The position numbers were made by a program, and so were the translations under genes. From positions 800,001-864,000 of the forward strand of contig CP009479.1 of NCBI GenBank assembly GCA_000965745.1: a stretch of 64,000 nucleotides of DNA, read 5' to 3'. Numbering within the stretch: the stretch's first letter is position 1; every line of letters starts with the position of its first letter. The stretch comes from an uncultured archaeon (lineage in GTDB: Archaea; Thermoplasmatota; Thermoplasmata; Thermoplasmatales; Thermoplasmataceae). The notes beneath the pieces are model-generated. The model saw nothing but the letters and a program-made list of their open reading frames with translations. It searched no databases and was not told where the DNA came from. Shown here one piece after another: positions 1 to 64,000 of the stretch.

Positions 1-72
1 CTGTATTCCACCGATATTGCAGAACTGGCCATGGACAACATACTGTCGAACCAGTTCGAGGTGGACGTCTAA
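1..72 (+). CDS. 3' end of a truncated CDS, possibly a PhoU-domain phosphate uptake regulator
   Basis: Frame +1 reads LYSTDIAELAMDNILSNQFEVDV* to TAA at 70-72; resembles PhoU-repeat C-termini (Y.TDIAE). Only 23 codons are visible. Confidence 0.4.
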   Translation: MYSTDIAELAMDNILSNQFEVDV

Positions 73-890
73 AGCTCCACTGGCTCAATCTCTATATTGT
101 TAACATCACCCTTCAGATATGCCGTCTTTACCTGTGAGTCATGATTGAATACACAGACGTACTGCTTTTCAATGGCCAGCTTGAACAGGCTCTTCTTCAT
201 TTCAAGGGTGTCAAGGGGAAACGTGTCAATTGCTGTTATGTATGGCAGTTTAAGGTTGAAGGTGCTTGGGACGATATCGCCAAAATAAATCAGGCCTTTT
301 CCGCCATTTTCATAGATTATAGCCTGGTGGCCGGAAGTATGCCCGCCAGTCTTGACAACCCTGAGGCCATCTCTTATTCTAACTGATCCCGATATTTCCG
401 ACATGTTGAATCTTCCATCGAGGCTGACGTTGCTCAGGTAGCTTCCGCGAGTTACTTCGTTAGTATTCCTGAAGTTATGGTACTCATCCTTCTGGGCCAC
501 TCTAACGGCGTTCGGGAACGATACTCTCCCGTCGGCGGTTTCAAAGGAGTGCCCCATATGGTCAAAGTGAAGGTGCGAATGGACGATATAGTCAACATTT
601 TCCTGGCCTATGCTGTTTTCCACCTGCCTCATCAGATCCGTTTCCTTTTCGATCTCGTAAATCTTTTTCATGCGTTCATCAGGCCTGGAGCCGACTCCTG
701 TATCTATGAGTGCAGACCATCCATGAGCTTTTATGAGTGGTATGTTAAGTGCCATCCTGACCCTGTTGTTCTCATTCTCTTTAACAACTCTGGACCATAT
801 CTTCCTGGGGACAACACCGAAACACGCACCCACTTCAAGCGTGAACGAGCCGTCGGCAAGAAGCTCAATTTCAGTACTTCCAAATTTCAT
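69..890 (-). CDS. MBL-fold metallo-hydrolase (YtnP/lactonase-like)
   Basis: LIDTG, HSHLHFDHMG (HxHxDH), GHTSGH, GD and HD motifs. Confidence 0.85.
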   Translation of the reverse strand: MKFGSTEIELLADGSFTLEVGACFGVVPRKIWSRVVKENENNRVRMALNIPLIKAHGWSALIDTGVGSRPDERMKKIYEIEKETDLMRQVENSIGQENVDYIVHSHLHFDHMGHSFETADGRVSFPNAVRVAQKDEYHNFRNTNEVTRGSYLSNVSLDGRFNMSEISGSVRIRDGLRVVKTGGHTSGHQAIIYENGGKGLIYFGDIVPSTFNLKLPYITAIDTFPLDTLEMKKSLFKLAIEKQYVCVFNHDSQVKTAYLKGDVNNIEIEPVEL

Positions 891-906
891 TCAAGTTTCA
901 CCATAC

Positions 907-2787
907 TCAAGCTGAAAGTTTCAGCCCTATCTCCCTGATATGCTCAAGGGCACCTGCATCCTCAATCGTACTAGTGTCTCCAGGGTCAAGGTTGAGAAAA
1001 ACATTTCTTATGACCCGTCTGAGAATCTTGCCGTTTTTAGTCTTCGGAAGGGAATCAAGGTATACTATGTATTTAGGTGAGAACGACTTTCCAAGGTCCG
1101 ATTTTATCTGGTCCCTCACTTTCTTTTGCACATCATCTGATGATTTACCCGTGTAGAATATCACAACTGCTTCACCTTTCAGCTTGTCGGGAACACCTGC
1201 TGCTGCACATTCTGTTACTTCCCTGACTTTCAGGGCTGAATCCTCAATCTCATTTGGCCCCACTCTCTTTCCTGCAACTTTTATCACTTCATCCGCACGT
1301 CCGTAAAGGAAGAAGTAGCCTTCCCGGTCCATCTCTGCCCAGTCACCCTGGAACCATGCATCCTCATATTTTCCCCAGTATGTTTCAAGATATCTCTCCT
1401 TCTGCTTCCATATGCCCCTTGTCATTGAGGGGCAGTGTTTTCTAGCAACAAGATACCCAACACTTCCGTAAACATCGTTTCCGTCCTCGTCGTACACTGA
1501 TACATTCATTCCCAGGCCTCTGTAGAGGCATCTTGGCTTGAGTGGGATTGCAGCGGTCGAAGCCAGGAAACAGCCAATTATGTCAGTCCCGCCGGATATG
1601 TTGGCTATAGGGGTACTCCCCCTTCCAATCTTCTCGAAGAGCCACAGCCAACTTTCCTCATCCCATGGCTCGCCAGTGGAGGCGAAAAGCCTGACACCAT
1701 CCATCGGCCTGTCGATTCCGTTGAATTTGGCGAGCCTTACAAAGGTTGGAGAGAGGCCAAGGAGCGTAATTCCGTTGTCTGCAACAATATCCCATACCCT
1801 GTCCTCATCAGGGTAATTGGCGGCCCCGTCATACACAAACACAGTAGCCCCGAGGGCATGCGTCCCGATTATTGACCATGGCCCCATCATCCAGCCCAGG
1901 TCTGTAATCCAGTAAAGCGTATCTCCAGGCTTCACGTCCATGTAATACTTCACCTCTTTTGCTGTGTTTACAAGGGCTCCCCCGTGAACGTGAACCGTTC
2001 CTTTGGGCTTTCCCGTGGTGCCGGAAGTATAAAGCATTATTGCAGGGTCCTCTGATCCGGTGTACTCACTTTTCGCATATTCTCCGTTTTCGACAAGAGC
2101 ATAGAAATCATGCTCGTTATCTCGCAGCTCACTGCTGTTGTGTACTATAAGCGTAACGTCATTGATGGTTCTTGCAGTCTCGATCATGCGAACTGGCCTC
2201 CCTTTCCTGCTGTAGGATTCCGTTATGAAGAGTGTCTTTATGCCTCCGTCCCTGACCCTGCTTCTTACGGCTTCTGCGCCGTATCCGGAAAACATGGGTA
2301 CAGCCACGGCCCCGATTCGCATTATGGAATAGAAGGCTAGGACGCACTCAGGGTTAAGCGGCATGTAGATCCCTACACGGTCCCCTTTGCCGACTCCGAT
2401 TTCTTTCAATGATCCTGCAAGCTTTCCGGTCATCCTGTCCATTTCGCGATAGCTTATGGAGGATTTTTTGCCACTTTCAGACTCATATTTTATTGCGGGC
2501 TTGTCAAGGTCTGAAAACCGTTCAACGCAGTTGTAGGTTATATTTATCTTTCCACCGGTGAACCACCTGGTGAACTGCACCCCCTCACTGGAGTCCATGA
2601 CTTTCTCATAGTCTTTGAAGAAATCAAGCCCACAGTCCTCAATCACAGAAGGCCAGAACCACTCAGGCTCATCGTCCGCCTTCCTGTAAAGCTCCTTGAG
2701 ATCTCTTACTCCGTGTTTCAAGGCGAACTGCATGATGTTTGTTTCTCTTACCTGATCGGGTGAGGGTGTGTAGACATAATCTTCCAT
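907..2787 (-). CDS. acs: AMP-forming acetyl/acyl-CoA synthetase
   Basis: YTSGTTGKPKG P-loop, GRADEVIKVAGKR, LPKTKNGKILRR. Confidence 0.85.
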   Translation of the reverse strand: MEDYVYTPSPDQVRETNIMQFALKHGVRDLKELYRKADDEPEWFWPSVIEDCGLDFFKDYEKVMDSSEGVQFTRWFTGGKINITYNCVERFSDLDKPAIKYESESGKKSSISYREMDRMTGKLAGSLKEIGVGKGDRVGIYMPLNPECVLAFYSIMRIGAVAVPMFSGYGAEAVRSRVRDGGIKTLFITESYSRKGRPVRMIETARTINDVTLIVHNSSELRDNEHDFYALVENGEYAKSEYTGSEDPAIMLYTSGTTGKPKGTVHVHGGALVNTAKEVKYYMDVKPGDTLYWITDLGWMMGPWSIIGTHALGATVFVYDGAANYPDEDRVWDIVADNGITLLGLSPTFVRLAKFNGIDRPMDGVRLFASTGEPWDEESWLWLFEKIGRGSTPIANISGGTDIIGCFLASTAAIPLKPRCLYRGLGMNVSVYDEDGNDVYGSVGYLVARKHCPSMTRGIWKQKERYLETYWGKYEDAWFQGDWAEMDREGYFFLYGRADEVIKVAGKRVGPNEIEDSALKVREVTECAAAGVPDKLKGEAVVIFYTGKSSDDVQKKVRDQIKSDLGKSFSPKYIVYLDSLPKTKNGKILRRVIRNVFLNLDPGDTSTIEDAGALEHIREIGLKLSA

Positions 2788-2940
2788 ATGAATGGAGAAC
2801 GGAAAAAGGAATCATATACCTTTTGCATCAGCCTAATGGCATAAGGTCTGCTGAAAGGAGAAGCTGCACGGAATCAGGATTCCCACCATCTCCGGGACAA
2901 ATAATTTTATTACCTGTATTTCGGCTAACCGAAGAGTATC

Positions 2941-5900
2941 ATGAATGGAAGGAAGGTTCTCATACTCATTTCCACCGTGGTTGTCCTCATGACTGTGGCG
3001 CAGTCTTTTGCTGTCATAGATCACCACACTGCAACCCCTAATGTCGTGGCATCTCCTTCTTACAACGGAGGAAATTCATCGAATTCATTTTACGGCTCTG
3101 CAGTATCAAATAACAGCATAACCACCAGGGGCGGGTACGGCGGCTTTTATCTGTCAAACGGATCAAAGGTTCCGTCTAAGTACATCTACCTCCCTAACAT
3201 GCACCCATCACTGGAAAACAAGAACGGTGCGTTAATCCCGTCTTACAGCTCTTCCCCCGCACCAATGGGCATAGGGGATTACGGAGTGTACAACAATTCA
3301 AGTAAACTGGTAAGCTACAGCTATTATACCAGCAGTTTTGAAGGCTCCATCTCTGTCACTAACATGACACCGCTATACGTTCTCAACGATGCGCCACAGA
3401 GCCTTGGGATCCAGTTGAATGCAATCCTGAACAATGTAACTGTAGGTTCGGCCTCAAACAACGCATACTGGACGCAGAATGTGATGCTCTACTCTGCAAG
3501 GACGCACCAGATACAGTTCATTGACAACATATGGAATTTCTCCAGCCCGGGCGCCGGCATGACCAATTCTACACTCTCTGGCCATGGAAGCAGGGGGACA
3601 CTGGTACCAAACTCATTGTATTATGCCATTGGTCCGGCGATCAATGTCACGTACCCTTTCAAGGTGAACCTTTACCTCAATTCCACACTATCAGGCGGCT
3701 CTGATGAAATATTCTTCAATTATTCTGTATCTTCACAGGCACAGGGCGGAAAGACTGTAACAGGTTCTTATGACAACGCCACATTCAACTCAACCACCAG
3801 TGCGGCAAATCCTGCTTATTACTATATCAGCGGAAACCAGTACGCACCTATCGGAGGCATCCCATACGACGCTGAGTTTGTCATAGGCGGCCCTGGAGGA
3901 GGAAGCACAACCTCTCTCTACGGGATGAATGCCACAATGGGCCTCAGATACCTTTCCCAATCTACCGGTTCATACCAGAACGTCAAATCAGCATATGATG
4001 CAGGCTCATCCACAGGGGAAACGTCCAACGGCATAGCAGTATCATGGAACAGCAAGGACCAGGCAGTCCTGACTCCGGGACCGTCTATAGTTTATGGAAT
4101 GTGGGGGATATCAAACTCCAAGATGAACAGGTTCTCTGGAAAGATCAGCCCGTCTGAATCATTCCTGTTCGTAAGCAACAGCTTGAGCTTCAACAACACC
4201 ACTTCTTCATGGGCTCCTTTGGCAAGGAACGGTTCATACTCATTTTCCCTGCCTGTAGGGCCATATTCTGCCGGAGTCTTTTCAAACTGGAACAACCCGG
4301 TCTATGAATCTCTCTCAAATATTGCGGGTCAAACTGTCACTTTGCATTCCAATTCATCAATGGGGGTATACGCTCCAATATACATTTTCGGGAATAGGCA
4401 GTTATCTGATGTTTCAAGTGCCGGATCCGGCACCGCAGGCAGCCCGTACATTGTCACAGGCAGCCAGAACGGTTCCATGATGCCGGTATTCGGCAAATTC
4501 AATGACTATGCGTTTCCTGTGTTTTCCGGGCTGCTTGTGTCCGGAACCAGTGCACATGCATATTTCAGCAGCCTCCCCTCCTTCTATATTTATTATTCCC
4601 AGGACTTGCAGGCGTTTCTGAATTATTACGGCCTCCCATCCGTAAACTATCTCAACATGGAGTTCTATAACGACAGCAATGTTGCCATACTGAACAGCAG
4701 TTTCATCTCCGGATGGTTCTCGACCAATCTCGCGGGATTCTTCCCGGCAGCCAACCTGCTCCTCTGGAACGTTACAAACTCAATCATAGCTTCGAATTAC
4801 TTCTCCTCAATGGATTCCTCTCTCCTCATTTACAACCATAACAGCACAAATTCCAACGTTACTGTCTGGGGCAATTATTTCAAGCAGGACAGTCTAGCCA
4901 GTTCTTCCTTATATTATAGCATAAACGTCATGGGCGCACCTTCCGGCCTTGCACTGTTCTCCTCGGGGGATCTTGTATACAACAACGTATTCGACGTGTA
5001 TTTCACCGCCATCAGCCCCGGAATAAGCATATATTCAGGATCCAGCGTTAATTACACGGATATGTGGAATATTTCAAGAGAGCCGACCACCTATTACAGG
5101 GAAGTTCTTGGGCTGAACCTCACCGGGGGAATTATGTCGTCCGGACCGAACGGGATTGAATACCAGGCAGGGAACTACTGGTGGAATTATATCGGAAATG
5201 GCTCTATAGTGTACAACAACAGCGGTCTGATTCACAAGGGCGGGGACATGCAACCGCTCATTTATCATGTGTACAGAATAACATTCAGTGAGACTGGCCT
5301 GCCCTCAGGAATGAGCTGGCTTCTTTACATTGGAACCAGCCCGGTTGTTATTCGCGGAAATGGAAGCTCAATCAGTTTCTATGAACCCAATGGGACATAC
5401 TTCATCCAGATATATGCAAATGGTTACCTCGCAAACCAGTCCTCAGGCTTCGTGATAGTTTCCGGGAAGGGCCAGTCTTTCAATCTGGTGTTCAGGCAGC
5501 TGTTCCTCCTCACGTTCATTGAAACCGGCCTTTCGCAGGAGGGAACTGCGTGGTCTATTACAGTCAACGGTGTAACAGGATATTCCACCACCAATACCGT
5601 CGAATATCTCGCCACAAACGGTTCGTATCGTTATAATGTCAGCAGTGTGGGCAGTTATTATCCCGAACAGGTCTCAGGAACCTTCACCATATACGGCGCA
5701 AACACTACTGTCAACGTCAGGTACCTTCCCTTCACATATCCGGTAACGTTCCGTGAGACGGGCCTTGCAGCAGGAACCGAATGGGGGATTTTCTCCGACG
5801 GGCAGAAGTCCATCGTCAGATCCCAGTCAATATCCCTGAACCTTCCAAATGGAACATACAGCTATTCCGTCATAGGGGCCAAGGGGTACCTGCCGGACAA

Positions 5901-6291
5901 CCCTTACGGCACGGTTCAGGTGGACAATGGCAGCAGCATGGTTTCCCTGATATTCAGGTCGGCCAACTACACTCTTACATTCACACAGAGTGGCCTTCCA
6001 TCAGGTGCGGCATGGTCAGTGACTGTGGGCGGAACAAAACTAACTTCCACAAACAGGTCTGCATCCATCCAGGAATCCACGGGGATCTACAACTACAGCA
6101 TAACTGGGCCTTCCGGTTATGTAGCTTCTCAGGGGGCAGGCTCGGTTGACGTGAACGCAAACATAAGCGTTCCGGTGAATTTCAAGAGTGCAGGCCCAAT
6201 AAGCCTGCTCCATGTATTTGATTACGCCCTCTTCGGAGTTTCCATTGCTGTGCTGGCCTATGCAGTATACACGGTAAGGAAGAGAAGTTGA
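2941..6291 (+). CDS. Thermopsin-family (peptidase A5) cell-surface protein with C-terminal repeats and membrane anchor
   Basis: Signal peptide; PAPMGIGDYG, IQLNAIL, YWTQNV, DNIWNFS, DAEFVIGGPGGG, TGET motifs; four F.(E/Q)(T/S)GL..G..W repeats; C-terminal TM with KR tail. Confidence 0.85.
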   Translation: MNGRKVLILISTVVVLMTVAQSFAVIDHHTATPNVVASPSYNGGNSSNSFYGSAVSNNSITTRGGYGGFYLSNGSKVPSKYIYLPNMHPSLENKNGALIPSYSSSPAPMGIGDYGVYNNSSKLVSYSYYTSSFEGSISVTNMTPLYVLNDAPQSLGIQLNAILNNVTVGSASNNAYWTQNVMLYSARTHQIQFIDNIWNFSSPGAGMTNSTLSGHGSRGTLVPNSLYYAIGPAINVTYPFKVNLYLNSTLSGGSDEIFFNYSVSSQAQGGKTVTGSYDNATFNSTTSAANPAYYYISGNQYAPIGGIPYDAEFVIGGPGGGSTTSLYGMNATMGLRYLSQSTGSYQNVKSAYDAGSSTGETSNGIAVSWNSKDQAVLTPGPSIVYGMWGISNSKMNRFSGKISPSESFLFVSNSLSFNNTTSSWAPLARNGSYSFSLPVGPYSAGVFSNWNNPVYESLSNIAGQTVTLHSNSSMGVYAPIYIFGNRQLSDVSSAGSGTAGSPYIVTGSQNGSMMPVFGKFNDYAFPVFSGLLVSGTSAHAYFSSLPSFYIYYSQDLQAFLNYYGLPSVNYLNMEFYNDSNVAILNSSFISGWFSTNLAGFFPAANLLLWNVTNSIIASNYFSSMDSSLLIYNHNSTNSNVTVWGNYFKQDSLASSSLYYSINVMGAPSGLALFSSGDLVYNNVFDVYFTAISPGISIYSGSSVNYTDMWNISREPTTYYREVLGLNLTGGIMSSGPNGIEYQAGNYWWNYIGNGSIVYNNSGLIHKGGDMQPLIYHVYRITFSETGLPSGMSWLLYIGTSPVVIRGNGSSISFYEPNGTYFIQIYANGYLANQSSGFVIVSGKGQSFNLVFRQLFLLTFIETGLSQEGTAWSITVNGVTGYSTTNTVEYLATNGSYRYNVSSVGSYYPEQVSGTFTIYGANTTVNVRYLPFTYPVTFRETGLAAGTEWGIFSDGQKSIVRSQSISLNLPNGTYSYSVIGAKGYLPDNPYGTVQVDNGSSMVSLIFRSANYTLTFTQSGLPSGAAWSVTVGGTKLTSTNRSASIQESTGIYNYSITGPSGYVASQGAGSVDVNANISVPVNFKSAGPISLLHVFDYALFGVSIAVLAYAVYTVRKRS

Positions 6292-6380
6292 GTGTGGGGA
6301 ACCCGAACTCACTTTTTCAGGATGCAGCATGGAAACACGGGAAAATTAAATAACTAACAGCTTATGAAAGTTGGAGCAAC

Positions 6381-6896
6381 TTGAACGGAAGCATTTACGA
6401 AAGAGAACTTGCCGGTATCCTTTCAGGATCTCCAAAGGTGCTGGAAAAGCTAGCCAAGAAAGTTGATGCCCCCTCCAAGGCAGCTGTTGAAACTCTGCTG
6501 GAACGGCCATTTTATGTCACAAGGGCAGCGGGGTCGCTAGGTGCTGATATAATTGCCATCAGGCACGATTATTCAATGGTTATTGAGGTAAAATCCTCAA
6601 TTAATTCAACTATCACTTTCACAGAGGCTTCAGGAATGCGTCAGGAACAGGCTGAAAGGCTCCAGGAGAAGTGCCTGAAATCAGGCCTGTTCATCATATA
6701 CGCATTCAGGTTGAAAAACGCTCCCGGTGACCCATGGAGGATGTTTTCACTTCCGGGCGACCCCAAGGGAAGAATGAGGTTCCTTTACAACATACTTTCA
6801 GATATCGGGCTGTCCAGGAATGGGAACTACGTTCTCAAATGGGGAGACGGAACTCCTCTTTCAAAATTGGTTGATTATCTTAACCAGACAATCTAG
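6381..6896 (+). CDS. hjc: Holliday junction resolvase, Hjc-like
   Basis: G..YERE, RAAGS, ADIIA, IEVKSS (PD-(D/E)xK); TTG start. Confidence 0.75.
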   Translation: MNGSIYERELAGILSGSPKVLEKLAKKVDAPSKAAVETLLERPFYVTRAAGSLGADIIAIRHDYSMVIEVKSSINSTITFTEASGMRQEQAERLQEKCLKSGLFIIYAFRLKNAPGDPWRMFSLPGDPKGRMRFLYNILSDIGLSRNGNYVLKWGDGTPLSKLVDYLNQTI

Positions 6897-7126
6897 GTTT
6901 TTTCGATCAATGGAATTGGCAATCTACAAGAAGGGGTAAATGTGGTGTTTCCCTCGCAGTTGCTTCCCAGGCAAGCATTTATCTGAGGATCAACCCCGTA
7001 GCGCACATGAGAAAATACGAGCTTCTTTCACTTCGGATGCTTCAGAACCGGTGTATCCACTATGGCAAAATGACCAAATTTAAAGCCACCGTCAGGACAA
7101 ACTGCGGACAAAAAGAAAAAAAATGT

Positions 7127-8500
7127 TTAGAGGGAAGCCTTGATGGCTTTATCAAGTGCTTCTACTCCCATGTCTACCTGCTCCTCTGTAATAATGAGGG
7201 GCGGAATGAACCTTATTGCGCTAAGGCCAGTCGGAAGAACTATCATCCCATGCTCGAACGTGCTCTTTTCAACCTTATCCCTTAGTTTCGCATCGGGCTC
7301 CCTGGTATTCCTGTCCTTGACGAAATCGATTGCCTGCATTAGCCCAAGACCTCTGACATCTCCTATGGCGTCATACTTCTCCTGGAGCTCATGGAGCCTC
7401 TTGTTCAGGTGGTTGCCCTGCTTTGTGGAGTTCTCAAGGATGTGGTCCTTCTTCATCACTTCTATGGTTGCCACTGCCGAGGCTGAAGCAAGAAGGTTTC
7501 CTCCGAAGGTGTTGGAATGCCTTCCCTGTTCCGGGAAATCAAGCTTGGAATCCATAACTACCGCACCCATGGGCACACCGTTTGAGATTGCCTTTGCAAG
7601 GGTTATTATCTGAGGCTCTACACCGAAGTGCTCTGAAGCAAAGAATTTTCCAGTTCTCCCGAAACCGCTCTGGACCTCATCCATTACTACAAGCATTTCA
7701 TTCTCGTCTGCGAGCTGCCTCAATCTCTTGTGGAACGATTTGGGCGGAACTATGTATCCACCTTCGCCCTGTATGGGCTCTATGAAGAACGCAGCTGCAT
7801 TTTCCCTTGGAATATAGGTTTTCAGGACGTACCTGTCTATGAACTCAATGGTTCTGTTCACAAGCTCTTCCGGCTCTTCATAGCCGTCGATTCCAAACGG
7901 GTTCCTGAAAGGGTTGGGGTAAGGAACATGCTCAACACCGGGCATAGTCGGGAAGAATCCCTTCCTCTGCACCGGCTTAGAGGCTGTCAGGGAGAGGGCA
8001 CCGAGAGTCCTTCCATGAAATGCTCCAATGAATCCTATAAACTGCTGCTTCTTGGTGCTTGCTTTTGATATCTTTATGGCAGCCTCAATGCTTTCTGCCC
8101 CGCTGTTGGTGAAGAATGTCTTCTTGCTGAATTTCCCGGGAGTGACCTCAGCAAGTGCCTTGGCAGCATCCACCTGCTCTTTGTAGTAGAAATCTGTGCC
8201 TGCAAAATGCCAGAGCTTGTGGAGTTGTTCCTCAACCTTCTTGGCTACGTATGGATGCACATGACCAAGATTCGTCACTCCTATTCCACTGGCGAAATCG
8301 ATGAAAACGTTTCCGTCAACGTCTTCAATAAATACTCCCTGTCCTCGCTTGGCTACAATATTCATTGATTTGGTGCTTGTGGCAAGAAATTTAGTGTCTT
8401 CCTCAATAACCTTCTTGGCCTCCGGCCCTGGCAGTGATGTTTTAATCTCAATCTTTTCAAGCTTCTTCATGCCCTGGTTTAATTTCTCATCTGACATCAT
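7127..8500 (-). CDS. Class III PLP aminotransferase (4-aminobutyrate/acetylornithine-like)
   Basis: NSGAES, FHGRT, EPIQGEGG, DEVQSGFGRTG, AKAI, TFGGN; start refined to ATG 8500 (track ORF extends to 8671). Confidence 0.9.
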   Translation of the reverse strand: MMSDEKLNQGMKKLEKIEIKTSLPGPEAKKVIEEDTKFLATSTKSMNIVAKRGQGVFIEDVDGNVFIDFASGIGVTNLGHVHPYVAKKVEEQLHKLWHFAGTDFYYKEQVDAAKALAEVTPGKFSKKTFFTNSGAESIEAAIKISKASTKKQQFIGFIGAFHGRTLGALSLTASKPVQRKGFFPTMPGVEHVPYPNPFRNPFGIDGYEEPEELVNRTIEFIDRYVLKTYIPRENAAAFFIEPIQGEGGYIVPPKSFHKRLRQLADENEMLVVMDEVQSGFGRTGKFFASEHFGVEPQIITLAKAISNGVPMGAVVMDSKLDFPEQGRHSNTFGGNLLASASAVATIEVMKKDHILENSTKQGNHLNKRLHELQEKYDAIGDVRGLGLMQAIDFVKDRNTREPDAKLRDKVEKSTFEHGMIVLPTGLSAIRFIPPLIITEEQVDMGVEALDKAIKASL

Positions 8501-8680
8501 AAAACCACTGTAGATCATTTTGCGTAATAATATATATTTTATCAGATGAAAAACGAAAGGTATTTGCGATATTCGGATAGAGCACCTTATCACGTATTTT
8601 GAAATGTTTTTACCCTGATGCAATTCTGACCACAAATTCACTTTAACTAATTTTATTAGACTGAGCAACATTACGTTTCA

Positions 8681-9667
8681 ATGCCTGCAAACGTCAGCAT
8701 TCCCGCCCAGAAGGAGTTTTACAGGGACGAGATCACTGATCGGGAGTTTTACAGGAGACTGGCGAAGCAGGTAGACGATGAGAGTTTCAGAGACAATCTT
8801 GTAAAGCTTTCGGACGTGGAAGATAGGCACTCAGGATTCTGGAGAAAAAATCTCGAGAAAGCGGGCGTGGACGTCTCCAGAATAAAGTACAAGAAAGCCA
8901 GAGTTCTTTGGCTTCTTTTTCTGTCAAGGCTGATTGGCACATATCTTACAGTCAGGCTTCTTGAGCACGGGGAGATTAACACTGTAAAGGAGTATAGTGA
9001 ATTCATCAAGACCTCCAAGGGCACACCTGAATTCAGGGAGGACCTCCAGAAGATAATAAAGGAAGAGATAGAGCATGAAGAAGTCTTTGAGAACCAGATG
9101 GAGAAGAGCCAGGAACAGATTGAGAAGAACAGGGACATAATTTACGGTGTGAGCGACGGCCTTGTTGAAGTCCTTGGCGCTGTAGCAGGACTTGCCGCGA
9201 TCATAACAAATCACATTTATATAGCTCTTGGAGGCATACTGGTCGGGCTCAGCGGTACAATAAGCATGAGCCTTGGCGCGTATCTTGCCAAGAACTCGGA
9301 AACCGAGTTCAGGATTAACGAGGAGAGGAAAAGGGAACTGCTTGGCTTCGAGTCTGATGAGGAGAGGATAGAGAAGTACTCTAAGCAGTCGAAGAAATCC
9401 GCTGCCAGCGTTGGAGGGTCATATATAATCGGGGCGGTAGTCCCCATCCTGCCGTTTGTATTCTTCCCGCCGATCACAGGGCTAATCATATCCGTCGTTC
9501 TTGTGGCAATAAGCCAGGCCATCACCAACGCACTTGTCGCACTTTCCATGAATATAGGGATTCTCAGGAGCTCTCTTAAGGCATCTCTCCTGTCGCTTTC
9601 TGCTGCAGCCGCGGTGTTTGCGCTTGGAGAGCTCTTCCACATTGTGTTTGGCATAACTCTGCTGTGA
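8681..9667 (+). CDS. Rubrerythrin/ferritin-like domain fused to a VIT1/CCC1 transporter (MbfA-like iron exporter)
   Basis: N-terminal ExxH pairs (EDRH, EIEH); YGVSDGLVE and GTISMSLGAYL VIT1 motifs. Confidence 0.85.
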   Translation: MPANVSIPAQKEFYRDEITDREFYRRLAKQVDDESFRDNLVKLSDVEDRHSGFWRKNLEKAGVDVSRIKYKKARVLWLLFLSRLIGTYLTVRLLEHGEINTVKEYSEFIKTSKGTPEFREDLQKIIKEEIEHEEVFENQMEKSQEQIEKNRDIIYGVSDGLVEVLGAVAGLAAIITNHIYIALGGILVGLSGTISMSLGAYLAKNSETEFRINEERKRELLGFESDEERIEKYSKQSKKSAASVGGSYIIGAVVPILPFVFFPPITGLIISVVLVAISQAITNALVALSMNIGILRSSLKASLLSLSAAAAVFALGELFHIVFGITLL

Positions 9668-9731
9668 TCTCTTCGATCCATGCTGCCAGGCTGGAGCCAA
9701 TATATTTAATAAAGTGGCTCATAGCAACTCA

Positions 9732-10511
9732 ATGGAGGCATCGATCAGCGTCCGGGGCCTGTACAAGAAATACGTGGATAATTATGCGCTGAACGACCTA
9801 AATCTTGATGTGGAGCCGGGAAAGATCTTCGGGGTACTCGGCCCAAACGGTTCCGGGAAAACGACACTTCTCAAGATCATATCTGCACTGCTTGAAAGGA
9901 CTTCAGGGAGCGTAAGTGTCAGGGGACTTGACCCGTCAAAGCATAAGGATCAGGTCAAGAAGCTTGTCGGCTATGTTCCCGAGGTCCCAACCATGTATGA
10001 GTCACTATCACCCGGTGAATTCTTCTCTTTTGTGGCAACTGTTCGCAATATCGAGGAATCCCTCGTGGAAGAAAGAATAAACAGCATGGTCAGAGCACTT
10101 GGAATTTCGGACTCCATTGACAGCTTCATAGGATCCCTCTCATTCGGCACGAGGCAGAAGGTTGCCATAATTGCGTCACTGCTGCACGATCCCGAAATCA
10201 TAGTGATGGACGAAGGGATGAACGGTCTCGATCCACGGTCTGCCAAAATACTGAAGGAACTTATGAGAAGCTTTGCAGAGAGGGGCAAGACCGTGATTTT
10301 CTCAACACATATAATGGACGTTGCTGAAAGTGTCTGCGACACAGTTGCGATATTGTACAAGGGAAGGATAGTGAGCACCGGGACCATGGATAAACTCAAG
10401 GAGAGATCAGGAAAGAGCAGTTCAAATCTTGAGGAAATTTTCCTTAAGCTGACAGGAAACGAAGATCTTGATCCGCTTATTCACTCTCTTAAGGAATCGT
10501 TCAGGTCATGA
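9732..10511 (+). CDS. ABC-2 type transporter ATP-binding protein
   Basis: Walker A GPNGSGKT, signature LSFGTRQ, Walker B IIVMDE, H-loop STH. Confidence 0.9.
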   Translation: MEASISVRGLYKKYVDNYALNDLNLDVEPGKIFGVLGPNGSGKTTLLKIISALLERTSGSVSVRGLDPSKHKDQVKKLVGYVPEVPTMYESLSPGEFFSFVATVRNIEESLVEERINSMVRALGISDSIDSFIGSLSFGTRQKVAIIASLLHDPEIIVMDEGMNGLDPRSAKILKELMRSFAERGKTVIFSTHIMDVAESVCDTVAILYKGRIVSTGTMDKLKERSGKSSSNLEEIFLKLTGNEDLDPLIHSLKESFRS

Positions 10512-12121
10512 ACTCGTCTGTCTTATTCCTTGCAAGAATGCTCATGATCGAGCAGCGCTATCAGGCCATAAAAAAATCTCCAAAATACACATCAGAGGTT
10601 GACCAGAAGACAACCAGGAAAAAACTTGGAAACTTCCTCAAGGTGTCCTACGCAGCAAATTCAATCTCTTTTGCAGTGTTCTCATTCCTTCTTATAACTC
10701 CATACATTTTCACTGGCGGTGATGCTGGACGGATCACTAACATTGGTTTCATTGTGTACATTTACGCTCTGATAATAAGCATCTACAGTTCCGCCCTGTT
10801 TTTCAACTCTTTGGGCACCATGAATCTTCTTGGCCCCGTTTCACCGCTACCATATGAAGGGAGAAAGAAGGCGGTGATGTTTTCATGGTTCATATACAAC
10901 GGGTCAAGTGCTATCTTTGCCGTCCTTCCAGCTGTTGTCTGGATAGCATGGTCTACAGGAAACCCTGCGGTGCTATTCTTCGGGATAATTTGGGGTATTC
11001 TTCTAATCATGGCAGGATTCACGATCGGCTCCCTCATAAACGCTTTCATATCAGGAAACGGAAGGGGGGAAAAAGCAGGATTCATGAGCACAATGAAGAG
11101 CACGATCAGGGTTATTATAATCCTCTTTGTGTTCGCTATTTTCGAAATCGGCATATATCTCCCCGGACTGATACCGAATTTCATTCCAGGGATCGCATTT
11201 CCTCTGAACAGGTTCCTGCCTCTGGTTAACATTCCTTATGTTGTTTTTCTGGGAAATCAGACCCTCCATGGACTTGTTACTGATGCAGCTTCATCAATCC
11301 TTTACCTTGCAGCATTCTCCATCTTAGCAGTTGCCACCAACTCCTTTGCCGTTGAAAGGTCCGTTCTTCTCGGGAAATCTGAAGAGATTTTCAGGCCTGA
11401 AAAGTTTGTGAATTACAGGAGGGGAAGCCTTCCAGCATCACTTATAATGAAGGAGGTCAGGATCGTGGCAAGAAAATCCCAGAACGTCATACTCCTCTTC
11501 ATTCCAGTCATATTCGTGTTTCCGACAATACTCTCAGTTCTCGTATATGGCAGTGAAGGAGGGATAGGAAACCTGGGCACATATTTCTCCCTGATATCAA
11601 TCCTGGTAATATGCTCCAGCTTCTACTCACTCATATTAATGGTTTCCGAAGGAAGTGGAATTGAGACACTTTTCTCGCTTCCCATCTCAGTCAAGGACAT
11701 AATATATTCAAAATCGGCTTTTGGACTTCTTGTATTCTCCATCATAATAATTCCCGTATCACTTCTCATAATAGGCGGCAATTACGGCACATCCACGTAT
11801 GATATTCTCGTTCCAGCCAATCTTATACTTGGCTTCTCATTCTCCTCGATTTTCAACATCAGGAGGCTATTGTTGCGCCTGCCTGCCGAGTCAACAAACG
11901 TCAATTTCTACTCCTTCGGTGGTGGATTGTTCATAGCTGCGATGTTTGTGGTTACCGCCGCAATAGTTCTCATTCCGGTCATTTTATCGGTGTTATTCAC
12001 AATAGCGCTGACAGGCTCGCTTCAGTCAAACCCCTATATCTTCTACCTTCTGGACAGTTCCCTGAATTTTGCAGCATTGCTTGGAGTCATATTCATGACC
12101 GGAAATACAGTTAAGACATGA
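10508..12121 (+). CDS. ABC transporter permease (multi-TM)
   Basis: About 12-13 hydrophobic segments; ATGA overlap with the ATPase gene. Confidence 0.75.
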   Translation: MNSSVLFLARMLMIEQRYQAIKKSPKYTSEVDQKTTRKKLGNFLKVSYAANSISFAVFSFLLITPYIFTGGDAGRITNIGFIVYIYALIISIYSSALFFNSLGTMNLLGPVSPLPYEGRKKAVMFSWFIYNGSSAIFAVLPAVVWIAWSTGNPAVLFFGIIWGILLIMAGFTIGSLINAFISGNGRGEKAGFMSTMKSTIRVIIILFVFAIFEIGIYLPGLIPNFIPGIAFPLNRFLPLVNIPYVVFLGNQTLHGLVTDAASSILYLAAFSILAVATNSFAVERSVLLGKSEEIFRPEKFVNYRRGSLPASLIMKEVRIVARKSQNVILLFIPVIFVFPTILSVLVYGSEGGIGNLGTYFSLISILVICSSFYSLILMVSEGSGIETLFSLPISVKDIIYSKSAFGLLVFSIIIIPVSLLIIGGNYGTSTYDILVPANLILGFSFSSIFNIRRLLLRLPAESTNVNFYSFGGGLFIAAMFVVTAAIVLIPVILSVLFTIALTGSLQSNPYIFYLLDSSLNFAALLGVIFMTGNTVKT

Positions 12122-12232
12122 ATCATTCTCCCTCATGAAGAGAAATATTCATGAAGCAGGAGGAAATTCCACTCGAAAAAATAGTAAAAATTATAAATAT
12201 TTTTTAAATCAGCCAAGGCTAAGTGATTACAA

Positions 12233-12685
12233 ATGGTAGATGTTAAAAAAGTCCCAGCCCAATTACTACTTAAGAATCTTGCAAAAAAATTCCAGGACGA
12301 CAAAAGGGTAAAAGCTGAGGAATGGATGAAATTCGCTAAGGCAGGGATACACAAAGAGAAAGCATGGGAACAGGATGACTGGTTTTACACAAGGCTGGCA
12401 TCAACACTGAGAAGGGTGTACCTGATTGGCCCAATAGGATCTTCTAGGTTGAGTGAATACTACGGGGGCCGGGTTGATAACGGATCTCAGGGATATCATC
12501 CCGCAAAAGGAAGCCGATCCATCGTAAGGCACACACTTATGACCCTTGAAAAACTGGGTTATGTCAAGAAAGACAAGAATGGGAGATCTGTCTCTCCACA
12601 GGGGCAGTCATTGCTTGACCAGGCATCAAAGGAAGTAATGAAGGAACTTGTGGAAAAGGACAAATCTCTTGAAAAGCTACTGTAA
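12233..12685 (+). CDS. rps19e: 30S ribosomal protein S19e
   Basis: WFYTRLASTLRRVY, YYGG, GQSLLD. Confidence 0.95.
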   Translation: MVDVKKVPAQLLLKNLAKKFQDDKRVKAEEWMKFAKAGIHKEKAWEQDDWFYTRLASTLRRVYLIGPIGSSRLSEYYGGRVDNGSQGYHPAKGSRSIVRHTLMTLEKLGYVKKDKNGRSVSPQGQSLLDQASKEVMKELVEKDKSLEKLL

Positions 12686-12695
12686 GTGATAGATC

Positions 12696-13043
12696 ATGGA
12701 AGATGATGAGGAACTAAGAGAACTGCGAAAAAGAAAGATGCAGGAAATGCAGCGTTCGGCCGAGGATCAGAGGGCATCCGAGGAGCAGCAGCAGGCCCAG
12801 GAGGAAGAACGAGCAAGGAAGCAGCAGATTCTCAGGCAGATCCTCGACCCACAGGCTCGCGAGAGGCTGGCAAATGTGAGGCTAGTAAGACCTGATCTTG
12901 CAGAAAACGTGGAGAACCAGCTAATACAGCTGGCCAGCATGGGCAGAATCAACAGAGTTCTTACAGAGAAAGAGATAAAGGACATACTGTCCAGAATGAC
13001 AGAAGGCAAAAGAGATATTAAAATTGAGAGGAGAAGCAAATGA
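12696..13043 (+). CDS. PDCD5-family DNA-binding protein
   Basis: [33 protein letters not shown]; conserved position after rps19e. Confidence 0.9.
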
Positions 13044-13195
13044 GCAGAAACAAGGAACTGGGAAGGAAAATAAGACTATTGAACAGAGTTAAGGCTAACA
13101 GAAGGGTTCCAGGCTGGGTTATGATGAAGACAGACAGAAAAGTTACCCAGAACCCTAAGAGAAGAAACTGGAGAAGAAACAACCTCAAGTTGTGA
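13040..13195 (+). CDS. rpl39e: 50S ribosomal protein L39e (51 aa, not in ORF track)
   Basis: Manual translation [51 protein letters not shown]; ATGA overlap with PDCD5. Confidence 0.95.
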
Positions 13196-13201
13196 TCATA
13201 C

Positions 13202-13471
13202 ATGGTTGAAAATCAGGTAAGTAACGAAATCCTTCTCAACATACCGCTGAGGAAGGCAAAGCTCTCCTCGAGAAAGAGAAGGGCCGACAGCGTAATGGCC
13301 ATAATTAAGGAATATGTTGCAAGATTCACGAAATCAGAAACCGATAAAATATGGATCGATACTAAGGTTAATGAAGCCGTTTGGAGTCGTGGAAGGACAA
13401 AGATCCCTTCTTACATTCAGGTGAAGGTTATCAAACTACAGGAAGGGACGACAGAAGTCATTCTGCCTTAG
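13202..13471 (+). CDS. rpl31e: 50S ribosomal protein L31e
   Basis: IPLR..K...R.RRA, VNEAVWSRG..KIP. Confidence 0.93.
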   Translation: MVENQVSNEILLNIPLRKAKLSSRKRRADSVMAIIKEYVARFTKSETDKIWIDTKVNEAVWSRGRTKIPSYIQVKVIKLQEGTTEVILP

Positions 13472-13475
13472 TTTT

Positions 13476-14129
13476 ATGATCAAAAAAATTTCTATCCTTA
13501 AAAGCAACTATATTGGTGTTTATGCTAGGGCATGGGAGGATATCGCAATCGTCCCCCTGACAATTGAAGATGAAGTTGTTTCAGATTTTGAGGAAGTTCT
13601 GGGTGTGGAAGTAAAAAAGACACTGGTCAACAACTCAAACCTCATCGGCTCCATGACGGTCATGAATTCAAACGGCATCATTGTGGCCCAGAACGGCTGG
13701 GAAGGAGGGTTTGAAGTTGAGATGCCCGGGAGAAACACACTTTATCTAAAAGATAAATTCAATGCTGTCGGAAACGACATAATTGCCAACAATCACGCAG
13801 CACTAATTCATACCGGTTTCAACAACACTTCCAGAAAGAAGATCGAGGATACACTTGGTGTAGAGGTTCTGAAAGGGACTATAGGCGGAATAAAGACTGT
13901 TGGGAGCGTTGGTGTGGTTACACAGAAAGGGATGCTTGTTGCACCGGAGGCTTCAGAAGAGGAGCAGGAATTTCTTTCAAAACTTTTCAAAGTGCCAGTC
14001 AAGGCAGGAACAGCGAATTTTGGGAATATGTACATCGGGTCTTCAATAATAGCCAATTCAAAAGGCGTGCTTGTAGGGAAGGACACAACGCCGATTGAAC
14101 TGGGAAGAATCGACGATATTTTTTCCTGA
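13476..14129 (+). CDS. eif6: Translation initiation factor 6 (aIF6)
   Basis: IGVY, GNDIIANN, GTANFG, TTPIELGRI; operon context. Confidence 0.93.
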   Translation: MIKKISILKSNYIGVYARAWEDIAIVPLTIEDEVVSDFEEVLGVEVKKTLVNNSNLIGSMTVMNSNGIIVAQNGWEGGFEVEMPGRNTLYLKDKFNAVGNDIIANNHAALIHTGFNNTSRKKIEDTLGVEVLKGTIGGIKTVGSVGVVTQKGMLVAPEASEEEQEFLSKLFKVPVKAGTANFGNMYIGSSIIANSKGVLVGKDTTPIELGRIDDIFS

Positions 14130-14633
14130 CTACTTCCCCTTCACGTCAGATATTTTCACGACTGACACTAGTTCGATGCCGTTCTCCTTGAGCATCTCCT
14201 TTCCTCCCTCTTCACGGTCAACAACAACTATTGCCCTTTTCACTACTCCCCCATTGTCCCTGATTAACTGCGCGGCCTTAAGGAGGGACCCGCCGGTGGT
14301 CACAACATCCTCAATAAGCTCAATCTCCTCGCCTTCGCGTAGGTGGCCTATGATGAGCTTCTTTGTTCCATGGCTTCTCTCTTTTCTCAGCACCAGGTAA
14401 GGTATCTTCATCATGACTGCGGTTGCTACTGTTATGGGCACTGCACCGAGCTCCATTCCCGCTATCTTTTGCGCACTCACCTTTGAGGCAAGCTCTGATG
14501 CGATCTCCTCAAGCGTCGCAGGATCGGTTGCAGCATCCTTTATGTCCACGTAATAATTGGATTTCTTTCCGGAAGTGAGTACAAAATCGCCGAATTTAAT
14601 GGCTCCAGCTTCTACAAGTCTGTCTTTCAGCAT
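14130..14633 (-). CDS. pyrE: Orotate phosphoribosyltransferase
   Basis: FVLTSGKKSNYYVD, LIEDVVTTGGS, VVDREEG. Confidence 0.93.
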   Translation of the reverse strand: MLKDRLVEAGAIKFGDFVLTSGKKSNYYVDIKDAATDPATLEEIASELASKVSAQKIAGMELGAVPITVATAVMMKIPYLVLRKERSHGTKKLIIGHLREGEEIELIEDVVTTGGSLLKAAQLIRDNGGVVKRAIVVVDREEGGKEMLKENGIELVSVVKISDVKGK

Positions 14634-14724
14634 TATTATCCTGTATCCTGATCGAATTAAAATTGATCTGTTAATCCTGTACCCTATCTGCCCAAGCGAA
14701 GCTTATATCAAGCCGAGGTGCCCT

Positions 14725-15367
14725 GTGAGAACAAAGGCTGGAAGGATCGCCCTATACGCTGACGGAGTCATGATTGGCTGGCACATGCTCCAGTCAAATA
14801 TGCTTTATACGAAGATCTTTGGCAGGAAGATTAGAATAATCTTCAGCCCTGCATTCGGAATCACTATCTTGTCTGGGCTCTAGACGGTTGCAAGCGGCTA
14901 ATGCCCTCATCTGTAATAACGAAGAATACAGGGTAATTGGCTGGGTCCCAGAGGTCGGGCATATGCCTGGGGTTATCAGAGCGAACGATAACAAGCTCAT
15001 AGCCAAACCCGATGGAAACAGGTCCATGGAAATTGATGATGAGGCAGACCCTGCACTGATTGCATTCTCATCAATGTCCATCTGCCTTTCAAGAATTTCG
15101 AGCTGCAAACCGACGAGCATCAATGTCGAAGCGATGATACGGTTGCCGGGCAAACGGAGGATGAAGTGGTTTCCTTTGTTGATCGGGATCAGCACCGTCC
15201 TCTTCTTCGGCTTGTTCCAGATATTCAACACTCTTCCATGGTCTAGTGCGCTTATCGCAGGATATGCCGCTTTTATGATTGGTGCAATGGCTTCCTTCAC
15301 GGTTTTAAATCTCTTCCACAAAACAACCGTCGTTTACAGCCTGAGGTGGCATCTTCTTGTTTCATGA
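14725..15367 (+). pseudogene. Possible frameshifted membrane-anchored hypothetical gene
   Basis: GTG 14725 (after GAGGTG and TTATAT) is open to TAG 14883; the +1 frame is open 14840-15367 and ends in two TM segments. Confidence 0.35.
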
Positions 15368-15385
15368 AGCAAATGCTCAGCAACA

Positions 15386-15474
15386 TTGTCCGACAACATG
15401 AAATAAGCTAAATTTCAATTTTTCTGACATCAAAAATATAAACAAATCTGAATTTGTTCGACAAGATTTAAATA
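15386..15474 (+). promoter_or_regulatory. ftsZ promoter: TATA (TTTAAATA 15467-15474) preceded by three phased TTGTCNGACAA-like boxes
   Basis: Boxes start at 15386, 15420 and 15454; TATA ends 25 nt before the ATG. Confidence 0.5.
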
Positions 15475-15499
15475 TTTATTAGGATTTTATAATTGACAT

Positions 15500-16648
15500 A
15501 TGGACGACATAGTTGACCTTTTATTCAAGTCTGCAACTTCAAATGCCCCCGATACGGGTGAGGAAGACAACGATTTCATGTTTGGACCCTCATCACCGGA
15601 GGATGCAGAAATAGCCAATGTTGCAAGACAACTCAGAGTCAGAATCAATATACTCGGATGCGGCGGGGCCGGATCAAATACAATAAGCAGGCTTTACAAG
15701 GAAAAGGTCAGCGGTGCGGACCTAATAGCCCTTAACACGGATGCATCACACCTTTATTACATCACTTCCCCGGCAAAACTGCTTATAGGGGAGCGAAGCA
15801 CACTTGGCAGAGGGACAGGTGCCCAGCCGATGCTGGGTGAGCAAGCAGCCCTCGAGGACATTTCCAAGATACAGAAGATGGTTCAGAAATCTGATATATG
15901 TTTCATCACCTGCGGTCTTGGAGGAGGTACGGGAACGGGCTCTGCCCCGATCATTGCAAAGGCTGCCAAGGAAGCAGGCTCATTAGTGATATCAGTAGTT
16001 ACTCTCCCTTTCACGGCAGAAGGTCCGGTAAGGATGAACAACGCAATTCTCGGGCTGGAAAAGCTGTCGCAGTACTCAGACACAGTTATTGCCATACCAA
16101 ATGACAAACTCCTGCAGGCTGTACCGAAAAAGCCGCTCGAAGAGGCCTTTGAATACGCAGATTCAGTACTTTCCGAAGCAATCAAGGGAATTACAGAGAT
16201 GATCACCAAGACCGGCCTCATAAACCTGGATTATGCTGACATAAAGACAATCATGAAGGATGGTGGTGTTGCAATGATAGGCATGGGGGAATCTGCCGGA
16301 GGCAATGACCGCGTTCTTTTTTCATTGGACGACGCTATATCATCTCCTCTGGTAGAAGCGGACATAAGCCAGGCGAAAAACTGCCTTATACGCGTCATAG
16401 GGGGGCCAAACATGACCGTCAGTGAAGCGGAGAAGGCAATGAGTGAGATCCAGAAACGTATCGACAAGGATGCAAGGATAATCTGGGGAGCCTCTATAGA
16501 TCAGAGCTATGGAGACAAGATAAAGGTTCTCATCCTCCTTACAGGAGTAAGATCACCCTACATGTTGTCAGGCAGGAACGATGCAAGACGCCTCGGGAAG
16601 ATGATGGGAGGTTATGTCGACGATATTGGGATCGACATGATATCCTGA
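15500..16648 (+). CDS. ftsZ: Cell division protein FtsZ
   Basis: GCGGAGSN, ALNTD, GLGGGTGTG, PFTAEG, INLDYAD. Confidence 0.97.
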   Translation: MDDIVDLLFKSATSNAPDTGEEDNDFMFGPSSPEDAEIANVARQLRVRINILGCGGAGSNTISRLYKEKVSGADLIALNTDASHLYYITSPAKLLIGERSTLGRGTGAQPMLGEQAALEDISKIQKMVQKSDICFITCGLGGGTGTGSAPIIAKAAKEAGSLVISVVTLPFTAEGPVRMNNAILGLEKLSQYSDTVIAIPNDKLLQAVPKKPLEEAFEYADSVLSEAIKGITEMITKTGLINLDYADIKTIMKDGGVAMIGMGESAGGNDRVLFSLDDAISSPLVEADISQAKNCLIRVIGGPNMTVSEAEKAMSEIQKRIDKDARIIWGASIDQSYGDKIKVLILLTGVRSPYMLSGRNDARRLGKMMGGYVDDIGIDMIS

Positions 16649-16718
16649 TGCCCTCCCATTTGAATGTGATGCAACTGCAACATCAAACAATTTTTAGCAA
16701 CATCAGCAATCATAGGTT

Positions 16719-17372
16719 GTGACTCAGGAATCAAGGCTCATTCTGGCCCTCGATGTTTACGGTGTTGAGAAAGCTGAGGATATAGCAAAACAGGCCGAGG
16801 GCAGGGTAAGGGCAATTAAAATAAACTGGCCCCTGGTCATGACATCGGGAATCGGCGTCGTCCAAAGGCTGTCAAGATATGCTGAGGTTCTATGCGACCT
16901 CAAGATCGCTGACATACCGAACACGAACAGGCTCATAACACAGAAAGTCAATGAAATGGGGGCATGGGGGATCATAACACACATTTTCACGGGTTCGGAT
17001 TCCCTGAAGGCGGTTAAGGAGGCTTCCGGCGAAATGAAAGTATTCGGTGTTGTAGCCATGTCTCACCCGGGAGCATCAGAATTTATGCTTGGTTTCAGGG
17101 ATCGACTGCTGGCGCTTGCGAAGGAAGCCGGATTATTTGGGATAATTGCACCCGGGAACAACTACGAGGTCACAAAGGAATTAAGGTCCAGGGCAGGAAC
17201 CCTGAAGATAGCATCTCCGGGTGTAGGGGCCCAGGGAGGCAGTGCTTCGGATGCTATTTTGAGCGGTGCAGACTATATAATTTCGGGCAGAAGCATCTAC
17301 GAATCTGACAATCCATCAGTAGAGATGGACCTGATTAATGAAGAAATCAAACAAGCGATCGGATTGAAATAA
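16719..17372 (+). CDS. pyrF: Orotidine-5'-phosphate decarboxylase
   Basis: LILALD, DLKIADIPNT, SPGVGAQGG, GRSIY. Confidence 0.95.
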   Translation: MTQESRLILALDVYGVEKAEDIAKQAEGRVRAIKINWPLVMTSGIGVVQRLSRYAEVLCDLKIADIPNTNRLITQKVNEMGAWGIITHIFTGSDSLKAVKEASGEMKVFGVVAMSHPGASEFMLGFRDRLLALAKEAGLFGIIAPGNNYEVTKELRSRAGTLKIASPGVGAQGGSASDAILSGADYIISGRSIYESDNPSVEMDLINEEIKQAIGLK

Positions 17373-17390
17373 TAGTGACCGCTAGTATGC

Positions 17391-18137
17391 ATGATAATCA
17401 TGTATATAGCTGGTGTTGAACTCAGTGGCCGGATAACGAGAAGAACCGTCAATGATTACATTCCGATGCTCAACTACATCAAAAACAAGAACAGGGTCGG
17501 TGGCCTCATTCTCGTTCTCAACTCAGAGGGCGGTGATGCAAACGCTTCAGAAATTCTCTACAATCAGATAAGGGAGATAAAGGAGAAGAAGCCCGTGTAC
17601 GCCCTGATTGAAGGCATGGGTGCTTCCGGAGCTTACTGGATAGCATCAGCATGCACCAAGCTCTTTGCCATGGAAACCTCGCTTGTAGGATCTATCGGTG
17701 TGATCAGTTTCTTTCCGAACGTCACTAAATTTCTGGACAAGATAGGCATTTCGGTGGAAGTAAACAAGATTGGTAATTACAAGGACATGACTTCCCCTTT
17801 CAAGGATATGGACCAGGAGTCCAGGGACAAATTCAAGAAGATAATGGAAGCCACATTCTCAAAATTCAGGGAGGATGTCATGAAGAACAGGAAGATACCC
17901 GAATCGTATCAGGAGGATGTTTTCAACGGTCAGATTTTTGCTTCAAGAGACGCATTGGAGAATGGGCTGATAGATGAAATCAGCGATATCTCCTCTGTTT
18001 CTGAGCAAATGGCAAAGGTACTCTCAATAAAGAGGAAGGTGAAGATGTTCTACCCCAGAAAGCCATTCATCTCAAGAATGATCACGTCTGAGATGGTGTC
18101 GGGCGTCATATCAGACGTCTTCAAAAGGGACCTTTAA
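17391..18137 (+). CDS. sppA: Signal peptide peptidase SppA (S49)
   Basis: NSEGG, GASGAYWIAS, VGSIGV, G.YKD, GLIDEI. Confidence 0.9.
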   Translation: MIIMYIAGVELSGRITRRTVNDYIPMLNYIKNKNRVGGLILVLNSEGGDANASEILYNQIREIKEKKPVYALIEGMGASGAYWIASACTKLFAMETSLVGSIGVISFFPNVTKFLDKIGISVEVNKIGNYKDMTSPFKDMDQESRDKFKKIMEATFSKFREDVMKNRKIPESYQEDVFNGQIFASRDALENGLIDEISDISSVSEQMAKVLSIKRKVKMFYPRKPFISRMITSEMVSGVISDVFKRDL

Positions 18138-18143
18138 GAACAA

Positions 18144-19082
18144 TCAGAGAGAGATGAGGTAAAGGATTATCATTATGGGCACGACAAAAATAATCAGGAA
18201 CGAGTATGCGGAAATATAATACACATTTAGTGCTCGCTTGACATCTGCGACAGTAGGTGAAAATCCGTTCGGGTTGAGTATGTAGTACCCGACTTTTTCG
18301 AGCCTGAGATTCAGCGATGTTGCCATTGCACCCATTGTCCAGCCGGTGTTTATGCTTTCAGGCATTGCCGCTGCGCGGCTCAGTGGTATGCTCTTCACTT
18401 TGTAGTTCATGAGCTCTGAACTGAACATGATCAGGAAGGCAGAGATTCTCGCAGGTATGTAATTTACAATTGTATGTATAACTGCGGTCGCCCTCCCAAA
18501 CTCAAAATTTCTGCTGTCCCTGTGGCCAATGACGGCATCAAGGGAATTCAGTATCTTGGCTACAAACGCGCCTAGCAAGCCAAAAACGGAAAAATAAAGG
18601 AGGGGTGAGACAAATCCGTATATGAGCCCCTTGGAAATGGATTCAATTGCTGCAGAGGCAATCTGCGCTTCTGTCAGGTGCTCTGTATCCCTTCTGACCA
18701 GCCTCGTCAGGTAAACCCGCGCCTCCATCAGGCTGCCTTTCTCAAGGGCCTCTATAACTGGCTTGACATGCTCTCTTACTGAAGTAAATGAAAATGCGCT
18801 CTTAAGTACAATTATGCCAATTATAACATAAACAACCATTATGGGGCTTACAAAATGAAGGACAACCCACACTGGCAGGGAATACAGGACAACAATGAAA
18901 AGAAGAAAGGCGAAACCTGCAAAGACAAGATTTCCCTTTCTGAAGTACCGGTCAAAATAATTTGAGACTCCACGGACAAACATGGACGGCTGCAGGTAAG
19001 CTCTTGGCTCCCCGAAAAGGATATCAATCGCGAGTGCCCCTATGAGCATTTCTATTCCAGTAACTATCCACAGTGTAGACAT
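18144..19082 (-). CDS. cbiB: CobD/CbiB-family cobalamin biosynthesis membrane protein
   Basis: DILFGEP, LVRRDT, AAIES, LNSLDAVIG, NYIPARI, S.NTGW. Confidence 0.8.
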   Translation of the reverse strand: MSTLWIVTGIEMLIGALAIDILFGEPRAYLQPSMFVRGVSNYFDRYFRKGNLVFAGFAFLLFIVVLYSLPVWVVLHFVSPIMVVYVIIGIIVLKSAFSFTSVREHVKPVIEALEKGSLMEARVYLTRLVRRDTEHLTEAQIASAAIESISKGLIYGFVSPLLYFSVFGLLGAFVAKILNSLDAVIGHRDSRNFEFGRATAVIHTIVNYIPARISAFLIMFSSELMNYKVKSIPLSRAAAMPESINTGWTMGAMATSLNLRLEKVGYYILNPNGFSPTVADVKRALNVYYISAYSFLIIFVVPIMIILYLISL

Positions 19083-19359
19083 TAAGGGTCTCTCTTAAAT
19101 TGGAAATTTATAATCGCAATAAAAGGTTTGTTCGATGATAGTTGTTTGAGTGCCGGATCAAACAATTGTTTCACAATGGTGTGAACAGGCGTTTCAAATT
19201 TCCAACACAGCTGTACTTCACAAAAAAGAAAATGAAGCTATATCCGAAATTCTGTTTCTGTTGTATCGTCTGTGACCGAAACTCCTGCCTCATATTAGTC
19301 GAAAGTTATATATTTGATTCCTTGATAAAGGGTCAGAATTTCTATAACGATGTGTTGCT

Positions 19360-20247
19360 ATGAGTGATCTTCTCCAAGAGTTTGAGCAAAAAAGGGAAGT
19401 TATCAGGAAGATAGTCGAAGAGCATGTCCGCAAGAGGGACGAGGCATCTCAGTTCAGCCATGAACAGGCTGAAGAAAGAGACACCTTAAATGCTAAAGTT
19501 CGAGAAATGAGAGACGAAGCTAAGAAGAAAATAGCTGAGAAAAGCGAACTTATCGAAACTGTCCAGAAGCTTCGTGCAGAAAAAGAGGAACATTACAAGA
19601 ATCTATCAGAGTTGCGAAAGGAACTCAGAAAGATCAGAGAGACTACTGATATTCAGGGTATTGACAGCAAAGAGATCAGGATCAAGGAGAAAGAACTCCA
19701 GAAACTTGAACTCAAGCAACAGACGACACAGTTGAATAAGACAGAGGAATTGAAGGTTGTCTCGGAAATCAAGAGGTTCAGCAATGAGATACGCAGGCTC
19801 AAGAAACAAAGAGATACCGAATTGCAGAGCAATTCAGTTGTCCGTGAATTGAGCGAGAAAATTAACGAGGAAAGGCAGAAAGGGGAAGGGCTCAAGAAGG
19901 AAATTGAGGAAATCTCCAACAAGATTTCTGCAATCAGCGATGATATCAACACCAGGCTTCAGGAGCTTGATGAGGTTAGAAAGAACGCTGATACATTCCA
20001 CGAACAGTTTATCAAATTCAGCCAGGAATCTGAAAAAGAGCATGAAGCGTTCATCAAAGCCAAGAATGATCTCAGGGACCTTGAAAAAGTCATATCAAGC
20101 CTGAGAACCAAGAACAAAACCACGAAGAAGAAAGAGAAAGAGGGAGAACTTCAGAAGAAAGCCACAACCCTGTTTGACAAATTCAAGAAAGGTGAACAGC
20201 TAACTACCGAGGACCTGCTCATTTTACAGAAGGCAGGTTTTCTCTGA
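19360..20247 (+). CDS. Archaeal coiled-coil protein (COG1340-like)
   Basis: Continuous heptad E/K-rich sequence; QQT..L...E; C-terminal FKKGEQLTTEDLLILQK. Confidence 0.8.
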   Translation: MSDLLQEFEQKREVIRKIVEEHVRKRDEASQFSHEQAEERDTLNAKVREMRDEAKKKIAEKSELIETVQKLRAEKEEHYKNLSELRKELRKIRETTDIQGIDSKEIRIKEKELQKLELKQQTTQLNKTEELKVVSEIKRFSNEIRRLKKQRDTELQSNSVVRELSEKINEERQKGEGLKKEIEEISNKISAISDDINTRLQELDEVRKNADTFHEQFIKFSQESEKEHEAFIKAKNDLRDLEKVISSLRTKNKTTKKKEKEGELQKKATTLFDKFKKGEQLTTEDLLILQKAGFL

Positions 20248-20253
20248 GGGCAT

Positions 20254-20637
20254 TTGATCCGCAGAGTGGGTCTTGGTCTATTAGTAACTGGCATACTCCT
20301 CTACGTCATATTTTCGGCTCTCGGGATAGTCCGTGCTGGAGTTTTCATAATATTCCCGTTCTTTGTCAGCAATAACGCTCTGTCATTGATACCTTTGGTT
20401 TTCATACTGTCCGGCTTTCTTCTCATGTTTACAGCTCCCGCAGAAAGAATAAGCCGCCAAGGGAAGGAGGAGCAGGAACATTACCCTGAAACCGAAAAAG
20501 AGAACAGGAAATTTGGCGGTCTGGTAATGATCGGCCCAATCCCAATCATTTTCGTAAACGACAGGAAAATAATTTACATCCTTGCAGGAGTCGCAGCAGC
20601 TATCCTACTGGTTCTCCTCCTGTATTATCTCAGATGA
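20254..20637 (+). CDS. DUF131/TIGR00304-family membrane protein
   Basis: GGLVMIGPIPIIF motif, three TM segments. Confidence 0.8.
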   Translation: MIRRVGLGLLVTGILLYVIFSALGIVRAGVFIIFPFFVSNNALSLIPLVFILSGFLLMFTAPAERISRQGKEEQEHYPETEKENRKFGGLVMIGPIPIIFVNDRKIIYILAGVAAAILLVLLLYYLR

Positions 20638-21705
20638 GAGCGAGACCTGGTAAACCCTTGAATTGCTCTGGAGATTAAGGCGCGGTGAAAGAACACTCTC
20701 ATGGATTTCACAGTTTTCTCCTATTGTTGTCTGCCGCATAATTACGGAGCGGTCAATGTTGGTTTTATCCTTGACCCTGGAGGAATCCATGAGTATGGAA
20801 TCTGTTATTTCAACATCGTCCCCGATTGTAACGCCGTCATATATTGCAGACCGCTTTATGACCGCATTCTTTCCGATGGAGACATTCTCCCCGATATATG
20901 TCGGGCCCTCAATAACGGTGTCTGAGTTTCCAGTCCCTATTCTTCTGGACTTGATGATAACCTTCCCTTTCGTGTTCTCGCTATTCATCTCAGTTCCGTA
21001 CTTTTCAGTCATTATCTGGTTGGCCCTGATCATGTCATTGGGCCTTCCCGTATCAAGCCATGTCCCGCTCCCCACATACCCGTATATTTTCTCACTCTCT
21101 TTCAGGAGTTTGGGGAAGAGCTGCTTGGCAAAATCATACTGGATTCCGGACGGGATGTGATCAATGACTTCAGGCTCCATTATGTAGACGCCTGCATTTA
21201 TCAGATTGGAAAAAGTCTCATCCTTGGACGGTTTCTCCAGGAATCTTACAACAAGATCATTCTTGAGCTCCACTATTCCAAACTGTGAAGGATCATCAAC
21301 CGTTGTAAGGCCAATGGTAAGTTTCGACTTCTTTTCCTTATGGAACCTGAGCATGTCAGAAATATCGAAATCAACAAGCGTATCCCCGCTTCCTATTATT
21401 ACGGTATCATCAACAAATTCCCTGACCAGCTTCACGCTTCCGGCAGTTCCTGCAGGCTCTTTTTCCACTGAGAAGAGAATATTCTGGTCCTCGTTCTTGA
21501 ATTCCAGAACACCCATTATAAGCGACTCAAATTTGTATCCTGTAGTGATGATTACATTTTTCACTCCAGCATTGTAATAAGAATTAATTGAGTAGTCTAT
21601 GCACGGCTTTCCCGCAATAGGAACAAGGGGCTTTGGTATGGAATATGTTATCGGCCTGAGCCGGGTGCCTTTGCCTCCAGCCATGATTACTGCCTTAAGT
21701 GCCAT
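20605..21705 (-). CDS. NDP-sugar pyrophosphorylase (mannose-1-phosphate guanylyltransferase-like)
   Basis: MAGGKGTRLRPIT..IPKPL, GTAG, FLEKP, W.DTGRP, C-terminal hexapeptide repeats. Confidence 0.9.
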   Translation of the reverse strand: MALKAVIMAGGKGTRLRPITYSIPKPLVPIAGKPCIDYSINSYYNAGVKNVIITTGYKFESLIMGVLEFKNEDQNILFSVEKEPAGTAGSVKLVREFVDDTVIIGSGDTLVDFDISDMLRFHKEKKSKLTIGLTTVDDPSQFGIVELKNDLVVRFLEKPSKDETFSNLINAGVYIMEPEVIDHIPSGIQYDFAKQLFPKLLKESEKIYGYVGSGTWLDTGRPNDMIRANQIMTEKYGTEMNSENTKGKVIIKSRRIGTGNSDTVIEGPTYIGENVSIGKNAVIKRSAIYDGVTIGDDVEITDSILMDSSRVKDKTNIDRSVIMRQTTIGENCEIHESVLSPRLNLQSNSRVYQVSLSSEIIQEENQ

Positions 21706-21856
21706 GGTTAAGAATGCTCCTGAAATTATTAACATTTATTCTCTATGGCCAGATATTTCCACCACCCCTACCGGGGGAACCTGGACTCCATGCGAAATGA
21801 ACCTGTGCAGGCGCACACAAAATAAATAAATCAAAGGTGATATTTACCCGAATTAT

Positions 21857-23044
21857 ATGAACAAGACCATTCTACTGGTTCCATACTGGATTCTGCTTTT
21901 CAGTATCGGTTTCGGCTGGTTTATCCTGGCCCCGCTTGTACCCGGGCTAATCTCTGATTTCAATGTTTCTGCAGGTATGATCATTCTTCTGATCTCCATC
22001 TACGGATACGCCATGGTGGTTCTGGGGCTGTTGTCCGGATTTCTTTCCGCCAAGTTTACAGCCCGGTTCTCTCTCTCGCTGGCAGGAGCCCTCTCTATTG
22101 TGGGACTCGCGGGAAGGGCTTTCTCGACAAATTACGATGAACTCATCATATTTCAGGTCATAGCTGCTGCAGCTTACCCGCTGGCAATGGCTCCAGTCGG
22201 AAGCGTGGCCACTTCCATAAACCAGGACAAATCCCACACAATAGTCGGCATAAGCGTGGGATCGCTTTTCATGGGAATGGCAATGGGCTCCTTTATCGGC
22301 CCCCGGTTATTCACGCAACTTGGGCTGCAGAATACACTCCTCACAACCCTCGTTCTCTCTGTGGCTGCTATGGCACTCCTTCTTACTGTTGTCGGAAAAT
22401 ATCCTTCAAAATATCAGGGGAAATCTCTCAGGGGCTCTTTTGAGCCGAGCATGGTCAAGAACTGGTACATAGGCCTTGTAATATCCTCTCTCGCAGTAAT
22501 GTTCTCTTCCATCGCTTCAGAATCGCTTGTTGATCAGAGTGTTGCAGACGCAATAGCATACGGCGGCCTTTTCGGAGGGCTATCTTTCCTCGGTTCAGGC
22601 CTGGGGGCAATCATTCTGCCGCCGGTATTTGAGAGGTCGGGCACATTGAAGACAGGTCTGATAGTAACTTCGGTGTTATCGCTTCTTTCAATCTTTGTCC
22701 TCGCATATTTCCTGGTTCACTTCTCTATTTTCTATGTTGCAGCATCGGGATTTTTCCTGTTCGGATTCTTTGGAAACTCATTCTGGGCAATGGCTATGAC
22801 ATCTACTACAAAATACGTGAAAGATCCAGCACAGGCTGGATTTGCCACATCCATGTTCAGCGTAGCTACAAACCTGGGAGTCGCCTTCATCCCCGTCTTT
22901 CTTGGTCCGTTCTTCCTCTCAAACCCGGCAATAGGAATATCAATAGTGGTTCTCATGGTGCTCGTCGCATTTGCAATGTCACCCACCCTCAGGGTTGGCC
23001 CAGACGATGTACAATCATCATCAGGCGAGGGAGCGGAGGTTTGA
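21857..23044 (+). CDS. MFS transporter
   Basis: About 12 TM segments in 395 aa with G..S.KF motif-A-like loop. Confidence 0.8.
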   Translation: MNKTILLVPYWILLFSIGFGWFILAPLVPGLISDFNVSAGMIILLISIYGYAMVVLGLLSGFLSAKFTARFSLSLAGALSIVGLAGRAFSTNYDELIIFQVIAAAAYPLAMAPVGSVATSINQDKSHTIVGISVGSLFMGMAMGSFIGPRLFTQLGLQNTLLTTLVLSVAAMALLLTVVGKYPSKYQGKSLRGSFEPSMVKNWYIGLVISSLAVMFSSIASESLVDQSVADAIAYGGLFGGLSFLGSGLGAIILPPVFERSGTLKTGLIVTSVLSLLSIFVLAYFLVHFSIFYVAASGFFLFGFFGNSFWAMAMTSTTKYVKDPAQAGFATSMFSVATNLGVAFIPVFLGPFFLSNPAIGISIVVLMVLVAFAMSPTLRVGPDDVQSSSGEGAEV

Positions 23045-23162
23045 TCGCCACCATATAGTCATTCCGCCCTTATTTTATCAGGGGCATTCCGGACATTTTC
23101 GGTTTTGAGAAATAAGTGCTAATACTACAAAAGAATAAATTTGGTAATGATATATTCATATA

Positions 23163-24569
23163 ATGTCTAGACTCCATCTCCCCGTATCCTTTGGAAAGAA
23201 TACCGATCAGTTGCTGGCGATGATAGAAGGCTCAGACCCTTCACAATCCTACGATCTTCTGGCCAACCTGAAAAATCTTGGAAAAAGTGAAAGCGAGATA
23301 GTATCTTTGCTGGCTCTTTCCTCTGCAAAATGGATCGATCATTCGGGCCCATATATAGGACACGGAATTCTTAACGCCAATCCTACGCTGAGATCTATTG
23401 AGCTTATGGCGGGAGATGATGCTGATCTGCCCTTGCTGCAGATGTCCATGTACGTTTCCGAACTGATGCGGCACCCTAATTACGGGCCTTACGAAATGCA
23501 GCAGATAGAAGGAATAGAGGGCGATTCTGAAACTGAAACAGCCGCCGATTTGTCCAAGGCAATAAGGTCAGGCAGCAGCAGGTATATGGCCGAGAAACTG
23601 TTCACTGGCCTTTATTCACAGGCTGGGAGGAGCACTGGTGAGTACCTTCTCTATGAAGCTCTTATGCAATATGGTGAGAATGAACACAGACTGCTTCTTC
23701 CTTACCACACAATCAAACTGCTGGAAAGGAACAACTGGGAGAACGCAGTCACATGTCTGAGGCCAACAGTGCAATATCTTTCCGCCAATCCCGACATCTC
23801 ACATGGGGTCAAGGCAGAGCAGCTTTCCAAGACGGTGGACTTCGGCGAGATAATCAGCAGGGGGGACGCTTTTGACCAGGAGAATTCCTATGATCTGACG
23901 AGAATGCTTCTGAATTCAGTACTGGGCAACGAGATGATAGTCCTTGCGGACTACGCCAAAAGATCCACGTTGCAGGATATGTACGAGGCAATAGCCCTGT
24001 CCAGCACCATACTGCTTCTAAATTCGGACCTTGAACAGCATTCAGTAACGGGGAAACATTGCATACTGTCAATGATCAAGGACAGGGATCTTCCTGACAG
24101 AATCAAGAAGATAGCACTTCTCTCATCGCTTGAGGGGCCAAGGGCACGCAGGATAAAAGCGTACATCCTGAAATCGCTGGACGCATATATGAAGGTGCCA
24201 GACATTCCGGAGACGGCAAGCGAAGAGGATCTTCTTAGCAGGCTGGAAGGCGAGATACTCAAGGGGCAGCAGGAAAACGCATTCAAGCTTTCAGGAAGTT
24301 ATGTAAGGTCGGGATACAGCACTGATCGTCTCGCAAAGGCACTCCTTTCTATCTGTTTCAGGACAGAGAGCCCGTTTGAGTCATTGCACACAAGCAAGAT
24401 GCTCGTAGGCATGAGGGACGTTACAGTCTCTTCTGAAAGCGATATGAAATGGATTCATTTGGCTGCTGCTTCCAGATTCGTAGCAGAAATGGTGAAAAAA
24501 GAAAAGGCAGCTTCAAAAACTGCCATGGAATATTACAGGAAATACAGGGAAATAGTGGGGACAGACTGA
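23163..24569 (+). CDS. Hypothetical all-helical protein with four internal His-motif repeats
   Basis: 468-aa ORF; repeat units centred on GHG, EHR, QHS and LHT. Confidence 0.7.
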   Translation: MSRLHLPVSFGKNTDQLLAMIEGSDPSQSYDLLANLKNLGKSESEIVSLLALSSAKWIDHSGPYIGHGILNANPTLRSIELMAGDDADLPLLQMSMYVSELMRHPNYGPYEMQQIEGIEGDSETETAADLSKAIRSGSSRYMAEKLFTGLYSQAGRSTGEYLLYEALMQYGENEHRLLLPYHTIKLLERNNWENAVTCLRPTVQYLSANPDISHGVKAEQLSKTVDFGEIISRGDAFDQENSYDLTRMLLNSVLGNEMIVLADYAKRSTLQDMYEAIALSSTILLLNSDLEQHSVTGKHCILSMIKDRDLPDRIKKIALLSSLEGPRARRIKAYILKSLDAYMKVPDIPETASEEDLLSRLEGEILKGQQENAFKLSGSYVRSGYSTDRLAKALLSICFRTESPFESLHTSKMLVGMRDVTVSSESDMKWIHLAAASRFVAEMVKKEKAASKTAMEYYRKYREIVGTD

Positions 24570-24587
24570 TCGGCTGCTCCTGGCAGA

Positions 24588-26243
24588 TCACCTGAAATAT
24601 GGTGTCCTGAACTTTACTCCCTTTTCTATGAGTTTTCTCGATCTCTCATATCCTGCATCAGCATGCCTTATCACTCCAAGGCCCGGATCAGCGTTAAGAA
24701 CTCTCTTCATTCTTTCCTCGCTTTCGGAGGTTCCATCCGCAACCATCACGAAACCCGCATGAATGGCGTTTCCAATTCCGGTTCCACCGCCGTGATGGAC
24801 TGATACCCATGAAGCCCCTGATATCGCATTAAGAAGTGCATTGAGTATTGGCCAGTCTGCGATTGCATCGCTTCCATCCTTCATTGCCTCTGTCTCCCTG
24901 TATGGTGAGGCCACGGACCCTGTGTCGTGATGATCCCTTCCAATTGCAACCGGAGCCTTCAGCTCGCCTTTCCTTACCATATCATTTATCATCAGGCCGA
25001 TAGCCTCCCTCTGCCCGTATTCAGCATAACATATTCTGGCAGGAAGCCCCTGAAAACTGACCTTCTCCTTTGCCAGCTTTATCCATTTTACCAGGTGCTT
25101 GTCATCAGCAAAATTCCTGATTATGGCATCATCTATCCTGTATATGTCTTCCGGGTCGCCAGATAGGGCTACCCACCTGAAAGGGCCTGATCCAACGGAA
25201 AAAAGGTCCCTTATGTACCCTGGGACATATCCCGGGATTTCAAAGGCATTCTCCATGCCTCCTTCCTGGGCCCTCCCTCGCAGGTTGTTACCGTAATCAA
25301 ACGCAACAGAACCCCTGGACTTGAACCAGAGGATGGCTTTTGCCTCCTTCACTATTGATTCATAGACCTTCTTCAGGTAACCATCCCTGTCTTTCTTGAA
25401 GAAACTGGCCGCAGTCTCCACCGTGTAACCTTCGGGGATGTAACCTACATTAATGTCGTGGGCCGCCGTCTGATCGGACACTATATCCGGAACTATACCA
25501 CGCTCCATCAATTCGTTGTAGACGGTCGCCGCATTTCCAAGAACAGCAATGGACAGGGGCTTTCTTTTGGCAACATACTCATCCTTGAGCTTGAGTGCTT
25601 CTTCAAGAGATTCCGCCTGCATGTCCAGGTAATTGTCCCTCAGCCTTCTCCTGATCTTCTCCTCATCCACCTCTATTATTACAGACACGCCGCCATTCAT
25701 TGTCACAGCAAGCGGCTGTGCGCCTCCCATCTCCCCAAGTCCTGACGAAAGCAGCCACTTCCCGGATAGATCATCCCGGTCAAATTCCTTTCTGGATATG
25801 GCAGACAGTGTTTCATAGGTTCCCTGCAGGATGCCCTGTGTCCCGATATAAATCCAGCTTCCTGCTGTCATCTGCCCGTACATTGTCAGGCCTCTGGCCT
25901 CAAGATCCCAGAAAATATCATCGGTTGCCCATTTTGGAACAATCTGGGCATTTGAAATTAGAACCCTCGGGCTGCCGGGGGTGGTCCTGAAAATTCCAAC
26001 CGGTTTTCCGGACTGTACCAGCAGCGTTTCGTCATTTTCAAGATCCTTGAGTGACTGCACAATCTTGTCATACGCTTCCCAGTTTCTCGCAGCTTTTCCT
26101 TTCCCACCGTAAACAATCAGGTTGTCCGGGTCCTTTGCCACCATTGGATCAAGGTTGTTCATCAGGAGTCTTAGGGCCGCCTCCTGGTGCCATCCTTTGG
26201 TGACGAGCCTGGAACCTTTTGGAGCGTGAATTTCTTTGAGCAT
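24588..26243 (-). CDS. hutU: Urocanate hydratase
   Basis: [48 protein letters not shown]; start refined to ATG 26243. Confidence 0.97.
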
Positions 26244-26306
26244 CAAAACCAAAATAATATGTTTAAAAGCAAAATATACTTTCCGCTGATATACGGGTTT
26301 TGACAG

Positions 26307-27071
26307 ATGTCTGTGAGATTTGCCTCCTGGAACGTAAATGGAATAAGGGCTGCCAGCAAGAATGGCCTGGTAGAATTCATCGAGAAATACGAATTTGACG
26401 CCATAATGCTGCAGGAAATAAAGGCAGACAAAAAACAGGTCCCCGAGGAACTCCATCATTACGGCTATTACGTTGAGGTATTCCCCTCCAGAAAGAAGGG
26501 GTATTCAGGCACCATGTGCATGTTCAAGGACAAAGCAGTATCGGTGAAGAACGGGATAGGGGACAGGGATTTTGATTCAGAAGGCCGGGTTCAGGTATTG
26601 GAGTATGACGGATACTTTCTGGTCAATTCATACTTTCCGAATTCACAGCGTGGACTGACAAGGCTGGGATACAAGCTTCAGTTCAACGATCTCTTTCTTG
26701 AATTCTGCGACGACCTGAGGAAAGAAAAACCTGTCATCATATGCGGCGATTTCAATGTGGCACACGAAGACAGAGATATAGCACGGCCTAATGACAACAG
26801 GAAAAATGCAGGTTTCACCGAAGAAGAAAGGACATGGATGACAAAGTTTCTCGATTCAGGATACCTGGACACATTCAGGATGTTTAGCGATGAGGGTGGC
26901 CAATACACCTGGTGGACATACAGGTTCAACGCAAGGGAAAGAAATATAGGCTGGAGGATAGATTATTTCATAGTTTCAGAAGAATTGAAAAATAAGGTGA
27001 AGGGTGCTGGTATTTTGCAGGAAGTATCCGGCTCTGATCATGCACCTGTTTTTATGGAGCTTGAATCCTAG
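26307..27071 (+). CDS. xth: Exodeoxyribonuclease III / AP endonuclease
   Basis: [33 protein letters not shown]. Confidence 0.95.
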
Positions 27072-28351
27072 AGCGGCTTTCTGATAGTCTTGTTCCTGTC
27101 AGCACCAAGGGATATGATTTCGACAGGCCTTTTCATCCTGTTCTCTATGTATTCTATGTATTCCTTCACTTCTCTGGGCAGGTCTGAATATTCGATCCTC
27201 TTTCCATCCTTCCCAATGTCTGAAAGATCTCCCCATGGCTTGAATTCCCTGTAGGACACTTTCACCTTTTCAAGGTCATCAAGGCTTCTCGGAATGTATT
27301 TTATTTCTTCACCGTCGAGGGAGTATCTCTCGCCAACGTATACCCTGTCCATCTGGCCAAGCGTGTCAATTTTTGTTATAGCGAGGGTATCAACATCATT
27401 TATTCTGATAGCGTATGAAAGCAGGTTCAGATCCAGCCATCCAACTCTCCTTGGCCTTCCGGTTGTGGTTCCGTACTCATTTCCATAGCCTCTAAGTCTG
27501 TCCGCGTCCTCTCCTGAAATCTCAGTCGGGAAGGGTCCTGCACCGACCTTTGATGTGTATGCCTTTACAACTCCAATCACTCTGTCCACTTTTCTAAAGG
27601 GAAAGCCTGAACCGTTGGACAAAGCGCCAGCAAGGGTATTGGAAGAAGTCACAAACGGGTACAGTCCGAAATCTATGTCAAGCATAGTTCCCTGTGCACC
27701 TTCGAAAAGTATGTTTTCTCCCTTCTCGTACGAATCGAAAATAAAGTCCTCAGTGTAGTCAAGATACTTAGATATCTCCTTTCCGGCTTTCAGGAGCTTT
27801 TCCACCATCCGGAACCGTGCATCATCAGAGTTGAATTCTGAACCTTCCAGGAGTGCTTTCTTCATTCGGAAAATCGTTTCCACCTTATCGGTAAGAATCT
27901 CCCTGTCCAGAAGATCTACCATTCTGACTCCTGTGCGTGCGTACTTGTCCTCATAGGTAGGACCAATTCCCTGGGCAGTTGTCCCTATCCTAAGCTTGGA
28001 CCGGATTTCTTCCTCGGCTTTGTCAAGGAATTTATGTAGGGGTGTTACTACGTGGGCAAGCCTGCTTATCTTGATCTGAACATCCGCGTGGACATGCTTC
28101 AATTTATCAATCTCGTCAAGCAGCCCGAACGGATCGATTACCATCCCATTGCCGAGAATAACGTTCCTGCTCCTCAGAGCTCCTGCGGGTATGAGGTAGA
28201 ACTTATGGAGTCCCTTGTCGGTAACCACAGTGTGGCCGGCATTGTTCCCGCCGTTGAATCTCACCACCGTGCTGTACTTCTCACTCAGGTAATCAGTGAC
28301 TTTCCCCTTCCCTTCATCTCCAAACTGGAGACCTAAAATTACTGTAATCAT
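27068..28351 (-). CDS. purA: Adenylosuccinate synthetase
   Basis: GDEGKGK, GG.NAGHT, EGAQG, GTTTGRPRR.GW.D. Confidence 0.97.
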   Translation of the reverse strand: MITVILGLQFGDEGKGKVTDYLSEKYSTVVRFNGGNNAGHTVVTDKGLHKFYLIPAGALRSRNVILGNGMVIDPFGLLDEIDKLKHVHADVQIKISRLAHVVTPLHKFLDKAEEEIRSKLRIGTTAQGIGPTYEDKYARTGVRMVDLLDREILTDKVETIFRMKKALLEGSEFNSDDARFRMVEKLLKAGKEISKYLDYTEDFIFDSYEKGENILFEGAQGTMLDIDFGLYPFVTSSNTLAGALSNGSGFPFRKVDRVIGVVKAYTSKVGAGPFPTEISGEDADRLRGYGNEYGTTTGRPRRVGWLDLNLLSYAIRINDVDTLAITKIDTLGQMDRVYVGERYSLDGEEIKYIPRSLDDLEKVKVSYREFKPWGDLSDIGKDGKRIEYSDLPREVKEYIEYIENRMKRPVEIISLGADRNKTIRKPL

Positions 28352-28581
28352 AACAACGTGAACGCTCACCAGAATGAGCTAATCACTCTCACCTCCAACC
28401 AATTCATTCCGAAAACCCTTCTCTAATTCGGCAAAAGCATATTATGGTTATCCAAGTGAAAAATGGATCATGGGAAGGCACATGGCATAATCACGGTACT
28501 ATGCTCATATTTTGGAGCTCAGTAATATAACAGTATATGAGAAAATTAAAAGTCATTGGTCTGCATAACAGGGTGATTCAG

Positions 28582-29799
28582 ATGGCTTATATTGAAGTCA
28601 AGGAAAACTCAGAAATTATCGTTCCAGACAATCCAACCATAGGCTACATAGAAGGTGACGGAATAGGTCCGGATATAAGCAAGGCCACAATATCAGTAAT
28701 AAATTCCGCCCTGGAATTCTCGTATGAAGGTTCCAGGTCAATAGTATGGGAAAAGGTATTCGCTGGAGAGGAGGCTTTCGAAAAGACAGGAAAACATCTG
28801 CCCCAGGAATCCCTCGATCAGATAAGGAAGTGTGTGGTCGCAATCAAGGGTCCGCTGACAACACCCATCGGGCAAGGATTCAGGAGCCTGAATGTCGCGC
28901 TCAGGCAGTATTTTGACCTTTATGCAAACGTGAGGCCGGTCAAGTACTTCCCCGGAGTGCCTTCACCTGTAAAAGCCCCGGAAAAAATGAATATGGTCGT
29001 ATTCAGGGAGAACACAGAGGATGTGTACGCAGGAATAGAATGGAAACACGACTCTTTGGAAGCGGCTGAGGTAAGGAACTTCCTTTCAAGCAAGCTTGGG
29101 GTAAAGCTTACTGATGACACTGGAATAGGGCTGAAACCTATAAGCAGGTTCAGGTCAAGCAGGCTGGTAAGAAAAGCCATCCAGTATGCAATCAAGAACA
29201 ACAGGAGAAGTGTAACCCTTGTCCACAAGGGAAACATAATGAAATACACTGAGGGGGCGTTCAAGGACTGGGGATATGAAGTGGCCTCATCCGAATTCTC
29301 CGAAGAAACTGTCACCGAAGAGGACTACATGAAGGACCCAGAACTGTATTCAGGAAAGATAATTGTGAAAGACAGGATTGCAGACAACATGTTTCAACAG
29401 ATCCTGACAAGGACGGATGACTACGACATCATTGCAACAACAAACCTTAACGGCGACTATCTGTCCGATGCCATGGCAGCTCAGGTTGGAGGCCTTGGCC
29501 TCGCGCCTGGAGGAAACATGGGAGATACGCATGCAATCTTTGAGGCAGTTCACGGAACAGCTCCAAAATATGCCGGCCTTGATGTTGCGAACCCCACTTC
29601 ATTGATGCTGTCTGGTGTAATGATGCTACGGCACCTTGGTTGGTCTGAGGCTGCAGATGTCACAGAATCAGCAATCATGGAAGCATATTCGGATCAGAAG
29701 GTAACACAGGATCTGGCAAGGGTTCTTAACATAAAGGCTCTGAAATGCTCTGAATTTGCCGAAGAAGTGATCAAGCGCATGAAATCCCCAAAACAGTAA
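28582..29799 (+). CDS. icd: NADP-dependent isocitrate dehydrogenase
   Basis: EGDGIGPD, KGPLTTP, RSLNV.LRQ, VHKGNIMK, NLNGDY.SD, HGTAPKYAG; SD GGGTGA before ATG 28582. Confidence 0.96.
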   Translation: MAYIEVKENSEIIVPDNPTIGYIEGDGIGPDISKATISVINSALEFSYEGSRSIVWEKVFAGEEAFEKTGKHLPQESLDQIRKCVVAIKGPLTTPIGQGFRSLNVALRQYFDLYANVRPVKYFPGVPSPVKAPEKMNMVVFRENTEDVYAGIEWKHDSLEAAEVRNFLSSKLGVKLTDDTGIGLKPISRFRSSRLVRKAIQYAIKNNRRSVTLVHKGNIMKYTEGAFKDWGYEVASSEFSEETVTEEDYMKDPELYSGKIIVKDRIADNMFQQILTRTDDYDIIATTNLNGDYLSDAMAAQVGGLGLAPGGNMGDTHAIFEAVHGTAPKYAGLDVANPTSLMLSGVMMLRHLGWSEAADVTESAIMEAYSDQKVTQDLARVLNIKALKCSEFAEEVIKRMKSPKQ

Positions 29800-29810
29800 T
29801 AAAAACTGAT

Positions 29811-29830
29811 TCCCCCTTTCACCGGGGGGG
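29811..29830. terminator. GC hairpin between convergent icd and aldehyde dehydrogenase genes
   Basis: TCCCCC-TTTCACC-GGGGGGG with A-rich flanks. Confidence 0.45.
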
Positions 29831-29841
29831 TTAAAACCAGT

Positions 29842-31212
29842 TCATCTTTTGAATATTGCCAGTTTGATCTCTGTCATTTCTTCAATAGAGAATCTTACGC
29901 CTTCCCTCCCAAGCCCACTCTTTTTCATTCCCCCGAAGGGCATGGTATCAACCCTGAAGTCGGAAGTGTCATTAACAAGGACCGCACCGAAGTCCAGCCT
30001 GTCTATGGCGTGCATTGCCAGGTCCATGCTGGCAGTGAAGATACCGGCCTGAAGTCCATATGAAACGCCGTTGGCAAGTTCCAGAGCTTCCTCCATCGAA
30101 CTTACACTTTTCAACATCGTTACGGGCCCGAAAATCTCCTTCGTCCACACATCAGAACCTGTATCAACATCTTCCAGCACCGTAGGATGCATTACCACTC
30201 CTTCTCTACGCCCACCTGCTAGGAGGGAAGCTCCCCCTTTCACGGCATCTTCCACCAGGGACTCAACTCTCTTTGCTTCTCCTTCCGAAATCATCGGGCC
30301 CACATCCGTTTCTGGATTCAGCGGGTCGCCGATCTTGAGCCTGGATGTCAGTTCAAGAACCCTGTTCTTCAAGTATTCGTAGACATCATCCTTGATCAGA
30401 ATTCTCTGAGCATGAATGCAGTTCTGCCCCTGCGCCTCGAAGGCTGCATCAACTACAAGTTCTGCAGCCTGATCCAGATCCGCATCATTCCAGACTATCA
30501 CAGGAGAGTTGTTCCCAAGCTCCATTGAGTATTTCTTTATTCCCGACTCCCTGATGAGCTTGTCCGCGGCCTCCGGCCCCCCCGTGAATGTTACCATCTT
30601 GATGTCCTCTGCATTCAGGAAGTACTTCGTGACCTCTCCGCTTCCCGAAGCAAGCACTGTCTGCAGTGCATGCTCGGGAAGTCCTGCTTCAACAAGCGCC
30701 TCTCTTAGCTTCACTGCGGATTGTGGAGTAAGGGAGGCAGGCTTGTTGATTACGGAATTCCCGGCTGCAAGTGCGGGGCCCACTTTGTGCGCCACGAGAT
30801 TCAGTGGGTCATTGAATGGTGTGACAGCAAACACAGGGCCGATTGGCACTCTTGTGTAGTATGCAAATCTGTTTATCCCTCTTGGCTCAACATCCAGAGG
30901 TATTGTCTCCCCGTATATCCGCTTGGCCTCCTCACCAGATGTGAGCATCGTGAACGCAGCTCTCCTGACTTCCCCCCTCGCATACTTTATCGGTTTTCCC
31001 GCTTCCGAGGAAATTGTCCTGGCAAACTCATCAATCTCCCGTTCAATAATCTTGGAAGCATCGTAGAGTATTTCATACCTCTCGTAGGCAGGCATTTTCT
31101 TCATGGTCTGAAACGCCTCCTTTGCCTTTTCTAAAACGGATTCCGCATCCTTGAGTGAAGTGTCAGGCAGTTTAACAAATTCCTCCTGGGTATATTTGTT
31201 CTTGACAATCAT
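29842..31212 (-). CDS. NAD(P)-dependent aldehyde dehydrogenase
   Basis: TPFN, FTGG, ELG, GQNC (catalytic Cys), EIFGP, PFGG.K.SG.GREG. Confidence 0.92.
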   Translation of the reverse strand: MIVKNKYTQEEFVKLPDTSLKDAESVLEKAKEAFQTMKKMPAYERYEILYDASKIIEREIDEFARTISSEAGKPIKYARGEVRRAAFTMLTSGEEAKRIYGETIPLDVEPRGINRFAYYTRVPIGPVFAVTPFNDPLNLVAHKVGPALAAGNSVINKPASLTPQSAVKLREALVEAGLPEHALQTVLASGSGEVTKYFLNAEDIKMVTFTGGPEAADKLIRESGIKKYSMELGNNSPVIVWNDADLDQAAELVVDAAFEAQGQNCIHAQRILIKDDVYEYLKNRVLELTSRLKIGDPLNPETDVGPMISEGEAKRVESLVEDAVKGGASLLAGGRREGVVMHPTVLEDVDTGSDVWTKEIFGPVTMLKSVSSMEEALELANGVSYGLQAGIFTASMDLAMHAIDRLDFGAVLVNDTSDFRVDTMPFGGMKKSGLGREGVRFSIEEMTEIKLAIFKR

Positions 31213-31379
31213 GAATAAGAAATTCAACAAATGAAATATATCTTATTCCATATCTGTTCGAAAATATGGGTTAAAAACAGGCAAATTTTCGAAGAAATGA
31301 TGGGCATCCAGCAACACATGAGCCATATTTCCCTTCTTGCAGTATATAGCCGGTAGATTGTCTTTCTGGAGCTAAGGGT

Positions 31380-32195
31380 TTATACTATCTCGAGATTAAA
31401 AGGCTTCAGAAGGCCCATCTCTGTCGCTTTCTTGTAATAGAGCTCAAGAGCCTTTCTTCCCTTGTCGCCAAAGTCTACGGATAGATCATTCACATACATC
31501 CGGATAAATTTCCTCTCAAGCTCAATATCGGCATACCTCGCATACTTAAGGGAATATCTGACCGCATCCGTCTCATTCTCCATGGCATATTTTATTGAGT
31601 TTTCAAAATCTTCTTTGTAAAGTTTTGCGTTCTCCTTTCCAAGGGATTTCTTTATTGCGTTGAATCCAAGGGGTATCGGGAGATCGCCAGCGTATTTTTT
31701 CCACTCTTCATACAGGTCCAGTACCTTAATGAGCCCCTTATCCTGGAAAGTTAGCTGTTCGTCATGAATTATTATCCCGGCATCTATCTCCCCCGAAAGA
31801 ACTGCTTCGGGTATCTTGTCAAATCTCATTTCCTTGTATTCTTTTGCCCCTTTTCCAAACATTCTGTACAGGAGGTAAGCAGATGTGAATTTTCCCGGGA
31901 TTCCGATTACTGCATCATTGAAATCCACGTCCTTCCTGGAAACGACGATGGGCCCGTAGCTTATGCCGAAACTCGCTCCGGAACTTGTAAGGTAGTATTT
32001 GTCGTTTACTGCGGCATACCCGTTTGCTGATATTGCAGTAACATCATAGAGTGAATCAACTGATTCCTTGTTCAGGGTCTCTATATCTTTTACGACCTGA
32101 TCGTAATCAAAGTTGCATTTGATCTTCCCCTCGAACATTGCGTAAAACATGAATGAATCGTCTGGATCCGGAGTATGGGCGACTACTAGCTTCAT
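31380..32195 (-). CDS. mqnD: 1,4-dihydroxy-6-naphthoate synthase (futalosine menaquinone pathway)
   Basis: HTPDPDD.FMF, DIETLN, YGP, IIHD, LP.PLG, MYVN. Confidence 0.85.
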   Translation of the reverse strand: MKLVVAHTPDPDDSFMFYAMFEGKIKCNFDYDQVVKDIETLNKESVDSLYDVTAISANGYAAVNDKYYLTSSGASFGISYGPIVVSRKDVDFNDAVIGIPGKFTSAYLLYRMFGKGAKEYKEMRFDKIPEAVLSGEIDAGIIIHDEQLTFQDKGLIKVLDLYEEWKKYAGDLPIPLGFNAIKKSLGKENAKLYKEDFENSIKYAMENETDAVRYSLKYARYADIELERKFIRMYVNDLSVDFGDKGRKALELYYKKATEMGLLKPFNLEIV

Positions 32196-32319
32196 CGACA
32201 CTCTATCTTCACATGCTACAAAATGGTTTCACATTAATCTTTCAGTGTGTGAAAGGCTACCGAAATTCCAGACATTTTTATAATCCTGTGTGATGCTATT
32301 CCTCTCTTTCGGTGATTCT

Positions 32320-33255
32320 ATGGAGAGAATTGTTGTAGCTCTTGGAGGAAACGCACTGCTCCACAAAGGAGATCCGTTTTCGTTTGAAATCCAGCTTGAC
32401 CGCGCTACCCAGGCCTTTGAGAACCTTTACAGGCTTATATCTGAGAATGAAGTAGTGATAACCCATGGAAACGGACCGCAGGTAGGAAATATTCTTCTCC
32501 AGAACGAATATTCGTCCAAGGTTGCCAACCCAATGCCCCTTCATAGCTGTGGATCTATGTCCCAGGGGCTGATAGGGGAGGTGCTCACTCTCGCATATGA
32601 CAGGGTGAAGTTTGCAAGGGGAGTATCCAAGGAAATGGCCATGATACTGACACGGTCAGTTGTGAATGAGGCTGATCCGGCGTTTAAGAACCCATCAAAG
32701 CCTGTTGGGTCATTCTACACAGAGGCAGAAGCCTCAAGGATGAAGGAAGAGCGTGGATGGGCCGTCAGGGAAGAGCAGGGAAAGGGATGGAGAAGGATAG
32801 TTCCATCACCGGTTCCTGTTGACATACTCGAAAAATCAGCTATACTCGCACTGCTTGCAGACGGTTTCCTGCCTGTCTGCACCGGAGGTGGTGGCATCCC
32901 GGTTGTCAGGCATGAAACATCGTACTTTGGGGCTGATGCAGTGATCGACAAGGATCTTGCGTCATCTGTACTGGCCACAATAATAGGGGCAGGATCACTC
33001 ATGATCCTCACCGACGTGGATGGTGCGTATCTGAATTACGGAAGCCCTGATCAACAGCACATTGGAAAGGTTAAATTGTCGGAGCTGAAGGAATTCAGGG
33101 GCCGCGGGGAATTTTCCAGCGGAAGCATGGGCCCTAAGATAGACGCGGTTATCAGATTTGTCGAAAAAGGGGGTAAAAGAGCCCTGATAACATCACTGGA
33201 AAATGCCCATCAGGGAATGAAGGGGCAAAGTGGTACAATAGTTGTTCCAGATTGA
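32320..33255 (+). CDS. arcC: Carbamate kinase
   Basis: VALGGNAL, THGNGPQVG, NP.KP.G, RR.VPSP, VIDKD, GSMGPK. Confidence 0.95.
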   Translation: MERIVVALGGNALLHKGDPFSFEIQLDRATQAFENLYRLISENEVVITHGNGPQVGNILLQNEYSSKVANPMPLHSCGSMSQGLIGEVLTLAYDRVKFARGVSKEMAMILTRSVVNEADPAFKNPSKPVGSFYTEAEASRMKEERGWAVREEQGKGWRRIVPSPVPVDILEKSAILALLADGFLPVCTGGGGIPVVRHETSYFGADAVIDKDLASSVLATIIGAGSLMILTDVDGAYLNYGSPDQQHIGKVKLSELKEFRGRGEFSSGSMGPKIDAVIRFVEKGGKRALITSLENAHQGMKGQSGTIVVPD

Positions 33256-33257
33256 AT

Positions 33258-33905
33258 TCAGGTCTGCCTTGCCCACTTGCCATTCATAAGAGTTACCTTG
33301 TCAACCTTCTGAAACTCTTCCATCAGCCCTTGGAGATTTATCCCATTGGTATTCAGCTGGTAATCAGTTTCCAGTGTCGTTTTCAACTCATTGGTATCCA
33401 TCGGCTTGACAAGTGATCGGCCTACCAGGTTGTCAAGGTCCTCATATATGTTCCAGGGAAAGATAAACCAGGTCCATGCCTTTTCCTCAATCGCCTCGGC
33501 ATAGTAGTCAGGCAAAAATCCTGATCTTGTGATATGGAGCATTGTTGCAGTCTTGAGAGATTCAGGTTTGAGGGACTTGACATGTTCTGAAGCTATTCTA
33601 AGGCTCTCTCCTGTATCGGTGATATCATCAACTACGAGCACTCTCTTTCCTTCAAGGGTCCCGTTGAGACTGTCCTTCAGGGTTGCTTCGCCGTCTTTTG
33701 TTGCGGTTATTCCCCAATGCTCTGTCTTGACTGAAAGCAAATCCTTGATCCACATCCTGTCTGAAAGAATTCTTGCAGGAACAAGACCACCTCTGGCAAT
33801 TCCAATAATTGTATCGGGAACGTAATCTTCCATGACCTTGTGCCTGATCCTGTCACACCAGTTCTCTATGTCCGTCCAACTGACAATCTTTGCTCTGAAT
33901 TGCAT
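33258..33905 (-). CDS. Type I purine phosphoribosyltransferase
   Basis: IARGGLVPA, VLVVDDITDTG, WFIFPW. Confidence 0.88.
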   Translation of the reverse strand: MQFRAKIVSWTDIENWCDRIRHKVMEDYVPDTIIGIARGGLVPARILSDRMWIKDLLSVKTEHWGITATKDGEATLKDSLNGTLEGKRVLVVDDITDTGESLRIASEHVKSLKPESLKTATMLHITRSGFLPDYYAEAIEEKAWTWFIFPWNIYEDLDNLVGRSLVKPMDTNELKTTLETDYQLNTNGINLQGLMEEFQKVDKVTLMNGKWARQT

Positions 33906-33988
33906 TATTTTACCGGTGACTTATGTTGTTACAAGTCTTAATCATTTCGCAGGTAGCAAAAGTGAACTCTCTCAGGCAAAGCAGGTCA

Positions 33989-34642
33989 CTACTGCTTTTC
34001 CCACGAAAGATCATCCTTGAGCTTCCAGAGGTACAAAGAAGCGACTGAGCAATACGGATGCCAATTCTCCGAAATTCTTTCTATCGTTTCACGGTCCGGC
34101 TTGTCCTTGAGATGGTATATTGTTCTTATCGAGTTGATCACTCCAAGGTCTTCATGCGGGAGGACATCTGTTCTGCCAAGCGAAAAAATTAGGACCATCT
34201 TAGCGGTCCATGTCCCAACTCCTTTAATTCTAACCAGCTGGCTTATTATCTCCTCATCCGTCATTCTGTTAAAGTGGTTGGAGCTTATCGAGCCATCAAG
34301 AATACACTCAGCAACATTCCTTATGTAAGATATCTTCTGCTTCGAAATTCCGCAGGATCTAACTTCATCATCATTGAGCCCAAGGAGGGCATATGGCGTG
34401 ACATATCCACCTGGAAAGAGGGACACAAATCGCTTAATTATTGAGTCTGCCGCTTTAGGGGTGAGTTGCTGGGAAAGAACTGATTCCACCAGGCTGAAGA
34501 AAAGGTCCTCATTGGGCGAGAATTCAAGCACTCCAAGCTTTTCAATTATCTTACCAAGCCTTTCATCCACCTCCGATAGATGTTTGGCAGCTTTCTGGAA
34601 AACACTGTTTAGCTTGAGTGAAAGAGGCGAGTTGAATGACAT
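33989..34642 (-). CDS. alkA: DNA-3-methyladenine glycosylase II (AlkA-like, HhH-GPD)
   Basis: SQQL, IKGVG.WTA, DVLP..DLG, W.PY.S.A..YLW. Confidence 0.88.
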   Translation of the reverse strand: MSFNSPLSLKLNSVFQKAAKHLSEVDERLGKIIEKLGVLEFSPNEDLFFSLVESVLSQQLTPKAADSIIKRFVSLFPGGYVTPYALLGLNDDEVRSCGISKQKISYIRNVAECILDGSISSNHFNRMTDEEIISQLVRIKGVGTWTAKMVLIFSLGRTDVLPHEDLGVINSIRTIYHLKDKPDRETIERISENWHPYCSVASLYLWKLKDDLSWEKQ

Positions 34643-34793
34643 GCTTTCACTTGATGCGTATCAGAAATTTATCTTTGACGCGAAAACGTGACTCTTCATT
34701 TTTATGGCGACCTGGCAGCCAAACTAATTCTGGAACGCAATTTTCAACCATTCTCTGCGAAACCTTTATTACTGCTGTACGGGTATACTTCCC

Positions 34794-35624
34794 ATGACGG
34801 GATTGGACATTTTTCTTATCGTTATTCTTGTCATTGTATTGTTGATTCTTATTTCCGGAATACACATTCTCCGGGAATGGGAACGGGCTCCAGTTTTGAC
34901 ACTGGGGAGGTTTTCCGGCCTAAAGGGCCCAGGAGTAGTCTATGTCTGGCCTATTATCTCAAAGATGCCTCTGAAACTCAGCACAAGAATTCAGGCGGTC
35001 TCATTCAAGACAGAGGCAACATTTACACAGGATAACGTACCACTGAATGCGGACGCTGTGATGTACTTTCAGGTGATAGACCCTCAGAAGGCTTTCCTTA
35101 ACATAGAGAATTATGTTACGGGAACAAACCTCTCTGCTCAGACAACGCTCAGAGAAGTGCTTGGAAAATCAACATTCGATGAGGTGCTTTCCGAAAGGGA
35201 GAAGATCGGTGAAGCTGCAAGGGAGATTATCGACGAAAAGACAGAGCACTGGGGCGTTAAAGTTTCATCAGTCGAAATCAGGGATGTAATAGTGCCATCA
35301 CAGCTGCAGGAAGCAATGTCGAGGCAGGCATCAGCTGAAAGGGAGAGGAGATCCCGTGTAACCTTGGCTATAGCTGAGGTAGAGGCTGCTCAGAAAATGG
35401 TTGATGCAGCCAACCAGTACAAGGACAATCCTATTGCATTCCAGTTGAGATGGATGAACATACTCTATGAAATCGGCCTTGAAGGAAAAGGTACTCTGAT
35501 GATGATACCAGCCCATACACCTGAAGTCGGTGCAATGGAACCCCTCGCGCAACTTGGCCTCCAGGGAATTACCGACAGGTCAAAACTCAAGGGCGGCGAT
35601 TCAGGCTCTTCGCAACAGAAATAA
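34794..35624 (+). CDS. SPFH/band 7 (stomatin-like) protein
   Basis: N-terminal TM, T.DNV, AQTTLR..LG, WGVKV..VEIRD, QA.AERERR. Confidence 0.92.
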   Translation: MTGLDIFLIVILVIVLLILISGIHILREWERAPVLTLGRFSGLKGPGVVYVWPIISKMPLKLSTRIQAVSFKTEATFTQDNVPLNADAVMYFQVIDPQKAFLNIENYVTGTNLSAQTTLREVLGKSTFDEVLSEREKIGEAAREIIDEKTEHWGVKVSSVEIRDVIVPSQLQEAMSRQASAERERRSRVTLAIAEVEAAQKMVDAANQYKDNPIAFQLRWMNILYEIGLEGKGTLMMIPAHTPEVGAMEPLAQLGLQGITDRSKLKGGDSGSSQQK

Positions 35625-36336
35625 AGTCATCAAGAGTTAGCTCCCCAGGGCGTTTTTCTTTTAACCCTTCGGGGCACTCCTTTATCACTGTGCCAACCAT
35701 TTTTCTTCTATTTGAAAAGAGTTTTACTAGGATATCATCGAGAAGTTTCGGTTCGATTCCAAGCTCAACTCTCTTTGGCTTTAGAATTATGACAGCTGAG
35801 TCAACTTTTGGAACCGGATTGAAGTCGTCCCTGCTGACTATGCGGACAATCTTCGTATCAAAGCGGTAAGAGCAGTTTACGGACAGCCTTGAATATCCCT
35901 CTTGCCCGGGCAAGGCTATCATTCTCTCGGCAAAGTCTTTCTGAACCATTAGCACAGCGTGCTCAAATTCGAACCTGGAAAGGCTGAAAATAATGTCCGA
36001 GGAAATGTGGTACGGTATATTCCCTATGATTCGGTCGTATTTTCCGGGCTCGATATCAAGAAAACTTCTTTTTATTATCCTGAGTCTGCCAATTTCCAGG
36101 TATTTGCTGAACCTTTGGCTCAGAAACTCGACAAATCTTCCGTCAGGCTCAACACAATCCAGATTAACATCCTTCTCAAGGAGGAGTTCCGTCAGAACAC
36201 CTTCGCCCCCACCTATCTCCAGGACCCTGCAGTCCGGAAAAACATCAAGTGATCTGACTTCAAATTCTGCAATACTTACATTCTTGAGAAGAACCTGGCC
36301 AAATCTCTTTGAAAAAAGTCTGCGGTCAGTCTTCAT
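35587..36336 (-). CDS. ksgA: 16S rRNA m6,2A dimethyltransferase
   Basis: FGQV.L, VLEIG.G.G.LT, GNIPY.IS, P.PKVDS. Confidence 0.93.
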   Translation of the reverse strand: MKTDRRLFSKRFGQVLLKNVSIAEFEVRSLDVFPDCRVLEIGGGEGVLTELLLEKDVNLDCVEPDGRFVEFLSQRFSKYLEIGRLRIIKRSFLDIEPGKYDRIIGNIPYHISSDIIFSLSRFEFEHAVLMVQKDFAERMIALPGQEGYSRLSVNCSYRFDTKIVRIVSRDDFNPVPKVDSAVIILKPKRVELGIEPKLLDDILVKLFSNRRKMVGTVIKECPEGLKEKRPGELTLDDFISVAKSLNRRP

Positions 36337-36881
36337 TTCGCTACGAAGAGTTTGTGTTTCTCGGACCGATCTTCCAGTTCCTCAACGATTCTCCCGGATA
36401 TCATCCTGAGTGGGTTGTGTACAGTCTTGACCCTTTCAGTAAGTTCCCCGAATGAATCAAAAAGCTTCTTCTTCCTCTCGTCCACAATATTCCACATGGT
36501 CTTATTTCCCAATCCCGGGAGAAGCTCTAGGCTGTGAAGTCTGGCATTGATTGGCTGAGCATCATTGAAAAAACCCACGAATCTTGCCTCATTTTCCTTT
36601 ATGATGTTCTCAAGAACGTAGGGCAGTTCATTCATTGCTGCGTTTGTAAGTTCCCTGTATGCAATCCTTCTTTTGACCGAGAGTACCTTTTCCCTCATCT
36701 CGGGACTCTTGCCAATGTATATTCTTTCTCCTACTGCGACAACAACATTGCTTTTTGGGATTACCTCCAGGAGCTTGAACTCAACTTCCCCTACAACTAT
36801 CATTAGCGGGGTCTTTTTGTAAACCTTGTCCTCAGTCCTTCCCTGGGGCAGGTAGTCTAACACATAGGCGTACTCTTCCAA
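36333..36881 (-). CDS. DUF655 putative RNA-binding protein
   Basis: EEYAYVLDYLP.G, H.LELLPG.G.K; conserved position between rpoF and ksgA. Confidence 0.88.
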   Translation of the reverse strand: MEEYAYVLDYLPQGRTEDKVYKKTPLMIVVGEVEFKLLEVIPKSNVVVAVGERIYIGKSPEMREKVLSVKRRIAYRELTNAAMNELPYVLENIIKENEARFVGFFNDAQPINARLHSLELLPGLGNKTMWNIVDERKKKLFDSFGELTERVKTVHNPLRMISGRIVEELEDRSEKHKLFVAK

Positions 36882-36904
36882 AATTATTAACCTCTTTATA
36901 TAAA

Positions 36905-37210
36905 TTAGTCGCTTGTAAAATAATCTATCAGGTTATTTAAATCTTTTTCAGAAAGCATAAGGTTGTACGACGAAAGTATTGCTGTCATTTCTTCTTTGGT
37001 TTTTGGTTTGAGATCTATAAGTTTTATCGCTGCATTTATTGGTAAATCTGCAACTGCCTCAACTTCCTCCATTACTTTTGCAATGCTCTTGCGGCCATAT
37101 CTGTTAAGCAGTTCCGTGTACTGGAGGTTTTCCTTCTCTATCTCGTTGGGTTCCTCCTTTTCGGAAAGAATCTTGAAAGCTTCGGCAACAGTGATGAATT
37201 TTCTTTTCAT
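36905..37210 (-). CDS. rpoF: RNA polymerase subunit F (Rpo4)
   Basis: KFIT..EA..IL, A.KL.DL.P....E...IL; operon context. Confidence 0.85.
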   Translation of the reverse strand: MKRKFITVAEAFKILSEKEEPNEIEKENLQYTELLNRYGRKSIAKVMEEVEAVADLPINAAIKLIDLKPKTKEEMTAILSSYNLMLSEKDLNNLIDYFTSD

Positions 37211-37509
37211 TATTTACCTTCTATCCTTTTCAAGTGCACGGGGGCAGAAAGAATATTCTTGGTTACCCCTCCCACCTTCACTGTAACCAAATAGCAATTT
37301 CCTTGCATTCTGGAGATTCTTCCAGTGTATCCCTGAAAAGAGTGGTGAGGCATGCCATCATGTACTGACGGTTCTATATCTATCGCTGCCAATTCTCCAA
37401 CTTCGAATTTCTGCATTAATCTGTTAACCGAAGGCATGCCCTTTTCCTTGATTGATTTGGTCATTTTCTTTCTTGACCCTGATCTTGGGCCGTGTGACAT
37501 TCTGGCCAT
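37210..37509 (-). CDS. rpl21e: 50S ribosomal protein L21e
   Basis: SHG.R...R, GMPH..FQG.TG, PVHL. Confidence 0.95.
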
Positions 37510-37511
37510 AG

Positions 37512-38681
37512 TTATTTACCTCTGTTGATTTCAACGACATCGAGCTCAGCAACCGCCAAACTCTCACCATACTCTGAGGAGAGGCTCGGATTTGTTCTCT
37601 GGTTGTCGCCATTTACTAGTTCCTTGATATACATACCAGACTCGGCCTTTAAGAGTAGTGTTGCAGTTTTTCCCGTTACCTGTTCAATGGCTGACTCTCT
37701 TATCGATCTCTCTCTTATAAGATCTGCTCTCCTGACAGCCACTCTTAATGGCGTTCTCTGATAAATAACTTTTCCCGTGATATTCTGTAAAGCCGTTTGA
37801 AGGCGTTCTCCATCGAGATCATTGCCTGAATGGACAACAACTCTGTATGTCTTGTCAAAAGTTGTGCTCTTTACCTCCTTGACTCTATCCTTTGAACAAA
37901 ATTCAAGTCCTCTTACAGAAACACCACTCCCAGCCATGTTGATGGTTTTTTCGAGGGCTCCCAAGTTCAGGTCCCTCTTCTTCGGCCTCGAAATCTCAAG
38001 GACAAAATCCCTCCCTTCTCCTAACATTCTTACATCCACATCTTCCCGTCCTGCCGCATGAAGAAAGAAATTCTCTCCATGGGATGCTTCTGAAACGGGC
38101 TCTCCAATGTAATATTCTACTGATTCATTGTTTTCAGGCTTGTGAATCCACCTTGTCTGGGGAAGGTCTCTCCTGAATTTGTTGTACCTGCCGCATATGT
38201 ATATGCTCCGTATGTCTGTTTTGGCAAAGTCATACCTGGTATCCACAATCACGGTCAGGTCCGGTTCACTGAAGCTAACTTCCTTTCCAGTGATTTCAGA
38301 GAAGTGCTTGCCAAACTCCCTGTTGAATTCTTTCTTTATGCTTTCTCCTCTGGACCCGAATATTGATTGAATTTCTTCCTCTCTTATAATTACGGATTTT
38401 TCAAATACAGACCCGATGAGAAATGAGTTGTATTCAACCCCTTCAATCTCATCCATCACTATGCTCATGTATTTTTCAAACTCGTCAAACACTCCATTGC
38501 AAAGAGGGCACTCATTGCTGTCCGTTATTGATAACGTCGCTTCCGGATGAAGCGATTTTATTGTAAAAAGTAACATCTGCCCCCGCTGAACATTGTCAAG
38601 GGACTCGCCAACGGAGGCAAAAACCCGTCCAAGACACCTTGTGCAGATACCCAGATCAGATAATGCGATTAGATCAGGCAT
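37512..38681 (-). CDS. pus10: tRNA pseudouridine(54/55) synthase Pus10
   Basis: [38 protein letters not shown]; start refined to ATG 38681. Confidence 0.93.
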
Positions 38682-38685
38682 CTGA

Positions 38686-38817
38686 CTATCTTGCAACGAC
38701 GTCCTTTGTTATGTTTGGCCTCTCTTTAACAAATACCCTGGATCCGCATTCACACTCAATCTCTGCAGTACCGAATGACTTCTCCAGCGGTCTCTTGCAT
38801 CTGATACACTTATACAT
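38686..38817 (-). CDS. rpoP: RNA polymerase subunit P (Rpo12), 43 aa, not in ORF track
   Basis: Manual translation [43 protein letters not shown]; Zn ribbon downstream of rpl37ae. Confidence 0.92.
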
Positions 38818-39067
38818 CCTTGTGCATCTCCTCAATTATTTTCTGCGAGTATTCAGGCGTATAAGAACCACCAGCGAATTTGTAGTCGCAGTGCCTGCAC
38901 TGCCATATTCCCGATGCTATTCTCCTGACCTTTTTCTGTTTGCATGAAGGGCAAACATACTTCGCAGTCTTGAGTTTGTATATCTCGTTCCAGGCCTTCC
39001 TTACAGTAACACCGTATCTGGGACCGAATCTCCCTGCGGCGCCAACCTTTACAGTTCTTCTTGCCAT
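38810..39067 (-). CDS. rpl37ae: 50S ribosomal protein L37Ae
   Basis: GRFGPRYG...R, CP.C, GIW.C..C...FAGG.Y. Confidence 0.96.
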
Positions 39068-39072
39068 GGTGA

Positions 39073-39855
39073 TCACTTGAAGTATTTATCTCGAAGTTGT
39101 GCACCGATATTGCTGGACAACTTTATAGCTTTTCGGATATCTTCAAGGTCTAGGGATCCTGTGTCACCTTTCTGCATAGCTCTTATGTGGCCATCCTCCG
39201 TGGTGGATACTGTAAGCCTGACTGATCCGAGCTGTTCTTCTTCAAGATCGGGATCACAAACAAGCTCATCGCCTATCTTTACCATGGTAACGGCCACCGG
39301 AGTGTTCTTTACAGGGAGGGGAAAGTCCTTTCCGCCTTCTTTTGATGCGGGAACAATGGCACTCCTGAGTGCTGCAAGTGCTCCGTACGAACAGGCGTCT
39401 ATCAGGTTGCCGTCAAAATCGATAACATCTATGTCGATGAAGACTATCCAAACCTTCTTTCCAGCTTCTATCACTAGATTTTCTACGTCTAACATCTTGC
39501 TTTCTCTGATCCCTCTGTCTACAACTCTGGCAATCTCTATTGAGGTCTCGTTTGGAGGTCCTGCTTCAAAAGTCGGGAACGCCATTGGAAGGAGCTCGAC
39601 ATTGGTAGTCATTACTCCCTTGTTCGGGGTGTCCGGGAATGGCTCCCCTGTTTCAATTTTTACACCTGCAAGTATTCTTGTCTTCCCGAGCTGGACAAGG
39701 GCTGACCCTTGGGCCCTCGGCACATATCCGGTCTGTATACTGAGTTCTCTGCATTCATCCGGCTTTCTTCCGTCGGCCCTTACTCCTTCCTTAAGTTTGC
39801 TGACTATGTAACTTCTTTTGATTTCAGAAAGTATTCCTGCTGCGTCTTTCGGCAT
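39073..39855 (-). CDS. rrp42: Exosome subunit Rrp42
   Basis: [33 protein letters not shown]. Confidence 0.95.
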
Positions 39856-40596
39856 TTATTCACCACCTTCCTCTATTTCAGCAACAAAACGTGTAGACAG
39901 AGCCTCTCTCTGAATCTCGTTGATCCTCTTTGTTGCAGTAAGGATCATCTCGGTGGCCTGATCGAACTCCTCGACCGAAAGGTCTCCGTCCATCTGGAGC
40001 AGGACAACCTTGCCTGACTTTGAGAGTACTGCCATAGGAAGGTCGGCTTGCCCGAAGTTGTCTTCTTCCTTTGAAAGGTCCAGGACTACTTTTCCTTCAA
40101 CTTTCCCCGCGGTGCAGCCGACAACAAAATCCTTCATCGGTATCCCGGCAGAAGCCACAGCAACAGTCGCCGCTGTAAGCCCGGCTATTCTCGTTCCTGC
40201 GTCAGCCTGAAGAACCTCAATGAAAACATCTATCTGAGTTCTTGGAAACTGCTCGACCATTATCGCTTGATCCAGTGCTTCCGATATGACCTTGGAGATC
40301 TCGATTGACCTTCTGTCAGGACCCGGCCTCTTTCTCTCGTCGACTGAGAATGCAGCCATGTTGTACCTGGCTTTCACGATAGCCTTGTTTATGTTCTGCG
40401 TGTGCTTCGGGTATGCTTCTCTAGGGCCGTACACCGCCACAAGTATCTTGTTGCCGCCCCACTCTATATATGCGGACCCGTCTGCTCTGTTCAGAACTCC
40501 AGTCTCAATCTTGATCGGCCTCAGCTCTTCATTAGTTCTGCCATCAAGCCTGCGGCCGTCTTTCGTCAATAATTTAATATCACTCGCTGTTCCCAA
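39856..40596 (-). CDS. rrp41: Exosome subunit Rrp41
   Basis: R.DGR...ELRP, ADGSAY, DRRS.EISKVI, ADAGTR; TTG start 40596 after AGGTGA. Confidence 0.95.
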   Translation of the reverse strand: MGTASDIKLLTKDGRRLDGRTNEELRPIKIETGVLNRADGSAYIEWGGNKILVAVYGPREAYPKHTQNINKAIVKARYNMAAFSVDERKRPGPDRRSIEISKVISEALDQAIMVEQFPRTQIDVFIEVLQADAGTRIAGLTAATVAVASAGIPMKDFVVGCTAGKVEGKVVLDLSKEEDNFGQADLPMAVLSKSGKVVLLQMDGDLSVEEFDQATEMILTATKRINEIQREALSTRFVAEIEEGGE

Positions 40597-41269
40597 TATT
40601 ATCACCTACTTTTGTCTTTAAATACTCATCCACTCTATCTGTTAGACCCACTGTGTGGGCTTCTTTCTCTACCATTTTAATAGCCGAAATGGCTATCATA
40701 ACATTTTCTGGGGTGCCGTCAACCCATATGAGCCCGTTCTGACCCACTATTATCCTGGTCTGGGTTGCATCCTTTATCATATTAACCATCGATCCGCCTT
40801 TTCCAATTATTCTTGGAACCTTTGGAGCAGAAATTCCCGTGATATGCCCCCCTTCCAGTTTTCTCAGGCCCACGTCCTTGAGTGTTACCCAGCTCTCCTT
40901 GATCTCGTTCAGGGACATGACCTTTGCATATACGTAATCTCCAAGGTTCAGATACCTCTGCAGGTCTCCTGACTGTGTCCTCCACGGAGTATCATTCATG
41001 TGAAGCAATGAATGGTACGATGAATTTAGATCAATTGTCCACATGGAGGGCCCTATTTCGATTACCTTCCCTATTACCTTGTCGCCTTTTCTAGGAAAAT
41101 ACGGTCCAGAAAAAGGAACTACGTCTACATACTGGTCGCCCTTCTGTACGACACCAAAATACTCTGAACAGTATTTATCGTCGGCACACTTATAGACCCC
41201 GTTTCTGGGCTTCAAGCCCTCAGGTTCTATTGAATCTCCGGGCATTATAATTTGCCTTATCTTACTCAT
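40580..41269 (-). CDS. rrp4: Exosome RNA-binding subunit Rrp4
   Basis: S1 domain plus KH motif KVPRIIGK.GSM, GQNG.IW. Confidence 0.95.
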   Translation of the reverse strand: MSKIRQIIMPGDSIEPEGLKPRNGVYKCADDKYCSEYFGVVQKGDQYVDVVPFSGPYFPRKGDKVIGKVIEIGPSMWTIDLNSSYHSLLHMNDTPWRTQSGDLQRYLNLGDYVYAKVMSLNEIKESWVTLKDVGLRKLEGGHITGISAPKVPRIIGKGGSMVNMIKDATQTRIIVGQNGLIWVDGTPENVMIAISAIKMVEKEAHTVGLTDRVDEYLKTKVGDNIGNSE

Positions 41270-41556
41270 TGAATCACCTTGAAGCTAAGAAGAAAAATCA
41301 AGGCAAGGACCGGTTAAGCCCTTTTCAAAGTGAAACCCTATAACATTAGGCTTCAGCAAATACCTATACCATACAGGCCGGAAACCAAAATTACCGGAAA
41401 CGCTCACCTGATTGTCTCTCTTCACTTCCACTCTTTGCTGAACAGATAATTATTAAATATATAATGATTCCCTGCGACTAATCAGATCGTACAAATGCAC
41501 CGGGCTGGAACTGGATCTCAGATTTCAAGACTGTGGGTGAAAGACTGAATTGAACC

Positions 41557-42264
41557 TCATATCTTGCTTCTGTCCTTCAGAATTTTTATCTCGGCCCCGT
41601 CCTTTGCCTTTCTTGTTATGGAATCCATTATTTCGCCTTGCATTCCGGAAGGGATTTCGAGGAGACCTACCCAGGAACCGTCACTGCCCCATTCTTCCTT
41701 GATTATGTAACCACTCTTAGCAAGGTCCCCATATACTTTTCCGTAAGCCTCTCCAATAAGCTTTACCGCCATCTTTGTTTTTTCAAACCTGATAGGTATT
41801 ATGGGCCTGAGTGCTTTCAGAACCATATCTACCTGTTCATTGGCGGTTTTGAATGGGTCCACGTGAACCTTGGCGTCCTCCATCGCCTGAGAAATCCTGG
41901 CAGGGGGGTGTGGGGCGTTAGTCTGGGGATTAATGCTCTCCCTTGAGATTATTTCCACTATCTGTTTCCTCCTTTTCTCGTACATGGCACGCCTCTGGTC
42001 AGTCGTAAGCTGAATCTGCCCCTTCTTCACAATCTCGGTGGCAACGGCAGAAATGTCTGTGGTGCCAAATACTTCTTTAATGGCATCGTCCCCAATTTTC
42101 TCGCCCTTTCTGGCATCTTTGAAAACCTGCTCTAGTGCGAGATCATTTTCAACGTCAATTTTGCCTGCCCTTATTCTATCCGTTGAATCCGGGTCGACGA
42201 GAATCTCGAACTTGTGACCGTGTGACTCCAGTCGGGCAACGATGGAATCCTCTACTCTGACCAT
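41557..42264 (-). CDS. sbds: Ribosome maturation protein SBDS
   Basis: G.KFEILVDP, QLT.DQRR, PHPP.RI..AM. Confidence 0.95.
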   Translation of the reverse strand: MVRVEDSIVARLESHGHKFEILVDPDSTDRIRAGKIDVENDLALEQVFKDARKGEKIGDDAIKEVFGTTDISAVATEIVKKGQIQLTTDQRRAMYEKRRKQIVEIISRESINPQTNAPHPPARISQAMEDAKVHVDPFKTANEQVDMVLKALRPIIPIRFEKTKMAVKLIGEAYGKVYGDLAKSGYIIKEEWGSDGSWVGLLEIPSGMQGEIMDSITRKAKDGAEIKILKDRSKI

Positions 42265-42300
42265 ACTCTATAATCAGGTATAAAAATAAAAACAATTTCA

Positions 42301-42561
42301 TTACTCCTTCTCGCTTGTCCCTTCGACTCTCGAGATGGGATGTTTACGCCGGTACCATTTCCTGAGTGCAAACAATGCCCACACTCCCTCAATTATCCCA
42401 AAGGGCCATGTACCAGACAACCAACCGTAAATGGAGGCTCCGAAGGAGGATATGCCAAAAATGAATGTGTATACCGTTCCCCTCTCCTCAGCAACATATG
42501 AAACCATCATCACAGTAACAGCCGCGGCACCGAATGCGTTGAGTGTACTTAGAAAAACCAT
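42301..42561 (-). CDS. Small 3-TM hypothetical membrane protein
   Basis: YG.L.G.WPFG..E..W...A.R.W pattern; start at ATG 42561 (track starts 42582). Confidence 0.7.
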   Translation of the reverse strand: MVFLSTLNAFGAAAVTVMMVSYVAEERGTVYTFIFGISSFGASIYGWLSGTWPFGIIEGVWALFALRKWYRRKHPISRVEGTSEKE

Positions 42562-42728
42562 GAATCTGAAAACGGTATTCACAAAAAAATTGTCGTTTGG
42601 ACAGAAGATAACCTGCAGTTCTAAAGCTTTACATCAGTATAATATTCAAGATACTTTTATTCAAAAATACTGTATAAAATAAAAAAAATTAACTACTCAA
42701 GAAGAAATGGAAAGATTGTTACCCGATC

Positions 42729-43430
42729 TTAAAGAAACTTTGCAACTTCTTCAGCCGAATATACTTTGAATTTCTGCCCTTCAGCAATTGAAGCCACTTC
42801 TGGAGACCTGAATTCAGAGTCTTCCTCAACTGATGCCTTCAGCGCCTTGATTGCAAGTGCTATTGCATCCTTCTCCGAAAGATCATCTTTGTACTCCTTC
42901 TCCAGGAAGTTTGTAACAGCCTCCTTGCCAGCCCCTATAGCAACGGCCTTGTACTCGTTGATAGTACCTGCAGGATCACAGTCAAACAGTCTCTGTCCTA
43001 TACCGTCATAACCTGCAAAGATCATGGACACACCATAGGGTCTTACCCCGCCGAACTGCGTATATTGCTGCATTTGGTCTGCAACCTTCTTTACGAGGTT
43101 CTCCATGTTGACCAGAGAGCCGTATGTTATCTTCTCCTGCTGTGTGCCTATTCTTGCAAAATCAATAAGAACCCGTGCATCTGCAACCAGGCCAGAGGTT
43201 ACCGCAGCGACGTAGTCGTCGATAAGCTGAATCTTTTCTAGTGAGTTGCGTTCAACCAGTTTGCTTCTTATCTTTTTGTCTGAGATTAAAGCCACACCGT
43301 TTTTGAACTTAATACCTAAGGCAGTAGAGCCCTTTTTAACTGCTTCCCTGGCATATTCAACTTGGAATAGCCGTCCGTCGGGAGAGAAGACTGTAATGGC
43401 TCTGTCATATGCCATCTGTCCCTGTTGCAT
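42729..43430 (-). CDS. psmA: Proteasome subunit alpha
   Basis: [35 protein letters not shown]. Confidence 0.98.
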
Positions 43431-43605
43431 TTGGTTTCACCTTTTGTCCAATAGGTCATTTAAGCTATAAAGGTTTTCTCGCTTCTACGTAAACAATGAC
43501 ATTACTTAACAATCCCATTAGTTACAATCTCACTAGTCTGGGAAGTCCAGTGAGCACAGAAAAATAAAATACTCTTTGTATCTGTTTGATTAGAGGGAAT
43601 ATCGT

Positions 43606-44793
43606 TTGCTTCCATATTGCAGAAAATGCAAGGGGTACACAAAGAAGTGCACCCTTGACTCATGTCCGATGCTGAACATTAAGGTTAAAGCGTCAGGCAA
43701 TCTTCCCATCGGAACTGGCCAGATAGCTTCCTTTACTCCTCCGGGCATTTTCATCGGGACATATAATTACCCTAACGTTTTTGCCGGTCCCCTTGCGGTA
43801 GCAGACCCTGAGGCGGGATATCCCTCTGGCAAGGAGTACGGGAAGACCATTGAGGATGTAATTTCCCTCAACAACAATGTGTACCGTGCTTCTCAGAAGA
43901 CAAGAGTCAAGGATATGGGGGCAGGATTCACCATTTCATTGCAGGAATCTACGATGTCTTTGGACTTTGTTGACATGGAACTGGATGTAGCGAGGCATCT
44001 TCATGCTACCACCGATATGGACAGAATTTCAGAGGCCCCAATGAGATCAATGGTAGAGCTCAACTCAATGAAGATTACATCCAACCCCAGGATTCCTAGA
44101 AGGGTTGACTATTTCCATGGAGACACTGACCTCAAAGCTGAGGACGCCGTATGGGCACTTTACAAATCCGGGTTAGGCATCACATACCTAGAAGGAGTCC
44201 TTTCATCGGGGTCGCTTGGAATAGGGAGGAGAAGAAGGCTGGTTCCAACCAGATGGTCAATAACCGCTGTAGATGATATTATCTACAGGAACATGAAACA
44301 GGAGATCATTGACTTGCCAATAATTCCCGGGATAGAGGTATTCAAAAAATCATACCTTGGAAATGATTTCACAATTGTCCTGCTTCCATACTCCATGGCA
44401 TATGAAATGCAGGAGATGTGGAACAGCGGTTTTTCAGCCACCAATAAAAATGTGAGTATAGATCATGAGTTCATGGAGGGGAGGAAGAAATATGCCAGCA
44501 ATGTCGGGGGGGCTTATTACGCGGCCAGACTTGCAGTGTTTGAATACCTCACGCGGATACGGAGGCAGGCCTCAGTCATAGTCCTCCGGACCATCGGAAG
44601 TGAATATTACACCCCACTGGGCGTATGGCTCGTCAGGGAGACTGTCAGGGATGCATTTAAGACCAGGCCTGCCAAATATGCTTCAGTTGAGGATCTGGTC
44701 AGGAATGAACCCACAGGAATAAAAAACTGGCACGGCTTGTCCAAAGTTCTCAGGAACACCTATGTTCAGAAGAGCATATTCGAGTATATCTGA
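43606..44793 (+). CDS. nreA: Nre-family DNA repair protein
   Basis: N-terminal CxxCxG...C...CP, TPP.IF.G..NYP, RRLVPTRWSITAVD, GAYYAARL, PLGVW..RE; C-terminal PIP box QKSIFEY. Confidence 0.88.
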   Translation: MLPYCRKCKGYTKKCTLDSCPMLNIKVKASGNLPIGTGQIASFTPPGIFIGTYNYPNVFAGPLAVADPEAGYPSGKEYGKTIEDVISLNNNVYRASQKTRVKDMGAGFTISLQESTMSLDFVDMELDVARHLHATTDMDRISEAPMRSMVELNSMKITSNPRIPRRVDYFHGDTDLKAEDAVWALYKSGLGITYLEGVLSSGSLGIGRRRRLVPTRWSITAVDDIIYRNMKQEIIDLPIIPGIEVFKKSYLGNDFTIVLLPYSMAYEMQEMWNSGFSATNKNVSIDHEFMEGRKKYASNVGGAYYAARLAVFEYLTRIRRQASVIVLRTIGSEYYTPLGVWLVRETVRDAFKTRPAKYASVEDLVRNEPTGIKNWHGLSKVLRNTYVQKSIFEYI

Positions 44794-45636
44794 GTGAATA
44801 TCATGGAGTTATGGGACATTATTTTCGACAACCACATGCATCTGAGGGAAGACGGGTATAACATAGAAGCCGCAAGACAGTTTGAACACAGTGGGGGCAC
44901 AGCATTCAACCTGGTGAATCTTCCAAATCACGAATTACCTGCGGCAGATTACTATGAGAACGTTTACCGCAAAACCTTGAAACTCGCGGAAATGGTCAGG
45001 CGCGAAACCGGAGTGAAGGTTGCCGTTACACTGGGACCGTACCCCCTGGACTATCTTCATTTCTCAAGCCATGTAGGGAACATCAAAGAGTTCATCCTTT
45101 CCGGAATTGACAGAGCCGTGGATCTCATACTGAAAGGGGAGGCCGATGCTCTGGGGGAAATAGGAAGGCCTCATTTCGTGACCGATGAGAAGACAGTTGA
45201 GGACGCAAATGACATTCTAGAATACGCTATGGAAAAATGCTCAGACCAGGACATTCCAATAATACTCCACACGGAGGATCTGACTGGAGATTCCTATAAA
45301 GAACTGGGTGAAATGGCTCGGAAGGCGGGATTCGACACTGGCAAACTCATAAAGCACCACGCGCATCCGAAAGATTTCTCCATCGACAGCATTCTGCTGA
45401 AATCTGTCCTGGCAACCAGGAAGAATGTGAGGGAGTCATTAATCATGAGCAGGGGATTTTTCCTGGAAACTGATTACGTTGACGACAGGTCCAAGCCAGG
45501 GAAAGTGATTCCAGCAGATTCTGTGCCTAAAAGGGCCTTGATGATAAAGAACCAGTATGATGACTGGGAAGATATTTTTGAATCAATCTTCAGGGATATT
45601 CCAGTTTCAGTATTCGGAGAAGACACGTTATTCTGA
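44794..45636 (+). CDS. TatD-related metal-dependent hydrolase
   Basis: DNHMH, GE.GRPH, LHTE, KHH, ETD. Confidence 0.85.
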   Translation: MNIMELWDIIFDNHMHLREDGYNIEAARQFEHSGGTAFNLVNLPNHELPAADYYENVYRKTLKLAEMVRRETGVKVAVTLGPYPLDYLHFSSHVGNIKEFILSGIDRAVDLILKGEADALGEIGRPHFVTDEKTVEDANDILEYAMEKCSDQDIPIILHTEDLTGDSYKELGEMARKAGFDTGKLIKHHAHPKDFSIDSILLKSVLATRKNVRESLIMSRGFFLETDYVDDRSKPGKVIPADSVPKRALMIKNQYDDWEDIFESIFRDIPVSVFGEDTLF

Positions 45637-45693
45637 AAGGAATGTTGCCAACAGGTGAAACAAATTTAATAATTCAAACGCATATAAAACAGA

Positions 45694-46353
45694 ATGACTC
45701 TCACCCCCGCTCAGATCGATCACATAGCTAACGATCTAAAATCCTTGATAAGAGTGGAGAAGAAGTCAAAAAAGGTAAAAAAACTCGATGGCGGCTTCTA
45801 CAAAGGTGTAGTCGATGCTCTGGAGACTCTCAGGTCAGAATCGGAGAAGCATTTGAAAAACCAGGATATTTCGAGCTACATAAACATCAACAACAGGATC
45901 CAGGACATTGAGAGGGATTTCAAGGACTTTTTCCAGAGGCGCTTCAGCAAGATGGCAATCCTCTCCCTCTACGAGCTCGACTCGGACCTCATGAACTCAC
46001 TCACCGGGGAGGAGAGGGAATTTGTGATCAGGCTTCATAACATGATGCAGGATGAATTCAACAGGCTTCTTCTGAAAGAGAGAGTGGCCCACGAAGAGGA
46101 GGTCGAAGAGCCCGAATTGCAGCCCGCAGATGAGAAAGAGGAACCAGTTCGGCAGCAAGAGATCCGTGAGACCCACGAGCAGGCTGCAGAAAAGAAGTTC
46201 ATCCTCGTTAGAATCGTGGGGGATCAGCCTCCTATCGCCCAACCTGAAAGAGATTACTATCTTCATGACAACGATCTCGTATATCTACCCGAGAATTTCG
46301 CTGAACTTCTAGTTAAGCGCAAGACTGCTGTCAAGGTTAACATCAGGATATAA
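45694..46353 (+). CDS. DNA replication GINS subunit (Gins51 type)
   Basis: Helical A-domain (FY...; RR..K....S; LT.EE), acidic linker, beta B-domain (VRI..D.P...; D..YLP...A..L). Confidence 0.7.
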   Translation: MTLTPAQIDHIANDLKSLIRVEKKSKKVKKLDGGFYKGVVDALETLRSESEKHLKNQDISSYININNRIQDIERDFKDFFQRRFSKMAILSLYELDSDLMNSLTGEEREFVIRLHNMMQDEFNRLLLKERVAHEEEVEEPELQPADEKEEPVRQQEIRETHEQAAEKKFILVRIVGDQPPIAQPERDYYLHDNDLVYLPENFAELLVKRKTAVKVNIRI

Positions 46354-47091
46354 CCATGGGAACGAAGGGTGTTGCATCACTCATGCCATAACCCAGTCCA
46401 CGATCAGGAGAGCTATAATAATAGGATATTGTACTTCCACAATGAATCAATAGCCAAATGGATGAAGAATGCCTGAATATCAGTTTTTGCACACTCTGTT
46501 TGTATCTCTCTCTTACTATATTATTATAATCATGGTGTTCCAATTCCACGATGGCTCGCGTCAAGTACCGGCACAATTGGTGATGCTTATTATGTAACCA
46601 CTATGCCTACCAAGTGCAGTTTATCACTGATCGGTTCGGGTGAGAATAATCATGGGACATCAGGAGATGATAGGAAACAGAGGAAGGTAACTAATTTTTC
46701 ATTGTTTTCTTCCTGCAGGAATGCACTACGAAACTTCTCATTACCATTAATCGCCTCAAGATGGCTAAAGAGAGGGATGAGCGCGATTACCAAACAAATG
46801 ACGAAACAAGAAAGAGAGAGTGCAGTTCGTGGTGCAAATGCTGTCCGGACGGAGAGTACTGGATCCGACCCACTGGAACTTAGCACCTTGGGGGCGTTAA
46901 CATGCAGAATGTTGGACAGGGCCTTCTTTATTGTATTCTTTATAGAACAAAACATGAAGAATCCACATTTAATCGGTGAACATCGCTTTTGACCTGAAAT
47001 TCAAATCAAGTGGACAGTGGTTAAACATGTGAGGCGCACTTCTATCCTGCACACTCTTTGAGTTATGCAACTCAGGTTCAGTAGTGCAAAG

Positions 47092-47099
47092 CTTAAATC
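47092..47099 (+). promoter_or_regulatory. TATA box of the RNase P RNA gene
   Basis: CTTAAAT preceded by GCAAAG, about 25 nt before the P1 5' strand. Confidence 0.5.
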
Positions 47100-47121
47100 T
47101 GCAGTCGCATAGGGGGATTCA

Positions 47122-47421
47122 GGAAAAGCCCGAGGGCAACTAACGCTTGCAAAAGTGAGGAAAGTCCCCCCTCCTCGGCAGAATTCAGCCTGTGCAAGCA
47201 GGTGTTCTGAGAGGGATGGTCAAGGGAAAAGAAATAAACGGATTCCGGTGAAGAGTGACTCGAAGAGAAGACGTTTCCGGAAGTGCCGATGGGAACCCTT
47301 CCTGGATGGAGAAAGTCTAAACGGGCCCTGTGAATCTGCCGTGAGGGCCGGGTAAGACGAATAGTCGAATGTTGCCAACCCTTGTTGGGTGAACAGAAGG
47401 GGGCTTACTCCGGGCATTTCC
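47122..47421 (+). ncRNA. rnpB: RNase P RNA (archaeal, probably type A)
   Basis: P4 strands GAGGAAAGTCC (47157-47167) and AACAGAAGGGGGCTTAC (47392-47408); P1 GGAAAAGCCCGAG pairs with CTCCGGGCATTTCC; 300 nt. Confidence 0.95.
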
Positions 47422-47427
47422 AATATT

Positions 47428-48063
47428 TTATCTTCTTGGGAATCTAACCACGAATCTGCATGCCCGAGATCCTGCCACAACGCGGTGTGTAGACTCTACA
47501 TCTGCCTCAAGGACATTTGTAAACAGCTCATTTTCAGCCTTGCAAGCCTCGCCATATTTTTGTGAAATAGCCAGTATTGGGCAGTTGTACTCAGTTATCT
47601 CAAAAGTGCTCTCATCAAGCTGCCTCCACTCAGACATGTAGCCCTCGTGGTCCCTCAAGGATGTTAGTTTCTTGATCTTGTCCCTTTCGGAGTACTTTCT
47701 AAGAGTCTCCCTGTATTCAGGCAGCTTCTTCTCAGTTCTCAGATGAAGAATGTTCCCCACATATTCTCGCCCGAATATGTTGTCAACGTAGTCCATGGTA
47801 TCTGTAACAATATCCTCGTAACCTTTCTGGAAAGAATTGTTTCCCTTCTCTGAAAGTGAAAAATAACACTTCGGCCTCCCTCTGCCGGAAGGAATGTACC
47901 TCCTCCTGACGAGTTCATCTTTCTCAAGGTTTCCAAGATGCTTCAGGGCGGCCACCTTTGAAATATCGAATTCCTTGCCAATCTCTTCAAGAGTAGCTTC
48001 GCTATTTCTTTTCAGGAAGTGTACAATTCCAGTCTTTGTAGAAGGTATCTCCTTTCCGCCCAT
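47428..48063 (-). CDS. wHTH transcriptional regulator, SufR-like
   Basis: HTH with HL..LE, GRGRP...F.LS; C-terminal C-x12-C-x2-E-x24-C. Confidence 0.8.
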   Translation of the reverse strand: MGGKEIPSTKTGIVHFLKRNSEATLEEIGKEFDISKVAALKHLGNLEKDELVRRRYIPSGRGRPKCYFSLSEKGNNSFQKGYEDIVTDTMDYVDNIFGREYVGNILHLRTEKKLPEYRETLRKYSERDKIKKLTSLRDHEGYMSEWRQLDESTFEITEYNCPILAISQKYGEACKAENELFTNVLEADVESTHRVVAGSRACRFVVRFPRR

Positions 48064-48221
48064 TTATTTAACATTATGTACTGATATTATAATTATTCGC
48101 TAAGTATTCTGATTTCAGGTTTTGATATCACTTTCATTCCTGAATAAATTAACATTGAGAAATACGAAAATGTTAGATAAAAAAAATATTAAGCATAAAC
48201 CAATAGTATGTTGGATACCAT

Positions 48222-48413
48222 ATGTCTGAAAAAACCTGCCAGGTAAAAGGCTGCTCAGAAATGAGTTTCAAAACAGTGGACGCATCGCTTGCGAAAAAAG
48301 TTCTGTCTGTGGAGGAGGACAAGACAAAAGTGCACCTCTGCAAGGCACACTATAAAGAATACAAGAAAGGAACCAAGAAGGATAGGGAAATTCAAAGAAT
48401 GGACTGGGTCTGA
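48222..48413 (+). CDS. Small putative zinc-binding protein (63 aa)
   Basis: CQVKGC...LCKAH; TATA-like TATTAAG upstream. Confidence 0.75.
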   Translation: MSEKTCQVKGCSEMSFKTVDASLAKKVLSVEEDKTKVHLCKAHYKEYKKGTKKDREIQRMDWV

Positions 48414-48429
48414 TTCAGGGTTACGATCA

Positions 48430-49251
48430 ATGCCGGACTCCGAGCTAGGTATTTCTGTTGTTATTACTACTTACAATGAGGGACGCTATCTTAAGGATTT
48501 ACTGGACAGTTTCGTGAAACAGCAGGGTCCAATGGAGGTACTTCTTGTTGACTCCATGAGTACCGATGAGACGGAGAGCGTTGTAAGAGAGTTCCAGAAC
48601 AAGCATAACTTCCTGAGGTACATCAGGCAGCAATGCTCAAGGGGGGAAGGCAGAAACATTGGTGTGAAAAACGCAAGTTATGATCACGTTCTCTTTACTG
48701 ATGGGGATGCTATAGCAAACCCGTTCTGGTTAAGAAAAATGAGGGAGACATTCAGGGAAGGCTACGATGTGGTAGCCGGAAAAACAATTCAGATGGGATA
48801 TGAACCATTTGAGAAGCTTGGAAGAGTGGAGCTTTATTTTGAAGATTTCGAGGTTACGTCCCCCTCTGTCAATCTTGGCTACTCAAAGAAACTCTTTCAG
48901 GAAATAGGTGGCTTTGACGTGAATTTCATAACTGCAGAAGACATAGACCTCAACATCCGGGCAGTCAAGGCCGGGGGCAAGATCGGCTTCTGCGAGGACT
49001 GCATCATTTACCACCGCACGAGGAGCACATTTGTTGGATTCATAGAACAGGCCTTCTGGAACGGATTCGGAAGAAAGCAATTGAACAATAAGCATCTGGA
49101 TGTCTGGTCCCACTTCAGATTCTCTGAAATTTTCAAGCCTGACGTCATAAACTTCTGGTATGTTGTGAGGGCAGCAACTGCTTTGCTAGGGTATACGACC
49201 TGCAAGCTCTTTGGCGATGATTTTGCAAAGCGCAGGGCGTCCGGATCCTGA
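48430..49251 (+). CDS. Glycosyltransferase family 2
   Basis: SVVI.TYNE, VDS.STD.T, RN.G, FTDGD, GGFD, ED.D. Confidence 0.9.
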   Translation: MPDSELGISVVITTYNEGRYLKDLLDSFVKQQGPMEVLLVDSMSTDETESVVREFQNKHNFLRYIRQQCSRGEGRNIGVKNASYDHVLFTDGDAIANPFWLRKMRETFREGYDVVAGKTIQMGYEPFEKLGRVELYFEDFEVTSPSVNLGYSKKLFQEIGGFDVNFITAEDIDLNIRAVKAGGKIGFCEDCIIYHRTRSTFVGFIEQAFWNGFGRKQLNNKHLDVWSHFRFSEIFKPDVINFWYVVRAATALLGYTTCKLFGDDFAKRRASGS

Positions 49252-49348
49252 TCTCCACGGAACACGCATCCGGGACTTCATCATTAAAGCCTTTATAAGA
49301 TCGGAAAAAACCGCAAACATATAAATCCGCAAATTCACTCATGATTTG

Positions 49349-51070
49349 ATGGACAAAGTGGACGGGGATTATTGGAAAAAGAAGATTGAGAAACTTCAAA
49401 ACGACAATCCCGGGAACAATCCCGAATATTCCAGATGGAAGGAGAGTACTCTTGAACCATGGAATAAGAAGACCAACTTACAGGAAAAAGAATACATAAA
49501 TTCATCAGATATCAGCATTAAAGAACTCTATAACAGCGGAGACCTTAGGAAGGGCCAGGAAGAAACCTATCTTGGCTCTCCAGGGGAATATCCGTTTACG
49601 AGGGGAATCTATCCTAACATGTACAGGGGCCGCCCCTGGACGATGAGAATGTTTTCAGGATTCGGCACTCCCGGCGACACCAACTCCAGGCTCAAGTACC
49701 TTATTTCTCACGGCGAGTCCGGGCTCAGCATTGCCTTTGACATGCCAACTCTTTACGGCTATGACTGCGACAGCAAAAGGGCAGACGGGGAGATCGGAAG
49801 GTGCGGTGTAAACGTATCATCACTCAGAGACATGGAGGATATATTTGACGGAATAGATCTTGGAAAAGTCAGCACCTCAATGACAATAAACGCTCCAGCA
49901 GCTGTTCTCACTGCTATGTACATTGCTGTTGCGAAGAAGCAGGGGGTGCCGCTGGACAAGATCGCAGGAACTGTTCAGGCAGACATACTGAAGGAATACA
50001 TCGCACAGAAGGAGTGGATATATCCGCCCGAAGCACACTTGAGGCTGATAAGAGACATGATGGTCTATTGCACAGAAAACACCCCAAAGTGGAACTACAT
50101 AAGCATTTCAGGCTATCACATACGGGAAGCAGGTTCAAGTGCTGTCCAGGAACTGGCGTTCACACTAGCTGACGGATTCTATTATGCAGAAATGGGAAAG
50201 AAAGCAGGGCTCGACATTGACAAATTTGCGCAAAGGCTCTCTTTCTTCTTCAACTCCTCAATCAACTTCTTTGAGGAGATAGCAAAGTTGAGAGCAGCGA
50301 GAAGGATCTGGGCAACCGTCATGAAGGAACGCTACGGCGCAAAAAGTGAAAGGAGCATGATGCTCAGGTTCCACACGCAGACCTCAGGGTACTCACTGAC
50401 CTGGCAGCAGCCCCTGAACAATATCATAAGGACCACGATCGAAGCAATGGCAGCAGTTCTCGGAGGTACACAGAGCCTGCATACAAATTCATATGATGAA
50501 GCGTGGGCACTCCCATCCGAAGAGGCTGTTAAAATAGCTCTAAGAACACAGCAGATAATCGATGAGGAATCAGGCATGGCCGATACCATCGATCCTCTTG
50601 GCGGATCATACTATATGGAATGGCTCACCAACAAACTTGAGGAGGAGGCATACAAATATTTCGACGAGATAGAAAAAATGGGCGGCATCCTTGAGGCAGT
50701 CAAGAAGGGTTATATCCAGAGGGAAATAGCCAAGACTTCATACAGAAGGCAGACCAGGCTCGAAGAGGGGAAAGAAGTCATGGTCGGAGTTAACAAACAC
50801 GCTGAGGAGGAAGAGCAGCCCATAAGCTATCTCAAGATTAGCCCGAAGGCCCAGGACGACCAGATCGAGAAACTGAGGAAGGTTAAGAAAGCCAGGAACG
50901 AAAATGAGGTCAAGAAAGCGCTTAAAGATTTGGAGAAGGCCATGCTGGACGAGGAAGTGAATGTGATGCCATACATCATAAAAGCTGTTGAAGAATACGC
51001 GACACTTGAAGAAATATCAAACGTAGGGAGGAAGGTCTTTGGCGGATGGAAAGAACCAGTCATTGTTTAA
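49349..51070 (+). CDS. B12-dependent acyl-CoA mutase large subunit (isobutyryl-CoA mutase-type residues)
   Basis: PGEYPFTRG, AFD.PT..GYD, SGYHIREAG, GGTQSLHTN; RMFSGF and KEYIAQKEW. Confidence 0.92.
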   Translation: MDKVDGDYWKKKIEKLQNDNPGNNPEYSRWKESTLEPWNKKTNLQEKEYINSSDISIKELYNSGDLRKGQEETYLGSPGEYPFTRGIYPNMYRGRPWTMRMFSGFGTPGDTNSRLKYLISHGESGLSIAFDMPTLYGYDCDSKRADGEIGRCGVNVSSLRDMEDIFDGIDLGKVSTSMTINAPAAVLTAMYIAVAKKQGVPLDKIAGTVQADILKEYIAQKEWIYPPEAHLRLIRDMMVYCTENTPKWNYISISGYHIREAGSSAVQELAFTLADGFYYAEMGKKAGLDIDKFAQRLSFFFNSSINFFEEIAKLRAARRIWATVMKERYGAKSERSMMLRFHTQTSGYSLTWQQPLNNIIRTTIEAMAAVLGGTQSLHTNSYDEAWALPSEEAVKIALRTQQIIDEESGMADTIDPLGGSYYMEWLTNKLEEEAYKYFDEIEKMGGILEAVKKGYIQREIAKTSYRRQTRLEEGKEVMVGVNKHAEEEEQPISYLKISPKAQDDQIEKLRKVKKARNENEVKKALKDLEKAMLDEEVNVMPYIIKAVEEYATLEEISNVGRKVFGGWKEPVIV

Positions 51071-51485
51071 GGGCAGGCCGATAAAAATATTGTTGGCCAA
51101 GCCAGGCATTGACGGTCATGACCGTGGGATACTCGTCCTCGCAAAAGCTTTCAGGGACGCTGGAATGGAAGTTCTTTACGCAGGGCTCCTCCCAACCCCT
51201 GAAGAGGTTGTAGAAACCGCAGTAAACGAGGATGTTGACGTCATCGCCCTCAGCCTCCTAAATGGTGCGCACATGACCGTATTCAAGAAAGTGGCCGATT
51301 TTCTGAAGGAGAAGAACATAAACGATATTTCAGTGGTTGGAGGTGGCACCATACCCGACCCTGACAAGTCAAAGCTTGAAGAGATGGGGATAACGGGCAA
51401 TTTTGGTCCGGGAACTACACTGTCTGTGATAATTGACCATGTTACAAAACGGGCAGCGGAAGCAAGAGAGTTGAAGATGCTCTAG
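51039..51485 (+). CDS. Acyl-CoA mutase cobalamin-binding small subunit
   Basis: DGHDRG (DxHxxG), LS.L.G.H, GG.IP; TTG start at 51039 or 51063. Confidence 0.92.
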   Translation: MADGKNQSLFKGRPIKILLAKPGIDGHDRGILVLAKAFRDAGMEVLYAGLLPTPEEVVETAVNEDVDVIALSLLNGAHMTVFKKVADFLKEKNINDISVVGGGTIPDPDKSKLEEMGITGNFGPGTTLSVIIDHVTKRAAEARELKML

Positions 51486-51488
51486 CAG

Positions 51489-52451
51489 GTGCTGCTGTTG
51501 AATACTGATAGAATTGTAAGTGGAGTTCTGGCAGGGGAAAAGCAGAGCATTGCAAGGGCCATATCGGTAGTGGAGGATCCCAGGCTGTCCCCGGAATCCA
51601 GGCAGATCATCAAGGGGATCTACAACCACACGGGAAAGGCCCATGTTCTAGGAATTACCGGTCCACCCGGAATAGGGAAGAGCACAATGATCGGCATGCT
51701 TTCAAAGATGCTGTCCCAGAAAGGGCACTCAGTTGCAGTTCTTGCGGTAGACGCATCAAGCCCCTTTACAGGCGGCTCTCTTCTTGGAAACCGGATCAGG
51801 ATGCAGGAGTCTCTCTCCAAATTTGGAGTATACATGCGCAGCCTTGCAAACAGGGGTCTGAGCGGTGGACTTTCAAGATCGGTCTGGGATTCCGTTATGG
51901 TACTCGACGCTGCTGGGTTTGATTTTATCATCATTGAGACTGTCGGGGCAGGTCAGGCCGACCTGGATGTAGTATATCTCGCCGACACTATTGTTGTTGT
52001 CCTTGCCCCGGGCCTAGGGGACCAGATACAGGCAATCAAGTCCGGCATCATGGAAATAGCTGATATCTACATAGTTAACAAGATGGACAGGGAGGGCAGT
52101 TACATAGCCCTCAAGGATATAGAGGAGTTCCTTGCCTATTCAGTCCAGGGAGAATGGAAGGTTCCGGTGATAGGAACAAATTCCCTGACCGGCGAGGGGT
52201 ATGAAGAGTATATCTCCAGGATAATAAGCCACAGGGATTTCACAGGAAAAGACAGCAGGACAAGGCTGAGAAGATACAGGTACGAACTGAAGCTCGCCCT
52301 GGAGGATGAGATGAAACAGAAGATAGACAGTGAAATAAGAAGGCTCGTCAACGAAAATGCCATAGAGGACATGATGTCGTCCAGGACTGACCCATATACT
52401 GCTGCTGAGTCTATCCTCGAAGACCTGCTCTCATCAGACAGTGCCGATTGA
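51489..52451 (+). CDS. meaB: MeaB/ArgK mutase chaperone GTPase
   Basis: GPPGIGKST, D.SSPF.GG..LG.RIRM, ETVG.GQ, NK.D. Confidence 0.93.
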   Translation: MLLLNTDRIVSGVLAGEKQSIARAISVVEDPRLSPESRQIIKGIYNHTGKAHVLGITGPPGIGKSTMIGMLSKMLSQKGHSVAVLAVDASSPFTGGSLLGNRIRMQESLSKFGVYMRSLANRGLSGGLSRSVWDSVMVLDAAGFDFIIIETVGAGQADLDVVYLADTIVVVLAPGLGDQIQAIKSGIMEIADIYIVNKMDREGSYIALKDIEEFLAYSVQGEWKVPVIGTNSLTGEGYEEYISRIISHRDFTGKDSRTRLRRYRYELKLALEDEMKQKIDSEIRRLVNENAIEDMMSSRTDPYTAAESILEDLLSSDSAD

Positions 52452-52576
52452 TCTGGAACCCTGCCAAACCTTTCCGCTGTGTGAAGAAATGAAATCAGTG
52501 AAACAGGGCGGGAACGGATATTCTTGACCAGTTTAAAACTGCAATAAGGTTATATAAGTTTTAGACATTTTTTATT

Positions 52577-52966
52577 ATGGCAGATATGTACGGTCCTCTG
52601 AGATATTTTACTTCAGAAATGGTAAAGAACCTTGGTGACAGGGCCAAGGAAGTAATGACATTCATGTACCCGCCGGTCACTGTTTATGAAGAAGGCGGCG
52701 AGCTTGTAGTAGAGGCGGACCTACCCGGTTTTGACAAGAAGGATGTGAAGGTGAGGCTGGAGAAAACCTCACTCTCGATAAGTGCCTCACGAACTCTTGA
52801 GAAGAAGGGAATGGTCTTTATGGATCAGAGACCAGAGGAAGTGTCCAAAAGAATAAAGCTTCCGATGGAAGTTGACCAGGACGCTGCATTCTCGGCCAAG
52901 TACCTGAACGGTGTCTTGACAATCAAGATACCCGTAAAGGGATCAAGGTCAATAAAGGTAGAATAA
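52577..52966 (+). CDS. Small heat shock protein (Hsp20 family)
   Basis: ADLPG..K.DV, AKY.NGVLTI.IP. Confidence 0.92.
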   Translation: MADMYGPLRYFTSEMVKNLGDRAKEVMTFMYPPVTVYEEGGELVVEADLPGFDKKDVKVRLEKTSLSISASRTLEKKGMVFMDQRPEEVSKRIKLPMEVDQDAAFSAKYLNGVLTIKIPVKGSRSIKVE

Positions 52967-52996
52967 GAACTCGGCCCCACCAGCCAATACAACTTT

Positions 52997-54577
52997 TTAT
53001 TTTCTCGTCATAAGAACAGCGAAAGCTATCAGGTCAGCGACAATGACAATGTATGAAATAATAGGGTGAAGATTCATCACATAAATTGACCCGAGCAGTA
53101 TGAACCCCAGGAAGAGGGAGCCAGGCACCTTGTTTGAAGTTTTCTGCTGTTGAGGGGCTTCAATATCCTCTAGCCTTCTCTTGAGCATTGGAATGACGTC
53201 CAGCCCTTTCTCTATGGAGACTGCTGCCCTTTTTACAAATTCAGACATCTGCTTCCTGTACAGCTCATCCAGGAGGCCTTCCCTGTAAAGCAACTCCCTC
53301 ATGACCCTCACAAACTTGAACTCAGGATCAAGCGTCTTGCATATACCTTCAAGAAGTGAGGACATTCTCATGTAAAGGACAAGCGATCTCGGGAGTCGGA
53401 AAGGAAACTCGAAAATAACGCCATTTGCGATCTCCATGAGCTCCCTTATTTCCGCATCGTTTGCGCTTCTTCCAGATAGGCTCGTCATGGCAATTTCTAT
53501 GCTTCTTCTTATCACACCTCTGTTTGCTGCGGGGGAGAGTGCATTAAGGCTCAACAGAGCATCTATTATGAGTTCCGGATCCTTCTTCATAAGCCCGTCA
53601 TAGAGGGACAGAAGGGAGAATCTTGTCTCATCATCTAGGTTTCCGACCATTCCAAAATCGTATAGAATGATCCTTCCCTCCGGAGTAACCGAGATGTTTC
53701 CGGGATGGGGATCAGCATGAAATATATCGTCCCTTAGCAGCATGCGCATAAATGCCAGATCCACCCTGAATGCAAGGTCCTGCATATCCACATTGTTCTT
53801 CTTCAGGCCTTCTATGTCCGTGATCTTTGTGCCTATGATATATTCCGTGACCATTACTTCCTTTCCGGAGATCTCATTTATGACGCGGGGAATCAGGGCG
53901 TCTTCTCTTTTCAGCAGGTTTTCCCTTATCCTGTTCGAGTTCTCTGCCTCTTTCCTGTAGTCTATCTCGTCGTATATCCTGCCCTTGAAATCGATGATTA
54001 CGTTGCTAACGCTGATATAAAGGAAATTCTCTATCCGCCTTCTAAGGAGTTTGAGAAGACGGCTGATGACCTCCAGATCCCTCTTGAGTATGAACTCTAT
54101 CCTCGGCCTGTTTACCTTAACTGCCACATTCTGACCCTTGTACTTTGCAAGATAGACCTGGCCCAGGGAAGCACCGGATATGGCCTCCTCGTTGAACTCC
54201 TCGAAGACATCATCTATCTTTCCGAGGTTTCTCTCGATAATCTCCTTTGCATGGGAAAATGGGGCTGGAGGAACACGATCCTGCAACTGCTCAAAAGATG
54301 CAATGTACTCCTTAGGAAGCAGGTCTGGCCTCGCTGACAGGACCTGGCCCAGTTTAATGAACGTGGGTCCTAGAGAAAAAAAAGTTTCCACAGCTCTTTG
54401 CCCATTTCTTTCCCTCATCGTGCTCCAAGCTGCTTCTTCGTTCTCTTCACGAGCCCTTCTCCTGTCTTTCAAATAACGCCTGATGATCGGTGCCAGCTTC
54501 AGGAAAACACGCAATTCCTGTCGCCTCAAGCCTTTGAAAGGATCGTTACTGTCAGGCATTCTGCTCCCTATCCGCAT
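52997..54577 (-). CDS. AarF/UbiB/ABC1-family atypical kinase
   Basis: LGPTFIKLGQ, ASLGQVY, VAVKV, FHADPHPGN, DFGM; alternative start ATG 54559. Confidence 0.92.
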   Translation of the reverse strand: MRIGSRMPDSNDPFKGLRRQELRVFLKLAPIIRRYLKDRRRAREENEEAAWSTMRERNGQRAVETFFSLGPTFIKLGQVLSARPDLLPKEYIASFEQLQDRVPPAPFSHAKEIIERNLGKIDDVFEEFNEEAISGASLGQVYLAKYKGQNVAVKVNRPRIEFILKRDLEVISRLLKLLRRRIENFLYISVSNVIIDFKGRIYDEIDYRKEAENSNRIRENLLKREDALIPRVINEISGKEVMVTEYIIGTKITDIEGLKKNNVDMQDLAFRVDLAFMRMLLRDDIFHADPHPGNISVTPEGRIILYDFGMVGNLDDETRFSLLSLYDGLMKKDPELIIDALLSLNALSPAANRGVIRRSIEIAMTSLSGRSANDAEIRELMEIANGVIFEFPFRLPRSLVLYMRMSSLLEGICKTLDPEFKFVRVMRELLYREGLLDELYRKQMSEFVKRAAVSIEKGLDVIPMLKRRLEDIEAPQQQKTSNKVPGSLFLGFILLGSIYVMNLHPIISYIVIVADLIAFAVLMTRK

Positions 54578-54658
54578 TTTTTATAATAATTGATCCAAAA
54601 AGGTGTAATAATTTCGCGAATAATCCACTCGACGCACTGCATGTCCTTCAGCTCCTGC

Positions 54659-55000
54659 CTACTGCGATTCTGCAAGGCTTGACAGGAACTCCCTGACCTT
54701 CTCTTCTTTGAAGTACCCTGTCTTTTTTCCAACAAGTGCACCATCATGGAACCCCAAAAGAGCAGGGAGGGCTCGAACACCAAATCTTTCGTACACTTCG
54801 GGAGACTGATCTGCGTTCACCCTCATAATCCGGTATTCTGAAAAATCTCCATGCGAAATGACCCTTTGGAGCACCTCGATCATGAGCTCGCACGGATAGC
54901 ACCATGGGGCCCACAGATCAATAACCGCAAATTTGTGCCTTTCAACTGTCTCCATGGCTGTTTTAAGGCCAACATCAGGAATATACTCTGTATTCGTCAC
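54659..55000 (-). CDS. Thioredoxin-family protein
   Basis: WAPWCYPC, F.V.ALP. Confidence 0.85.
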   Translation of the reverse strand: MTNTEYIPDVGLKTAMETVERHKFAVIDLWAPWCYPCELMIEVLQRVISHGDFSEYRIMRVNADQSPEVYERFGVRALPALLGFHDGALVGKKTGYFKEEKVREFLSSLAESQ

Positions 55001-55065
55001 TCTCTATCAGATCAGTGTAGAAGAAGATCAGGCAGAATTAAAAGAGATCGTTCTGGTAAGGCTAA

Positions 55066-55566
55066 CTACCAGTAGTCTTTGTTGACGAAATCGTCGTAAA
55101 GCTCTGCGATGTAGTTTTTGTTGTTCAGCTGATTGTCCGCCAGAGTCTTGAGAACGCCTGAAACTTTGGCATCACTATATTCGTTCGACATCAGCTCCAG
55201 CACATTGTGAATGTCGTTAGACATCTTCATGGCCTTCAGGAGCACACTTTTCATATCATTGGCATTAACATCCGCCAAGTCCTGGGTAACCAGATGATCA
55301 AGCATTTCGAAGCTTCTGGCATCAGACGGTTCCTGCACCTCTTCAAATTCTCCTTTGTCCAGGGCATCCCTTATCATTACCAGATCTCTCTCTTCGTTTT
55401 CCAGAAGAGTCTCGAGCATCATTCTCACATGATCCACGCTGGATTCTTCATACAGTTCCCTGTACCTGTCCACCATCTTCTCCTTAAGGCCGAATGCTTT
55501 TTTCAGAAGATTTTCCCTAACTTCTCCAGATTCTTTTCCAGATATTGTCGAATTGGCTTTTGTCAC
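55066..55566 (-). CDS. Ferritin/rubrerythrin-like helical protein with degenerate metal ligands
   Basis: Two helix-pair repeats (L..A......Y..L...L.TL...E); GTG start 55566 after AGGAGG. Confidence 0.6.
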   Translation of the reverse strand: MTKANSTISGKESGEVRENLLKKAFGLKEKMVDRYRELYEESSVDHVRMMLETLLENEERDLVMIRDALDKGEFEEVQEPSDARSFEMLDHLVTQDLADVNANDMKSVLLKAMKMSNDIHNVLELMSNEYSDAKVSGVLKTLADNQLNNKNYIAELYDDFVNKDYW

Positions 55567-55724
55567 TGACTTCCTCCTAACATAAATTATAACCAATCAA
55601 GCTTATAACCTTTGCCATGCGCCTTATACAGAGGTGAACGCCTTTTAAACCAGAAAATGGAGACTGTCAATTGTTAGTTGAAATTCTGTGATTTCCAGTC
55701 TCTCGACCGCAATCATGAAACATA

Positions 55725-56925
55725 ATGAGTACATCACATTCCATGCGGATACGCCGGATCCCAGGCATATCTAGGGTCGTTATTACAACAAACCTTGATG
55801 ACTATTCCGGTGATCATCCATCCTCGCCTCTCAGGCTGGAAGATCAGCCCACAAATATCAGGTTCAGCAGTGACGGCACTCCCATACTGCACTACAGGGA
55901 CCCTATCTGTCCCAGATGCTTCTCCAGGGATGTCTCAAGGAACGGTACATACATGAGGGAAGTGCAGGGCCACAGTGTGAAGATACAGAAATACATCTGC
56001 AATGCCTGCTCCTTCTCCTTCGAGGCAAGGCCTCCGGGATACGGGTACGGAAAGCATATCCCTGAGGATCTGAGGGAAAAGACCATGAAATCTCGCGTGC
56101 TCTCATCCCTCAGGAAGGCTGCACAGATGTGCGGCATATTCCTCGGAACATCAGTTTCACACGAGTCGGTGAGGACATCTGTACCTGACATGCCTTTCCG
56201 GCATGAAAGGGAATCCTCAGGATATTTCTCATACGACGAGCAGTACGTGAAGATCAACGGCCAGAGAAGATACAGGTTCCTACTCAAGGATACTGTCACT
56301 GGTGAGTTTCATGAGGACATCCTGCTGGATCTGGGTGAGGATTCCACCACCTCATTCATCCTTGACGCACTCAGGAGATTCTCCATTGGTTCTGAGATAA
56401 CAGTGACAACAGACGCTTATCACTACGAGGACGCATTCAGGAATGTCTCCCGGCAACTTCACATAAGAGTTAGGAGGCAGAGGTGCCTCTTCCACCTCCT
56501 CAAGGACCTGAGGAAGAAGGCATATGATTCAGGCAGGAAGGATGAGCTGACTTCAGCACTGGGTCTCATAAATTACACGTTCTTCCAGACTCCTGAGAAC
56601 CTGGAGAAGCTTGGAAAAAATGCGGAGCCTGTCAAGAGGAAGGTCTCAGGAAAGTCTGAAAAGGAGGCGACATTCATTCTCCTTGGTCTTGTGAGGGATC
56701 TCTATTCCGGCGATCCTGTCATAGGTAAATTTCTGAAGCAGATAAGGAAGAACAGGAGGGAGATATTCTGGTATCTCGAAGATCGGAAGGTCAACAGAAC
56801 AAACAACGTTGCCGAGCATCATTTCCCCCAGAGATCTGAACCTCCTTAAGAGGAGGTTCAAGACCGATGATGGACTGCTCAGGACATCCTACTGGTACCA
56901 CCGGTACTCATCAACCGGAAGTTGA
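55725..56925 (+). pseudogene. DDE transposase (IS256/Mutator-like) with a +1 frameshift near the C-terminus
   Basis: Zn ribbon CPRC/CNAC, YDEQY (D), TTD (D), CLFH (CxxH), TNNVAE (E); frame stops at 56849, while the shifted frame continues LLKRRFKTDDGLLRTSYWYHRYSSTGS* to 56925. Confidence 0.8.
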
Positions 56926-56932
56926 CGACGTC
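56908..56932 (+). repeat. Inner copy of the IS right end (direct repeat of 58571-58595)
   Basis: TCATCAACCGGAAGTTGACGACGTC vs TCATCAACCAGAAGTTGACAATGTC, 22/25 identical. Confidence 0.85.
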
Positions 56933-57306
56933 CCCTTTTGAAAGAACTTGTATACTAACGAATAATTGATTAACGATGCAGGCCAGAATGCTATTAACCT
57001 GCTGCCATCAACAATCCCTACAAGAAAGAGGAGTATTGGAATTATCTGAAGAGTAATCGCCATCCACTTTATTCTAATTCCAAGAAGCCAAAGTACAGGG
57101 ATCAGGAGCAGGAAAAATGACATGAATATGTTATATCTTAATGTTGCAGCTCCATTAATTGGATCAGAGTAATACATTCGTTGAGAATAGAATGCCAAAA
57201 TAGTTGCAATTATTGATATGATTGCAATTAGATTCCATACCAGGTTGCTTCGAAAGTGGGAGCGCCTTAATCCCTTAACCTCATCTTTTTCCATTTCTAA
57301 CACCAT
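56911..57306 (-). CDS. Cargo gene 2: small 3-4 TM membrane protein
   Basis: Hydrophobic segments; ATG overlaps the upstream stop (TGATG); its stop codon lies inside the inner IRR. Confidence 0.7.
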   Translation of the reverse strand: MVLEMEKDEVKGLRRSHFRSNLVWNLIAIISIIATILAFYSQRMYYSDPINGAATLRYNIFMSFFLLLIPVLWLLGIRIKWMAITLQIIPILLFLVGIVDGSRLIAFWPASLINYSLVYKFFQKGTSSTSG

Positions 57307-58517
57307 CAAAGTATGTTTTGCGTATATTGCTCGTCGTAGTTATTTGACACATATTGGTTATAAAGGACACTTGAGGACCATGTGTCCCAACTAGCAGTAA
57401 CACCGTTCCAATATTTAATGGTGTTACTGATGTAAACATGGCCATTCCCCTGATTATTTATAGTGACAACTATGTTTGGGAAAGCCTCCCAGTATGTATA
57501 TCCTTGGAACGGAAATTGAGCATACAGTTCGATGTAATAGGATGAAGTTGCAGAAGTAGAACTATGCTGGTAACTATCCGTGATTATGGTCGGGTAAGAA
57601 TATTCCCAGTAGTAATAATCAAGAGAATAATAATTATCATTGGCTCCACTCACATAGCTTCCACCTTGTCCACTCCAAGTCACAGCCAGTGATGCAGTAG
57701 CATCCCACAAATGTATACCTGGCACTACAGTGTGATCCCATTCAGGAAGTGTTCCTGTTACGGAAGTTCCAAAATTAGAACCTCCGCCGCCACCTGGTGG
57801 GGTGGGCGCCAGTGGGGAATTAACAACGAAGTTAGTACTCTTAGCGTTAGATGAAACAATACCCTGCCCGCTCGCAGGCAAGAACTGTGGTGCGAATAAG
57901 TAGGCCATTGTGGGATCATAATTAATTGAGGCAAAGAATTGACTGAATCCTGATGAGGCAGTCTTATGCACAGTCAGAATGTTAAGGTTACCAGTTTTTG
58001 AATGTAGCAAGCTCATATATACGTAATCAATAAGATTGTCCTTTGAATGAGATATCACTGTCGCATACAAAACCCCATTCGACATATAATCAGGAATCTT
58101 GGATGAATTGTAATATGACGATTGATTCTTAAATGACTCAAATTGACGCACCTGAAATGTGGAATGAGAGTATCTAGACGTACCGTTGTTTGTCAACGTT
58201 GAACTCAAAGTCACGTTGTTTTTATCAGATAAATTGTAAGATACTATTGTGTGAACAAGATATGTTGTGCTATCATTTGAATCACCCATTGTTATCCTAT
58301 AGCTAACTTGAGCCGTCAATTGAATACCTGATGTCAGGTTTGTCAAATTGCTATTATTACCGGAGATAGCAGAGGTTACCAACGCAGGTTGAGAATTTAC
58401 GTCTGCCGTGTTTGTAATAGCCGAATTGTTGTGATACGATGTTATAATTGCAAAAGATGCACCGATCATCACTGAAGAGAGAAGAAGAGAAACCATAATT
58501 TTTATTTTATGGCTCAT
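57306..58517 (-). CDS. Cargo gene 1: secreted two-domain protein (403 aa)
   Basis: Signal-like MSHKIKIMVSLLLSSVMIGASFA, many NxS/T sequons, PTPPGGGGG linker, Tyr/Trp-rich C-terminal domain. Confidence 0.75.
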   Translation of the reverse strand: MSHKIKIMVSLLLSSVMIGASFAIITSYHNNSAITNTADVNSQPALVTSAISGNNSNLTNLTSGIQLTAQVSYRITMGDSNDSTTYLVHTIVSYNLSDKNNVTLSSTLTNNGTSRYSHSTFQVRQFESFKNQSSYYNSSKIPDYMSNGVLYATVISHSKDNLIDYVYMSLLHSKTGNLNILTVHKTASSGFSQFFASINYDPTMAYLFAPQFLPASGQGIVSSNAKSTNFVVNSPLAPTPPGGGGGSNFGTSVTGTLPEWDHTVVPGIHLWDATASLAVTWSGQGGSYVSGANDNYYSLDYYYWEYSYPTIITDSYQHSSTSATSSYYIELYAQFPFQGYTYWEAFPNIVVTINNQGNGHVYISNTIKYWNGVTASWDTWSSSVLYNQYVSNNYDEQYTQNIL

Positions 58518-58538
58518 TAAATTAATAACCAAGTTCTG

Positions 58539-58555
58539 TATATATATATATATAT
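58539..58555. repeat. (TA)8 microsatellite at the TATA position of the cargo operon
   Basis: TATATATATATATATAT, 21 nt upstream of ATG 58517 on the minus strand. Confidence 0.85.
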
Positions 58556-58639
58556 TTCTATCTTGCGTAATCATCAACCAGAAGTTGACAATGTCAGAAA
58601 ATGCAAAAATGGTTAAGAGAAGTTTCCATCAGGTCTTGC

Positions 58640-59284
58640 ATGCTGGTTTCACCATCGATTATCTCTTCAGACCTGAGGGTGTTGCAGAACCAGATTGAAG
58701 AATGCGAAAGGCATGGGGCTGCATCATTCCATCTTGATGTGATGGACGGACACTTTGTTCCCAACCTGACAATGGGCCCTGACATAGTAAAAGCAGTTAG
58801 AAAATCTACAGAACTGCCGTTAGAGGTGCATCTCATGATTGACAGGCCAGACAGATACTACACCAAGTTTGCAGAATCTGGCTCTGATATCCTCCTCATA
58901 CATTACGAATCTCCAGTCAATCTGAGGGGCCTTTTCAACAACATGAAGAATGAAGGCTTGAAGTATGGCCTCGTCATCAATCCCGGGACAGAATTCAGGG
59001 AGGTCTCTGATCTTCTCGATGGAACGGAAATTCTCCTGATAATGTCAGTGCATCCCGGGTTCTCTGGCCAGAAATTCATTGACGTGACTGACAAAATATC
59101 GGAAGCATCAGCCTTCATCAAGGACAACGGGCTGGGCACGAAGATAGAAGTGGACGGTGGAATCAACCTTGAGACTGGAAAAAAATCGGCCAAGGCCGGA
59201 GCGGATATCCTGGTGTCTGCATCCTACATATTCTCTGGAACCATAAAAGAAAGAATAGGGAGCCTTAAAAGACTCACCAGGTGA
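58640..59284 (+). CDS. rpe: Ribulose-phosphate 3-epimerase
   Basis: SPSI, H.DVMDGHFVPN, HLM, MSV.PGF.GQ.F, VDGG. Confidence 0.95.
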   Translation: MLVSPSIISSDLRVLQNQIEECERHGAASFHLDVMDGHFVPNLTMGPDIVKAVRKSTELPLEVHLMIDRPDRYYTKFAESGSDILLIHYESPVNLRGLFNNMKNEGLKYGLVINPGTEFREVSDLLDGTEILLIMSVHPGFSGQKFIDVTDKISEASAFIKDNGLGTKIEVDGGINLETGKKSAKAGADILVSASYIFSGTIKERIGSLKRLTR

Positions 59285-59285
59285 A

Positions 59286-60263
59286 TCAGGCCTCCAGTAT
59301 CAGCCTGCCGTCCTTGACTTTCGGGAAATAGTCCAGGGCTTCTTTTATGTCGGCGAGCTTGAAGCGCTTTGCCACTCTCACCTTGAGACCCTTCCTGGCT
59401 GTGATGTCAGCGAGGTCGAGAAGCTCCTTTCTGGACCCACCTGTTGAACCAATTATTGTCCGTTCTGCAGTATACAGGGCGGCTATGTCAACCTCAGCCT
59501 CTTTGCCGGTCAGCACTCCGAACGTCACCAGGCTGCCTCCGGCAGAGAGGTGGCTCAGGGAATCCTTCCAGAATTTTTGCCCCAGTGAATTCATGACAAT
59601 ATCCACTTTCAGGTTTTCGGGCACGCTGTCTGGATCGTAAACTTCAGAAGCGCCATAATCCTTTACCCACTCCTTTCTTGATACGGCATGGACTTCCATG
59701 CCGAAATGTGACGCAAGCTGTGTGGCAAAAATACCGGTGTTTCCGGAAGCGCCATATATCAGGATCCTTTTCTCATGGCTCGCTCCTGCTCTAATGAGGG
59801 CATGGTAAGCAGTCAGGCCACCTATGGGCAGGCTGACTGCCACATCAGGGTCCATTCCCTGCGGCATCTTAAACAGGTTATCCTCGTTTATGTTGAACTC
59901 TTCTGCATACCCGCCGTTTGATACCACTCCCCAGAGACCTCCGTTTGTGCACATGTATTCTCTTGAAGTGAGGCACATATCACAGTTTCCGCAGAAAATT
60001 CTCGGGTAGATTATGACTTTGTCCCCTTTCCTGATGCGCTTTCCATCGGACTTTGCTACACCCATTACTTCTGAGCCTGGTATGTGAGGAAAAGGGGCGA
60101 GGCTGTAAACTACCTTTCCGGCCACTACGTTGTAGTCTATGGGGTTCATTCCCGCTCTTTCGAATCCGACTCTTATCTCTCCCTTTCCGGGTTCAGGCAC
60201 ATTTACATCCTCGAATTTCAGGTTCTCCTTTCCAAGAGGCTTGTATACAACAGCACCTTTCAT
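59286..60263 (-). CDS. MDR-family alcohol dehydrogenase-like oxidoreductase
   Basis: Structural Zn motif CGNCDMC...C, GASGNTG; NPID and GSE replace the catalytic-Zn motifs. Confidence 0.85.
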   Translation of the reverse strand: MKGAVVYKPLGKENLKFEDVNVPEPGKGEIRVGFERAGMNPIDYNVVAGKVVYSLAPFPHIPGSEVMGVAKSDGKRIRKGDKVIIYPRIFCGNCDMCLTSREYMCTNGGLWGVVSNGGYAEEFNINEDNLFKMPQGMDPDVAVSLPIGGLTAYHALIRAGASHEKRILIYGASGNTGIFATQLASHFGMEVHAVSRKEWVKDYGASEVYDPDSVPENLKVDIVMNSLGQKFWKDSLSHLSAGGSLVTFGVLTGKEAEVDIAALYTAERTIIGSTGGSRKELLDLADITARKGLKVRVAKRFKLADIKEALDYFPKVKDGRLILEA

Positions 60264-60359
60264 ACCTTAAGATGTCAGCATTATTCTAAAGTCTAGCTGT
60301 TTTCTTTTTGAACCGGAAAGACAGCAAAATACTTATTTAAACAAACATTGGAATAGAAG

Positions 60360-61211
60360 TTGAGTTCTGCCTCTGACGAATTGTATGAAAAATTCCAGTC
60401 GTATCTGACAGGCGAAAGGAAGAGCAGGTACACTGTCAGGCAGTACTCCTACATGGCAAAGGGATTCCTGTCTTTCCTGAACAAGCCTCTCGCCGCAGTC
60501 GATGAGGATGACATAGATGAATACAAGAACCACCTCGTTTCAGTAAAGAACTATTCCAAGGCCAGCCAGCACCTGGCCATAAATGCCGTGAAGCTCCTTC
60601 TCAAGTCGAACAGAATAAACCCGCCTATGAACCTGACAGCTCCAAGAAGGTCAAGAAAAATGCCGGTTTATCTCTCCCAGAGGGAAGCTTCAGCACTTCT
60701 CGAACATTCAAGCGTAGACCATAGAATAAATGCCATCATAAACACTCTTATTTACACGGGCATAAGGGTCGGCGAACTTTGTGCTCTCGATCTTGACGAC
60801 ATTGATCTGGACGAGAATATAGTTCGCATCAGGAGCGGGAAGGGGGACAAGGGACGAATAGTAGTGATTCCAGACGAATGCAAAGCATCTCTTGAAAAAC
60901 ATCTCGAGTACAGGAGACGACTACGCCCTGCAACTAAAGCATTATTTGTGAGCAACAAGAGATCGAGATATGACACATCATCAATAGAAAGAATAGTGAG
61001 GGAACTTTCCCGGACAGCTGGAATAAAGAAGAAAGTGACACCTCACGTTCTTAGGCACACATTCGCAACAACCGTTATGAGAAATGGCGGTGATATACGT
61101 TTCATACAGGAGCTTCTGGGTCATGCAAGCGTTGCAACCACCCAGATTTACACCCACATAGATGAAAACACACTCAAAGAGATGTATAACAGGCACAGAC
61201 CGAGATTCTAG
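60360..61211 (+). CDS. xerA: Tyrosine recombinase XerA
   Basis: TGIRVGE (R), GKGDK (K), HVLRH, LGH, TQIYTH (Y); 283 aa in core-gene context. Confidence 0.88.
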   Translation: MSSASDELYEKFQSYLTGERKSRYTVRQYSYMAKGFLSFLNKPLAAVDEDDIDEYKNHLVSVKNYSKASQHLAINAVKLLLKSNRINPPMNLTAPRRSRKMPVYLSQREASALLEHSSVDHRINAIINTLIYTGIRVGELCALDLDDIDLDENIVRIRSGKGDKGRIVVIPDECKASLEKHLEYRRRLRPATKALFVSNKRSRYDTSSIERIVRELSRTAGIKKKVTPHVLRHTFATTVMRNGGDIRFIQELLGHASVATTQIYTHIDENTLKEMYNRHRPRF

Positions 61212-62293
61212 TTCTGCCTCTGGATTATATAGTCAGCAAACCATTCAAGAAATCCTTTGATTTCAGAATTTCCGTCCATCTTCCTCACATAGTCCTTGCT
61301 TCTTGAAACGAGTTTTCTCATCACGTCCCTGGAATAATCAAGAGACCCGGTCGATTTCACCAGTTCCTGGAGCCTTCTGAAATCGTTGTCAGAAACGTTC
61401 CCGGATGCAAGGCATTTTCTGATGAACTCCCTTTCACTGTCTCCCGACCTCTCCATAGCCTTGATCATGAGAAGGGTCTTCTTTCCCTCGTTAACATCGC
61501 CCTTTATCGATTTGCCAGTCTGCTTCTCTTCACCGAAGAGCCCAAGTATGTCATCATGAAGCTGAAAGGCAACACCGAGGAGGTAGCCGTAGTGGCTGAG
61601 ATAGGAGAAGTCCTTCTTAGTCCCGCTTAGCAATGCACCAAGGACAAGCGGACCCTCAATCGTGTACTTGGCGGTCTTCCAGAGGTGAAGGCGCATCAGG
61701 TCGTTCTGGACGAAGGAATCATGGATGGAGGAGTAAACGTCCAGGAGCTGGCCGTATCCTGTAGTCTCTATTATTCTGGACAACTCGACACTGGCCTTGA
61801 GGGTTTCCTCGCTCCCGAAACCCGCATCAAAAAGCGCCTGGTGGGAATAGCTGTCTGCAAGGTCTCCTGCAACAATTGCGAGGTTCTCAGACAATCTTTG
61901 AGCATCATCATGTGTAAGGTTCAGCCTGTTTCTTATATCCACATGGAAGCTTGGCATTCCTCTCCTCAAATCGCTCTGGTCCATGATATCGTCGTGTATA
62001 AGGAGATAGGTCTGAGTCAACTCCATAGAAATGGACGCTTTGACTATCTTGTCGTTCTCATCTGCAAACAGGTTATGGCCAAGTACCATAAGTATGGGCC
62101 TCAGCCTTTTGCCGCCTCTCAGGGTGAAATCCCTTATGGTTTCCACAACGGTGGAGGTAAGGGAATCCCAGTTGCTGGACATCTTATTCCTGAAGAAATC
62201 CTCAAGCTGAAGATCGATCTTCTCCTTTGTTCTTAACATGAAGGTTTTGTAGTCTTCCACTTGGATCACTGACTTATGATAGGTGCGTAACAT
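61208..62293 (-). CDS. idsA: Polyprenyl diphosphate synthase (GGPP synthase-like)
   Basis: GGKRLRP, LIHDDIMD....RRG, GQLLD, KTA.Y, FQL.DD. Confidence 0.88.
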   Translation of the reverse strand: MLRTYHKSVIQVEDYKTFMLRTKEKIDLQLEDFFRNKMSSNWDSLTSTVVETIRDFTLRGGKRLRPILMVLGHNLFADENDKIVKASISMELTQTYLLIHDDIMDQSDLRRGMPSFHVDIRNRLNLTHDDAQRLSENLAIVAGDLADSYSHQALFDAGFGSEETLKASVELSRIIETTGYGQLLDVYSSIHDSFVQNDLMRLHLWKTAKYTIEGPLVLGALLSGTKKDFSYLSHYGYLLGVAFQLHDDILGLFGEEKQTGKSIKGDVNEGKKTLLMIKAMERSGDSEREFIRKCLASGNVSDNDFRRLQELVKSTGSLDYSRDVMRKLVSRSKDYVRKMDGNSEIKGFLEWFADYIIQRQN

Positions 62294-62359
62294 GCCTATA
62301 TATATTAAGATTCTTTGTAATACGGATTAGTGCCAGCACGGCATGAAGCAAGTGTTTTT

Positions 62360-63010
62360 ATGACATCACAACCAGGCAGGAAAAGTGTGGCCTGCGGGAT
62401 AGACGAGGCCGGACGCGGCCCTGTATTAGGGCCTATGGTGATATCTCTGGTCTGTGCTGATGCGGATGTACTGCGGGAACTCAGGGTGCGGGATTCCAAG
62501 ACGCTGTCAAGGAGCAGAAGGGAAACACTTTACACCAGAATCCTAAGCGTGGCGAACAGGGTTGAGCACACAATCATCTCAGTTGAGGAGATAAATGACC
62601 TGATGAATGAGAAGACACTCAACGAAATAGAGCTGCAATTTGCCGTAAAGCTCGCTGGACTAGCGGATGGTGAGATAGTTGTCGACTGCTTTGATGTCAA
62701 TGAGAACAGGGCATCAGAAAGAATGTCGCGCGAATCCGGGAAAACAGTAAGGTGCATCCACAAAGCTGACAGGGATTACCCTGCAGTTTCAGCAGCCTCC
62801 ATAGTTTCAAAGGTGATCAGGGACAGGGAGATTGACAGGATCAAGGAAAAGTATGGAGAGATCGGCTCCGGCTACCCGGCCGATCCTGTTACAAGGGATT
62901 TCATAGAGAGGGCAATGACCCAAGGGCTCGACATAAGCCAGATAATAAGGACCCACTGGGACACAGTAAGGCAGATCCGGGAAAAAGTCCGAACCTCAAA
63001 ACTGTACTGA
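62360..63010 (+). CDS. rnhB: Ribonuclease HII
   Basis: GIDEAGRGP, DSK, HKAD, SAASI..KV.RD, GSGYP.D. Confidence 0.95.
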   Translation: MTSQPGRKSVACGIDEAGRGPVLGPMVISLVCADADVLRELRVRDSKTLSRSRRETLYTRILSVANRVEHTIISVEEINDLMNEKTLNEIELQFAVKLAGLADGEIVVDCFDVNENRASERMSRESGKTVRCIHKADRDYPAVSAASIVSKVIRDREIDRIKEKYGEIGSGYPADPVTRDFIERAMTQGLDISQIIRTHWDTVRQIREKVRTSKLY

Positions 63011-63112
63011 CTGTTTGATCAACATTAGCTTAGTACTATAGTTAAAATTAAAATATGGCGTACGACTGCGAGAAATGTGCCAAGCAATTTCCAACCTACA
63101 GATAAAGATGAA

Positions 63113-63775
63113 ATGGCAGATGACTACAATGAAAGGGGCATTTCATATTTCAACCTGAAAAAGTACCCTGAAGCTATCGAGCAGTTCACAAAAGCCATAA
63201 AGGTAGTTAACAACGAACCTGACTATTATTTCAACAGGGGACTGGCCTATTATTCCATGAAGATACTTGACCAGGCGATCAAGGACTACCAGAAATCCGT
63301 CGAGATATATCCCGATCACGCAGATTATTACAATGCACTAGGAGCTGCACTGGAGGATGCCGGAAGGCTCGAAGAGGCACTGGAGCAGTTCAACAAGGCC
63401 ATAAAGCTTGAGGGAGATGTTCCCGATTACTACTACAACAGGGGAAACCTCTACTGGAAAATGGACAATATGGAAGACGCCCTCAAGGATTTCAACAAGT
63501 GTGTCAGGCTGAACTCAACCGACCAGATATTCATATACAGAAGGCACGAGCTGCTTGTTGCAATGGAAAGGTATGATCAGGCGCTTGCAGACCTGGATGA
63601 GGCTCTGAAACTGGTTCCTGAGAATTACAATTACTATATTGCAAAATCTGAAATTTATGAAAAAATGGCCAAGTACAAGGACGCGGTAAGAGAGATAGAG
63701 GAAGCCCAGAAGTTCCTGCCTGAGCCTGAGGCCCTGTCTCCAAAAAAGGCTGAGCTTGAAGAAAAAATGGAGTAA
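63113..63775 (+). CDS. TPR repeat protein
   Basis: About six 34-aa repeats (Y.NRG..Y, A...F.KAI). Confidence 0.9.
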   Translation: MADDYNERGISYFNLKKYPEAIEQFTKAIKVVNNEPDYYFNRGLAYYSMKILDQAIKDYQKSVEIYPDHADYYNALGAALEDAGRLEEALEQFNKAIKLEGDVPDYYYNRGNLYWKMDNMEDALKDFNKCVRLNSTDQIFIYRRHELLVAMERYDQALADLDEALKLVPENYNYYIAKSEIYEKMAKYKDAVREIEEAQKFLPEPEALSPKKAELEEKME

Positions 63776-63800
63776 TGCCTGCAGGCATTCCCATCGGTCT

Positions 63801-63998
63801 CTAATTTTTCCAATCTAGTAATACTGAAGTCCTGCTGTCATAAAGAAGAGGGGTAACCTTGCCCTCAATCACGAAATTCTTTGCGTCCGCAGTTTCAGAA
63901 ATTTCCCTGATCTCAGGATACTTTGAGATCATCACCCACAATTTGTCCGGGATCGTAACCATTATCTGGTTGCCCTTAAGTATGTGGGGAATCTCGAC
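63801..63998 (-). CDS. 3' end of a CDS running off the window (unknown product)
   Basis: Open frame VEIPHILKGNQIMVT...TSVLLDWKN* ending at TAG 63803-63801. Confidence 0.55.
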   Translation of the reverse strand, partial: VEIPHILKGNQIMVTIPDKLWVMISKYPEIREISETADAKNFVIEGKVTPLLYDSRTSVLLDWKN

Positions 63999-64000
63999 TT

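Follow-up and report, generated by a model that had tools for sequence, protein, structure and literature searches.

The locus at positions 55660-58595 of the window (the whole stretch of 64,000 nucleotides of archaeal DNA analysed here) raises the question of how an insertion sequence (IS) and a block of AT-rich cargo came to lie together within a single 8-bp target duplication. IS-driven gene mobilisation is well documented in bacteria, mainly for resistance genes; to our knowledge it is poorly documented in archaea. A first-pass annotation had read the element as a single-IS transposon that carries cargo by means of a duplicated right end, had likened it to ISEcp1 and had set it apart from classical composite transposons. 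The evidence below leads us to consider it probable that the locus is instead a decayed compound transposon, inserted as one unit.

Anatomy of the unit and its target duplication

The mobile unit (55660-58595, 2936 bp) is built from the following features, in window coordinates.

55652-55659, no strand: left copy of the target duplication, AGAAAATG, identical to 58596-58603
55660-55681, + strand: left inverted repeat (IRL), terminal sequence GAGACTGTCAA, of subfamily A type by comparison of ends across the family
55725-56849, + strand: transposase ORF, 374 aa, A-type (72-85% nucleotide identity to A-type copies, 50-58% to B-type), cut short by a frameshift
56830-56925, + strand: C-terminal tail of the transposase in the shifted frame, sharing its C-terminus with the intact IS-B protein and stopping inside the inner end
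56841-56842, + strand: extra C that causes the frameshift, unique to the window copy in an alignment of 14 family copies
56876-56895, + strand: 20-bp segment common to both subfamilies (65-95% identity to both types; 85-95% in 12 of 13 copies), the likely A/B crossover zone
56896-56932, + strand: inner right end, B type (33/37 to IS-B, 19-24/37 to A-type)
58565-58595, + strand: outer right end, a 31-bp solo B-type end, terminal sequence GACATTGTCAA, 21/22 to the IS-B right end
58596-58603, no strand: right copy of the target duplication, AGAAAATG, identical to 55652-55659

The 8-bp repeat is exact and brackets IRL and the outer end (terminal 22 bp, 58574-58595) only, whereas the 8 bp lying 3′ of the inner end (terminal 22 bp, 56911-56932) agree with it at just 2 of 8 positions. 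Hand counts on the sequence gave complementarity to IRL at 16/22 positions for the outer end and 13/22 for the inner end, and the two right ends repeat ~29-31 bp, of which 25/29 are identical. Given the local base composition an 8/8 duplication match has a chance of p ~1.7e-5, and 1.7e-5 22-mers within one mismatch of the IS-B right end are expected genome-wide, so that neither the duplication nor the outer-end match can be put down to chance. At the left boundary, alignments of A-type copies from three relatives begin at 55660 or no more than 2 bp from it. The cargo between the two right ends (1641 bp) has a GC content of 38.4%; that of the IS is 49.3%, and that of the genome as a whole 46.4%.

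The anatomy described in the first-pass annotation held on re-checking: the positions of IRL, both right ends and the duplication were all correct, both match counts to IRL were reproduced, the duplication adjoins no ends other than IRL and the outer right end, and the cargo is AT-rich as claimed. The transposase stop had also been placed within the inner right end, and the shifted frame does terminate there; this frame encodes the conserved C-terminus of the IS family. The extra C that displaces it is missing from the 13 other aligned family copies. Over the IS, the three same-species metagenome contigs that span it show 99.9% identity and no detected indel.

Probable insertion as one piece into a promoter region, with the empty site in congeners

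Two genes flank the unit.

55066-55596, - strand: left flanking gene, 166-176 aa, with no family, directly adjoining rpe in congeners
58601-59284, + strand: right flanking gene, ribulose-phosphate 3-epimerase (rpe), likely true start at 58640

In three members of the same genus (G001, G002 and G003) these genes lie 65-115 bp apart with neither IS nor cargo between them, and the closest congener, G002, aligns without a break over the reconstructed empty site, as the first-pass annotation had proposed to check. Perfect 8-bp duplications, mostly AT-rich, were found at fourteen other copies and relics of the IS family, including two full IS-B copies and two solo-end relics in the window's genome, an A-type copy in G017, and six further copies from relatives and metagenomes. 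Because congeners retain the empty site and the family consistently duplicates 8 bp, the unit most likely jumped as a single piece into the promoter region; the earlier proposal that all 2936 bp transposed together is supported by these observations and by the outer duplication.

The unit was present at the identical locus in 10/10 same-species metagenome contigs examined (99.8-99.9% identity), and no presence/absence polymorphism was seen among them. It is the only cargo-bearing copy of the IS. An A-type 3′ fragment elsewhere in the genome (335706-336149) has no duplication and is uninformative on mechanism.

The IS is a recombinant of two subfamilies

Subfamilies A and B share 45% amino acid identity, and B has two intact copies in the genome. 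Canonical A-type copies finish in an A-type right end that is followed directly by flanking DNA with no cargo, and canonical copies of both types (14 aligned) are without passengers. As far as 56875, identity between the window IS and A-type copies is 72-85%, and the last 37 bp of this IS match IS-B at 33 positions, including the state of a 3-bp indel. Since both right ends belong to subfamily B while IRL and body belong to subfamily A, the IS is, judged by sequence identity, an A/B recombinant in which the last ~37 bp are of B origin. The description of the outer end as a duplicated right end of the element does not survive this assignment.

Within its terminal 22 bp the inner end carries the changes A4G and T6C, and position 6 is T in almost every other end of the family, which agrees with the earlier suggestion that this end had decayed. 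Counting from the terminus, position 24 is G in both right ends, a state seen in no other aligned copy. Given its 21/22 match, the outer end is on sequence grounds a genuine IS end, and its 31 bp are most simply explained as the leftover of a second IS arm. The two ends flanked by the target duplication thus come from two subfamilies and differ at 2 of their 11 terminal bp. Two further IS-B solo ends in the genome, of 161 bp and 40 bp, each retain both duplication copies intact; loss of all but a solo end is thus a recurrent event here. No plain copy of the hybrid IS was found in this genome, and an exact-pattern scan of metagenome contigs gave no match to the diagnostic A/B junction.

We also considered gene conversion acting on a plain A-type IS that was at the site beforehand. 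It was rejected because the outer end is B-type to its last bases, leaving no homology for a right-hand crossover.

The cargo and its junction with a B-type end in a second species

Three features were distinguished in the cargo.

56911-57294, - strand: cargo gene 1, 127 aa, several predicted transmembrane helices; dN/dS 0.22/0.87 against the G003 copy
57306-58517, - strand: cargo gene 2, a 403-aa orphan whose N-terminus carries a hydrophobic anchor or signal, with just 12 representatives among 1.84 billion proteins
58539-58555, no strand: (AT)8 tract upstream of cargo gene 2, with 7, 8 or 9 units varying between populations

The inner IS end supplies the last 7 codons and the stop of cargo gene 1. 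Remote homologues of cargo gene 2 (G018, P0081 and P0082) occupy ordinary chromosomal settings without IS ends, and one of them is followed by a gene for a 139-aa multi-pass membrane protein, which suggests that the two cargo genes are a native pair. A metagenome scan run with the cargo protein gave no relative. A toxin/immunity or holin function was considered, and nothing scored above cut-off in Pfam, NCBIfam or PHROGs (best holin match, 20 bits against a cut-off of 29.2); a structure model of the cargo (Atlas; pLDDT 0.39) gave no usable neighbour.

The same cargo (76% nucleotide identity) is found in G003 at a different, IS-rich locus, where the same nucleotide marks its join with a ~58-bp relic of a B-type right end that also carries T6C. 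The junction between inner end and cargo is therefore older than the insertion in the window. Cargo dS between G000 and G003 is 0.85-0.87, whereas dS is saturated in ten chromosomal orthologues, which indicates that the module was shared between them long after the species split. IS debris has built up around the G003 copy.

A decayed compound transposon as the probable origin

The anatomy, the duplication, the empty site, the chimerism and the occurrence of the junction at a second locus are directly observed; the order of events and the acting enzyme are inferred as follows. A native pair, encoding a secreted or anchored protein and a small multi-pass membrane protein, would have become bracketed by two directly oriented B-type ISs, one within the 3′-terminal part of the gene for the membrane protein and the other just upstream of the AT-rich promoter of the pair. 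Before the move or after it, the promoter-side copy would have lost all but its last 31 bp; the other copy would have recombined with an A-type IS within the shared 20-bp segment, yielding an in-frame A/B hybrid. As the duplication implies, a DDE transposase of the family would then have brought the A-type IRL together with the outer end, B-type and intact, skipping the inner end with its mutations at positions 4 and 6, and inserted the unit by an 8-bp staggered cut in an AT-rich spacer from which two genes diverge. This transposase could have been the hybrid's own protein before the frameshift, or an intact IS-B transposase acting in trans.

A compound transposon has two IS copies round its cargo; here there is one full IS and a 31-bp right-end relic, which we infer to be what is left of a full second arm. 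The family-length duplication is single and exact (8/8), and the empty site is preserved in G001-G003. The locus resembles compound transposons with a degraded arm in that its cargo lies between IS ends of the same type, the outermost ends were used and one duplication surrounds everything. It differs in that the second arm is reduced to 31 bp, the surviving arm is an inter-subfamily recombinant, giving heterologous working ends, the host is an archaeon, and the passengers are a pair of orphan membrane/secreted genes rather than resistance or catabolic genes. Contrary to the first-pass statement that this is not a classical composite transposon, the outer 31 bp have the look of a second-arm relic, of which the genome holds two similar examples; the mobile unit is unusual for archaea, yet probably of a known type, the decayed composite transposon.

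Several observations weigh against this reading. Movement as a unit is deduced from one copy at one locus, the working ends come from two subfamilies whose pairing is putative, the resident transposase is frameshifted, and no donor locus turned up in which the IS-cargo-IS arrangement is complete. Moreover, IS256 transposition is copy-out-paste-in, and if this family behaves likewise its solo-end relics need a separate explanation.

Alternative origins and comparison with known systems

An origin in two steps, in which a plain A/B hybrid IS inserted first with its duplication and the cargo joined later at its right end by short-end recombination, appears unlikely. In one variant, an end-cargo-end structure elsewhere would have released a circle holding the cargo and a single end, and this circle would have integrated at the hybrid IS. 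The 29-31-bp direct repeats (25/29 identical) that bracket the cargo could have served such an exchange, the end-cargo junction does exist elsewhere, in G003, and the IS has already recombined once within the 20-bp shared segment. Against this, one more event is needed, an end-cargo-end structure elsewhere is required in any case, the homology amounts to just ~30 bp with mismatches, and the plain hybrid IS is missing from the genome, as is its diagnostic junction from the metagenome scan.

It is far less probable that the matching 8-mers are a coincidence or a by-product of rearrangement, with the IS and the cargo plus solo end arriving separately, side by side. The AT-rich target, the family's preference for AT-rich 8-mers and the accumulation of IS debris near the G003 copy would all favour such an assembly; however, the 8/8 match falls at the exact termini, excision of everything between the duplication copies restores a spacer colinear with G002, and separate arrival of the cargo would leave no transposase-type boundary on its inner side.

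ISEcp1, of the IS1380 family, takes as surrogate ends host sequences that resemble its own end weakly. Read-through of this kind, in which the element skips its own right end for a fortuitous look-alike in adjacent DNA, would account for a mutated, bypassed proximal end and a duplication that spans the larger unit from IRL to the distal end, but is the least credible of all, as the distal end is a genuine IS-B end over 29-31 bp and no surrogate, and the transposase appears to belong to another superfamily, with an IS256-family protein as its nearest solved fold and no match to an IS1380 model (NCBIfam, Pfam).

The decayed compound transposon can also be set beside transporter ISs (tIS) and mobile insertion cassettes, which likewise carry a transposase and unrelated passengers between the functional ends of one unit (PMC3129680). 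In tIS the passengers are integral in multiple copies, and partial IS copies and solo inverted repeats are recognised IS derivatives (PMC3129680). Here, by contrast, cargo is borne by a single copy with a vestigial internal end, and the 14 aligned canonical copies are empty.

Placement of the transposase

The transposase has an N-terminal Zn ribbon followed by a DDE core. Curated sequence models assigned it to no named IS family: there was no match to an IS256 model, and the ISH6 model NF041731 scored 34 bits with IS-B and 17 bits with the window protein, far below its family cut-off of 240. A profile search of PDB sequences returned no significant match. The IS256/Mutator superfamily is marked by an RNase H-like DDE core into which a long helical insert is set. 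The top PDB match to its AlphaFold model (pLDDT 73) was the IS256-family transposase ISCth4 (E 2.5e-7), with a TM score of only 0.36. The earlier label 'IS256/Mutator-like' may fit at the level of the predicted fold; it finds no support in the curated models.

The ISH6 and IS256 families have prokaryotic Mutator-like transposases; ISH6 makes 8-bp duplications in AT-rich targets with the consensus AANATNTT, and in IS256/Mutator a C/D(2)H motif follows the second catalytic Asp by 11-19 aa (PMC3942029). Like these elements, the window IS has a single ORF of ~400 aa and short terminal inverted repeats, and like ISH6 it duplicates 8 bp of an AT-rich target, a comparison made by AT-richness alone. 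A CxxH motif (C254-x-x-H257) also follows its presumed second Asp; it is invariant or nearly so in an alignment of 22 sequences and lies ~24 aa past the presumed D230, beyond the 11-19 aa of IS256/Mutator. The element is also shorter (1.27 kb against ~1.45 kb), and its Zn ribbon is of the IS1/IS1595 type.

Implications for gene mobilisation in archaea

With its known empty site, an 8-bp rule drawn from many copies and a low-dS junction in another species, the locus offers a clean, datable case of IS mobilisation in an acidophilic archaeal lineage, and all findings at the locus leave current understanding standing. Two IS subfamilies have recombined at a short conserved segment, and the ends of A and B may be interchangeable, which would widen the range movable by each transposase. 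Tentatively, and with low expectation that it is correct, we suggest that Mutator-like ISs of the Thermoplasmatales pair ends of diverged subfamilies and bypass a point-mutated end, that recombinant ISs and solo ends serve as gene-capture vehicles, and that duplication-flanked solo ends are left behind when, after excision, gap repair proceeds from one side and aborts. Gene capture of this kind would parallel, in archaea, mobilisation by Pack-MULEs or of the ISEcp1 type, and such excision footprints would imply a cut-and-paste pathway, even though the nearest relatives are thought to copy out.

Relatives of the IS family occur in 50/169 Thermoplasmatales genomes, and the family is probably under-annotated, since the curated IS models do not capture it.

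Anatomy of the unit and its target duplication

G000, the genome under study, is complete (2.23 Mb, 46.4% GC) and carries a unit of 2936 bp that consists of an insertion sequence (IS), two cargo genes and a second right end. The window covers positions 800001-864000 of its contig C1. By the names that its transposase homologues bear in databases, G000 falls within the Thermoplasmataceae. All of the features listed by the first-pass annotation were found, with their coordinates unchanged.

Features of the unit (window coordinates)
55652-55659, first copy of the exact 8-mer AGAAAATG
55660-55681, IRL
55725-56849 (+), transposase ORF
56911-56932, inner right end
56911-57294 (-), cargo gene 1, 127-aa membrane protein
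57306-58517 (-), cargo gene 2, 403-aa orphan protein
58574-58595, outer right end
58596-58603, second copy of AGAAAATG

The cargo DNA between the inner and outer right ends (1641 bp) has a GC content of 38.4%, versus 49.3% in the IS. The 8/8 match between the two copies of the 8-mer has a chance probability of about 1.7e-5, whereas the 8 bp beyond the inner end agree with it at 2/8 positions. A single surplus C at 56841/56842 breaks the frame of the transposase; 13/13 other aligned copies lack it. That its stop lies inside the inner right end, as had been reported, is true of the shifted frame, which also regains the conserved C-terminus of the IS family. The inner end has a palindromic core (56911-56925) that supplies stop codons for two convergent ORFs, the transposase (+, shifted frame) and the 127-aa cargo gene (-); the last seven codons of the latter are IS-derived in both G000 and its congener G003.

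A search for the empty site in relatives, proposed in the first-pass annotation, succeeded. In three congeners the flanking genes, a 176-aa gene (left) and the ribulose-phosphate 3-epimerase gene rpe (right), lie next to each other in divergent orientation, with a spacer of 65-115 bp that contains neither IS nor cargo. When 55660-58603 was removed from the window, the spacer aligned with that of the congener G002 continuously through the junction. Because the congener spacers are empty and that of G002 is continuous, the alternative that relatives carry the cargo here without the IS was removed.

The IS family

The family comprises two subfamilies, A-type and B-type. The intact B-type element, IS-B, is present in G000 as two copies of 1268 bp (genome 1-1268 and 319654-320921) that are 99.8% identical, each with a perfect 8-bp duplication, and its 399-aa transposase shares 45% identity with that of the window. 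The G000 record is linearised at the exact first base of one copy, and the duplication of this copy straddles the record's end and start. Transposase relatives occur in 50/169 genomes of the order, and elements in relatives and metagenome contigs are typically 1269 bp; perfect 8-bp duplications, mostly AT-rich, flank six of these copies, and an A-type copy in G017 has another. The ends follow the pattern GA(G/C)AnTGTCAA, six bases, GTTGA, with a nearly invariant T at position 6.

No curated model claims the transposase: the best NCBIfam matches are ISH6 (34 bits against a cut-off of 240), IS66, IS6 and IS1, an IS1/IS1595-type zinc ribbon is also matched, and a profile search of PDB sequences gave no significant match. 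The AlphaFold model of the IS-B protein (pLDDT 73) has as its top structural match the IS256-family transposase ISCth4 (E 2.5e-7, TM 0.36), and family transposases conserve a CxxH motif downstream of the presumed second Asp. Mutator-like transposases have such a motif after the second Asp (PMC3942029), although here it lies slightly farther from the Asp than stated there. The earlier label 'Mutator/IS256-like' thus seems reasonable as a resemblance, seen in the structural match and CxxH, but not as shown membership. This archaeal IS family is under-described.

A hybrid IS and two B-type right ends

Fourteen copies were aligned for comparison of the two types. Up to 56875 the window IS is A-type, with 72-85% identity to the closest A-type copies (from L085, L088 and an in-genome fragment) and 50-58% to B-type. 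At 56896-56932 it is identical to IS-B at 33/37 positions versus 19-24/37 for A-type, and its right end has the B state at a 3-bp indel. Because the 20 bp between these parts are conserved in both types and the reading frame continues over the junction, the simplest origin of the hybrid is homologous recombination within this shared segment. Every other A-type copy terminates in a right end of its own type; flanking DNA begins immediately after it, and there is no cargo. The in-genome fragment (genome 335706-336149, 443 bp of the 3' part, 83% identity to the window IS) has its native A-type right end, without a duplication; it probably explains the many metagenome contigs that break about 430-510 bp inside the window IS.

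The outer end matches the IS-B right end at 21/22 positions, with likeness extending about 31 bp; the chance expectation for a 22-mer with at most one mismatch to a genuine family end is 1.7e-5 per genome. By its sequence it is a genuine B-type end and not a look-alike. At position 24 the two right ends of the unit have a base in common that is absent in every other aligned copy, which suggests that both descend from one B variant. A B-type right end lies on either side of the cargo, both in the same orientation, the arrangement predicted if copies of a single IS had formerly flanked it.

Two cases elsewhere in G000 show a full copy that was cut down to a solo end.

Solo ends of IS-B (genome coordinates)
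705853-706013, solo right end, 161 bp, both 8-bp duplication copies intact
2109430-2109469, solo left end, 40 bp, both 8-bp duplication copies intact

Since both duplication copies are intact, the rest of IS-B was lost exactly to the opposite terminus. The relics resemble footprints of excision or of aborted repair and would call for an explanation of their own in an IS256-like family.

Probable transposition as a unit

We consider it probable that a decayed compound transposon, composed of the hybrid IS, the cargo and a solo end, moved once into an AT-rich promoter spacer. A family transposase would have paired the A-type IRL with the outer B-type end, a putative heterologous pairing, and bypassed the inner end, which is mutated at positions 4 (A4G) and 6 (T6C); the second arm may have been complete or already reduced when the unit moved. 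The structure belongs among the known IS-bounded cargo units with a degraded arm, and the inter-subfamily hybrid IS is its sole unusual feature. The unit is present as one copy at one locus in 10/10 same-species contigs, and only IS-B could move it today because the resident transposase is frameshifted. The first-pass interpretation was right about mobility of the whole unit, given the duplication outside IRL and the outer end and the empty site in congeners, but misread the nature of the right ends, both of which are B-type on an A-type IS body.

The main alternative, a two-step history in which insertion of a plain hybrid IS was followed by recombination of the cargo into its right end, is unlikely: it adds one event, presupposes the same bracketed structure at another place and requires recombination over about 30 imperfect bp, and no plain hybrid IS copy was found in G000 or in the metagenome scan. 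An ISEcp1-like surrogate outer end is contradicted by the identity of that end as B-type, and in-place conversion of a plain A-type IS was rejected on the grounds that B-type sequence reaches the last bases of the outer end.

Cargo genes and earlier travel

G003 has the membrane-protein gene together with the final 150 codons of the other cargo gene (76% nucleotide identity). They lie at a locus unrelated to that of the window and littered with IS, and their junction with a B-type right-end relic of ~58 bp, which also has T6C, falls at the same nucleotide. Between G000 and G003 dN/dS is 0.22/0.87 for cargo gene 1 and 0.16/0.85 for cargo gene 2; on these ratios both are under purifying selection. 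Because cargo dS is 0.85-0.87 while that of ten chromosomal orthologues is saturated, the end-plus-cargo module was exchanged well after the two species had separated.

For the 403-aa orphan protein, 1.84 billion proteins contained 12 representatives, and family and fold searches gave it no assignment. Its distant homologues lie in ordinary chromosomal settings, one of them with a small gene for a multi-pass membrane protein after it, and the cargo has the appearance of a host gene pair that was captured. No support was found for a toxin-immunity reading.

A variable, IS-rich region (genome 697500-705200 in G000; 5000-9900 of L070, a G003 contig) may be the cargo's former home. The L070 interval holds the cargo relic beside a truncated DDE_3 transposase, a Dam-type methyltransferase and an Ada-like gene, and the matching G000 interval holds several ORFs resembling transposase genes by inspection alone.

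An (AT)n tract (58539-58555) that separates the outer IS end from the start of cargo gene 2 has 8 units in the window and 7 or 9 in ten metagenome contigs that are otherwise 99.8-99.9% identical, making it a hypervariable microsatellite in a presumed promoter.
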